A DNA stretch of 64,000 bases from the NCBI RefSeq assembly GCF_002105155.1, contig NW_019028995.1, positions 558,001 to 622,000 of the forward strand, read 5' to 3'. The stretch's first letter is position 1, and the number at the start of each line of letters is the position of its first letter. A program made the position numbers and the translations under genes. The notes under the pieces are model-generated. The model was not told where the DNA came from. It ran no database searches and was given only the letters and a program-made list of their open reading frames with translations. Positions 1-64,000 of this stretch are shown piece after piece. This DNA is from Lobosporangium transversale (lineage: Eukaryota).

Positions 1-3000
1 CCGCAGAGTCGTCCATGCAAAGATGAAAAACGAAACCATCATTGATGTAGGAAGGTCCCTGGCACTCGAGATAAAGGATCTTTTCACAACGGACAACCTG
101 ACTATACATGTTGATGGGGAACCTTGTACTGAGAAAGAAAAAGCAAGGACAGAACGGCAAGCCATAAGACAAAAAAATATGGACGCTTTGGAGAACAATA
201 TGAGCACCTTCGAGAGAAATTCTCGGAGTGGGGTATGGACTCGTCCTCAAGTCATGAGGCGCATCCAGAAGGGTCTTCGAGAAGTCCACACCCTGAGCGT
301 CCAGGACAAGGATCAGCTGGCAACAGGCCTTAGTTCTGTCTTCGATGTCTGTCTGTGTGCATATGAAGCGGACCCATGCATAGGGTGCCATGATGAGGAG
401 AATGATAGGATCGTGATATCCCAAGACTCTGATTTTTTTGCGTACGAACGAGTCTGCTTCCTAGTGCGACCCCTTCCACACCGTAGACGGAAGTTTGGGG
501 TTTACGACGTAGACAACGTTATCCAAGCACTAAGACTGCCAACACACGCGCATCTGGTGTTATTCTGTGCCATCGCAGGCAATGACTACTCAAGGAACCT
601 CGAGACGTTAGGCCCGGTTAATAATCTTCGATTAGTTCGAAAGGTTGCGTGGAACAAGACCTACAATAAAATACTTCAAGATTACCTCGGGGAAGCTAAT
701 AAGGTGTTGGGAAGGAACGTAGCCTCTGAGGAAGGCCGTTTCAGTGTAGCTCTCCGCATTTTTACTTCCGGCCATCAAACGTCGGCCCAAGCGTTACCAT
801 CGAACAATGAGTTCGATAACTTCAAGCAGCGTCTACTCAATGGAAAGGATCTTCGCCATAGAATGGCTCAGCAAAGGCGAGCGCAGCGCCGCAGAACGTA
901 AGAAAGCTCAAGCTATAGTTTTGGCCTTGAAACCATACGTCCCCAATACTAATCGTTAGTCCCTTTCTTGGATAATGTAGAGACACACCATCATTCTATA
1001 TAGCGAAAGGGTCACATAGGAACCAGTTCCGGCCCATCTTTTCTGACAAGGCGAGCATATTGAATGGGCGCACAGTTGATATCAGTAACTGCCGTCAGCA
1101 CGATAGGCCGGGCCTTAAGCATCCACCACGTCGGAAAAAGGCAAAAAAGAAGCAACAGAAAAAACAAAAGCGGAAGCATAAAGGCAAGAAGCCTCACAGG
1201 GCTAAAAAAGAAGGTGCACCAATTAGGAACTTGAAGGATGCTACGAAGGATGATCACAGCTACAGCAGTAAGTACCCTATCAAGGCCTTAACAATTGGGT
1301 CCCTTAAGGCCTCCATGGCAAGGAAAGGCGAACTGGACGCAGATGAAAGGGATAGTATTGTAAGCCAGACCCGAGGGGCAGTTGTTGTCCTCAACCGACT
1401 ACGCCGCTATGCATACTGGGCGATTGCCTTGGACATTGAGAGGATTATGCGGTTACCAGGGGCAGCAAGGTCGAGGAAAAAGGCACTGGACGAGGCCTTG
1501 GATAGCAATGACTACTCCTTCCGTCTCGCCACCCTTCTTTTAAGTGGTCAAGGTGGCCCCAATTCAGCTTACGCGAGGACAAAAAAACAAGGAAAGGCGT
1601 AGAAACGCCCCATTACCTCCTCGCTTATGAACATTTCAAGGCCATCACTGAACTTTCCCCAATAAAGGAAATAGACATCACATTGGGGGACGTGCAAGGC
1701 TTTGATCCCAAAAAGATCTCATTTCCAAGAGCGTCAGAGCTACTAATGGGCCAAGTACAGATATCATTAAGGCAGCACTACAGGAACGCAATGGTATAGC
1801 TTGTGTAGGGTATTTTCATGTATATTCTGCAATCAAATGCTCTTTATTCAGACTCTTTTTTTTTTTTTTTTTTTTTTTTCTAGTTTAATGTCGAGAAAAC
1901 AAACGAAGATATGAGCGACATTGAGTTTTTTTTGCGGGAGAACAAAAAAGTGAAAAAATACTCAGACTTTCCTACGTCCTCCTGGTCACCCAGGTATGTG
2001 TATCTGTCTGAACACGCCCTAGTTGACGTCCTCTGGGCGAACGAAGATACCAAGCAGCTGCTGGAGCGTATTCTGCCTCTCGACAATCCTTCCAAGACTG
2101 CAATGTTTGAGTGTACAGGGAGCAAAAGGGGTTTTGATTCAGGCTCTCTTTTGTGACATTGGAGGCGATCGCATGATTCTTGGATATCGAGACAAAGTAT
2201 CCCTGCAGTCACAGGACAAAGATCTAACTCGGTTCAAACTCAAAGGAACGATTTCTACCAACGGTCTAGTTCTGAATCTACTTGCCTATGACACAACCCA
2301 GACGAAGAAACAGCAGCAGTCTGACGTAGATGAAGAAGACCCCAGCCAAGAACTGGAGCTTTCTCAGGGATTTCTCAGCACGACGTGTTCAAAGGCAGCC
2401 GGTGAAGACCTGACAGATGAAAACTTAGCAAACATAAACTGGAAGAGGAGCTCCAAACTGCTTGAAAACGTTGAGCTCACATTCAACAACCAGGGCGGTG
2501 CCCATCCGCAAACACCACAACTATCGTCGGATGCGATCCTGGTATTGTTAACGCCTTTACGTTTTCCTCCCTGTATCCTCACAACCCTAACTTGCGGCAA
2601 ACGGTAAGGTGAGAAGCAGGTTCTTGTACCTCCCCGTCCTCCGCTTCAATCACCTATTGAACAAAAGGAAGCGTGAAAAAGGAATGATTGAGGTTGAGAG
2701 CGCCATCCCTGTGTTTGGAAGGGATACGTACAATGAGTACTTTCAATGGATGAACGAGGAGTCCCAGACACAGATAGGATCAAAGAATTTGGATGTGCTT
2801 CAAGAGTTCTACGAGTCCAGATGGCACCTGAAAAAAATGGGACCTACGAAAGGCTCAACGAGCTACGTTCGACTACGTGGTACAGCGAGTGTTGAAGATG
2901 CTCGGGGAAAAAGGAGTACTTGTCGTCGGCCTAGGGTCCTTTGAAAGTAGTAAAGGAGTTCCCAGCAAGCACACTGCTATAACGAGACATCTTGTCACAC

Positions 3001-3356
3001 AGGTATGGCTTTTTTTAAAAAAGTAAGAAAAGCTGGAAAGCCATAGAACCTTTGCTAATAAACGACTGACCATTTGAAACGCTTAGGTCAAAGCACGAGG
3101 ACACTTCGCTGTAGGAGTGCACGAATTTTACACCAGCGCCCGCTGTCCCCGACCCCTCTGTGATAGCTTTTTAGAGACGGTGTATCCTCGCTCTAAATAT
3201 TGCCGGACATGTAAGGTATTCTTCGACCGTGACGCAGTAGGGGCGGAAAACATCGCAAAAATCGGTCTTGCTCAAATTGAGAGGCAAGAGAGGCCTGCAA
3301 AGTACAAGCCCACGGAAGAGTCGCCTGCTCCGGCTGCAAAGCGCGCACGACGCTAG
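1..3356 (+). CDS. XPG/EXO1-like PIN nuclease fused to a Fanzor (TnpB-like RuvC + zinc finger) nuclease; 5'-truncated by the window and frameshifted as assembled (pseudogene or assembly error)
   Basis: Exons <1-897, 981-1793, 1884-3002, 3087-3356 with GT-AG introns that keep frame. PIN motifs: HVDG (D 113-115), K-x6-R arch, YEAD (365-373), QDSD (425-433), AGNDY (578-589). Fanzor motifs: GTISTNG, IVGCDPG (RuvC-I D 2535-2537), VGVHEFYTS (RuvC-II E 3123-3125), CPRPLC...CRTC zinc finger, FDRDAVGAENI (RuvC-III D 3231-3233). Five frameshifts are needed; there are no in-frame stops. Confidence 0.85.
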
Positions 3357-3480
3357 ACACAAGTATTTGGGTGCCGGCACACCCACAAAAAATTTGTAAG
3401 TTCTGTTTATTTTCGTCTCCTGTATCCTCTCTAATCTTTTGCCCCTGAATTTCTGGACTAACTTTAAAAACCGTACAGAT
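1..3480 (+). mobile_element. Putative Fanzor-carrying mobile element, right-hand part; boundaries not defined
   Basis: Fanzor/TnpB genes are typically transposon-associated (established knowledge). No transposase, confirmed terminal repeat or target-site duplication is visible in the window. Confidence 0.45.
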
Positions 3481-3500
3481 CAACAGATACAGAATACATG
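3357..3500 (+). ncRNA. Candidate omegaRNA scaffold/guide region downstream of the Fanzor ORF
   Basis: Lies immediately 3' of the RuvC ORF. Contains hairpin TGGGTG-CCGGCA-CACCCA (3368-3385) overlapping the palindrome GTGCCGGCAC. Positional inference only. Confidence 0.3.
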
Positions 3501-3573
3501 TGTCGTCTACGTGTCGTGAGATTTTTTTTTTTTTTTTTTTTTTTCCTTTCTTCTCTACAAAACCATCACCATC

Positions 3574-4992
3574 ATGAACTATACGACAGCTGATCTCGAC
3601 AATTACTTGGAGTTCGCCATTCACCTTGCCAAGTTGGCAGGCCCTGTCATCCTTGAAGGATTCAATTCGCGTTTCACGCCAGAGCGCACCGAGCATCTTG
3701 TCAAGGTGGGCAACACAGCGGACCTGGTCACACTGTGGGACCAAAGGGTCGAGAAATTGGTCCGCGCTGAAATTACAGAAAAGATGAAGACTCACTCGTA
3801 AGCCGTCTCCTTTTGCTTAACAACTTAAAGGATAATACAGCCTAGAAAGGAATGTTTTCAAAATCAAAAGCTTTACAACTTGGTAATCTCAAATCGAACG
3901 CCTTTTTTTATATAATTAAAACTACAGATTTATTGGTGAGGAAACTGTTGCTGCAGGCGAGAATTGCAGCTTGACCGATGCTCCTACTTGGATCGTTGAT
4001 CCTATTGATGGTACCACTAATTTTGTACATGGGTAAGGAACAAAAAAAAAAAAGCTCACTTGAACATATCATACATTTAGGCTATTTATGAGTTTTACGC
4101 TCGTTTTTAGAACTTACAGAACATTTTCTTCTTTTTTCGTGGTTGGCTGTGTCCTTTCAGATTCCCTTTTGTCGCAATCTCGATCGGCTTGGCCATCAAC
4201 AAGGAGCCAGTTGTAGGAGTTATTTATAATCCTATTTTGAATCAAGTAAAGTAACGTTTTTTTTTTTTTTTTTTGTATTTTCGTAATCATAACATGTCCA
4301 ATGTCTTACTTTTGCCCTTCTTACTTTTTTATAGTTGTTCACAGCTGCAAAGGGTCAAGGAGCGTATCTTTCCAAGATTGATGAGAACCCCCGTACACAA
4401 GGTCGACGCCTACCTCTGTCGTACCCTTACCCTCCGCCACCACTCCCTTCACTTTCCGTGGCTTTGATCGCAGGTGAATACGGATCAGAGCGCAAAACTG
4501 AAATCATTGATTCAAAGGTCAAATCTTTGCGTAATCTCTCTGCAAAAGATCCTTCGGATCTGGCGCCTGGTCGCGCAGTGGGACATGCTCACGGTATTCG
4601 CTGTCTAGGCAGTGCAGCTATGGACATGATGACTATTGCCCAAGGACAGATGGACGTGTACTGGGAGATTGGATGCTGGGAGTGGTAAGTCATAAAAAAT
4701 AAAAATAAAAATAAAAATAAAAAAAAGAACGCTGACTCATTACTTAATTCAACTTATTAGGGACGTATGTGCTGGAATCATTATTGTTCGCGAGGCTGGT
4801 GGTATCGTGGTAGATGGGTGCGGTCGGGAGGTATCTGATGGCCAGCTTTTGACGGGTCGTCGATTCTTAGTTGTCCGCGGATGCTGTGGTGAAGATGGCG
4901 ACACCTCTCCTGAGGCTTCATACAAAGCTCAACAGAAAATTATACAAGAAGTTTGGTCCATTGTTGAAGACCTTGAGTTACCTCGCAAGTAA
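3574..4992 (+). CDS. INM1: Inositol monophosphatase (multi-exon)
   Basis: DLVTxx[30 protein letters not shown] and WEWDVCAG motifs across GT-AG introns (first intron 3798-3927). The symbol is family-level. Confidence 0.93.
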
Positions 4993-5796
4993 AACTTAAA
5001 TCTTTTACATGCAACATTATCAAAAAAGTATTTAGAGCGGTTCAAATCTTTTATTTCATTATTTCAAAGCATATAAAAGCTACAGAAAAAAAAAAGAAAA
5101 AAAAAGGTTGATGTCGATGATGATGGATCCAATCAGTTTAGTCAAAGTTATGACCATTACGAACGTCGCGGAAGAGACTAAAGCCTCGACGGGGACGCCG
5201 TTGAGATAAGAGGTACCAGAAATAGTAAAGAGAAAGCATCATCTTGGATCCATTATACCATCATGCCCATCATTCATTTGCCTTTTTTTTTTTTTTTTTT
5301 TTTTTCATCCTTTTGGGGAAAACATACATGCAACAACCAATAGTTTAAAAATCACCACAAAAAAAAAAAAAAAAAAAAAAACTCGGGATACAGCCCAATG
5401 TACTTTATTTCCTATTTACGAAAACTGATCGACAAAAAAAAAAAAAAAAAAAATGAAATTAGTTTGATTAATCAAAAAGTAGATCGCTCATTGCAAGATC
5501 ATTCAAGAATCGTTTTTTCGTAAGAGTAAGTCAGGGTTAAAAAGCTCTGTCAAAAATGCTCCACATGGTCTTTCAGGTGAAGAAATTCGTTGTTTATATA
5601 ACATCATTCATACTCGTAACGGATAAAAAAGAATACAAAGGGGATTAGGAGGGGAAAGAGGGGGAAAAAAACTTACCATAAGGGCTAGGATGTTGAGTGG
5701 AAAGGAATAAAAAAAAGAAAATAAACACCAAGCTTTCTTTTATCTTTCTAAAATGTGGCTTATTTATTGTGCCACCCACATAAGGGGCATTTAATA

Positions 5797-7464
5797 TTAC
5801 TCCATTACAGAATCTGAGGACTCTGCCAATCTTTCCCCCTTCAGCTGTTCCTGCCGTTGTTGCAATCGTTGGTGCTCCAGGATAAACATTCGATGTTTAT
5901 ATTCTTCAAGAGCTCTAGAGTCCTTAGGAGGTGATATGGTTGATACTCCGGTCACTTGGTGATTGAATGTTGCTTCCATCGGAAAAGGTGGAAGGATCGC
6001 GTGTGCTGGCAGCTGCTGTATATTCTCGTGCGGAAAGTGAGCTTTCTGACATGATTTATTGAGGGATTGGGCGTCTTCCGGCCGCTGCAACTGCTGTAGC
6101 TGCTGGCACTGCTCCTCCTGTGATACTGCAAAGCGGTTAATAGCCGTATGCCCCGGACCTCCCATGATGCATTCTTGCACGTCAGGAGTTGGTGTTGAAA
6201 ACGAATCATGGCACTCCATCTGTTGTGTTTTCAGATTAAGCATCGATGTATTTATAGCACTCCGATCTGGTGAAGGCAGTGGCTGAGCTGGATTCAGCGA
6301 TGGTAAAGACTGCAACAACGTTGGTAGCCCAAAAGAAGATACCCACGCTAGCGACGTATGCGATTGTTGAACGTAATGTTGCTGTTGATACAGCTCTTGT
6401 ATCTGCTGTTCAGTAGAAGGTCCACACCTAGACTGGAAAGGATGACTGGGCAATGGCACGGGAGGGGATATTGGCGGAAGTAGATCGAGATGTGACTGCT
6501 GCTGTCGCTTTCGATTTTGTTGTGAATGTGCAATAGCTTGGTGCGCTTGCGACCGTATATCATCACCAATAGGAAATAATGTGGGGTAAGGCCCTTCAGA
6601 ATGCCTGCGCAACGTCGATGGCGCCCCGTTTTCTTCAAACCTTGTCAAAACCTCTCGTGTGTTTTGTTGCCACATAAGCGAATCCAGACTATGAGCACGT
6701 ATCAGCGAGGGTGCTTCATGCACTTGGCTGACCAAGACCATATCCATGGCAGAAGGAGCTGGAATTGAGGCAGCTGATGGAGATTGTTCTGGGCTTGGAA
6801 GGTGACCACACTCCGTAGCAGATGTGTTGATAGTGTGTCTTACAAGGGTTATGGATGGCATTGTTGCAGTACAGATACACGTTTGAGGTCGTGTTGGATT
6901 ATTGTTACTCTGCGCTGTCGATACTAACGGTGATGGTGATTGAGATGAAGGGGAAGTAGCTGAGGCGTCTGATAGCCTGTAAGCTGTGGAAGGCATGGTA
7001 ATGATTGCCTTTGAGTCATCTAAAGATAGCGTTGATGTTTGCGGTGGGGTGATGGCTGTAGCTTGCAATGGTGCAGATGATGAGGCGCCAGGGCCATTGT
7101 TAGATGTCGATGCGTCGAGCGGGTGTAATGACTGCGACAATGGGAGCTCTAAACCCTTCAGATGTACGGCGGCGTCTTCAGGACAATCCAATGGGCCTAA
7201 GGCTGCTGCCCGTTGCCATTGTTGTTGATACTGAGAACCCTGCTGCTGCTGCTGTTGCTGCTGTTGCTGCTGTTGTGGGTTGCCAACCATAGGATTCCAT
7301 AGCGATGACGCGTAGCTAACCTGCGGGGTTGAGTCTTGTTGCAATAAGACGGTATCCGCAAGGTTCTTCGGGACACTCCCTGGTTCTGAATAACGTCTAA
7401 TCATAGTTTGCTAATAAAAAAGACACGGCATTCATATGATGAAATTCAGTGAATGGATGCGAAA

Positions 7465-7497
<33 letters not shown>

Positions 7498-10400
7498 CTA
7501 GTAAGATGGGGGAAGACCTACGTTGTGTGAGAATATAGGCTGTGAAAGCCGAGGGCCTGGTCTCTGAGCATTAGCCCCTGGAATAGCCCTTGACCATGCA
7601 GCATGCTCTATTTGATGCTGAAGCTGCGCTAACATTCTTGGTGTTTGTATTTGTGGTAGTGGAAAAGAATCTGATAACAGAGGATGGTGGTGCAGTGGTT
7701 GTTGTTGCTGTTGCATCTGTTCTGAGGACCGTGCGCTACGCAAACTAGATGAGGCTCCTCGATCAGCCTTAGAGCTGTCTATCCTATTTCCAGTGGCCTC
7801 CCTAGGAGCAGCAGCGCCCATTTCTGATTGATAGATATGTAGATCTTGCCTTGAAAGGGATAATGAATACCTATCAGGGAATGCGAGCTCCAAGGACGTC
7901 GATGGCCCTTGTATTGTAGACGGAGTCACTAATATTTGTTGGTGATGATGAATTTCACTCATCATCTCAGCAGTGAGGCCGTCAGGCGGCATAGATTGAC
8001 CAGGAATGAGTAGATCGGGGCTGACATGTTGAACTGGATTACGCGTGTCGGCGTCAAGGGAAGTATACATTTGTTGATTTTGCTGCAGCGGATGAGCACT
8101 ATCATGCAGTTGGTTTAACTGGTGCTGTTCCTGGAACTGGTGTGGTTGATAAGAAGCTACCATGCTTCCTTGTGCTTGTAATACAGGTTGCTGTAGGCGT
8201 CCAAATGCAGGGCTTTGTGATTGAAAATAGATTTGGCCTTGAAATTGAGCCAACTTTTGACCTTCTGAGGCCATTAGTGCAACGTTAGTCTGAGAACTAT
8301 TGTGCACGCAAGAGGAATGTGCTGTACTAATCTGCAGATCCTTACTGAAGCACTCAATGAAATCGGGCGGGCAAGAGTTACGGCGAGCTGCAGATTGTGA
8401 TTGTTGCCCGTCCTCAACCCTATTTGCCTTCTCTTCTCCCACTGAAAAGGATGTAGCATGGTTTTGTACTAGACACATTTGCATATCACTGCTATCATTG
8501 TAATTGCCTGTGTTGCCGGTGCAGGGTCGTTCGGAGACAGGCACATCGAAAGACACTGGCAATGACTGTGCATGAATGTTATGTAAGTCTTGCGTTTTCG
8601 CCGCCCCGTGTCCCTGATTGCTGAATAAGGCTGCCTGCATGGTTTTGGCTTCAGCCAGGCTAAATTCTAGATTACTGTCCCACTGGTGCCGTGAATGTCT
8701 ACCGGCATTGTTAAACATCTGATTTATATAGCGCTCCTTCTGCTGGCCTCGCTGGTGCTGAAAGTCATCGTTTCCACTTAAAGAGTATGTTTGGGACGTA
8801 GATTGTTCCAAATCAAACTGAACACGCGCCCCTGGGTGGGATCTGCCCTTGGCTGTCTTCAGAGATGAACGCCTGCGTCCCTTGGCGTCAATTGGCGGTA
8901 CAACCTCGTCTGGGTTGGAAGCTGAGTTCATTGGCTCGGAAGCGGCCCCTCTACCGATACCTAGGATATCATATTCTTGCTGTTTGGTGCTTCCTGTTCG
9001 TTTCAAATACGGGTGGCTCCGAGAAGGGCCAGCTGAAGCCAAAGCAGCAGCCACCTCAAGTGCGCGTCTAGAGTTACTTTGATGCTCGCCTTGCAGTGAC
9101 TGTTGGAGCATATGGCTGTTGTTTGTGCAACTTTCCACTGAATTTGCATTGCTTTCGGGCCTCAAGGGCTGTATTAGCTGCTTGGAACTAGGAACCGTCT
9201 CCATTTTGGGAGGTAGCATCGATGAATCCCTGGTATTTGGCGACAAAGCTGGTATATAATCTATTTGGGGAGCAGCCATAGTGTGTGTAATGTCCCTAGT
9301 AAGACCAAATTGGGTAGTGGTTTGTTTCGAAGATGCCTCAGCAACAGTTGTACTAATAATGGCTTTGCCAGTACTACTCCTTCTTCGCCTGCGAATAGCT
9401 CCGGTCGTCCCCTGAAGTCCCACATCGTGTGGAGGTAGGCTGTGAATGTCTGCTGAGGGCATGACTTCCAGCCTTTCGGCGCTTTGGTTCGGGTGAAGTT
9501 CGTTTGTGGCATGAATAGAAATCTGACGTGGTAATGGATATGTTCGAGCACTCGCATATGAACACGACTGTGTCTGTTTTCGCTCAACGAGCATCTCACC
9601 CGGGCTACTAACTTTGTGGCCCTTGTTCGGCGTTAATTCCTCTGATGAGATAGAATGGAGGCTCATGCACTGCATCTCGGGATCGGCATGAAGCTGTGAG
9701 GACGTATCAAGGCGCGAGAGCTGAGGGCCTTGTGTTGGAAAAATAGAACAACACGCACTCATTTCATTCAAGTCGGATGCCTCATTGTCTTTGAGCGAAG
9801 CTGGCATAGACATGCGACGGATCAAGCCCGACATTGGTGGTCGCCGAGAATTTGAGCTGAAGGGTTGATTAGTTGGTGGAGCATGTGGTACTATGCTGTG
9901 ATGTGACCTATTATCTATAAATAGTGTCATGGCTGCATCAGATTGCCGCTCGAATATAAGCAAGGAAGCTTTGGCACATTATCGCCTCGTCTGTTTGGCA
10001 GTTACCTAGGTTCAGGGACAGAGCATCGTGTGAGTCCTCCACCTTGAGATGGATGGCAGCTGGCGTAATGCGACAGTCGTCCCTGCTATGTAACGGCAAG
10101 CTGTCTTGCATTACTGAAGCAGTTTCACGTTGTGGCTCGAGCACTGGTGGCAATGGAGGTTTCTTACCGAGCACTTGATCACATTGCGCGACTCGTTTCC
10201 ATGTTGATAGTGGGGTCCAGAGCCTTTCATCTTCCGAGCATCCAGCTTGATCTGAACCCCTAGTCAAAGTCAATTCTTTGCTCTGCTGAATGAATATAAG
10301 CGAAGGATTTGCAACAGCTGATAAGCTTGTCCGCACATGGCCGCTTACGGGAGTGTCGAGATTTTTGAATGATTCATCCTTTCTATGGATTGCGGTAGAG

Positions 10401-10849
10401 CTACCTTCTGTTGTCTCTTGGGCTTGATTGGATGAACTGAGTGGTGATTTTGGTGATGGCAGTTCATCCATCTGAATACTATTGGAACGATCTTGAGCAT
10501 TAGACACATTTTGTAAGATGATGCCCTTCTCAGTGCCATTCTTTTTCTTGAGGGTATTGCTATTAGCAATGGTGGCTGTAATGGTGCCGGCAATAACGTT
10601 GGCCTGCTTATTTTTTGCTCTCCTATTCTGGAACCAAACCTGGATCCCTCGTGGACTCATGGATAGTCTTTGAGCAAGATGTCGGCGGGTGCTAGCATCT
10701 GGTTTCGGATTTTCAATAAAAGCCTTTTCTAGAATCTTGAACTGGCTCTTAGAGGTCCGTCGCCGCCGCTTGACCTCATGTGGATTGTAGAAGGCAGTTC
10801 GAAGTTCACCATGTAGAGACTGATTTTCGATCTCCATAGACTTTGTCAT
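5797..10849 (-). CDS. Large homeodomain transcription factor (about 1,620 aa) with a Q/S-rich disordered tail
   Basis: N-terminal homeodomain YNPHEVKRRRRTS...IQVWFQNRRAK. The three long ORFs join in frame via introns 9915-10005 and 7411-7521. Confidence 0.88.
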
Positions 10850-11997
10850 GCTTTTGAGCTGTCAAGTACCAGTACCAAAACTTTATTGTAGTAGAATGAT
10901 CCTTGAGCAATCCTGGTTACACTAGACAGGAAAGTTTCCAAAGGAAAGTGATCTGTGTGAATAGTTATCACAGACACTCTGACAGGCGTTCTGAGATACA
11001 GGTCGCTCAATAGGAGCAGATACGCAGCTCTGACAATGATATAAAAAAACCCGCCAGACCGAGAGAGGGAAAATACAGATGAGGTGATAATAATCAGCCC
11101 ACTGAACGAACTAACGAGATATGAAAAATGATGAAAAAGATAAAAACAACAAAAGCAATGCTCTCCAATGCTATAGTGGATTTAGACGTGTCTGTTAGCA
11201 AGAGACAAAAGAGTGAATGAATGGTACTTGAACAACAAAAAAGGACGATGGTAAGGATGTGGAAGAAAGAGAATGGAGAGCGAGAGAGAGGGAGGAGGGT
11301 GAAGGAAAGGGAAAAAGAGGAAGAGCGCTACGGTGAAAGAGGACAGAGTACCCACTTGTGTTTTTGGATGCTATGGAACGTGCTTGCATGATCTGAATGT
11401 CTGTGTTAATAAAATTGAGTGATTGAGCATTGAGCGGCCATAAGAGGAGGTGCAACCAGTTGTTCAATCTATCAACCCATATATGCGTATTATTATCTTT
11501 CTGTTAGTCTGTTTATTTGTTTGTGTGTTGGTCTAAATGTCAAGAATATATTCTCTTTTCTTTCACACAGACACAAACACTCGTTCTCACAGCCATTGCA
11601 GGGAGTACAAAATATGCATGCTGCTTCCGAAAGTCAAGTCTGAATTTTGTGTGTGTGGGATACATTTAAGAAAGAGACAAATTGCAAACATGGCATTGGC
11701 CACTGGAAGAAAAAGAAAAAAAAAAAAAAAAGCGATGCCAGCCGCAGTACAATAGATGAATGTGGTTATGATGTGGTGCTTGGCCTGAACTGAGCCAGGG
11801 CATGTATTCAGCCCATAAAGGAGATTTGAAACAACAAACGGTAAATGGATATCATGACTTACAAGAGTTTCTGGAACTTGATCCCAAGAACAACCTTCAG
11901 GGCACTAAGTGTCACAGTGCTTGAGGCGAAGTCCGTGAGCAGATTGTGAAACAAGAAATCAAAGTGAATCGCAAATTACAATTACAATGGTCAGTTG

Positions 11998-12029
<32 letters not shown>

Positions 12030-13160
12030 AGAAAGGAAAGGAAAGGAAAGGAAAGGAAAATAATGAGGCCAAAAGATTGTAAGAAATAGAAAAGAAGGCC
12101 ATCGAAGTTGCGTTTTGTGAGCAAAGAATGTGCCACAAGAACAATAGTAGGCATCAAACCATCATACACAATAAATGTGGAAAATATATACATATACCAT
12201 CGAATGAATGGAAGAGAGTGGTACTGAAAAAAAAACTCCCCGGTTCCGTTGAATTCCTTCAAGGCAAATGAATGGTCAATGTGCTTTGTTATTTGGCACG
12301 AGCGAGGAGTTCCAGCGTTTCCAGCAATGTGGATGAAAGAGAGATGCGCGATAGGGAGCATAAACAGCGATCCAGGGGTAAGATGAGAAAGAGACATTAA
12401 TCGGGAACACGCGTGATTCTGGGTAACTGCCTGAACAGTTTTCATTGATTTCAAGGTTGATTGTTGTGCAAAAAAAAAAAAAAAAAAAAAAGAGAGAGAG
12501 AACACACAGGACAAGGGGCTTTAGAGGAAGAAACTTATTTTTCCTGTATTCCTATATGCTTGTTTTCCTGTGTCCCTATGTCTGATTGGTCTGCAGCCCA
12601 TTTCTTTTTTCAAAAAGAGGACAGGTGTCCTAACCCCTTCCTGTGGTTCTCGTTCCGGCTGTTACAGTAGCACACTTTTTTTTGTGGCCCATGCAAAAAA
12701 CAAATGTCAACAGACACACATGGACGCCCTGACATCTTTGATACTCGTTTGAATTTGCATGGCTCTCTCCCATCAAACCAAATCACAGCCTCGTTCCTTA
12801 AAACAGTCTTTTTTGATAGCCATGTCGCTAATACTATTGATATTGCTTGTCATCGTCGCCGATGTTGAGAGATGGATTGACCGATAGATTTGTGGGAAAT
12901 CCATGAACAAAGGATAGTTATTGTCGTCTGAAATTATGTTACTAATAAGAGTAATGAAACTCTAATGTGAACGGGCCAAGTCGAAAAAATGGGTGGAGTT
13001 ATATTGGTTCACTGTTTTCCCTGAATACAAAGGCCTATTTTTTCTTTTTTTCCCATGACATTGCTGCAACATGCATAATGGCCCCTCCTGGTCGACATGT
13101 GAAAGGGTTTTCTTTTATTGGCAAACCATTGATGTGGAGTGGAAAATAGAGTATAGCAGT

Positions 13161-13195
<35 letters not shown>

Positions 13196-14600
13196 GCGGG
13201 GGACAGGAGATTGTAAAGATGTCTATGGCTTCGCACACGAACAAGAGCCGAGGAAATGAACAAAGAGTGCAGGGGAAACAAAAAAGAGAGATGACTGACC
13301 ATTCATTTCGCTCTAATCCGTCTTCCTGAAAACTTGTTTTGTTCGTCTTCAGTACCCGCGCCTTCAAGTTGGTCACTGTTCTTGAATGAAGAATTAGATT
13401 TGGAAGGCCCAAATGTTCAACTGTTCTCCTCACCACAAAGTGACTTTTCCCCATACTCGTCTTCATTCGCCTCTAGACAAGCATTAAAGTCTATAAAACG
13501 CACGATATAAACTCGCTCTATGCTCATGAAAGCATGCTTAATATGGAAAGCTTACAGCTGGAACCGTAATCCCACTAGACACCAGGCAAAATGGGCATTG
13601 CGATCTTCAAATGACATCAAGCCATGCAGGATACTGAGTACCATGCAGCCATCCTACAAGTTCTCATGGCGCTTAGTTCGGCCATTTATCAACAGTTACT
13701 TCAGCAGTCACTTGTGGTATGCATTGCTACATCTGTAATCCCATAACACACTTTGAACAAACCGTCATGAAAAGTGATAGATATTCCGTCAACACCTTAA
13801 AGATGAAGACCCTGTTAACCTGCTGACTTATCATATCTGCGATATAAGTGTCTCTGGCACCAGATAATCGGACACTCCACAAAACATGCGCACAGTCTCA
13901 TAACTGTTAGCTGCTTCGCAAATCCAAGCCCTGCAATCTTGATACTACTTTGGGCATCAAATGTAACGCTGCAGTAGTAATAAACAGATAGGATAAAATG
14001 TCTGAAAGCGATGAAAACGATCCAGTACGAAGTGAGCTATGATACGAATAGCATGATAGCTGTTGGCATTGAGCAAAGCAAGACTTCTTTGATCATCTTG
14101 GATGAACTTGATTTGTTTTATGTTCAGTGAAAGCGATCGTCTCTCTGGAGAAAAGTGGTGGAAATTAGCGGCGACTAATGATGGACTTAGGAAGATCGAG
14201 AATGCAAAGTGAAGTGTTGAGTATGATGAAAGTGCGTACTGATATGTCTGATTCTTTATGCAGATACAGACGAAGCCGGCCACAGAGCTTGTATCACACT
14301 GACCGTCATTGCCAACTCAGATACTTTTCAATCATAACGTGCTTTTACTTCATTAATATGAATAAGCTTCAAGGAGTAAAGGAACAATACGTGGTTTTAG
14401 GGCATGTTCTTAGTTAATCAGCCTGTAAAGAAGTAAAGTTATTTTGGTGCTTGACGCGACAATGCTCGAATGAAAGCCCAACTCCTGTGGCACACCATGT
14501 GTATATTCGAATGCCAGGAACTGGGTGTCTAAAAATTGAAAGTCGGTTCGGTCGGCAGAATTCTATTTATTAGCGTTTGTTAATCCAAATGCCATTGTTG

Positions 14601-14677
14601 TTCATTCATTCATTCATTCATTCATTCATTCATTCATTCATTCATTCATTCATTCATTCATTCATCCATTCATTCAT
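14601..14677. repeat. (CATT)n microsatellite upstream of the acyl-CoA dehydrogenase
   Basis: Tandem TTCA/CATT units read directly. Confidence 0.95.
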
Positions 14678-14749
14678 CCTCGTTCCCCTCAAGCACTCTA
14701 CTTCCTTAAAACACCTCAAAACAACATATATAAGTAATTAAGCGGCATC

Positions 14750-14984
14750 ATGCTCTTTGCTACTGCAGACACAGGCTTTAAGCAGGATGTTCCAGAAGTC
14801 CGGAACACTTTTCTAGAGGACCCAGTTATGGTGTCTATCCTGGAGAGATACTTACCCAAAGACATATTGAACGAGATTACTCCGTGAGTGTTTATGGCAT
14901 ATGCTGTATCATTAACTCAATGATTTACAGTGCGTGCGTTTTTTTCCTAATATTACCTTTTTTTCCTAATATTACCTTTTTACC

Positions 14985-15016
<32 letters not shown>

Positions 15017-16839
15017 ATTTAAAGAGATCTTATTAACATTTGTGAATGGGCCAACACTGGTGAGTTTGCCCGCACTGTTTTACTTGTTTCTCCACAAAAT
15101 TGTTGGACACGCGCTAGGATAAGGTTGTACTCCACAACTTTTCATATATTTAAATGTCTTTCTATATTGCAACATTTTCTTTGATTTGTATAGAGGGGGT
15201 AACACTCACTATCCGGATGGAGGGAGACCAACCAAGACTTCGTCAATATGACTCTTGGTGCAGGTACATCCATTGATTATATCATTCCTGCTATTCTTAT
15301 TTTATTTACTCTTCTATCAGCTATTCTTTTTGGACTTTATTGATGTAGCTTGTTGATGCTCTGGTTCATTGCTTTAGACGTGTCGACGAGCTCTTGGTTA
15401 CGGAGGCTTGGATCAAACAAAAAGAAATTGCGGCTCGTGAAGGAGTCGTTGCAATCGCGTATGAGCGCGTATATGGCCAATATTCTCGAATTTACCAGAT
15501 GGCCAAACTGATGCTATGGACATCTGGCGCCGGTCTTTACAGCTGTCCCATCGCCATGACTGGTAAGGATGTTAATGCAAAAGAAAAAAAAATGAAGTAT
15601 GTTATTCTATTGAGTGATTGACCTTGATCGCCTTTTTTGGTAGACGGTTGCGCACGTGTCATTGAGGTTAATGGGACTCAGGAGATGAAAGATCAAGTTT
15701 TTACACGTCTGATTAGGTAATATTTGTAAAAACCTAACATCATATATCTTTAGTGAATATTATCGACTTACCTTTTCTTTTTTCTCACAGCCGCGACCCT
15801 AAGATATTCATCACTAGCGGGCAGTGGATGACGGAACGTCCAGGAGGAAGCGATGTCGGGCGCACAGAAACTCAGGCAGTTTGGGACGAAAAACGTCAAC
15901 GTTGGTCTATTTCCGGCTTTAAATGGTTTTCCAGTGCTACTGATGCGGATGTGACCATGCTCCTCGCTCGTACTCATGATCCTAAAGCTGCAGACGGGAC
16001 TTCCTCTATGCGTAGCGGAAGTAAAGGCCTATCACTATACCTTGCTAATGTCCGGAATGAGGATGGTAAACTGAATGGTGTTCGTATTCATCGGTTGAAA
16101 GACAAAGTCGGGACTAAGGCCTTGCCTACTGCTGAGCTGGAGTTAGATGGTATGGTTGCTCAACAAGTCGGTGATATGTATCGTGGCGTCAAAAACATTT
16201 CTGCCATTTTGAATATCACCCGTATCTATTGCGGCATGGGTTGCGCTGCTGCCATGCAGAGATTCGTATTAATGGCCAAAGAATATGCGCGTCGACGAGA
16301 GGTATTTCATCGCTTTTTTAAAGAAAAGAAAAGCAAAGTGTACAAAATGTACATGCCATATCCTGAATTAGCAATCATCTTCAATACTGAAGAGTGTTTT
16401 GATCAACAATTCTATTCCTAGGTCTTTGGTGCTCTATTGAAGGATCAACCATTGCATTTGGCCACATTGGCTAGTATGGAGATGCAATATCGTGCCACTA
16501 TCCAGTTTGTCTTTTATTGTGTCGCGATGCTGGGTCGCAATGAATCACTTGACAACAACCTTCCACAAGTCAAGGAACGTGATATTCCGCTCCTGCGTCT
16601 CTTAACTCCTATTTTGAAAGTCTGGGCTGCCAAGAATGCGTTTGCAATGTCTCAGGAGGCAATGGAGTGTTTTGGTGGCCAAGGCTATATGGAGGAAACG
16701 GGTCTCGGACGTGCCATGAGAGATATCTTGGTAAATACGATTTGGGAAGGAACTACCAACGTCCTTTCGCTGGATGTTCTTCGTGTAATGGCTGAAACGG
16801 GAGGTGATGCTTTAAAACTTTACACAGAGGTAACAGTCA

Positions 16840-16876
<37 letters not shown>

Positions 16877-17423
16877 TACTAAATCGTAATAATGTAGTAA
16901 ACCTTTCTTCTAAGGCTTATTAATTCCCATCCTCTGTTTTATATGCGTTGTTTTGTGAATCTCGCCTCCATAGACGGTCCGAAGCATTATCCTCCCCTTG
17001 AAGGAACAGTCTTTATGGGCAAAGTCGGCACAAAGTCTCGAGTCTAGCCTCCAGTTGATCTCTAATCACTTTACAACCTATGCAACACTGGAAACGCGCA
17101 ATTTGCTTGAAGCCTCAGCACGCGGCTTGACGTTTGCAATGGCCGATGTCATCTCTGGCGCACTGTTATGTCAGCATGCTCTTTGGTCTGAGGACAGAGC
17201 AAGAGCAGATAGGCTCAACAAACTTGCCTCAAAGGAGGCAGATATTGACCGTATCACTGCTCAGAGGTGGTGCGAGGGCTTGGATCAAAAACTCAAGTAT
17301 CAGATTGTAGTCTTATGTCATGAAACTAGATATGAGGATGATAAGATGATGTTATTTGGATTGAGTGACGCTAGGGCCTCTCAAAGATCCAATGTTCCTT
17401 CAGCTTTTACTCCCAGATTATAA
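14750..17423 (+). CDS. Acyl-CoA dehydrogenase, AidB-like subfamily (multi-exon)
   Basis: CPIAMTDG, SGQWMTERPGGSDV, GFKWFSSA, RLKDKVGTKALPTAELEL, MECFGGQGYMEE, IWEGTTNVL. ATG at 14750 (MLFATADTGFKQ). Confidence 0.92.
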
Positions 17424-17497
17424 TTCTGTTTTTTTTTTTTTTTTTTTTTTTTGAATAAAAGTTGTTATTTGTATAACTATTTATTCATTGCAACAAC

Positions 17498-18438
17498 CTA
17501 ATCTCTTCTTCTTCCTGGTGGTGGAGGGGGTGGAAGTAATGGAGGAAGTTCTATTTTAAAATCCAAATGAAAAGAAAATATACAGTTCAGGATCATGACG
17601 CCCAACATAGCACTGGAACATTCATACATAAAACAATTTTGATTCATCACTCACCACCATCTTGATTAGTTGCTGCAGTTCTTGGTGGTCGATTACGACG
17701 CGCTGATGATCCAGATCCAGCCCCTGAGCCGCCAGCGATTGTTAAGCTCAACGTTTGTCCTTCTTTAAGCGAAAAATCCAATCTTGGTTGCTGTGCTCCA
17801 GACTTTTTCAATTCTTCTGCTTTCTCCTCAGCTCTTAGTTGTCTGTTAATCCAGGAAGAAGGAGAGAAAGGTTAATTTATAATAGAAAGTGTCCTCGCAC
17901 GGCATTGATACCCTATTGAATACTAATAATTCCACAAGGAGTGAGTCGCCTTACTTGAAATGATCTTGGAGTGCCACGTTAAAATCAAAAGCCTCACTAC
18001 GATCTAAGAATCCGAGGCCAATGAATGCGTGTCGTCCTTGGTCCTCAATCCTCAAGACAAAGTAGCGACTTGAATCTGTGACACTTTCTACACAGCCCTT
18101 ATTTTCCTCATAGGGACACGTGGCAAACAATTCCCCGGTTTTCCCGTCCTCTAGCCGGATAAAACACTTTTTACCCTGAGTAATGATGCGAAGACGTCCT
18201 TTCCAGAGAGGATCTCCTTCGAGATTCCATTCTTGAGCTTTATAACCACGGCTAGAAGATAATGGAGGGATCTTGTAAACTAAATATGTTCATGAAGGAA
18301 CAATAGGTTTTTTTAAAAATAAGCGAGGAAGAACAAGCCCAAATTTGGTTTCACGCTAAAATATCAATAAAAGAGACCATAACATTCTCGGATCACTAAA
18401 AGGACGGATTCGTATTCCTGATTGTCAAATACAGACAT
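17498..18438 (-). CDS. NECAP: Adaptin ear-binding coat-associated protein (PHear domain); absent from the ORF track
   Basis: Manual translation: [26 protein letters not shown]...RGYKAQEW...WKGRLRI...GELFATCPY...[17 protein letters not shown]...[26 protein letters not shown], then a proline-rich C-terminus. Confidence 0.92.
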
Positions 18439-18909
18439 TTGTGTATTATTTAGAGAGAAGGGTTTATTGCCTTGAAGGATGAAGGAATTAACAGAAAAAG
18501 ATCAGTGATGCAGAGATGATGAAGCATGGCGCGCCACGTTTCACAACTATCGAAAAGTATGTGAGAAGAGCTCGCAGTCACTGGGCGCAATGGCTTAAAT
18601 TCATCGCCATCGCGATCATGATTCTCGGTCACCTAGACCATGGTTGACCCATTTTTGTCACGCGTCTAACGTAGTCCAAACATAGCTTTTCCTGTAAAAA
18701 AAAAAAAAAAAAAAAAAAAAAAGCAACATGGAATATATTGAATTCCACGTTGGAAAGGTAGACCTTGAGTACCAGTCACGGTGGTCAGGGTTTATGGAAT
18801 ATTGGATACAACGATTCTGCCGTTTGTGCAGTAATAACTGTTTACTGTCTATGGTCTCTAGGCATTTTGTAGAAAATGAACCCCATGATCTCGAGAATCC
18901 TTGTTATCG

Positions 18910-18943
<34 letters not shown>

Positions 18944-19644
18944 CTGCTCAAGGACCATCATGATTGTTGCAGTTTGAGTAACACATTCGCAAGATAAACA
19001 TTTACAAGCATTCTCTGTTCACAGATTGGCACTAAAAAAAAAGACCATTTTATTGTCATCAACCATGTGATCCGTGCGCTGTTTTCTGGACAGACCGAAC
19101 ATCAATGCAGTCTTTACGCCATTTTTTCTTTTTTGCGGACTATTTCCAGCAATTCTTGGCAAGACAAAGTCTTTTGATGATGAAGATTCTTTTCAGCTCC
19201 CTTGGTTTCAGTCTTTCTAAGGATGCTTTGGATGCTTTCTCAACGAACGCATGTTAGGTCTCGTGGTCAACTTTACTGTGCGTAATGTTTGGAGGCTACG
19301 ACAAGGGAAATCTTTTCCTTACTGGAGCTTCGTTGTTCCGTAGGTTTTTAGAAATGATTTGGGACGCTCAAATTTTGGCCACTGTGCGTCATGTCCATAG
19401 TTTGTTTGGATTACAACTCAGAAACTGAGTGCTTTAAGCACACATCGAGCACGAGGGATTTTTTTTAATCCCTCCCCCCATTCAATAAAACACACGACCC
19501 CATCGATACCTTAATAGCGATCATGATTAAAGAGGCGCAATACCCCATCTCCTTCGATTTTTTTTTTTTTTTTTTTTCACACTTTTTGTTCTGATCTACC
19601 ATCTCAATTACGTCCTATTCCAGCACGCTTTCCCTACTGTACCT

Positions 19645-20097
19645 ATGTCTGAAGTAACTACTCTTTTAGCATGGCTGATACCATTGCTTGTCATTGTCAT
19701 AGCCTTTATTGCCTGGCGCATTTATGTTTATCAGACCCGCGGTCCCATTTTGCCTTCGTACCTCCAGCGTAATATCTTTGCTCGTACACGGAGTTTCCTT
19801 CCAAGGACACTTTCAATTGGATCAAATAAGGATGTTGCAACCACTGTCGCTCCTACAGCCCCTATCAGGAATGAGACCAATATAGACATGTCAGGTCAAC
19901 AGCAACCAATGACATCGGTGTCATCCAGTCAGCCACTTAATTCTCAGTCGTTCGCTCCTTTAGCGCATGAGAAGGAAAATGTGCCTGTCACTCCAGGCAC
20001 TTTGACTGATTCAACTCCTTCTGGCCAAGCAATACCCAATGAGTCCTCTAGAGCACCTCCTTCTCCAGCGATTGAAAGACTGCTAAGCATGAAGTAG
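19645..20097 (+). CDS. Small single-pass membrane protein of unknown function
   Basis: 150-aa ATG ORF with one N-terminal hydrophobic helix followed by a basic stop-transfer segment and an S/P/T-rich tail. Confidence 0.65.
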   Translation: MSEVTTLLAWLIPLLVIVIAFIAWRIYVYQTRGPILPSYLQRNIFARTRSFLPRTLSIGSNKDVATTVAPTAPIRNETNIDMSGQQQPMTSVSSSQPLNSQSFAPLAHEKENVPVTPGTLTDSTPSGQAIPNESSRAPPSPAIERLLSMK

Positions 20098-20515
20098 ATC
20101 GCAACTAATTCTTTGAACACACGTTCTCTATTTGTACTTAATGATATCTTTATATAGTGCATATGATTGCACGCGTCGCAAAACTTTTGTACAATTAAAA
20201 CATTACACTTAGTTAAACAACCATCTATCTCTCATACTCTCTCTCAAACTCTAAAGTTGTTTGCTCCCGCCCAGAACCTCCTTGTAAGGTCCATGATCCG
20301 CTCTCGATTTGGAACGTTATCTAACGTTCCCTTTTTTTTAACTGCAGTTTGTATATCTCATAGACCTTTAAGTCACATGTCAGCAGGGGCTCCTGCTGGT
20401 ACAAACAACGGAAAGGTTAAATGATTCAAAGATAACTTGATAGATTTTACGCCTTTCATTCAAAGGAACCTAATCAAGACATTATTCACTCACGCGACTT
20501 AAACACATTATAAGT

Positions 20516-23500
20516 TTAATGGCCTCCTCCACCAAACAGACTTCCTAAAACTAGAGATGACGCAGACGGCGGAGCTGTCTTTTTACGTAACGAGGCAACC
20601 TCGGCCGGCGAAAGCTGCAGAACTGTTGTAAGGACTGGGAGCAAAGGCTCGCGATCATTGGTTTCAAGGAATTTGAGGACAATGTTCTTAAGATAATCAA
20701 CACTAAGATTCTGTCGTCTTTCTGCCCTATCGAGGTTACGAATTTCCTCCTTTAGAACCTATCAAGTATCAAAAAATCAAAACGCTTTAGCTCAACCGGA
20801 TGCAAAAGAAAACAAGATATCGATATCTGACTCAAAACCTTTGAACAACTGTTGTACATATGGGAAAAGATTCAAGTAAACAGAATACATATACCTTCTC
20901 TTGATCAAGTAGTCGTTGATGATTTGCTTCGCTCTCATTCAGTAATTCAGTCAAGTGCTGAAGCTTGATCTGGTATTCTCTTTCCTTCGTAGTAGACATT
21001 GGAGTTGTTGCTCCAAGGCCTGCTGTGGTATCACTAAATGGAGATCTATCCACTAAGGGCTTTGCGGCCAAGAGATCCGATAGCGTTGCTACAAGAGGGT
21101 AATGCCAACACGTAGTCTTAGCATGGTCACCAAAAAAAAAAAAAAAAAAAAAAAATAGTATTTATACTATTTAAAACATCATGGCGTAATGATCTCAACG
21201 TACAGTATACTGGTGCCCTCTCTGCTGGAAGAGAAAGAGATGACGAAGCTCTAGATATGGGTGATTCCTGCTCATTAAGCGAGAATGAAGACCGTGGACC
21301 AAATGCTGTTGAAATCAAGAGCTGTTGTCCTTGACTTTTACCATCTTGCTCAACGTTGGGCGATGTAACTACGCTGGCATCATTGCTGTTGGTACCATTA
21401 TTGCCTATTTCAGGATTGCTAACAAGGTCCCTCAGCGTCTGGATCTCCTGTTTTGCGGCCGTCAGCTCATCGCTCTGTCGATCAATGATCCTATGTAGCT
21501 CTGCGTTCTCTTCTTCTTTCTTGGTGAGACGCTCCTCAATATATTTTGTATTGCCACCTATTTCTTGCCTCAAGCTCTGTGTTTCTACTGCTCTGAGCTC
21601 TTGCAAAGAGGCGAGGCGCGATTCAGCGGCTTCGCGTTCCAGTTGCGCATCCTTAAGTGACCGCTCTAGATCCTTCAATTGACGTGCATGCTGGCGTTCT
21701 TGACGACGACTTATCTCAATGGACGACTCTAAGCTGGCTATCTGATCCAGAACTACTTGTAGTTCATTCTCCTGTGCTAATCTTCGTCCCTCTGACTCTT
21801 GAAGTTCTTTTGCAATCGATCTGAAAAGTCCAGGTAATTTTTTATGCGCATATCAGTTGTCTGTTCCACATATACTCCCTAATAGTCAATAGTCGTAAAC
21901 TCTCTTACCTGTTGTCTTTTGTAAGATTGTCCAACTGCTCCTGCAATTCTTTCAATCTGCCTACATCATCTGTCTGGACGGATTCACGTTGTTGTTGAAG
22001 TAATAAATTTGCTCGCTGCTTGTACTGCTGATACTCCGTTTTGAGCTTCTCAAGCTGTGTATTCACTTGGCGATTTTTACTCTCCTGGTAGTTATTTTTA
22101 TATTTATTTTTTAAAAAAAAGCATCAGAGATAGTAGAGAATCCTATGGTGATTAATTATCAACTCTCACCTTTTTTATTTTTTCTTCTTACCATTTGCTG
22201 CAATTTTATTGCAGCCACTTCTGATTGGCTCTTAAGTTCTGCCTCTAATTCCTGGATCGCCTCTGTTTTGACAAGCAATGTAATAAATCATTAGCTTTAG
22301 AATGCTATAATAGCAAGACATTGCATTCATTTGGCAGTTTGGCAAATAACATGCTCTACTTTGTCAACACGTACGGGTTTGCTCCACGGTTTGGGATTCT
22401 GAAGACTGCTGGTTCTCCAATTTAGTTTTCAGTTCTGCAATTTCTTCGTCTTTCGCTGCTATTGATTGTCGATATTCATTCAGATTCTTGTTGGCAGCCG
22501 CAAAGATCGCCTTCATCTTTTTCATCTTCTCGTCATGATCTGACTTTTGTTTGCTTAGTTCGGCAGTTCGTTGGCCCAGTTCGTTTTGTAACTGCTCACA
22601 TTGCTTTGTTTTAGCTTCAAGCTGTTGCATCAGATCTTTGAGCGCTTCATCCAACGCATCTGTACCTGATGAATTAGCCTGTAAAACAACTACGTCACCT
22701 GCCTGCTCTCCTCCTGTCTGTTTGAGTGTGAAAGAAGCTGCATCTGACACCTTTTTCCTCGGTAGGTCCTTCTCTTCAGTTTGATCAATTGAAACTACAC
22801 CAAGCGGGTCTTCTAATCTAGTAGTTATCGGTGATGAGTGTCCTTCCATCACATTAAAGGAATCCTTCTCTCCATCTAGTTTGGGTGATAGAAACTCCCC
22901 TGTAGCCTTTTCTTCAAGAGATGCCCTCATTGCTTTAATAACCTGCCTAGCCTCTTGCAGCTCTTCATTTAACGCCTCATTTTCTTCCTTGAGCTGTTCT
23001 GCTGCCTTTTCGATCTGTTTCAGATAAAAATAACATGATTAGTATGATAGAATGCCATCAGTTTTCGTTTATAGTCCAATGGATTGTTTACCCTTTGGTG
23101 AGAAGTACAGAACCGTGTTCCTTATTCCATAGACACTTGCCTCGGATTTTTCCTGATTGGTTTTCTGAAGCAACTTTTGAAATGTTTCAATGTCATTGTG
23201 TGCTTCATCCAATTGCGAAGCAAGTTGTGCGTTACTAGAGTGTGGACTGGGAATGTTTGAGATTAAATTCAAATTAGTATTGAGATTTTGATATTATCGC
23301 TTCAACCCATAAAACCTATGGTAGCCCATACTTTGGCGCGTTTGACCTCGTATTTGGGTTCTTTGGCTAAATAATAGTGAGTATAGATATTTAGTGTATA
23401 TAAATGTGTTGTAGGTATGCAAAAGCAGTAGTTCTCTTTAAAGAAATTGCTACTATTATAAATTTTATTATTGAGCTTGCCTTCCGTGCTGGGTTGCCAG

Positions 23501-23648
23501 CTAAATTTTGTTGCTGTTGCTGAACCGCCAAGGGTGAACCAGGTGGGCGCCTGTTTGTTGCAGGTGACCCTGGTCGGGCTTCCAAGGCTTCACTGGCCAA
23601 GGCTGCAAATGAGGACTCGGAAGCCTTTTTAAGCAGCGTATTGAACAT
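20516..23648 (-). CDS. GRIP-domain golgin (coiled-coil; Imh1/golgin-97-like), multi-exon
   Basis: Long heptad-rich exons. The last exon reads VDYLKNIVLKFLETNDREPLLPVLTTVLQLSPAEV (GRIP), with stop at 20516-20518. Confidence 0.85.
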
Positions 23649-25058
23649 GGGTAAGAGATGGCAGAGACCGAGTCCCGAGAGACAAGCGAGGGTGGATGGG
23701 TTCTAACAGAAACGTTGCTGTAGACGGAGGATGCAATAAAGATGATGGAGAAAGACTGATGCTCATGCATTTCAATCCATCAAATTTGCGTGTCACATGT
23801 CTGTGCGCATGTATTTATTGAGGAATGTCGTCCCAATCAAATCTTTCGCACGGACGACATTGTTAATCGAAGTTGAATGCTTTGGAACTCATAGCGACGC
23901 TTTGAAGTATAAGTGGAGTGGTTAAACCATGATCAATTTGATATGCTAAATCTTTATTTAATTGAGGACCATATTTTGCACCATTTTGTCTGAGTGAGGG
24001 CTGAACAAGATCCCATATTACATTTAGCATTAAACAGACATTGTGGCTCAACGTAAAGACAACGCCTATCTCGCTTCCGATTCTTTATATTATTATTGTT
24101 TGTCTTGGAGCTATTGAAAACACAAAACAAAAAGCGAATCAATTCCAGTTCACACTTAGAGGGGTTGGCATTTATGATCTGTCCGGTAATGTCGACAAGT
24201 GTTATCCTTTTCCTCTCTCACTTCTTTTCTTCACTTAGTTTTCTCATCCATCTGACACACGTTGTTTTTGAATTTCCGTTCCCTTTTTATTTATTTTATT
24301 AACATTTTTGCCTCGGCTCTTCCGCGCTACACACCCACACACGCACTCTTTTAAATATTTCATACATACAGCTTAATAGATACCGATCTCAGACAACTTT
24401 TCTATTTCAAAGGATTTTTTTTTTTAAAAAAAAAAAAAAAAAGATGTACTCATCACGGTGCAGGATGAATATGAAGACGCGTCCTTTGTTAATCGAGTAT
24501 TCATGTGAATCTATGGAACGGTTACGACAAGAGAAGTTGTATGAGCTACCTTCAAGGACACTGCAATGGTGCTTTGCCCCATTAGTATTTGTTATAACTA
24601 TGGCATGTAAAACGCTCTTTCTCGCCACCATACTGTGTCCGAGCTTGAAAACATCTGTCATTCTTCGTGTTAATACATCATTTTTGAGCGCTTGCGACAT
24701 GGCTGTTTTTTCGCCCATCATATCAGAGGCAGGAATTAAACGAATATTTGGGTGATATATAAAGTTGGGGAATCCACCTTTCTTTAACTATTCTTTTCGA
24801 TACAATTCTTCAGAGAGGGGGAAAAAAAGCTTCTTGACCAGAGAGATCAAAAGTACACCGCGTGAACTGATTGAAAATGTGTATCATTGACATTGCTGAT
24901 ATAATGCTCTCCATTCCATTCACAAGAACACTCTTGACTTTTTTACTTTCCTTCAACGCACTTTTTTAATTTTTATTTTTATTTTTATTTTTTGCTTTTT
25001 GTCTTACATTCCTTTCCCGCAAGCTCTAACCTCTAAAAGAAAACTTTCCACTTATTAG

Positions 25059-26144
25059 ATCCCAGCATTGGTTTTGTTAACCCAGATTCTGCAGACCCAG
25101 AAGCAAAATATCAAAGCAATGCATCCTCATGATATAATTCTGATTCCAACACTCTCAATCGGCGTTGACCTCATGAGTATTGGTGTCGTCCTAGTCTCCA
25201 TCATGGGCCTCTGTGGTATTGCCAAAGGGTGCACTCGACTCATGAATCTTGTAAGTAAAGTCAAGTGCAATTGTCCAAGATAACAACACAGATATCTTTC
25301 TTTCGCTTAACTTTAATGCCCCTGCTTTATTTAGTACTTTGTGTTGGTGTTGTGCTTCATTGCCATTCAAGTTGGCCATGCTACTATCAGCTTTATGTCA
25401 GGGTCTCCTTGGGTCGAGGAAACATTAGAGAATTCATGGGATAAAGCTTACGATATGGATAAGGGTACTATTTGGGATCTTCAAAGAGAGGTAAAAGTGG
25501 AGACAAGAGCATTTTAAAAGATTTGACATGTGTCCACTTTACTGATTACATGGATTGAAAACCTTGTTAGTTTCACTGCCAAGGCTTCCGTACACAGGAG
25601 GATCGTGCAGTCAGGATGATGTTACAAGAATCAGATTCTCACTTGTCGCCATGTCTTGAGATTTTACAGAGACACTTTGGCCACCGGCTTCGAGGCCTTA
25701 GTCTCTATATCCTCTGCATACGTTTAATACAAGTAAAGGGCAGTTGATACATGATGCAAACTTTCAAAAAAAAAAAAAAAAAAAAAAAAAAGCGCTTGAC
25801 TATAGTAATTATAATCTGATACTGATATAGAATTCTATTTTATTTCTTCTTATATCTAGTTCACAGGTGTTTTCTTGTTGTCTATTCTCTTCAAGTATCT
25901 GACTGTCTTGGAGCAAACTGAGGAGAATGAACAAAGCCAACAGACAGACGAGGAGTCGCGGTTCTTTAAGAACGAGAAACAATTTGAGGATGAGGGCTCG
26001 GGAGTTTCCTTGATGGCAGAGGTGAATACGGATGGGGGACTACCACAATACACAGCTGAGGATACCTATGATGGACAGTACGGATACCATGATTTGCCAG
26101 AATATGTCGAGGACGAGTACGAGCCTACTGTCTACATCTTATAG
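25059..26144 (+). CDS. Tetraspanin-like membrane protein; first exon not resolved (possibly near 24444-24755)
   Basis: Spliced exons give TM helices (SIMGLCG; YFVLVLCFIAIQV), a loop W...LQREFHCQGF...PC, then a final TM helix and an acidic tail. Confidence 0.7.
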
Positions 26145-26233
26145 AACTTAAAACCAGTAGGAAAACGTGACTAAATTACGGATATTAAAAATTGCTATGT
26201 ATTAAGCTCAAACACACGTTGCATTTAAACTCC

Positions 26234-28006
26234 ATGAATCCACATCGCACATTCATGCCTTCCAAAACTATGACATCTACTTCAGGCAAAGCGAATCCGC
26301 CCCATTGCTTTTGTCGAAAACCATCAACAGTCATCTATACTGAACTTGAGGGCATTGTTTATGAATGTCACTATACCAACTTGAACCTGTGGCTGGAGCG
26401 CCATGTTTTGGTTTCGTCTCCAGCTGCGCAACAGGATACCACAAGCAACAGCTCAACTACATCTACTGTACAATCTTCTCCAGTATCGGCGCATTCGCCT
26501 GCATCACCAGCTAATACGGCTAGCAGGAATACTTATACGCGATCATTATCTGCAGGAGAACATGATAGGTCTCCTGTTTTTAAAGAGGTGAATGAAATCA
26601 TTAAGGACCTTGCGGCTCATACGAATGAAGAATTGGCGTCCAGCTGGGAAATATTTTTACAAAAGCGTCCAACCAACAGGAGCACAAATGGAAATTATAA
26701 TAATGACAATAACAATACCAATAATACCAATACCACCATCAAAAACCATAACACAAGCAGTACATTCGATCAGCTATTCATAGAGTGGAAACTTCAGAAC
26801 ATTACACTTTCACTACCACCCAAGCACAAGCATCAAAAATTAGTATGTGGTTTTCATATGCATGCCTCTATTTGGGAGGCATTCAAGGACCTTGCCTGGG
26901 ACCCCACACGTGACAATAGGCAGCATTCGCTTTCTTCAGAAAAAAAGGCCTTGGCCTTGCTACAGAGAGACCGGGTATGTGCTCGAAAGCACCACGGGCT
27001 TGTATTTAAGCATCGAGATATGCACGATCAGCTTATAAGGATGGCAGAAGAGACAAAGTGTGATGCACATGCCCAAACGATAGGCCGATGGACTCATTGG
27101 AGAGAGAAAGTATGTTATCGTAGAAGCTCCCCATCAGGAGGAGCACCAGCATGCTTCTGTGGCAGGCCTATGAAATGTTCGCTATCGCATCCTGGAGGAC
27201 ATGATTCAGCGATTTCATATTTTTGTGCATATCGCCTCGAGGATGGTAAGAGAGGCTGCAGTCGAGTGTTGAATGCGGGGAAATGGCTTCGGTGGCAGCC
27301 GCTGGATCCCATTCATACGTTAGCTTCGCATCACAATGCTCAGCCTGGTGATGATATTAAAAAAGAGGTGACTGTCAGTATTGAAGCGGACAAAGAATCC
27401 AACTCTGAAGATGAATTAGATAGGCCACTGCACGATAACGACTCTCTAAATGTTGGGGATCCTATGAAACAGGAGTCAGAGAGCGAGCAGGAGTCCGATG
27501 ATGGTGGAGAGGGATGGGATCAACCAGCTAATCACGAGTCTTTCGCACCGTGTACATTAAAACCCCTTGCATTGCCTGCTGGGTTAATATATGATGGGAC
27601 CGGATGTATAGAAAGGATAAATGCTCCCCGGATGAAGGCCTCATTACCCATTCACACTTTTGATCAGTCGATGGCATTGGATGCTCTAGTGAAGCAACTG
27701 GAAGACCGAAGCGATTCGCTAGTAACAGGTGATACAATTACCTTGGATGAACTAAAGCAACTGGAATTGCGACTAAAAAGGTGGCAAGACTCATGTGGTC
27801 GCCTTCAAGATTACTCGAGGGGTCTGCACGAGGATGGCCTCGATAATCCTACGTTGACTTGTCGAGTTTGCAAAGAGGGGATTCTTCAACGAGCGGTTGC
27901 TCCTTGTTTCCATCTAGCAATGTGTGATCGATGTATCCGTAACCATACACATTGCGTTGTTTGCCACACGAAAATTGAGAGTACTCCGAGGATATATTGG
28001 GGGTGA
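26234..28006 (+). CDS. C-terminal C3HC4 RING E3 ligase with GRF-like zinc knuckles
   Basis: CRVC...PCFHLAMCDRC...CVVC..IESTPRIYWG. Also PHCFCRKP...YECH...CGFH and PACFCGRP...YFC...GC. Intronless ORF; first ATG at 26234. Confidence 0.8.
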   Translation: MNPHRTFMPSKTMTSTSGKANPPHCFCRKPSTVIYTELEGIVYECHYTNLNLWLERHVLVSSPAAQQDTTSNSSTTSTVQSSPVSAHSPASPANTASRNTYTRSLSAGEHDRSPVFKEVNEIIKDLAAHTNEELASSWEIFLQKRPTNRSTNGNYNNDNNNTNNTNTTIKNHNTSSTFDQLFIEWKLQNITLSLPPKHKHQKLVCGFHMHASIWEAFKDLAWDPTRDNRQHSLSSEKKALALLQRDRVCARKHHGLVFKHRDMHDQLIRMAEETKCDAHAQTIGRWTHWREKVCYRRSSPSGGAPACFCGRPMKCSLSHPGGHDSAISYFCAYRLEDGKRGCSRVLNAGKWLRWQPLDPIHTLASHHNAQPGDDIKKEVTVSIEADKESNSEDELDRPLHDNDSLNVGDPMKQESESEQESDDGGEGWDQPANHESFAPCTLKPLALPAGLIYDGTGCIERINAPRMKASLPIHTFDQSMALDALVKQLEDRSDSLVTGDTITLDELKQLELRLKRWQDSCGRLQDYSRGLHEDGLDNPTLTCRVCKEGILQRAVAPCFHLAMCDRCIRNHTHCVVCHTKIESTPRIYWG

Positions 28007-28750
28007 AATCTGTTGAGTGTGAGCAAGGGCATTGTCATATTCTATAGACAATAACATTAAAGTCAATCTCCAGAGGTAGTCACCGATCACACGAACAAAA
28101 AATTTTGTTTCGAGACTGCAAAGAATATTTGTCTGATGAAATGGGCTCTCGTCCTTTTTCAATACGCTGTCAGTTATCCAATTGCTTGCTGCAATCGGAA
28201 ATTGAGCTCATCTCGCATCTCATTGCCACATGTTGTCTATTAGTTTAAAAAAGATCCTTGTATCCAATGCGAGCACAGAGGATGATCTTGCTCGATACAC
28301 ATGAATCGGCCAATGAGAGGGATCAAATAGAGGGAAGAAGAGTAAACGAAAAAAGAGAGAGAGAATAAGAGAGAGAATAAGAGAGAGAAAGAAACGAGGC
28401 TCAGCCACAGATTAAAGACTAATGGTTTACCAATATGATGTAAGTTGGGCTGATAAACAAGATGAAGTCTGCTACGATCTGTTGAGCTCAATTATGAAGA
28501 TCATGAGTATTGGTGGGGAGGGTGCATATCTGGATATGAATGATCAATGGTTTAATGTTGTGAGTAGACGTGCTAATCTTTTCCAGCAACGTGTGCATGG
28601 ACGACATTTTTCAGTTGTGTGGAGTGTGAATGAGCCGAGTACAAGAAAAGAGGGGGGAAGTTTGCGACTGTGCGTCCACTTTCTTTTCCTTGACACACGC
28701 ACCCTCTGCTACAACCTTTTTTTTGTCATTTGTTCTTCTCCCTCTTCCTG

Positions 28751-28932
28751 TCCTTATCCTTATCCATCCTCATCCTCATCCTCATTCTCATCCTTATCCT
28801 CATCCTCATCCTCATCCTCATCCTCATCCTCATCTTCATCCTCATCCTCATCCTTATCCTCATCCTTATCCTCATCTTCATCCTTATCTTCATCCTTATC
28901 TTCATCCTTATCCTCATCCTTATCCTCATCCT
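28751..28932. repeat. Hexamer tandem repeat (TCCTCA/TCCTTA/TCTTCA)n upstream of TUP1
   Basis: About 30 degenerate units read directly. It produces the spurious poly-S, HP, IL and MR ORFs. Confidence 0.95.
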
Positions 28933-29730
28933 TTTCTCACCATCTTCCTCGTCCTAAATTAAAAGTACGATTGCTTACTTTTCTATTTTATTTTCTCACA
29001 CATTCACTCACACGCACCCCTCCTTTTCATTCCATTGTTTACTCTTACAGCGATTGCTCGATCTGCTCCTATATTCCCTATATTCGTCATTTGGATTATT
29101 TTGTTTCTGCCTTATTCTTTTTTTTTTTATATTTTTTTATTAGATATTCATCTTGTTTATTAGAGCAATTTTTACATTTTATTAACACATTTCCTTCATA
29201 TTTCAACAATATTGACTTTCCAACAGGATACATTTCAGCATAGTTTTCTCAAGGTGAGTCTCCAACACAGTACCATTATCTTTCATTGTAGACTCAGATC
29301 TATCTACGTAGACTTCTTGTCTCGGCGCAAATATCAATACGTCCAAGCTTTTCTTTTTTTGTGAGTGTGTGTGCGCGAGTGTGTGCGTCTATTTTCTTCC
29401 GTGCGCAAACAAGCAAAAGCATTGTCAAAACAACATAAACGTGTGCTCTCACCCCCTGTCACTTGCCGCTGCTCTTTAAAAATTGATATGAGACGTGTCT
29501 TTTGTCATCCCCACTTGAACCGCTCACAATAACGACAACAACAACAACAAAAAAAAAGTCCGTGCATGCGCCCTTGCGCGTCGTGTTCAAAAAAAAAAAA
29601 AAAAAAAAAAAAAAGAAAAGAAAAATGAAGGGAAAGAATCTGTAGTCGGCATGATGACTCTGTCAGTTGGCAACTAACACGTTTCAACTGTAAGACTTGA
29701 ATTAGATTGGTTCCAAAAAGAGTGTCAACA

Positions 29731-29881
29731 ATGTCTGGAATATACAACCATCGTCCTATGGTTCCTGGACGTAGCACCGGGGTGCCAGAGTGGCTTGATA
29801 TGATCAAGCAGGAGTTTGAGAATCTCAACCATGAAGTCATAGTTGCCAAGGTACAAAGGGATGACTATGAGCAGAAGAGTA

Positions 29882-29919
<38 letters not shown>

Positions 29920-32736
29920 GCTAGCTTTAATCGTTGTAATCAAATGATAGAAAAGCAGAGACATTTTAATCAACCTGCATTCTTGCTGTCGATCTTGCTA
30001 GTTAACAGTCAAATCCAGGAGATGGATGCCTTTCGACGAACGCTTTATGAGCTAGAAAGAAAACATGAAGCGATGAAAGCTCAATATCACATGTGAGAAC
30101 ACCGTCTACAAGAATAGAATAATGCATGCTGATTGTGGCATGTTAATGCCAACTGATTTCCCATTGTCTTGACAAATTTTTTTCTTGTTGCTAGGTGGGA
30201 AGAAGAAGTTGTTAGATTACGACGTGAGGTCGAGCAACGTGGTGGCACTGTTCAGCCCCCACATCCCCATCCGCATAATCAACCACCACCACCTACTATT
30301 GGGCAAGGCCAATCGAATCTTTTCGGGGGAATCATTAATGGTGGTCCTGGCGGTCCTGGCCTAGTTGCCCCTCCTCAGATGGCCGAGCCATCGCAACAAC
30401 AGCAACATCCACAGCACCATCCCAGCCAACAACCTCCTTCATCTCAACAGCAACATATGCAACAAGTTCCTCAACAGCAGCAACATCATCAGCAACATAT
30501 CCAGCAACATTCATATGGTGGACCTGGTGGGCCTGGAATGTCACAAGGAGGTCCTGCACCTCATTCTCCTTACATGAATGGGAATAGCGGATTGCCACCA
30601 CAGTCTGGCCAAGCACCATCTAAACGATTTAAAACAGAGAGCGACGGACCACGCTTCAAAACAGAGAGCGATGTTCCTTCGCCTGGTGCCCCTGGTAGCA
30701 TGTATGGCAACATGTCCCCTGGCCCTCATGCAAACCCAAATAGCCAAATCCCCCCTGGGATTGGGTCTTATAATACACCTGCCCCTCTTGGCTCAAAACA
30801 ATCTTCTAAGCCTGGAAAGGTACGTTTATTAATTTTATGAAGGCAATACCGAGTTGTGATCATTGAAGCAGCATCGATACTGACAATGTTCTTGTACCTC
30901 CCTCATCCTTTTAGAGCGGGCCTTATACATCAACCAAAGAGGAGCCACAGTCGTCGCCAGCATCCAACAAGCGTAAGACAGGCGCTTCCTCTACTCCCAC
31001 TACTGTAGCACGAACTGGGAGAGCTTCAGGATCATCGAATTGGAGCGATGATCCTGATAATGTACCGCCACAGTTGAAACGTGAAGGGCCTGATTGGTTT
31101 GCAATGTAAGCTTTTTGATCCGCTATAACCGTCTTTCACTTTGCAGAGTATGCATAGCACGCTTTTTTGTAATCATCTCAAATACCCAATTATTATTTGC
31201 GCCGCTGATGTTTTGTTTGTCAATTATAGTTCGAATCCTAAAGTGCCACAGCTGCTCAAAGTCGATCTTCATCATACGATGGAGCACTCAAGGTTCGTGT
31301 GTTATATCTCGCTTGCATACAATAATGAATGGAGAGCAACTGTAATTCATACATTTCACAGCCTTACCCGGATACCTATATAATTTTATTCTGTTATACT
31401 GTCGTTAGTGTCGTTTGCTGTGTTCGATTCAGTGCGGATGGGAAATACCTTGCTACTGGCTGTAATCGCAGTGCTCAAATCTATGACATTGTCACTGGTC
31501 AGACTGTGTGGTAAGTAAACTGATTTGTAGAAGCATTTCTGAATAGCGATTGGCCATACAAGACATGTGGACTGATGCTCGTTATATACGCTATATAACT
31601 CGATCCTGTTGGTCACAGCATCTTAGCAGACGATACCGTAGGTAACGATGATCTCTATATTCGATCAGTCTGCTTCAGTCCTGATGGCAAATACCTTGCC
31701 ACTGGCGCAGAAGATAAACAGATAAGAGTAAGCCATTTGCTCCTTGGGTTTTTTTTAGGGCCATGAGCGATTGCGTATTTGGGCCAAAACTTTTTTAATA
31801 CTAAATAGTATTTTTGCGCTTCAAAAATGTCTACAGATCTGGGAAATTGGCCGTAAGAAGATCCGCATGGTCTTAAAAGGGCATGAACAAGACATTTATT
31901 CTCTGGATTTCTCTAGAGATGGAAGGATTATCGTATCTGGTTCTGGTGATCAAACTGCTCGTGTTTGGGACATGGATACAGGGAAATGCCTACATATTTT
32001 GACAATGGGCGATGTTGATCTGAAGGATGCAGGAGTGACCTCGGTGGCCATTTCCCCAGATGGTCGCCTTGTCGCCGCTGGCTCTCTGGATAAGATGGTC
32101 CGAGTCTGGGATACACACACTGGACAGTTACTTGATAAATTAGAAGGTCACAAGGACTCTGTCTACAGCGTGGCGTTCGCGCCTGATGGCAAGACCCTTG
32201 TTTCAGGAAGTTTAGACCGTACACTACGTTCGTGGGACCTTAACCTCAGTGGACGAGGCGGCCCCAATGGATCGCGTGGAAGCATATGCAAGGCAACATT
32301 TAATGGACATAAGGTATCTCTTCGTTTTTTTCTCTAGTTTGATGTTCAATTGAAATGTTTTATTCTCTAATTATTATTATTTTGTTATCTTTATTATTGC
32401 GCATCAAAAGGATTTCGTGCTCTCAGTTGCTGTATCGCCTGACGGTAGATGGGTTGTTTCTGGATCCAAGGACCGGGGGGTTCAATTCTGGGATCCCAAC
32501 ACAACAGCTGTTCAGTTTATGCTACAGGGCCACAAGAACTCTGGTAAGATTTTTTTCAAAAAGTTTCACTCGATATTTAAGGTTAGGTAAGGTATTTATT
32601 ATGTAATGCAATTGACCTAATTTTTGAAATACCTGTAGTAATCTCTGTTGCATTAAGTCCAGCAGGAACTTACTTTGCAACAGGATCAGGAGATACCCGT
32701 GCTCGCATATGGAGCTATGAATCTACACAGGATTAG
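29731..32736 (+). CDS. TUP1: General transcriptional corepressor Tup1/RcoA (Tup_N + WD40)
   Basis: N-terminal [10 protein letters not shown] coiled coil; [83 protein letters not shown]. Confidence 0.95.
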
Positions 32737-33484
32737 TCTAACGAGCATGATAGTTCCCATGTCGATGACGAACCATGCTCATAATAATTAATAAATTACA
32801 CCTAGTTTTTTATGACATCAATGACATCGATGAACGAGTGTGGCTTAGCCATTTATTGACTTTACTCTATCTAATTCCCAAGCACTTTTCTTTGTACATT
32901 TGCTAACATTGATTTCGAACTGGAATACTCGAAAAGAAAATTAGCTTTATACATTAACCTTCACGCAATACACACTCATTTATCACGCGAGCAAGTTCAT
33001 CGCGAGGCTAGCAATTATTGGCACGGCAACCCCCCACCCCCGGAAGCTGCAGAGGGATTCCTGCGAGGTAAGTTATAGCTTACCATCCCAACTCGTCTTT
33101 CCTCTAGACAAATGCCAGCATGATTAAGAAGAAAAGATGCGCCACGATTTTCCTGTTAATGATCAGAATTGATGTCGTGCAACAGAGCCCCAATGATTTT
33201 TATTTTATTTCTGCCATTGTCTTGTGTTTTGTGTTTTTATTTTATTTTTTGATATAAAGTGACGATAGAACCGACACCTGCTGCAGACCGAGCTATTCAT
33301 GAATCCATATATTAAACCATCATGCTTTCTTGTTGATCCACTTTTTCGCTAATGATGACCTTCTGTTGGTAGGCCTGCGACTCTTTTCAGTATCAATCTA
33401 ACTAGGCACAGTCCAGTCGCCACCCCTTATAATATCTCTAATTGCCTACAGTGCACGATATACAACGCCAATTCATAGTTAAAT

Positions 33485-36400
33485 ATGGCAGACCATGATA
33501 TGAACGATAGCGATCGCATTTTAGCGAGCATCAACAATGGTAATGGAGCAACAGGCGTATTGGCGACAGTAGTCAACCTTCCAGGGAATGGAGGAGGAAG
33601 ATCTGTCAAGACACAACATTCAGGCATGACGTCAGATGATATTCTAAGTACGCTCACCCAAACAACACAAAACCAGGCTCTTTCACGTCCCCCACCGCCA
33701 TCATCTCAACAACAACAACAACCACAACAGCCACAACCACAGCCATTGCATCACCACCATGTCCATCACCCCATATCTGTACATGACCAAGGGTCATCTC
33801 AACATTTGACAGCCACAGCTGCCAACGGGGTTAGCAATGGGAATGCTGTCGCTGCATCTTCTCGAGGTATAGAGACTAATTCTCTGAATGGAAATACGAG
33901 CGTTCAGGTCCCTACAGGGACTTTTGGACTTAGCCTGGGTCATTTATCAGGTATTTCAGGACCCGCTAGTCAATTACTACAGCATCAACCCCAAACTCAA
34001 CAGCAAACACAGCAACAGCAACAGCATCAATTCTTGATCCTTCAACAACAGCAGCATGAGGAACATCAGCGGCAATTGAAAGAATTGCACGATCAAGAGC
34101 AAGGACATATACAACATCATCAGCAGCAACAGCAAACTGTGATCCAGTCGAACATAGAGGATGCTCCGCTTCAAGATATTATTGTTCCAAATAGAGAGCA
34201 GGAGTTTGATTCATTGGAAGCTGCGCAGCAGGCTGCAGAACGTTATGCGCGGAGCGCCAATACCGTTGTTATTGTGAAACGCACAACCAAAGACAAGAAT
34301 GGTGTCGTCGTACAGGCAAGTTCTAGTTACTGCTCAATTAACGGAACAAGATTCCCTTTTTTCTTATAAACTTCTAACACGAGTCACTTTTATGAATCAC
34401 AGAAAGATTTAGCGTGTGAGAGGCAAGGATCCTATCATGGATCATCAAAAACTCCAGCTGATAATAGCATACGAACGAAGCGATGTGGCTGTCCATGGAT
34501 GATCTCAGTAGGATTCTCCAAAAAGCGTGGAAATCGAGATGGCAAGCGCGGCCGCTTCACAAAAGTACATTTGGAGCATAATCATCCTCTCCAGCCTTTA
34601 CCTGACGATGAACCCACAGGACCATCGAAACTATCCATTAAAGAGTCCAAAATTGTATCATCAGCAGATCAAAAAAGCAGCTTGTCTTCATCCAGTTCGC
34701 GTTCGCAGTCATCACGATCACGCACTGGAGCTAACTCTATAGGTGGACGGTCCAAGTCAACAGCAGGGGCTAATCGATCCAACGCACCAAACAACAAGGG
34801 CTCTTCTTCAAAGGCAGCGGTCGATAGAAACGAAACAGAAGACACTACAACGGTTGCTACTTATGGAATGTCAGGCTTCATTCCCCAAGGTCCACTAATC
34901 GCATCTAATCGAGTTCCAGACATACCAGAAGTATCATTATCAGGACTCGAGCCCTCCCGCAACGCATTAGTGCCCCTCTCAGATGACGTGATCTCTGCAC
35001 TTGGACCTGGTAGCCACGAAGTTCATCAATCTCTGCAAAGCATGGGTAGAAGTGAAATCACTTGGGATGATCTGAAAACGCAGGTGGAGCATATGCCATG
35101 GGGGCTTCGACAGGATATTATGAAGGCGTTCATGGAAGTAATACAAATTACCCAACAGACATTTCAAATTCCGTCCATTGTAAGTGGACGAAACGCTGAT
35201 GCTGAAGCAAGCGCCGCAGCTACTGCAGCAGCCATAGCAGATGTAGTTGGGAATTTACCAGCCAATTACAATCCTAACCCACCAACTCAGCAGCCACAAT
35301 CACAATCACAACCACAGCCACAGCCGCAACCACAACCACAACCACAGCCGCATCCATCTCAGCAGACATTTCCTCGTCATCACAACTTAGCTGCCGCTGG
35401 TGCTGGCTCATCAGCCATGGACGCAGTTGCTCATGGATTGGCGCCAGCGCCTTCGTCGGCCCCTGAAATAATGCACCTGCATAGAACGGAGGCAGGGAAC
35501 ATACACGGGGGCCGGACAGGCGACAATATGCATAAAAGCCACAGTCGGCAGGGCTCAAATGTGAACCCAGTGCAGCTGACTGACTCCTCAGCAAATATGA
35601 TACCCAGCCAGCCTTTAGTAAACCAAGTATCAACTGCTATTCCGACGGTTGTCTCGCCGCATTCAACATCAAGCGCCCATGTTATAGCAGCATCTAGTAA
35701 TTCAACTGCGCCGTCTACACCAACATCATCACATCCTTTGTCTGCCACTGCCTCTCCACTACTTACATCCCAACCAACGCTTCGAAACGCTGGCATCGCA
35801 CACTTGCCTATGTCTGGAGACGTAACCATTCATCACCACCAAAATAGTTTTCTACAGCAGAATAGACAACCAAACCATGCTGCATCTAATCATCATCGGT
35901 CACTAAGTGCGTCAGCTGCCGGTATCGCGGGCTCAGGAGGAAGCCTAGGGGGAGGCAATATTAATAGTGGGAGTGGCCATGGAGTACATACTTTGGATTC
36001 TAATGGAACGCAGATCGTGGTTGGTCATACTCACCCAAATGGTAATAGTGGTAGCAATAACTTGGAGCAAACATTAGCAAATGCAGCACGTGCTCGGGCG
36101 CAAGCCCAGGCCCAGATTCAAGCGCAGGTGGATGCCAGCACAGAGGCAGCAGTGACAGCAGCCCTAAATATGAATACGCTGGCCGGAACAAATACTGTGA
36201 CAGGAACACCTATCCCTGGAGCAAACAGCTCACCTGTGTTTTCAGGACCTGTTTCACATGCAACATCATCACCGATACATTTGAGTCTTTTGAATGAAGA
36301 AGTAAGGATACACGGCCTTGAAATGAACTCTTCATTTTCGCAACAACTTCAGCAATTACATGAGCAGCAGCAGCAACAAAGGTTGCAGTTGTTGCAACAG

Positions 36401-36553
36401 CCACAATCACAGCCACAGCAGCAGCAAGTCCCGATTCAGCTTCAAGGATCAGGCCGAGGACCTCAAGATCTGCTCCGACCTCGAGGTACAGAGGAAGAAA
36501 GTGATGTGAGTGATCTGCCAGGCGAGCCTCCACGGAAACGCATAAAATCCTGA
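33485..36553 (+). CDS. FAR1/WRKY-GCM1-fold DNA-binding protein with Q-rich regions
   Basis: EFDSLEAA...YA...IVKRT...LACERQG...RTKRCGCPWMI...HLEHNHPL is restored by a GC-AG intron at 34316-34402. C-terminal PPRKRIKS resembles an NLS. Confidence 0.82.
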
Positions 36554-36853
36554 GCTTTTTCAAATAGGTTTCTAGTTTATGCCCTCTCTTCATTTTTGCC
36601 TTAGAATAAACCTGTACGATAGATTGATGGGCTGGGCAGTGCTCGGATGGAATGCGCGTGAGAGCGACATCTGACAAAGCAAACTTACAATTAATTATAT
36701 GCATATATTTTCATTCCTCTCCTCTCTTCTCTCTTCTTTCTTTTTAAGACCCCATTATATTCGTCTTTTCCTCTTTTCCTCTTTTCCCCAGCCTACCTGC
36801 GAGGTGTTCCCAAAATCTCCTGTTCGTTCTCATTATTCATTCCCCATCAATAT

Positions 36854-39800
36854 ATGAATGTCATCCATGAGCACACTGGTCGCCCCTCTGACCAAGGAGA
36901 ACCACAGCATCTTCCTGTGCCAACGGGTCAGAACACACGACGGAGAAAGAGCGACCAGAACGTAACATGGCACAACTTGTTGCAGATTAATAGCAAGAAA
37001 TACTCGGCAAAGATGTGCGCGACTTGACAACAATGCATTCCTTGATTTAATCTAGGTGAATCCAATTGAAGCAACTGTCACCAAACTGCTAATGGCAACA
37101 AAGCAGTTGCTTGACGGACTGACACTGTGGGCAAATCGCAAAGCGTCAGAGGACCAGGTTTCCGACATATTTGTTCAGCTTGCGACACAATTTAACCTTG
37201 CCAGTCAATCTTTCCACGAAGTAGGCATTGATACAAGGTGGGTATTTTTAGCAGAGTCGAAAATCAGTCATCCCCTTATATTTACAGACTACCCACTTAT
37301 GCTTAATACCATTTTTTTTTTTCTACATTCGATAGCGAGCTAGCACATATTCCTGACAATTTGCGGAACTATCTGGAAACTGCTCTTGGAGAAGAACCGT
37401 CCCCTACATCATTAGACAAGTACTTACCAAAAATTAAGGAGGTCATCATCAATCTGCTCCAAGGCCTTCGCCTTAAACAAAACCTCTATCGAGAACAATA
37501 TGAAGCTAGGGCAATTCGACTACAAACTCCGCCGCCACAACAGCCGCCACCTCCACCTCCGCCTGGAGCCACAACAACAGCTGCTGCATCGACATCAAAC
37601 GCTCACAGGACAAGAATCAGCGTCACTCAACCCAAGCAGCAGCCTCAGATTGGGATGGGAAGACCTATAGAACCGCCTTCAACATTGCAGCTAGAAGGAA
37701 AAGGCTCAGACTATCGTTATTTTTCAGCTTCCGATCAGAATCAACCCGTCTCCACTATTGCAGCTGCAGCTCCTTCACCTACTTTAACGCTCACTGTACC
37801 GCCTAGTTCTCAACAACGCATGAATGAACATTCACATGCGGAAACCTTGGCCTCGCTTCGCAAAAGCGATGCCATTACTCGACGTGCCTCTTCTAGACGC
37901 CAATCGCAGCGGTTTTCAAGATTGGTAGAAGAAAATACACCAGCGCCTCCTATGCCACGTCGACAGCATCCCGTATCGGACTCGAATATGATGGCCACAT
38001 ATCCCACTTACGCAAACTCTATGAACGTTCCTATGGCACCCTCTCCACTTGCAGACCCTCGCCTAGCTATACTACAGAGCCAAATGTCAATCTTACCAAC
38101 GCCTACAATTGATCAGTTCCCAGCAATCCCTGGATTCTTGAACCCAAATGTGGAGGCGAATATGAGTAACATGGGCCTTATGTCTCTGGCTCCTGAACCA
38201 TTAGGGCCATCATCTTCAGGGGAAACCAATCATCATCCTCACCCTGCAATGCCGTTCACACCAAGTGCGCCTGATGCTCCTAAATTATCTGACGTGCCTC
38301 ATACCCCAACAGAGCCCTTATCAACCATGGTTAGTCCTTCTGAAGAAATTACCATTCCAGAGCCTGTATTGTCAAAAGATTTGAAGCCAGCTCGTAAGTT
38401 ACTACAAATAATCGGTTTACATCCATACCTATAGGCATGAAGATGATAATGTACAGATTAATGATTTTTGATCATTATATTATATTCTCTAGCCATAGAA
38501 CCAGAAGAGACTGGCCTCACGCTCTTCCTTCAGGTTGGGAAGAGTGTCAAGAAGGCCAAACTCGAAGAAGAACTCACACATTCAGGACTGAGAATGCTTT
38601 TCATGGAAAAGTTTCAATACAATCCCGGACAGGATGATTTCCCCGCCATTTACGTTAAAGACCCTCAAACCAACATTCATTACGAGCTAGAGTCCTTAGC
38701 TGACGTAAAACAAAACGCATTCCTGTCATTAAACGTTGATGGTAAGTGATAAAAAAAAATGAAAAGATAAAATTAAAGCGTATTATACTTTGGAAAACAA
38801 ACTGTAGGCTGTACTAACATGAAAACTCTTTGAATTAGATCTGGAGAATATTCAGCGAAAAATGGACCAGGGCTTTGCAGCTCTTGCAAAGGAGCTACAT
38901 GACATCAAAAAAACACAAGAGGCCATGGAGCAGGCACGCCAAAAGGCAGCAGCAGCGGCCGCATCTGCTGCTGCTGCTGCCGCGATCAACAATACACTTG
39001 ATCGAAACCTGCCCCCAAGTGGATCTGATAATAATTCTCAGATGTTCCGCTCTTTAGTTAATAAAGCCATTACCAAGAATAAGGGCGACATGTCAACACC
39101 CAGCTCCGAGCAGTTAAATAAGATCAAGGCTGTGGATCTCAGGCCATACTACGATGAAATACAAACATTGCGAAGGGATCTTGGAGTTGTTCGACAACTC
39201 TATACAGAACTCCAGAACGAAACAAAATCCACACTTGGAAGCCTAGCAAGTTATACAAGCCAACTGCGTAAGCACGCGCAGGAGTCTCCAGTATCCTCGA
39301 GACAGTTTATTGAGTCTGGAAAAATCAAATTAGACAAAAAATCGGAAGATCTGACCAATAAGATCGAAGACCTTCAGGATGTTGTGGAAGACATGAAAAT
39401 CAACATCGTACAGAGACGTGGACGGCCGAGTGACAGCTCGATGGTGTTCGTAGATAAGCAGTGTGAGGAGATTGAAAAAGACATCGTGAAGCTCTCAGAC
39501 TATATACATACGTTAAGGCCTTCTTGGAAGAAAACATGGGAAGCCGAGCTGCAAACGATTGTAAAAGAGCAAATGTTTTTGAAGGAGCAAGAGGCATTGC
39601 TGGAGGATATCAAAGAAGATAGGATATCTTTACTCCAAACGCTAGATAATCTGAAGAAGGTTATGGCGCTTCAGGCTAGAAATAGCATTAGCGGTAATGG
39701 AAATGGGGGCATTGTGTTCCAACCTGCGCCTTTAGATGAAAACTTTGAAGGGCTAAAGACAGTTATGGAAGAAGTTAAATTAATTGAACCCGACTCGGAA

Positions 39801-40088
39801 AAGCGTCTGAAGGCAATGGCGCAGATGGAGAAGCTGAGACATATTGAGCTATCCAATAAGATTGATGAGTTTGAGCAGGAATTGACAACATTTGTTGGGG
39901 CCAGCAAGTTGAGAAAGACAGGTGGAGCAATGGAAATTGAGCGGCAGAGACAACAAAGGGACCATGAGAATTTGAAAGCAATGTTCAGCAAGGATAAAGC
40001 AGAAGGGGTTGATAATGCAGTGCCCGGGATCATTAAAGGTAGCACTGCTGTCGAGGCTATTGAGGAGAAAGTGGAAGATGACAGTTAA
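36854..40088 (+). CDS. BUD6: Actin-interacting protein Bud6/Aip3
   Basis: IEATVTKLLMATKQLL..LT.W; LFLQVGKSVKK; FPAIYVKDPQTNIHYELE; LRRDLGVVRQ; WKKTWEAELQTIVKEQ; KLRKTGG. Confidence 0.93.
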
Positions 40089-41539
40089 ACGATGCGTCTG
40101 CATTCTTTAATTAAAAATGTAAACGTCCTTGAAGTTTGTAGGATTTGGTATTTATTAAGAAATAGAAATAGGCGGTAATGGGATAATAGAAAAAGCTGTC
40201 ACCACTAAACCCTTTGTTATATACCTTCATTATTGTTATCATCTCTACTCCGTTCACCCCCTACCATGTCGATTCTAAGGACTACTTTCGGTTTGGTGGG
40301 TGGATGTATCTAGGCATCTAGAGCTAGCGTGCATGGGTTTGTGGTCGTTTGCTGCACATTCAAACAAACTAGTAGCTCCACTGGTCATTTGTTGCACTCC
40401 ACCGATCTGTCCGTTCTGCTACTGCTAGTCTGTAATAATGTACCGAATAAAGTCTCAATGGTTTGTATATCAGCTTTAGCCACAATAGACGCCAACACCC
40501 CCATATCGGAAAAAAAAAAAAAAAAAAAAAAAAATCTATATCAAATGTAGAAAAACCTAAACATGGCGCCAAAACGAGATACAAGTAATCTCCGACATTT
40601 TCTGGTCAAGTTGCCTTGAAATGGTCAACATCATGCAGCTATCATGAATAGAGAATATATTAGGGTCATAGAGTAATGTGTAGCAATCACAAGGACAAGA
40701 ACAACTGATGGCGTACAAGTTATGGGTATTCTCAAAGACTTTCTCGATCCCCTGTATCTCATCTGCCTTCTCTCCGACTCATTTCTATCTTATAACCTTG
40801 GCGTCATAAACCGATATCTCCTGCATAAGATACTAGAAATCAAGTCTTTCCTTTGGAGAGACAATGAAAGGCAATACAAGTCTGGAAGATATACGGTTAA
40901 TAACACAATCAAAATACGCCTGAAATGTAAAGCTTCTTGATATGAATAGTCTACTAGACATTGTATAGTTTTACAAATCGCAAAATTATTGGGGATTTCA
41001 AACTTGGCTATTGACACATCAGAAATGCGACTCCAGAAATGACGGATTTCGAGTATCCCTTGGCGGATTTCACAACCCAAAAGAAATAAATTGAGGGACC
41101 TACCCCTTCTTCAAGCTGGATGCGAAGATCCAGGGAGAGTGTTTAAAAAAATAATAATAATAAAATATCTTATTTCGAGCAAATAGACGGCGTATTTGAA
41201 AATACTTCTGACAGCCCTCGAGCTGGTGTATTTGATGTGGCAAATAAACTTTTCCAAATTTTATATGGTCACGAGCCACAAATTTTGTAGTGTTTTAAGG
41301 ATTTTTGGTAACGCAGTTTGAGCTAAAGTTATGCTGATGTCTAATCCAGAGAGCGGACGCGTATTAGAGTCCACGCAATTCCTTTGACACGCTCTGCTTT
41401 ATTTTTTTGCATGCAAACGCGGCAAAACCAAACTTTTAATTCATCTCTTTACGCACCTGTCCCTTTTCTTTATTCCTACTCTTTATACACAACCACATAA
41501 TAGACTAGTACATAGAAAGAGCAAAATTCACATTCAACC

Positions 41540-43018
41540 ATGAGTTCCATTGGCACAGGGGTAATGGAGACATGTAAACAGAGTGCACAAAATTGCAAAA
41601 AAAAAAAAAAAAGGAAAACCCCCTGCATCATATCTAATGCAGTTTCAGTGAACATCTCTCTCTTTTTTTTTTTTTTTTTTTTTTTTTTTATTTTTTTTCT
41701 ATCTATCTATCCTACAGTACGATGTATCTGTTTCAACATATTCGCCGGATGGCCGAGTCTTTCAAGTCGAATATGCTGGCAAAGCTGTCGAGAACAGCGG
41801 GTAGGCTTTTTTTTCTTTTTCTCTACTTCTTCAACAACCGCTCACGGTATCAACTCACGAACCTGTCTCACTAAATATATCTTTTTTAACACCATAAGAA
41901 CTGCAATCGGTATCCGTGTCAAAGATGGTGTTGTTTTGGCAGTGGAGAAACTGATTCAATCCAAACTCCTTGTTCCTGGCGCCAATCGTCGTATCCAGAA
42001 CGTGGATCGTCACATCGGAATTGTAAGTTTCTTTTTATTATTAATGTTATTACCGTTAAGCGAGTATATAAAATGGTCTTATCGAGCGAAAAAAGAAGGT
42101 TTTTTTTACACATAGCGAATTATTGATTAAGATTGAAAATATTCCTTTTTCTTTGTCGCAATTAATGAATAGGCCACTGCTGGTCTCTTGGCAGATGGAC
42201 GTCATATTGTCAAGCGTGCTCGTGAGGAAGCACAAGCATGGAGAGACATCTACAAACGTCCCATTAACGGGCCCGTAAGCGCTAATGGAGTTTTTTTTTC
42301 CTGGAATAAGATGTTACATTTTCAAAATAAATTAGTAGTTCTGATTATATATATATATATATATATAGGACATTGCAATGCGTGTAGGCGATTACGTTGC
42401 CGCATATACCTTGTACTCAAGCGTGCGCCCCTTTGGAAGCAGCACAATCATTGCAACAATGGATAATACTGGACCAAAGCTTTACATGGTGGAACCTTCA
42501 GGTCTTTACTGGGTACGTTCCTTTTATTATAATTATTCAGATTGCATTATTGTATTCATCTGTTGGCCTCATCTTCACTTTCTAACTCCTTCTTTTTTTC
42601 GCTGTTGTTGTTTATGCTTATGAAATTGAATTGTAGGGTTATCACGGAACAGCTATTGGAAAGGGTCGCCAGGTTGCCAAGACCGAAATTGAGAAGCTGA
42701 ATCTTGAAGAAATGACTTGTCGTGAGGCTGTGAAGCATGCTGCACGTATCATTTATAATGTGCATGGTGACGCAAAAGACAAGGTGTTTGAGCTTGAGCT
42801 GAGCTGGGTTTGCGAAGAATCTAAAGGTCTGCACCAATTTGTGCCTAAAGAGATTGCGGATGAGGCTGAGCAGTTGGCAAAGGTACTTTATGATTTTATC
42901 CGCTTTTCTTTTATGGCAAACATCCTAGATGTCTACTTTACTCATTTTACGCTTTTTTCTTGACTTCCTCGTGATATAGGCCGCCCTAGACGATGACGAC
43001 GACATGGATGAAGATTAA
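41540..43018 (+). CDS. PRE10: 20S proteasome subunit alpha-7
   Basis: [56 protein letters not shown] and an acidic C-terminus. Confidence 0.96.
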
Positions 43019-43291
43019 ACAGACCGTGCTTTGTGGGGAAACACCGAAAAGAAAAAGAAAAAGAAAAAAAAACCCCTGAAAGTGCATGGATAGCATGAGA
43101 AAGAACAGTTTCGTTGTATCCAGATGGCTAATAAATTTTAAAAGTATCATTTTCATAACACATATACGTTTTTAAAAGATATTTTGTACGCCCCTCAATT
43201 CGATATAAATGATTGTGGCGTCAAAAATGGATAGAAAATTAATTACTGTGAGTTAATTGAGACTTCCTTTTTCTCTCAATAATTCAGCAAA

Positions 43292-44202
43292 ATGGCAAGT
43301 AATTACTTCAGATGTAAATCCGCCTTGTCTATCGCCTGCATCCATCCAGTCAACCAAACAATCATCCATCCAACCATTTGTTCACGATATTAGTATTGGA
43401 CTATTAATGAAATCGGCATCTCATACTATTCACTTTTATATTCTTTTTTCAGCATTGATCGTTTTTAAAGATTTGGAATGTGGCTGGCTGGGTGATCAGA
43501 TTCATTATTAAAAAAAGGGCATTGACTATAAGCTCAACAGGAAGGATCTTTAAAGCACTCTTTGTCGCCACGACTCGTATTTATATTACAGACGCATTTA
43601 TTAACCAGGAATAATACATCACTTGATAAAATAGTCCAAGAAGGCCAAATCTGCCCCAAAGGTTCAGGAGAACATCTCGCTCGGTCCCCAGGTCCGTGGT
43701 GACGAGGAAGTTTTTGGTGTTGCTCATATCTTCGCCTCGTTCAACGATACCTTTGTCCATATCACAGATTTGACTGGTCGTGAAACTATTTCCCGTGTGA
43801 CTGGAGGGATGAAGGTCAAGGCTGACCGTGATGAGGCCTCACCTTATGCTGCCATGTTAGCTGCTCAGGATGTTGCTGCCAAGTGCAAGGAAGTCGGAGT
43901 CACTGCTCTCCACATCAAGCTCCGTGCCACCGGTGGTAACCGCTCCAAGACACCTGGTCCTGGTGCCCAAGCTGCTCTTCGTGCTCTCGCTCGTGCTGGC
44001 ATGAAGATTGGTCGTATCGGTAAGCAATATAAATAAAATCTACATGTCGGACGTCCATTTGTTTGTTTTTGAGTCCTCTTTTTAGTACTCAAAAATAACT
44101 TATGCACCTCCTTCCTCTATAAATTCTCAACCAATTTATAGAGGATGTCACCCCTACTCCCACCGATTCCACTCGCAAGAAGGGTGGTCGTCGTGGTCGT
44201 CG

Positions 44203-44209
<7 letters not shown>
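43292..44209 (+). CDS. RPS14: 40S ribosomal protein S14 (uS11)
   Basis: [25 protein letters not shown]...[11 protein letters not shown]...[11 protein letters not shown]. The start ATG is placed on its own exon before an inferred GC-AG intron at 43295-43634. Confidence 0.95.
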
Positions 44210-44234
<25 letters not shown>

Positions 44235-44623
44235 GGTCAAAAGGAAAAGATCTCTTTTTCTCTTTTTTTTTTACATTCTGGTCGGGAGAAAAAAAATGTT
44301 TTGGCAACGAGAGTCTTGTGGCCTTTCCTCCTTCGCTCCTAGCTTTTGCCCGAATTTATATAATTTTTTTTGTCAGGAGTTGATTCAAGAGAATTGGATT
44401 TTGTTCAAGGAACTTGCAAGCTGTAGGAGTCTTCTTATATTCAAGGTCTTTAAATTAAATCGTCAGCCAAAACACATGAGACAGATACCCCTCTTTACAC
44501 TATACAAAACTTCCATGTTTAAAAATGTACTATGATTTTATTTTATTTTTCTCTTTGTGCTGTTGATACTGCGTTCATTTTCAGAAAAGAGGGAGAAAAG
44601 AAAAAGTGAAACAGCAAGATAGT

Positions 44624-45251
44624 CTATTCAGTGATGGTTAGAGACAAAAAGTTCATGGATTCTATTTCATCATTGTGCTTGTCCAGACTTGAAGTCGTCA
44701 ACGCTCTCTTTAATTTGATAATCGTGTCTGCTTCTGATGAAGCGATCGTGTCATCATCCATCAAGAATTGAACCTGATCTTCTGCATCATGTGGGAAGGG
44801 GCAAAATGGATCGGGCGTACTGCTCCCTCCTTTATAATATGGCCTTTGCATTTGAAGCTTGTCTCCAGTCCCTGGACTGAGATTAACTGAAGATAGTGCC
44901 GCCGCATCTTCAAAAGCTCCATGAGGTATATCTATGATAATAAGTGGAAAGAAATGATGATAATTAGACTCGACACGGTTCATGATACGGAAGGGAGGGG
45001 AAAAAATGTATGAAGTAAAGGAGTATACCAGAAGATGAGGTGCCAAAGTTGAGATAAAAATCTTCCTTCTTTTGCAACCCCAAGTCAGAGGACGGAAGTT
45101 TACTGGAGAGGATAGCATCAACAGTATCTTCCTGTCTGCTCTCTCGTCGCTGCCTCTCGTTTGTTGTCAGTAAATCATTTAAAGATGAGGGCAAAAACCC
45201 CTGGTCCATGTTCATATCGTCTTCAGAATCAGAGTAATCAGTCTCGGCTGC

Positions 45252-45297
<46 letters not shown>

Positions 45298-47054
45298 TGT
45301 AATACTCCTGCATAACTGCCGCGTCGCCGCATGGCTTCTCCGCCAGCAACGCTTTCTCCGTTACTACTGATGTAAAGGTCATGTAACTCTGGGATCGAAT
45401 GTAATCTTAAAGGCGACGGTGACGAGGATACACTTGACATATCCGTTGACTCACACGAAACTGACAAGAATAGAGCCTTGTTACCAGGTTGATAAAATGG
45501 AGATGTTGGTAATGCTGCAGATGTTGCAACTGCGTTCCCAGTATCATTTAATAAAGGTGTTAACCGGAATATGTTCGGTAATGATCGCTGGCGGATAGGC
45601 AAAGGTGCTGCTAGATGCTGTCGAACGCGACTTTCGAAAGGATTTAGGGGGTTTGCGCCTGAGGTGCGGTCGCTACTGTGATCTTGACAAGAAAACTCGT
45701 CTTCGGAGAATGGAGAGCCGCTGTTCCCAAGCATATCCTGAGGTGTATTCATGTAAAATGTGCCTCTTAGATTTTCCGATGTTGTAGGTTTCGAAAACCC
45801 TATCCCCCCTCCTCCTCCCTGCTGGCTAGAAGATCGTCCCAAAGTAAATTCAACATTATTGCTATTTAGTTGTAAGACGTGCTGTTGTTGATATTGCAGT
45901 GGATGAAAATGGTGCTGTTGGTGAGGCAGCGTCCTGCGAGGCGGAGAAAGAAGTTCAGGTGGTGATGACCATACATTATTGTTGAGAATAGCACCACTAG
46001 ATGCTCTCCTCTCAAGTCGTGATCGGTTTCCCAAGTTATAAGTTACATTGGCAGTACTATTGCTGTTTGTTCCACCCGGAAAGAGTGCAGATGACTTACG
46101 ATCCAGCGCCAAGAATGAATGTGACAGAGAGCATTTGGCCCCAAACTTGCAGTTGCCTTTCAGGAAGTATTTACAGACATAATTCTCAGACATCGGATCC
46201 CTACTATGAGAAAACAAGCAATTCTTGCCTGCAGTGCATGCTCCACTTTTGAAGAATTTACATGGGATGTGCTGTAGATTTGATGCTATAATAGATGGAC
46301 GAAAAGCATCAACAACATGGTCCGTGCTCATATTCGTGGTAAACAAAAGCCAAAGTGGCAAGGCCACAGGTGCATACCTTTAGAAGATTGTGATAATGCG
46401 GTTGTTTGCCTGGAAAAGGGTAGGACTGGGGCACGGGCATCCATAGGCCATTGTAGGGGTCGTTTGATAGTGTTGTTCATCCCATAGTTGTTGTGGGGGC
46501 TGAGCGAGCGGACCATCGCTCCTGAAGGGGTGATTGGAGGAGAGGCAATTCGGAACAAATCCATCCGTGAAGTGGGAGGGCCTCTGTTGAAGTCGTTCCA
46601 GCGATTATTGTCAAACCCTCCTGTTAAATCCTCCTGGTTTAAGTTATGGAAATACTGTCCATGCGCACCGATAGGCAAGTCTAACAAAGACGACGGTATG
46701 GATGGGCTCATTATTCCTTGTCCATCCTCAAGACCCTGAAATTGTGCATGCTGGTTCTGATTCTGTTGATGCTGTTGCTGCTGCTGTTGTATAAAATTTA
46801 TCTGATTATGCATATTATGAGGCTCAAGTTGGATTTGCTGTTGCTGATGCGGAGGGTAGACAGAGCCGAATGGCTGGCTCATTGCAGTTTGGCTGACAGT
46901 CGATTGACCAGGATAATTACTAGTAAAAGGTCAAGTTATTCAAGAACTTTTTTTAGCAACGCCATCGTCGTGTAAAAATCCCACAAATGAATAAATTATT
47001 GTGCTCTTCTCGAACATATTACAAACTCCTCTCCATCTTTTCTTACTCTTTCTT

Positions 47055-47085
<31 letters not shown>

Positions 47086-47926
47086 GCCTTCTAGAACAAT
47101 TGTTAGAGCTTTTTGTCCTCCTCAGGGGTGATAAATACCAAAAGGCAACACGATACATGGATGGAATAACAGGAGTCATGGAAAAAGGGGTGATTGGTGA
47201 AGAAATAGTATGACACTTTTTGTGAACGACAAAATAAGAAGCAAGGGCGCCAACAGTCAACTCAACATTGACATAAAATACCCATGGAACCCGGCCCAGG
47301 GTTCTGTTGAAAGACTCTGGGCTGAGCTTCCACACCATAACCGCTTACTTTGAGTCCTAATGTGGATAACTCGTTGCAAAGATACAGAGTGCAGAATGAT
47401 GGACTGCTCTTTCTAAACGTCGCACCACACTCACTGTGACCGTACTCATTTTGAATAAACCTCCGCCCCCTTTCGCCCAGTTGCAGGTCCTGCGACGCAT
47501 ACATGAGCTAATGGCTTTTTTTTTACCCACATGCTCTTGTCATTTTGTCTACCAGGTTACTTTATCTATCTAAATGACTCTTCTTTACCTCGGCAATGGC
47601 GGAAAATCACCAACAGCCCACGGGGACTCTGACTTCTCTTGAGGTATAACAGAACATTGCTGCTGTAATTGCAAATGCGCTTGAAGCTGTTGCTCCTGCA
47701 AATGCATTTGAAATGAGTTTTGGGAGGACTTATTCAAAGACTGAAACTGTATATCCAAAGTTTGTTGCTGTTGCTGTCGCTGGTGTTGATGTTGTTGCTG
47801 GCACTGGATTTGTTGAAATTGATGTTGCTGTTCAGATGTGTGGTTGATGTGGTTGGTATGAAGGTCTGTTTGAGACTGGCGAAGCACTGCTGAGGCGCCA
47901 TTGGCTGGCTGTTGGAGTGCCAGCAT
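44624..47926 (-). CDS. Tandem CCCH zinc-finger protein (Cps3/Lee1-like)
   Basis: HIPCKFFKSGACTAGKNCLFSH and VCKYFLKGNCKFGAKCSLSH, plus a PSSLNDLLT motif. Exon 1 joins in frame across a 669-nt intron (46920-47588). Confidence 0.85.
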
Positions 47927-48281
47927 GGCTCTTTTTTTTTTTTTTTTTTTTTTTTGATTGGAAGGATAAGAAACAGTAAGAATAGGAAGAGTTGTCGATA
48001 TTATAAGGATATATGCAGATAAAATAAAGTCTATACTGTTTATTGTAATGATGAAAGTTACTTGCTGGTTATTGAGTATTAGTTATTCTGATGATGGACC
48101 TAGGGCAATGGTGGAGTAAAGCTTAATCAATGAGAACAACAAAAGATGAGACTAACCAACAGGGAAATAGAAAGTCAAAGTCAAAGAAGAAAAAGTAGAA
48201 TAAACGAAAGAAATAGAAAAGGAAAGAGAGAGGATGAGAGGTAGAAAGAGGAGAAGAAAGGGAGAAAAGGGAAAAGGAGCA

Positions 48282-48316
<35 letters not shown>

Positions 48317-49211
48317 GGAATTGGCTCAAGGTCAAAGTAAGCGCGATATTAAACTCTTTTTAAAGACGGAGGTGGTTTTTTGTCCCTTGGAAAAGCAATG
48401 CTGATATTGACATTGGGCAGGTCGCCAGTTTTTGATAGAAGCAGAAATTTGGAAGCGAGAAAGTAGAAAGCGAATGGGAGAGGACTGAACATTACATTTC
48501 AGGCATTTTTGGAAAAGAGGGGGGAAGAGAAGATTGAAAGAGTTTCCATGCAACTGCTCATTCTTACTATCTATTCTTCCATATATAAACGTTTCTTCTC
48601 GCCTTGATACAGGATCCATGTTTCTATTTGAGTCCTAAACTCCTATCCTTCTTCATTTGTTATCCTGGCCTGCAAGGACGCTCTGAAATATGGTTTTTAT
48701 ATTAGCTGTAGCCACAAGCCTGATCGAAGAAGTGTTTGTGAGACAACATTTGTGGATAATATCTGGATGAATGATGCATTAATGTCAATGCTTATGCTGA
48801 ATGTATTTTTGTGGCCAAGGGAGAGGGGAAGGAAAGGGGGTCAAAGAAGAGGATACGCGACGTGGGACGCTGTTGTATGAGCATGAATTTATTTGGCCTC
48901 GTTATTCCCCAAAATAAATCAAAACTAAAATGATCACTTAGACCTCTCGCGAGGCATATTCGAGACGAGTCCTGACGATAGCTGTCAACTATCACAGAGG
49001 ATAAAGAGCCAATAAGAACTAAATAGAACCAAACGGGGGTGGTGTTCCCAATGGATTCATTGTTGGCCAGATCAAAACAAGGGTGTTGTTCGGAAAGAAG
49101 TGGCAATTGAAGTTTATCTAAATCCCCCTTTTTGAAAATACGGCCAATGGCCATCGTTAAATATTATCAACGAACCATCCATCAAGAACGCCTTTGGATA
49201 GGATATAATTA

Positions 49212-50690
49212 TTAGGATTGATTTTGGTCCTGAGCTATAAGACTTGGCTTCTTTGTCCCTGCTAATCCATGTTCTTCAGAACTATCACCGCCATACATTT
49301 GTGTTGCTCCTCGAGTTACAAGCAATGGTGCAGTCTCCGGACTATGAAAGGAACTAACACCTCGTTTTTTAGCTCTGATGAAAAAGACAAGACACAAAAC
49401 TAGAAGCATGGATTGGAAAAACGAAGCAATCGCATAAGGAAGCCAAGTTGACCAATTTGCACCAGGACTTAATGCCAGAGAGACAGTCAACAGGATGGAG
49501 CCAGGTGTCTGCATCAACAACATGGGAATACTGAGAGCGCCAACTGACTATTTTTTTTTTTTTTTTTTTTTTTTGAACCACAGCGTATAATAAATATAGT
49601 TAGCTGAAAAAGTCATGGTTTGCATGCCGTCTAAGATGTATAGTTTTCCAGGGGTTATAGAGCGCATACCTTCCGGAGATATGTCTCGATGATCTGGGGT
49701 AAATACTGGATCATGGTCAGCAAAGCGCTCATGACACCCAAGAACCCTACCCACAATAACGTCCAAGCACTGTGATGTTCCTGGTCGTGATCTACAGCTG
49801 CCAGGATGATGATAGTAAAGAATGTGGATACAGCAATGTTTCCGAAAATAATCTTTGAGAAGAGTATCGAAACTGTCCAAGCAAGAGAACGTGAAGGTAG
49901 ACAAAACAGACGCATCTTATGGACAAAGGCGTTGACTTTCTTATAGGGTGGGAAATAGATCATGTATAGGATAAATCTATCTGGTCATTAAGGAATATCT
50001 GAATGTCAAAGACAAAATAGTTATCAAAGTCATATTAATAATGATAATAATAGTAATAAAAAAGAATGATCCTCTTACATGAGTGTGAACAATACAAACT
50101 GAACAAAGAGCTGTGCCACTCCTAGTGTATTCTCTAAGCAAAGACTTGTGCTCTAATATACAGGATGACGAAGGAGAGGTGGTTCTATTCAGCAGTTGCT
50201 AGGCGGCCATGTGCCCTCTACTATTGATTCATTTTTGACAGCAGATGTTTTTACAACAACTTTGCAGCACCGAATCCTACGCCATTGCAGAATGAGGATA
50301 TTGAAGAAAGACCAACATGTTGATAGACAGCCGAGGAGCAGGAACCATGAACTGAAGCCATCGCTGCTGCCCTTGCGGATAATCCTGTGATGCTAAGATG
50401 TATTAATATATAAAGTACTGTTAATAAAGGTGGATGCAAGACACCGAAATTGCTCGTTTTTTATTATTATTATTATTATTGTCAGCGCTTGAGTTGTCGT
50501 GGGTTGGTGAAATTACCTGGGGCAGATAGGAGATTACTACTCCAATTAGGACAATGATTGAGAGGGATAATTGATGATTGTTCCGTCGGGCTTTACAGTG
50601 CTCTATTTGTGGCTGTATTTGGAGATTTGGTGAAGATGGTGGAGTTATTGCAAGTTCATATAGAGTGGTATTTATTGAATGGATCCACAT
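49212..50690 (-). CDS. PQ-loop repeat membrane transporter
   Basis: ISYLPQ-HHRIIRKGSSDGFS and QYLPQIIETYLRK-SVGALSIPMLLMQTPG; multiple TM helices. Confidence 0.9.
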
Positions 50691-51137
50691 TTCTGCTATT
50701 ACAGCCTGTAAAAAGTAGATGGTGGTAGATATCAAGGAGAATGAAGAAAAGAAAAGAATGAAATCAAAAGATGGGCAGCTTTCCCTTGACAACACTTTCA
50801 CCCCTATTTAACCTTGGTGAAACGGTCAGATGTGTCTTTAATGCCTATGCACATCTGACTTCCGAGCAGCCCCTGACCAATATTCAGTGGAAGCTGAAAC
50901 TCAATAAGACGTTCAGACTCATTGATCGGCCTGTCACACAGGGAAATTAGCAGTCAGCATCACAACAAAAAAAAAGTGCAATGGAGACTTGAAGCATTTT
51001 GACATTCTTTTGACATTGACATTTGTCTCTTTGTCTCCTATTCTGCCTCTTCCAACTCTACAGGAACCATACAGGCCATCTTTTCTACTACAGCCTCCTT
51101 TTTTATTCTATTTTATATAATTCTTTTATCGATAATA

Positions 51138-51768
51138 ATGTCTGAAGATACTGGAAGCTCAAGCACCAATAATCCACGCCCAGGTACTCCTGTTGGTCGG
51201 GGCGCAGGAGCTTCAGGGACAACATCAGCGCTAGGAAGTATCGGGTCCATCCATACACCTACAGCTACACCAGCAGGGCGTTTATCATCTCTTCGTGGAG
51301 GGCGCGGGGGCGCTATCGGATCTTCTGCTTCCACCCGTGGCGGGACCATGAAAGTAATGAATCGGTGGAAGGATACATTATAGTTTGTGTCTCCCTCTTC
51401 GAAATGAACTGGATAGATCAGCTGGGATTCTTACTTTTTTTTTACCTTTTGCTTTTGCTAGATGAAATTTGCACCAACTATTCCTACAAAACGTAACAAA
51501 AAAGATGTGTATGTCTCGTTAAGGATCTTTGTCTATGTTAATCCTTAATTTCAATAGGATAGCATTATATGATATTTACATTCAAACTGTGAACTTGGCC
51601 ACGATATTGATTTCGATCTCTCTTTTTTTTTTTGTACTTGAATAGTGCACCTTCGTTACTTGAAGAAGCTAGAGCCGGGTCAGAAGCAGGAGGATCGGTA
51701 AAGAAAGAAAAATGCTACGGCGGAACGATACCCTTACCTGAGAATATTACGGCATGGCGACATTGCTC

Positions 51769-51811
<43 letters not shown>

Positions 51812-53435
51812 AAATAGTCTCGTGGACGTGGAGAACGTGGAGAGAGGGGTAGTGGAAGAGGACGTGGACGTGGACGTGGTCGCTTCGAAGATGTTGCTGC
51901 AACGGCATCTGGACCTTTTTCACTTGGTCCAGCAGCATTCGGTAAGCAAATATTGAGAGTCACGTCATTACCCTTCGTCATCTTCCTCAAAAGCACCGAG
52001 TTTTTTTTTTGTGTTTTCTTATGAACTTCATGGTGACCTACAACTGATCCCAAACTTTTATTTTATTTTACTTTATTTTTTTTAAAATAAAAATAAAAAT
52101 AAAAATAATCTTCAAAATTGCATTAGCCCGTTCAAGGGTTGTTGCCTCAGGAGGAGGCACCAGTGGTGCGCATTCGAGCTACACAGGTGTTCAGGCGGTC
52201 AAAGTAGAGCAAGGCGAAGGATTGTCTGGTGAAGATCGGGAATATTACGGTGCTGCAGCTGTAGATATGAAGTTTGGATCGACAGCAACAGATGCCTCAG
52301 CGCCAACAGGATTGGAAAGCCCTAAAGATGAAACTAAATCGGGTGTTACAACAGGAACCAAAGAAGATAAGATGAAGGAACAGGAGTTGGAGCAAAAGAC
52401 CAAGACAGAACTTGGCCATACCAAGACTTTTGAGGGCAATAACCAAGGTGTATATGGTAAAGTCAAATTAGCAACTTTGGACTTTGTGTCCTTTTTATGG
52501 TTACTACGTTGTAATTAGATATTTATGTATCTGCTAATGATTTACACACTGGATTTAATCGATGTCACTTGATACAGATGGTGACGATGAAGACATCAAG
52601 CCTAAAATTGAAGGTCCAGCCCGAGATCTTTTGCCTTCAGTAAGTGCTTTGTATTTATTCTGTTGGCCTAGTTCGATTTACATTTACGACCACACAATCT
52701 ACTGACTAATATTTGAATTACTTCAATGCGTCCTTTTTTTTTTTCCCTCTCGTTCAGTTTGAAACGGATAGGCTGTTTTTCTTCCAATTTCCTAGTGTAA
52801 TGCCTGCATTCAAACCTCGGGTTGTGACCGATATTCCCATGTCTTCTGTCATCTCTTCTTCAGTTTCATCTCCTGAAAGATCATCATATAGTACACCGGA
52901 CAACGTTGAGAAGACTGAAGACTCTGAAGATGGTCTTTTAGCTGTAAAGGCCGAGCCTATGGATGTGGATCGATCCACTTTGATTGCAGACAATACAGAT
53001 CTATCTCAAATCAAGACCGAGCAGTCTGAGAGTAAAATTGGGATCCCAATTCCTGGAGGAGCCTTAATGTCGTCGTCATCATCCTCAGCGCCGGTAGGCC
53101 AGCGTGCTAAACCGAAAGTGTCAACAACAACTGGTGGTGGCAATACTCTTAACGGATCAAACCCTGTCGAAAAGGAAGAAGTAACAGAAAGCCATCTACA
53201 GCAAGAGGGAAAGATTGGACGTTTATTAATCTATAAGTCTGGCAAGGTCAAGATGCAGATCGGAGACATTGTGATGGATGTATCTTCAGGTGCAGACTGC
53301 TCATTTTTGCAGGATGTGGTTGTGGTCGATTCGGCTAACAAGCAGGCATTCGTGATGGGAACAGTTGATAAACGTTTAATCTGTGTCCCTAACCTAACAC
53401 ACCTTTTGAGCGGTTTGGAAGCATCGGATGTATAG
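51138..53435 (+). CDS. RPC53: RNA polymerase III subunit RPC4/C53
   Basis: C-terminal EGKIGRLLIYKSGKVKMQIGDIVMDV...FLQDVV...VPNL domain; KFAPTIP motif; RG-rich segment. Confidence 0.9.
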
Positions 53436-53665
53436 ACATTACAGTCCTAATCTCTCTTTCTCTTTCTATTTTGCCAAACAGAAAAAAAAAAAAAAAAAAA
53501 AAAACAGTTGGCTGCTGAGATAAGAATTTCCACATCGATCTTTTGTTTCCATTTTTTTTTTTTTTTTTTAATATAGACATATATTTTTCAGATTATTATT
53601 ATTATTATTATTATTATCTCAAAACCAAAGCTAACGCACTTGACGTATTGACAAAGAGAGGAAGG

Positions 53666-53697
<32 letters not shown>

Positions 53698-53738
53698 ATA
53701 AGGCTAAAAGGTACTTTCTTTTTCTTAAGAAAGAAGCT

Positions 53739-54212
53739 TCAAAACAAGCCTTTGTCATTTGCAAATCTCAATCCAAAATTGAACAGAACAGAAACCAGGA
53801 TGATGAGACAGAGAACTGTAGGGCCGAATCGATCGTCGTATGGGCCTGGCTCCCTCATTCGAATCCGGTTTGCTCTCCAATGAAAAGTGGCCAATGCGTA
53901 GATCATCACGATAATGGAGACCAAGATGAAGACGCCTGCAGAGATACGTCCAATCTTATCACCGAAATTCAATAGACCGATCGCAAGTGTCCCCAAGATG
54001 ACTGTAAAGTTGAGCCATGAAAGAAACGTGCGTTCGTTTGCAAAGAAGACCTTGGGCTCAACTCGAACAGGTAATGCAATCCGTTTCCCAGGTGGAGCCT
54101 GTAACAAGGGCAGAGTGGATGAAGGAGAAGGCATAGTTGCACTGTGAATGTGATGAGTCGATGACGAAGGTCCTCCTACTCCTACTCCTGGTGCTGTTGA
54201 TCTGCCTGACAT
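53739..54212 (-). CDS. VTC1: Vacuolar transporter chaperone 1
   Basis: [27 protein letters not shown]...[12 protein letters not shown]. Confidence 0.95.
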
Positions 54213-54875
54213 GATGGTATCCGGTATCTATAAGGGAGGAAGAGAAGGAAAAAAAAAAGTCATTGAGGTTGTGCGCTGGGAAAAAGAAAAAAAAAAAATT
54301 AATGTGGCTGGTTGTGACGAAGTGATTTCATTTTAGCGGTGAATTTTCAGTAAGAGTAAAAAGGAGGCTGAAACAAAATGCAGACATGGTGCCAGTGTCT
54401 GAAAGATGTAGGATATCCTTATAGTCCCCATATACGCATAATCAGGAATCCTATTAGATCAACTTCATTGTCACGTTGTGCATATTTGGTATCTGGAAAG
54501 CCTGTCAATAAGAACCTCTTTTATTTTTCGCTCGTGATTTGACAAGCAATCAACCAATGAAATCATAAACAAATCCATAATCTTTGAAGAAAGGTCTGTG
54601 TTTGAGAGATATTATATTTATGGAAATTATGCTGAACTTTTTTTTTTTTTGATATTATATATACATTCATGAGCAGGGAAGAGACAATTTGGAAAAGGGT
54701 ATGGTATCACAATAGTTCGATTCATCTATCTATAGTAGGCAAAGAGCTATAGTCGAAATGGAAATTACGGGGTTTACGGATAAAAATACAGGAATAGAAG
54801 TAATTATTAAGGTACTGGGATATGTTGAATATAAAAAAGAAAAGAAAAAAAGAATAGGTCTCTGCACGAATGGAC

Positions 54876-54902
54876 TTAGAGAGCGTGAACGACGGGCAAA
54901 CC

Positions 54903-54938
<36 letters not shown>

Positions 54939-57728
54939 GCAAGCACAGTGTTAGATAGAGCCTGGTTCGTGCATACAACGAATGTAGAGTCGTTTTAACA
55001 AACTCTATACTCATCACACTACTATACTTACAAAAGGATGTCTCCAGCCACACTGAAATTGACTCTTATGATAGCCTTCGCCGCTAGTGGAGGAATTATA
55101 TCCGAGATGGCCTTGCAAGAGAGCCTTGCTGATGACTATAGTACCTGCACAGCTGGAGCAATAGTCATGCTTGCCCAGCATACAGTTCTGAAGTGTAACG
55201 TCTGGAGGAGAAGCAATTCCGCCACGCTCATGTTCTAGAACATCGTTTTCGAGAATGAACGTCGCTGCCAAAGCGACTGATCGCTTAAAAATCAAGCCAC
55301 TACCTCCAGTCGCAATAAAAGCGCCACAGTGATCGGGCACCTGTCTGTTGGCTTCATACAGGATGTTGAGCATTTCTTGCCAGCCATTCTTACAGAACGG
55401 AAAGTCATCCTCCATAATGCCCAGATAGACTGTATCCTCTGATGTTCCAATTTTGCGGATTGCGCTGATGAGATGCTTGCGTTGGCTCTTTTCAGATCCC
55501 TCTTCTCTGACCCATTTGACATGTTTGCGTGCCTTTGGGATAGTATCGAAATAGCCCTTGGCTTGATCGTATGCTTCAAAGTCTGTGAAGTGAGTGTAGA
55601 CAACAATTTGGATTCGAGAATACAAAGGATCCACATACTCTTCTGGGAAATTGTCTAGATATGATGTCAATGTTTCCTTGATGTAGGCAACACCATTTCT
55701 GCGAGGTGCAGTCATCAAGACAAGGGTGAGCAAATAGGGTATCTGGGGTTCGATAGCTGTGTTCAGTTGTTGGCTTGTGACATCAGGCTTGTAGGTATGA
55801 AGTTGATTACATCCGATAAGGACCACAAAAAGCAAAATGATCATAGGAACAATGTAGGTGATGGCTTTCCAGAAGGTGAACAAGACAGATTTTCTTCTGA
55901 CAGATGATCCTCCTGAAGGGGTGACATCATTGTATGATGCAGTTGCTGGTTGTACAACCAAAAATTCGCTATCAGCTTCCTTGGTCAGGGTCATAAACAA
56001 TTGCTCCTCTTCGCAAACATTCACGATCGGGTCGGAGTCTTCCCATTGCTCCTTTTCAAACGCTGAGGTCTTTACTTTGCCTCCCCATCGACCCATCCTA
56101 CGTTGGTAAGAAATCACAAGAGCGACAACAAATCCGACAATAAGACCACTGCCAGCCCACCATACAATAGTCTTTGGAATCACATTGAGGAGGCAAAGGA
56201 CAACTTGGATATATATTCGACGGATGTTCCGGATAGATGTCCTATTGACGTCGACAGTCGAATTGTGAGGAAAGAGTGCTTGCACGACCAACAATGCAAA
56301 CAGGAACGGTGCCAATCCTAAAATGTAAATATACGGAAGAAATAATTAGTGCAACGTCCATATGAAGATTGACAAAAGAAGCTCGAAGAACACGATATCA
56401 TATGGATGTCAGGTCAAATCCAACTTCAATGGCCTCACATGCGACAAAGTGCAGAGATACTGATGTCACTTGTCATCTCATGTTGACATTTGGATATGAC
56501 ATGCTTCTTTTTTTGTTTCTTTGTGGCGGTGTGAATGCACAAGAATAAGCGAAAAAATTGTCCGTGCAGTTGTGCTGCTATTAGCTTAAAATAAAAATAA
56601 ACGCTTGCCTTTCCCAGAGGTTGGGCAACACAGCCATGAGCATAGATGCCCCCTCTCTCGCACTGCCACCAACTAACTTGACAGTTGAATCTTTGTCCGC
56701 ATTTGCACCTCATTGCCAGAATTGTGAGGCAGCATGTCAAATCTGGCCAACAAGTTGGGATGATTGAGCATGAGGTTGTTCAAAAGGGACAAATTGAAAC
56801 AAAAAATCACTGCAACACCAATAATCATAATAAACCGCAAAGCTGATCTGATCTAGATCCTTTCCCCTGTTCGGTACACATTTGAATGAAGAATAGCTAA
56901 TGAATGAAAGAATTATGACTTACCAAGATTACATTCATACATCGAATCACTGAAAAACAGTTGAGGAAATTGCCAGCCCAGTGCTCTGGAGAACAAAAAG
57001 CCCAAAAGTTGTCGCAGTGCCAGTACAAGGATCGTAATCACCAGAAAGAGATTGCGGAAGATTCTAGTGCCATTACCGTTAAAGACTGTTGTCAGACGCT
57101 CCTCGAACAGTGCAAACGAGATGATGTTCGACATTCCTAATAGTAAAGACGTGCCGATGGTCTGTTGAGCTGAGCTCAAGAGTGTTGATGATAGCGGAAC
57201 GATAAAAGGCGACGCCACCAGTGCAGGATACTGAGCTGCATGGAGAACATGCGAAGGGTCTGAGCAGTGATCTGGAAAATGTCCAGCTAATGCGATCAAG
57301 CTTTGTACAACTGTCAACATCAAAACAATCCTGGTAACGGGTTGGGTGAGCAACGATGCAAGTGATGCATTGCTCGAGACAGCAGTTACTGAGCTAGGGA
57401 ACTCTGGAGCAATAGGAGAAGTGTTTTGGGATGCTAATGTAATCACAGCGCTACTGCTGTTATTGGTGAAATGGCTAGTGGAGGGAGGTGGTGAACCTGG
57501 AATATTTGCAAATGTCTTGAGTTGAAATGGTTTGGGTGATTGTGGTGGTGTAAGGACAGCTGAAGTGGAGGAGAGCATAGAGGCTGGAGAAGATGGCCTT
57601 GACGGTGCAGAGGAAATGGAAGAGGTATAAGAGTATGTTGTATGAGAGTGGGTATGTGGAGTCAGATGCTGTGAGGATGTGGAGGGGTGTACTGGTGTAG
57701 GACACCTCTGCTGTGATATTGAGGACAT
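54876..57728 (-). CDS. Multi-pass membrane protein with a C-terminal GT-A-type glycosyltransferase-like domain
   Basis: N-terminal S/P-rich region and several TM helices, then MTAPRR...Y..ETL, YLGIMEDDFPFC, ATGGSGLIF, HLGYNSS. Last exon reads GWRHPF-NGLPVVHAL*. Confidence 0.72.
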
Positions 57729-57959
57729 TGCTGTAAAAAACTGCTTTGCCGATCGATAAAAAATTGTGAATGAAAGAACTGCTATTAGAAAAAGAAAGAG
57801 AAATAAGGGCTAAGTAAAGATACATATTTAATAACAATGCCAAACAAGATACAGAAGAGATAGAGGGGATATCTTTACCTGCTATAGTGTTAAAAAAGCA
57901 AAAGGCAAGAGAAACAAAGACAAGACAATAAAAAAAGGATGGGAGATAGAGATAAAAAA

Positions 57960-58125
57960 AAACACAAAGACAAAGACAAAGACAGAGACAGAGACAGAGA
58001 CAGAGACAGATAAAAAAGAATGAATGAATGAATGAAGAAGAGGATGGAAGGGAAGGGGAGGGGAGGGGAGGGAAGGGAAAGGAAAGGAAAGGAAAGGAAG
58101 GGAAGGGAAGAGAAGAAGGGAAGTG
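57960..58125. repeat. Purine-rich low-complexity and microsatellite block (GAGACA, GAAT, GGAAA/GGGGA units)
   Basis: Read directly; it explains spurious ORFs 57475-58203 and 57882-58226. Confidence 0.85.
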
Positions 58126-61100
58126 AAGATGCAGATCGTAGAAGAAAGAGGAAGAAGAGCTAAGAGGTAAGGACCTCTTTTTATTAAAGACAACAGGGAC
58201 CAATTTTTACATGATTTAGTTGACATAGAATATTAGAAATATAAGAATAGATTTTACTGTTTGTATGATGTAAAAAACCCATCGGTACGATCATACTCCC
58301 CCCATTAACAATTGACCATTGACCAATGACCTTGACACCGCCCCTCTACCCATCGCCATTGACATCGCCACTGACATCGCCAAACCAGCCCATTTCCCTA
58401 CTTACTCAGTAGAAAAGAAATCATCCAGAAGACCTGATTCCAAATCCACGTCTTGGAGCTTTTTTATTGACTCAATGGAATGAAATACCGGTTAAATAGT
58501 ACGTTTAATGTAATCTGGTTGGTCTAAAATAAATAAAAAATAAAATAATCGTAGAAAGGTATGGACAAATCATCATATGCTTTCATATTCATTCTCTGGG
58601 CTACTTTTCTAGGCTATTTTGTCATTGATGGACTTCCAACTGGACCCGGTATTTTGTCTAACCTTTTTTTTATATGTCATAAGTTAATATTCCCTCATCC
58701 CTTTCTGCTTCAAGCTTCGTTGCAACGGACAAGGCGAGGAAGGCCATAAGAAATGACATTAAAAGAGGTACTGTGTCCCATCTCATCGGCAATAAAAAAA
58801 ATAAAAAAATAAAAAATAAAAAGTTATAGTTTACTCACAGATGTCCTCTTTATTGCAGCTCATGAAATATCTCCAGTCCTTAATGTATCCTTCAATCTTG
58901 GTCGCTTCGACCAACACGACATTGTTGGAGCTTGGCACGATTGGATCAACCTTAGCTTAATTGCTTAAAAATTTGTGAGCCCCGCAGCCGCCAGCTCCTG
59001 TCGCTCTAACTTTTTCTTTCTAATCCTCCTTAATCTTATGAAATACGCATCCTTCTACTGTACATGCTTATCCTTCTCTGAAAAGGCTCCTTATCCCTTT
59101 TTACTCTCACATTCTCCATACTTTTCCCCATGGTCATGTTCTATTGAGGATTATTGATCCAAATGTAGATCCATAAAATGAAAAAATGAAAAAAAGGATG
59201 TCAAACATTCCTTCTCCTCTTCTCCCTTAATATACGTATTCCATGTATAAAAATATATATGCATGTGCTGGTGTAATTGTAACCTTACAGGTGATGCGTT
59301 ACGATTGGATGCTCTCACAGATAAACCCTGGAGCAGCGACCCCGACATTTTAAACTTTTGCCAGTAAAAAAATGTAACCTCGAATGCCATGACAGTGGGT
59401 TCACTATAAATGTATATATTTATACATGTGTGTGTATAAAAAATATACACACGACGCTTACTTTTTGAATGGTAACACAGATGTATCACATATTATGTAA
59501 ATTAGTAAAGTATTCAGACCTTTGAAAGACTCAAGCCTGCACAGCCATCCAGCTGAAGCATCCCAGAATTTTTTTGTAGCTCTATCTACGTGATCTTTGC
59601 TCACAAAAATAGGTAAATACATACATAAAATAATTACATGAAGCCCTAATGATACTACGAATTCAGCTCATTTGGTCGCGAAACTAAAATATATATTTTT
59701 AAAGTATTAAACGATAATAGAATCCATTCGTTGTTTTTACATTCATACACATCATGAATGTCGCGATAGATACTACCCAAGTTGAACTTCTTAAAAAAAA
59801 TAAACTAGCCAACCTAAAGCCTAAAGCTTAAAGTCTTGATATGCTAACGTATCATATCTCAAACTCTTTATTACACTCATATCGCCACTGTTTTCTATTG
59901 CCATCAGCCATCATCTCTTCCGTCCTGAGGTCAAAGTATGTGCATCCAACACGCTACAAGGTGAACTTGTGTTAAAAGCCAACCTTATGAATCTATTTCT
60001 CCTCGGGGCTGGTAGGTCAGTCCAGCCAGAAAGATTACCAAGAAGTATAGGACAAATTGAATCAAGAAGGAAGGCTTTCATACGGAGTAGAACTCTTCCA
60101 ACTATGCCAAACAGATCTTATTTTCATGAATCATCAGGATGTTTTCAGTTACATTCATGGAGGGATCAGTCTTTGAGCTACAGAGCATGCTTCTTACTAT
60201 AACCTGGATTTTTGAATTTATAAGCTACACAGAATCGATTAAAGTAAGAAGAGTTGAAGGAAAAGGAGTTTAAGGAGTAAACTGCCCAATCAAGTGGGGT
60301 GTCCGATCCATCCGTGGAGCGAGAGATCAAGGATACGGCTCGTTACTCTCTTAAGGATTCGGTCTTGAAACACAACGCAGATGGAAAAGCATATGTCTTG
60401 GTAGGAATCAAATGTCTCAAGTGAAAAGGTCCCAAGGTCTATTGAGCCTTGAAGAAGAGTGTTTCTTGTTAGCCGTGGGTATGAGGGAGCCACAATATTT
60501 TAACATGCAAGAAATCCTCCACAATACGTATGAATGTGTTGAGCATGTGGTTAAAAGAACAGGGCGCCACTATGTTGCAGTATCAGCCACATTACTTTCG
60601 TTGCAAAAACAAAAAACAAGCAAACAAACCGAGAATCATGAGAGATATGGCGATCAGCAGGAGCTTACAAAGCCCTGCAAGGCTATTGAGTCGTGCGATA
60701 TCCAGTCAAAATGTTTTATATTACATGGTGTACTTTTTCAATAAAACAAAGACAAATTCTTGAAGTCCCGACTATGTCCTACGTGCGTGATAATAGAAAG
60801 AGTTTTGGACAAAAGAAAAAAAGTGGAGCAAGAGCTTTGGTTTTAGTGATGTTTTTTTCCTCCTCCCTATTGGACTTTCATTTAATGGCTCCAGCAACGC
60901 GCTCCCACGTTCGGCAACTCCTTTGTTCATTATTGAAACTGATGTGCGCAGGTACCAAAAGATCAGACTGTTGCTGGTTACACGAACAAACCTTATTTTC
61001 TTTCATTTTATTAATCTATTTATAGTGGTATTAATTTTACACCATGTCTCCCATCTTTCATCTAACCCCTCACCATTAACATCATTTGTTTTGTTTTTTT

Positions 61101-61175
61101 TTTTTTTAAACCACAATTCATTCGACTCATTACATTAATTCACTTTTGCTTCATCCACCCAAGTATATTAAGCTC

Positions 61176-61563
61176 ATGCGATCCTTTATTGCTCTCCCTT
61201 TAAGTGTTCTACTTGTGTCCACATTAGTGGTCCGTTCGGAGGCACAACAGCTTTGCAATGGCTATGCAGAACTGTGTGGCAAGACCTATGACAAGGTCGC
61301 ATACGCCACTACTCACAATGCCTATGCATATACACCACCAGGGTCATTAGCTACTAACCAGGATAACGACATTCCCACTCAGTTGAAGGATGGCATCCGC
61401 GCCTTCATGTTAGACGGCTATCCTACGACCCCCAACAGTCCAAACGACATTCAGCTGTGCCACACTTCCTGTAATGACCTTCAGCTTTATCTACTTTAAA
61501 GATTTCTTTTTTTTTCTCTTTCCTTCTCTACCTTCACTTTGAATCCATTACTGACAGTTTTTT

Positions 61564-61603
<40 letters not shown>

Positions 61604-62878
61604 CAGGCGATATGCTAAATGCTGGTCCACTTTCTAAGGTTTTGGGACAGATCAAAACTTTTATGGACGAGAACCCTAATGAGGTATGTCCCCACCCCCT
61701 TTCGGGATAGACTATAATGCAAACTTGATCGAGTTTGTTGACAAGTACATAATTGGTTAACGCGTCTTTGTCCTTCTAGGTCATTACAATTCTTTGGGAG
61801 AACGCTGGCAACTTGAAGCCTGCTCAATTTCGGGTATGATTTTTTCAAATGCGTTCAATGGAGGGTTTAATTTTTTCCTTTATTCTAGACATTCATGTGC
61901 TCTGTTGCTCTTTATTATTTTTATCCACTCTATCCTATAGGCCGCCTACACTGCCGCAGGAATGGACAAGTATTCTCATGCTCAGACTGCTGGTACCACT
62001 GCATGGCCTACGCTTGCCCAGATGATTTCGAGTGGAAAGCGTTTGGTTACTTTTCTTGATAAAGGCGCTGATGCCTCTGTTCCATGGTATAGTGCACCAG
62101 AGATACATCCATATAAAATTCTAGTTGTTTTTCCCACTTCATCATATAATAACTGTAATATATAATAGCGAAAGGGTGTAGAATCTAATTATCTTTTTCC
62201 TCTCGATCATGTTTTTACGTATTTATTTTAGGTTAATGGCAGAGTACAATTTTATTTTCGAGACTCCATGGCACGTTACTAAAGATAGCCCTTATCCTTG
62301 TACCATTGATCGCCCTAAGGATCAGCGCAAACAGGTACGATGGTGATCTTGACATAGATTATGTTCTAGAGCCAAAAGTTTCTTGATTCAAGTATCAAGT
62401 ATAACAAACCCATCTCTAATTTTTATTTTTTTATTTTTTATGCTTTGCTTCTCATTCGATCTGTTTGATGATGAAAAAGATGTACGTCCTGAACCACTTT
62501 ATTTATGGACAATTCGAATTGGGTGGCGAATCCATTAGCATACCTCAACCGGGTGCTGCAAATCAAACGAACAGTGCTGATCTGACGAGCCACATCAATG
62601 ACTGTCAGAAGACATTTAAGCAGATCCCTAGCTTTATTGCTGTGGATTTCTATCAAAAGGGATCAGTTATGCAGGCATTAGCCCAAATCAATGGAGTCAA
62701 GTGGAACCGCCAAGAGCCCACCCAGAAGGGAGTAACGGGTGGGTCTGGAGCTGGATCAGGGTCGGGAAGTGGCTCAGAATCAGGGTCCAAGAATGAAGCT
62801 CTAGGACGAAGGTATACCAACATTGGAGCCATGACTGTAGTTGCTTTGGCGGGGGGTATTGCTATGATGGCTTTTTAA
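61176..62878 (+). CDS. Secreted, probably GPI-anchored PLC-like phosphodiesterase (PI-PLC X-domain-like)
   Basis: Signal peptide; CNGYAELC...THNAYA...NQ...TQLKDGIRAFMLD...LCH; NPNEVITILWEN; LNHF; FIAVDFY; GS linker and hydrophobic C-terminal tail. Confidence 0.9.
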
Positions 62879-63119
62879 TTTAATAATACTTCACACGCAT
62901 ACGTAGACTATTCACCTTTTTTATTTTGTAGTTGTAGTTATTGTTGCTCTCTTCTAATTGGGCAAGTCTTTTTATTTATTTATTTATCTTAACTCTGGGT
63001 CGTAACGGTAGTTGGTAATAATAATATTCAATAAATATCCCGTTTAATTTATCCTACAACACATTTAAGATGTTGAAATGAGACCTGACAATGGCCTTTT
63101 ATTGTGTGTGTGCACAGTT

Positions 63120-63153
<34 letters not shown>

Positions 63154-64000
63154 ACCCATGTTTATGCTGAAAAAGTTGCAACAAGAATGGTCATTATCTT
63201 TCCAGTTTGCGTATATGGTTAACCACTATTTTGAACATGTCGATGGTAATATTAACTGTCTCATTGATGACATCCTTTAATCTCTATCTTTCAGTGTTAG
63301 AATATACAAAACACTCTCATACATCGTTTCTCTTCATAACCCGCGGCATCAACGGTAGCTACTAGCCATAGCTATATTTCAAGGCCTGGTTTCAAAAGAT
63401 CGGACATCGTTTCATCGTGTTTTCATATACGTAAAGCTGAAAAAAAAAAAAAAAAAAAAAAAAAAAAGACATGGTTTTTTAATAGACCTATTGGTATTTG
63501 GGCATATGATGACCTGTTTATCCCTGGTAGCATCCGGATATTATTATCTATTCAGAAAGTATGGAGGCTTGAAGATCTTTAACAGGATTTGTTCATTTTC
63601 AACTAGATACTAGATAGTGCCAAATCTTTGCCTAGACGCGTTTTCGTTGAACATCTTCAGTGAATCATTATTGTTCTAACGAGATTTGGAATAGTTCATC
63701 GTTCTAGATTATTATTTGACTACCCAGGAAACAAAGAAAATTACAAATGAGGTACATGTACTTAAGAGATTTTATACTTTGGAGACGCAGGAAGAGGACC
63801 TGAAGCGTGCAGAAGACGCAGCGGTCTATTGGAGTGGTCTAGTTCAGGTCAATATGAGGATGAGTGTATTTAATATTGTCAATGTTTCTATTTTCCTAAC
63901 ATGGTATGGTCTATGACATAGTTGAAACCGATGGTGTTGAGACGGAAGTTGGAGCTTCAGGAGGACAATCGATGTCAAAAGAGCTTAAATGTATTGTGTA

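Follow-up and report, generated by a model that had tools for sequence, protein, structure and literature searches.

Several described systems resemble parts of the locus analysed here. Fanzor1 nucleases such as SpuFz1, PpFz1 and GtFz1 (PMC10432273, PMC11423790, PMC3627910) have a REC-WED-RuvC-TNB fold, a D-E-D triad and a C4 finger, and are encoded by multi-copy elements with a short 3' non-coding tail and two predicted stems; most of the proteins are described as 600-700 aa long (PMC11423790). Their scaffolds are reported to terminate in a stem (PMC10711439), and their omegaRNAs to continue for ~15 nt beyond the end of the element (PMC10711439; PMC10432273). The FEN-like 5' nucleases, including EXO1, FEN1, XPG/Rad2, GEN1 and poxvirus G5, share a PIN core, a Lys/Arg helical arch and an H2TH/H3TH region (PMC5499597). 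A FEN-fold 5' nuclease has been tethered to an RNA-guided nuclease in the engineered fusions hEXO1-Cas9 (PMC11107001) and T5 exonuclease-Cas12f (PMC12337685). In IStrons, which are bacterial group I introns, splicing and omegaRNA share one transcript end, and splicing is described as conflicting with the guide RNA (PMC10690162).

In the window, the 64,000-nucleotide stretch of Lobosporangium transversale DNA that we analysed, bases 2-3356 of the forward strand hold a FEN1/EXO1-type nuclease head followed by a Fanzor1 body, with three introns and five frameshifts. The family to which this copy belongs has the Fanzor1 fold, triad, C4 finger, multi-copy state and short 3' tail with two predicted stems, and adds to them a FEN-like head of ~300 residues, a basic linker and introns inside the candidate omegaRNA. 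Its head, 15-19% identical to solved FEN-like members and in no clear subfamily, differs from those enzymes in being joined, on a mobile element, to the fold of an RNA-guided nuclease. Compared with the engineered exonuclease-Cas fusions, the family is natural, old and kept under selection, with an activity that is predicted. Unlike the group I IStrons, it has a spliceosomal GT-AG intron within the candidate scaffold, which is predicted to be assembled by splicing; its introns are 78-106 nt long, GT-AG, with branch sites, and no Rfam family matched in 3300-3600. That head and Fanzor body are fused in one gene is almost certain. We lean modestly towards reading the locus as a dead copy of an element whose fusion protein and spliced omegaRNA would combine cutting, 5' resection and recombination, activities that we infer.

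All features of the gene lie on the forward strand. Exon 1 (2-897) encodes the head, a FEN-like PIN domain with H2TH/H3TH identified by a Rad2 match, a profile and a model. Intron 1 (898-980; 83 nt, phase 2, donor GTAAGA, branch TACTAAT at 947, acceptor TAG) falls at the boundary between head and body, and its removal joins the ORF at 2-901 in frame to an ORF running stop to stop from 976 to 1602. A sequence-only reading of this stretch had proposed exactly this joint, with a downstream ORF starting at 1060; the joint was borne out, and the new exon starts at 981. Exon 2 (981-1793), placed by colinear tblastn matches and the model of homologue P0183, encodes a Lys/Arg-rich linker, the first WED strand and REC helices, and has a frameshift near 1597. 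Intron 2 (1794-1883; 90 nt, phase 0, GTATAG..TAG with a long T run, frame kept) is followed by exon 3 (1884-3002), which encodes the remaining REC, the WED with its TNG motif, an acidic linker, RuvC-I (GCDPG) and RuvC helices, and is broken by frameshifts near 2111, 2488, 2607 and 2837. Intron 3 (3003-3086; 84 nt, phase 0, GTATGG..TAG, frame kept) precedes exon 4 (3087-3356), which supplies the RuvC-II Glu, the C4 zinc finger (TNB), the RuvC-III RD, a basic tail and the stop, and is 100% identical to P0152. The continuous chain to RuvC that had been read earlier holds only across introns 2 and 3, and the five frameshifts interrupt it; the six blocks between the frame breaks contain zero internal stops. 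Approximately 47 N-terminal residues, the first catalytic Asp among them, are encoded upstream of the window, as judged from the 91% identical paralogue P0002, and residue numbers such as D38 and D789 are counted from base 2 of the gene model, with X at the breaks.

Splicing of the 897/981 junction, which had been suggested as a check, was seen in one contig of run X5, derived from some family copy, from which intron 898-980 was absent. The RNA nature of X5 is a software guess, and no run holding the stretch is recorded as RNA; we took X5 as RNA-like because the introns of a neighbouring gene are spliced in it. Among the matches listed for contigs of the RNA-like run, there was no splice joint for intron 2 or intron 3, one X5 contig (3017-3368) retained part of intron 3, and no single RNA contig covered the span from head to RuvC. 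Run X8, which carries the same species label, held next to none of the words of the stretch and is uninformative on absence.

Because of its five frameshifts and a substitution pattern that looks neutral, the window copy is probably a pseudogene. High-depth family contigs have 1-2 extra bases at each of the exon 3 breaks, and the five breaks may be assembly slips in base runs that are not in the living genome.

Intact relatives encode one protein of ~1,100-1,300 residues with a FEN1/EXO1-type fold and a Fanzor1 fold. At least six genera of the Mortierellaceae have full-length chains (Mortierella, Entomortierella, Actinomortierella, Dissophora, Podila and Linnemannia), and in tblastn searches full-length homologues were colinear with the window; both domains occur in one chain, as the sequence-only reading had anticipated. 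Among the best 150 head relatives, all 16 of at least 700 aa had REC/WED behind the head, and 13 of the 16 reached RuvC; nine of the 16 helped to build the profiles, and the other seven gave 7/7 for REC/WED and 4/7 for RuvC. It is very improbable that each nuclease is made as its own product, or that the long chains are gene-prediction joins, with the head as a passenger. Consistent with that explanation, 114 of the best 150 head relatives are shorter than 450 aa (a Fanzor part was found in only 6 of those), no public Lobosporangium transversale model spans both ends, and the gene models of most long homologues come from automatic annotation. Against it stand the spliced junction in X5, an in-frame intron at the matching place in metagenome contig L001, identical domain order in 16/16 long relatives, a confident two-domain model, and congruent trees for head and RuvC (Mantel rho 0.74, 0/2000 permutations; 7/14 splits shared), an agreement that is as expected for one old fusion. 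We read the short head relatives as single exons or fragments.

At ~30% identity, L001 carries the whole gene, and its three introns correspond in position by eye; the one at the head/body boundary is phase 2 and lies, by eye, at about the same place as intron 1 of the window. Conservation across 23 homologues was high for the D-S-D Asps (23 and 23), the GND Asp (22) and the RuvC-I Asp (21), and reached 15 each for the RuvC-II Glu and the RuvC-III Asp, most missing active-site residues being gaps in truncated gene models. Judged from these alignments, the catalytic residues of both sites are kept under selection across the family. An index-word search for longer head relatives recovered only P0001 among 1777 candidates, and the head family was reached by a profile-free scan instead. 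Viral contigs gave 20 pattern matches and 0 relatives. We rejected an annotation artefact as a reading, and a giant-virus insertion was ruled out by the GT-AG introns and the host genes alongside.

The evidence for the head comes from profiles and predicted structures. Translated bases 2-898 matched Rad2 (E 1.6e-4), and head profile A4 matched Rad2, FEN1, XPG and EXO1. The model of the window head (pLDDT 95.9) matched EXO1 over residues 1-267 (Z 15.2, rmsd 3.6, 245 aligned), as well as XRN1 (Z 10.7) and T4 RNase H (Z 7.2), and the predicted model of P0183 matched EXO1 over residues 2-308 (Z 21.3, rmsd 3.2, 278 aligned). In these models the head is a FEN-like fold with a PIN core, a helical arch carrying Lys, and H2TH/H3TH. 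The ranking of subfamilies differs by search, with Rad2 on top in one and EXO1 in three (profile or structure), and the head cannot be assigned specifically to XPG, EXO1 or FEN1; the earlier XPG/EXO1-type label survives as a FEN-like fold without that assignment. The acidic and arch residues named earlier were all present in head and RuvC. Head motifs in the window are D38, arch K45/R52, E122-A-D124, D142-S-D144 and G-N-D195; D38, E122, D124, D142, D144 and D195 are each kept at ≥90% in 51 sequences, in which arch K45 is invariant. Six of the seven FEN-like acidic residues are inside the window and the first Asp, seen in P0002, is upstream; we take them to correspond one-to-one to the residues of FEN1 numbering. 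An inactive head was rejected as a reading.

The C-terminal part folds as Fanzor1, in line with the earlier expectation. Bases 3087-3353 score above the Pfam threshold for PF07282 (E 4.1e-7), and the RuvC motifs of the window (D789, E958, four Cys and R993-D994) follow the published Fanzor1 pattern D-X(125,275)-[TS]-[TS]-X-X-C4 finger-X(5,50)-RD (PMC3627910), with D789, T961-S962, C965/970/984/987 and R993-D994. The REC-WED-RuvC-TNB fold with an enlarged REC was seen in the predicted model of P0183, used in place of the broken window copy; its residues 435-1179 matched PpFz1 (Z 18.9, rmsd 3.8, 473 aligned) and SpuFz1 (Z 15.8), and SpuFz1 was its best Foldseek match (E 1.4e-10). A TDG motif in the WED is described as typical of Fanzor1 (PMC10711439); in the family it is TNG in 13 of 17 sequences, the window included, TDG in 2, SDG in 1 and CNG in 1. 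Our placement in the FZ1 branch is that of the published Supplementary Table 1 of Saito et al. 2023, rather than of a tree of our own; the table labels as FZ1 ORZ22893.1, by eye a paralogue of the family, and the head-bearing GJJ73901.1 and KAG0016911.1.

The sequence-only reading had ended the feature at 3356, and the element runs on to 3489. At this right end, loose ends with varied flanks occur in 6 (X2), 5 (X4) and 3 (X5) contigs, and contig depth falls at 3489. Matches to the last exon were labelled Lobosporangium transversale in 25 of 26 cases and were 63-100% identical, and the element appears to be multi-copy and mobile, with ~25 dispersed paralogues; bases 1-3600 have no second copy or inverted repeat elsewhere in the window. 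No transposase family was found in 32 + 12 relatives (44 proteins) or in 14 neighbouring ORFs, and no terminal inverted repeat has been seen so far, with the left end outside the window. Academ transposons, which are not known to carry a Fanzor, carry an XPG-type nuclease and a DDE transposase on a eukaryotic DNA transposon; the window family likewise has an XPG-type nuclease on an element, but no DDE transposase was seen in the same proteins and ORFs. The ~25 dispersed copies and their exact ends are more than homing alone would account for.

It is conceivable, though unlikely, that the head takes the transposase role, trimming flaps after an RNA-guided or host break as the copied strand inserts, so that one protein would move the element to new sites. 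The dispersed paralogues, the exact right end with varied flanks, the absence of a transposase family from those relatives and ORFs, and the absence of any long ORF from the 287 nt upstream of the ATG of L001 are consistent with such a role. Against this, the left end lies beyond the window, Fanzor elements without their own transposase are described and may move in trans (PMC10432273; PMC10711439), and the ends in TA would also fit target-site duplication by a transposase of the host genome.

The sequence between the stop and the right end contains a candidate omegaRNA scaffold with an intron that had gone unnoticed. Its first part (3357-3395) comprises a predicted stem-loop (3368-3385) and an A-rich linker, and a hairpin and A-rich linker precede the donor in most related loci by eye. 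Intron 4 (3396-3478; 83 nt; GTAAGT, ACTAAC, CAG) is followed by the last 11 nt of the element (3479-3489), which once spliced are predicted to form a 4-bp terminal stem with base 3395, giving a scaffold of ≤50 nt with two stems, the second closing at the element end. In one X5 contig, which derives from some family copy, the match to the window breaks off at 3395; the 11 letters of 3479-3489 come next, followed by foreign flank. This junction could also be present in DNA, and there are 120 further loose-end rows beyond those listed. A donor occurs at the matching place in 8 of 10 loci, compared to 0.39 expected. Only stems closing at the defined element end were counted, since unspliced forms also give 4-8 bp, making stems anywhere within 45 nt of the pre-donor base uninformative. 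Between the pre-donor base and the last base of the element, the post-splice stem is 4 bp in the window, 7 bp in L005 and 5 bp in L006/L008 (chance 0.021, 0.0016 and 0.0083, respectively). The second intron of L005/L006/L008 requires an AAG acceptor, L010 is without the 3' pattern, and L001, L002 and L009 do not form the terminal stem in their minimum-energy folds.

The spliced 3' RNA is likely the omegaRNA, and the host flank at 3490-3505, which lies upstream of the following gene (ATG at 3574), would then be its guide, by analogy with Fanzor1 omegaRNAs. We consider it improbable that intron 4 is an ordinary 3'-UTR intron, with the omegaRNA left unspliced or located elsewhere. The intron is dispensable in that L002 has none there, with a 4-bp stem at the corresponding place, and the published PpFz1 omegaRNA is functional when expressed in yeast despite a donor-like CAGGTAAGC; however, the unspliced 3' region of the window is no more stably folded than shuffled sequence (z -1.12), and the post-splice stems of the window, L005 and L006/L008 close on an independently defined element end.

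Under the preferred reading of a resecting fusion with a spliced guide, the protein of intact relatives would cut element-free sites under RNA guidance, the tethered head would chew back 5' strands at the cut, and recombination would then copy the element in; spliceosomal splicing would complete the omegaRNA, and host flank past the right end would serve as guide. Both nucleases are presumed active. Related activities are described for TnpB, which promotes retention via break-stimulated recombination (PMC10690162), for poxvirus G5, a FEN1-like nuclease that serves recombinational repair of double-strand breaks (PMC5499597), and for the human EXO1-Cas9 fusion, which increased HDR and decreased NHEJ (PMC11107001). 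That the head acts on the DNA break and favours recombination is, from this analysis, a little short of an even chance. The head could instead work on RNA, trimming the 5' side of the spliced messenger to free the omegaRNA or clearing the RNA-DNA hybrid after cutting, which we regard as rather unlikely. In favour of this reading, the candidate omegaRNA forms the end of a spliced Pol II-type transcript, from which it needs release, and XRN1 and T4 RNase H, both of which match the head model, have FEN-like folds; but the top matches are the DNA enzymes EXO1 and FEN1, Fanzor1 proteins that lack the head get their omegaRNA with no domain of this kind, and bacterial TnpB is described as using RuvC for omegaRNA release (PMC10690162). 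A broader proposal, that these are a transposase-free class of eukaryotic mobile elements in which a two-nuclease protein and a guide built by the host's spliceosome cut, resect and copy to empty alleles and new sites, with splicing arming the guide, is speculative and on balance doubtful.

The sequence-only reading knew of no characterised example of this architecture. The sequences themselves are known, being tabulated as FZ1 by Saito et al. 2023, where the main-text passages searched carry no comment on them; neither the fusion nor a spliced scaffold was found discussed in the literature searched, some of these searches being loose.

In a clade whose protein brings an end-processing nuclease of its own, the cut-then-recombine model can be tested directly with two point mutants in one protein, which bears on how Fanzors help their elements spread. 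If true, an intron-split guide scaffold would be a new way to make and control a guide RNA, and would explain guides missed by genomic-DNA folding or in hosts that splice them poorly. To shift repair, Cas enzymes have been engineered as fusions with EXO1 or T5 exonuclease; if both halves work as predicted, this family would be an evolved counterpart with a ~50-nt scaffold, a natural cut-and-chew genome editor.

The first part of the Lobosporangium transversale window (2-897) encodes 299 residues with a match to yeast Rad2 (E 1.6e-4) and a weak match to Pfam XPG_I below its cut-off (E 0.013), and 3087-3353 matches PF07282 above its cut-off (E 4.1e-7). Between the two, the frame passes three GT-AG introns (898-980, 1794-1883 and 3003-3086) and is shifted five times (near 1597, 2111, 2488, 2607 and 2837); the protein model has 1034 residues and no internal stops when an X is placed at each break. 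The fusion of a 5' nuclease head to a Fanzor body that the sequence-only reading had observed is confirmed. A 91% identical paralogue supplies 47 further N-terminal residues, which lie before the window begins. At 100% identity, the last exon matches a public protein bearing the species label Lobosporangium transversale, a fungus of the Mortierellaceae, and the automatic gene model of that protein skips four of the five breaks.

In Foldseek, the two best matches to the structure model (pLDDT 75.0, pTM 0.58) of P0183, a full-length homologue, were SpuFz1 and FEN1; residues 2-308 aligned with EXO1 (Z 21.3, rmsd 3.2, 278 residues) and residues 435-1179 with PpFz1 (Z 18.9, rmsd 3.8, 473 residues). 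EXO1 was also the best of 48,161 chains for a model of the window's own head (pLDDT 95.9; Z 15.2). Both halves retain their catalytic residues across 23 homologues of 16-45% regional identity, and the head does so across 51 sequences; judged from these alignments, both folds are under selection. Head and RuvC trees of 17 sequences, with seven C-terminally truncated models left out, were congruent (Mantel rho 0.74, 0/2000 permutations, 7/14 splits common), which fits one old fusion. Giant-virus XPG/FEN proteins and poxvirus G5 form the atlas clusters closest to the head (2-898; score 0.94), which gives no more than a lead towards a viral origin. P0053, another relative, joins a head fragment to HMA and thioesterase domains and is probably a gene-model chimera.

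It could be argued that head and Fanzor are separate proteins. A head scan of 1.84 billion representatives gave 380 matches at E 0.001, and among the best 150 of these REC/WED lay behind the head in all 16 matches of at least 700 aa, with RuvC reached in 13 of the 16. The REC/WED and RuvC profiles were cut from an alignment of homologues that included nine of those 16; in the seven outside it, REC/WED was present in 7/7 and RuvC in 4/7. Shorter matches among the best 150 had the Fanzor part in 14/20 cases at 450-699 aa and in 6/114 below 450 aa, the latter class being taken as exons or fragments, and the TNB domain was found by Pfam alone in 7/32 long matches. A further relative, P0028, retrieved 18 relatives as query, and full-length chains, collinear in order along the window, were named from six genera. 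A metagenome contig (L001) holds a complete gene at ~30% identity, with introns, by eye, at three matching places plus one extra. In X5, a sequencing run that is only guessed to be RNA but that lacks two introns of the neighbouring gene, position 897 runs directly into the second exon in one contig; because this contig has the family's majority letters at that place, it represents a family copy. The proposed splicing across 898-980 is seen in this one contig. No X5 contig spans the whole gene, no joint for intron 2 or intron 3 occurs among the X5 matches listed, and one contig retains intron 3 sequence.

Matches to the last exon were labelled L. transversale in 25/26 cases, at 63-100% identity. 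At 3489, contigs of four runs depart from the window sequence into flanks that vary, and depth falls at this point, contig depth being no measure of copy number. DNA contigs also join across 2397-3367, 3319-3379 and 3368-3440, and depth is maximal over 3361-3500; the family probably includes copies with internal deletions and tail-only (ghost-like) copies. At every one of the five breaks, high-depth contigs of the DNA runs have an insertion of one or two bases relative to the window, which keeps the frame open. Among the 40 differences from the window listed (294 further), 37 were coding, and 27 of these were judged by eye to be fixed differences from it, 18 non-synonymous and nine synonymous. 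The synonymous share (9/27) is as for random transitions (0.34 expected), a pattern of neutral decay, and on this sequence evidence the window copy is probably dead. The breaks fall for the most part within short base runs and may be assembly slips; the C-terminal half of one paralogue's model (P0163) is free of gaps. Elsewhere, L011 holds a decayed head-only remnant with stops (590-2019); before it stand some three imperfect repeats of 70-80 nt and a CT-rich tract, and after it a nickel-transporter gene. Right ends defined independently (window 3489, L005 842, L006 649, L008 1892) all have TA as their last two letters, and this TA could be a target-site duplication that forms part of the scaffold. 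In the window, the ATG of an intron-bearing gene, presumably inositol-monophosphatase-like by its motifs, follows the element end by 85 nt (3489-3574), so that the predicted guide would be that gene's upstream region. Farther on, the minus strand has two long Gln/Ser-rich open frames of 537 and 826 aa (5797-7410 and 7498-9978).

Between the stop (3356) and the element end (3489) lies a fourth GT-AG intron of 83 nt (3396-3478), which might be a plain UTR intron. One X5 contig, found among the matches listed (120 further), exits at 3395, continues with the 11 letters of 3479-3489 and enters another copy's flank; it may be of DNA origin. A GTAAG[TC] donor stands within 100 nt past the stop in 8/10 loci vs 0.39 expected from shuffles, a count that left out L004 and L011 (3' end missing) and includes the near-copies L006 and L008, seven of the 11 loci coming from one metagenome. 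In L005, L006 and L008, which diverge immediately past a common end, two introns flank a micro-exon. When spliced forms were built with the first AG past the branch site as acceptor, a stem from the last pre-donor base closed on the element's last base, with different letters per locus: 4 bp in the window, 7 bp in L005 and 5 bp in L006/L008 (chance of a fixed-end stem 0.021, 0.0016 and 0.0083, respectively). L002, which is intronless here, has a 4-bp stem at the same place, and in L007 the micro-exon letters of L006 directly adjoin the linker, by eye. Against a spliced omegaRNA, the pattern is missing from L010, minimum-energy folds of three loci lack the terminal stem, and one acceptor is AAG. 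The predicted spliced product, at most 50 nt, consists of stem-loop 1, an A-rich linker and the terminal stem; it is similar to the scaffolds of SpuFz1 and PpFz1, which likewise have two stems, and Fanzor1 scaffolds finish in a stem (PMC10711439). We regard the spliced 3' RNA as a candidate omegaRNA, the Fanzor guide RNA. L007 also has a 153-residue low-complexity C-terminal extension (825-1425) and has apparently lost the first scaffold intron. The PpFz1 omegaRNA published in Table S3 of PMC11423790 has a donor-like CAGGTAAGC soon past its first stem-loop, near the family's intron position, and its native form may undergo splicing.

What the analysis shows is the gene structure, the two folds, the conserved sites, the mobility of the family and two splice junctions, each in one contig. 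The cut, resect and recombine mechanism that we infer would begin with processing of the spliced tail into an omegaRNA with the flank as its guide; the Fanzor body would then cut the element-free site, the tethered head would resect the 5' strands, and host recombination would copy the element in. It is supported by analogy with three systems: TnpB drives retention by recombination (PMC10690162), poxvirus G5 acts in break repair (PMC5499597) and hEXO1-Cas9 raises HDR (PMC11107001). Less probably, the head is an enzyme that trims RNA. The head might also be a substitute for a transposase: none was seen in the relatives and neighbouring ORFs scanned, the element's left end lying outside the window, and spread to new sites is left unexplained by cutting, resection and recombination. 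Of the earlier interpretation, in which one protein cuts a target and resects its ends, the single chain and both folds held; the copy at hand is probably not active, and resection is argued by analogy.

The literature searched gave no description of the fusion; one could exist in subscription journals, bioRxiv supplements, Repbase or patents, which lay beyond its coverage. Neither a natural fusion nor a spliced scaffold is mentioned in the portions seen of PMC3627910, PMC10432273, PMC10530073, PMC10711439, PMC11423790, PMC5499597, PMC10690162, bioRxiv 10.64898/2026.06.03.729735, PMC11107001 or PMC12337685. Rows of Saito Supplementary Table 1 (PMC10432273) label head-bearing Mortierellaceae proteins FZ1, one being annotated 'Rad2 nuclease'. 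In rows 1619-1620 of the same table, GJJ73003.1 (1770 aa) and GJJ71254.1 (1946 aa) apparently carry a similar head at distant node numbers, a hint of a second headed branch. The element is a variant of Fanzor1 with an added feature in its candidate guide RNA, represented here by a probably dead copy.
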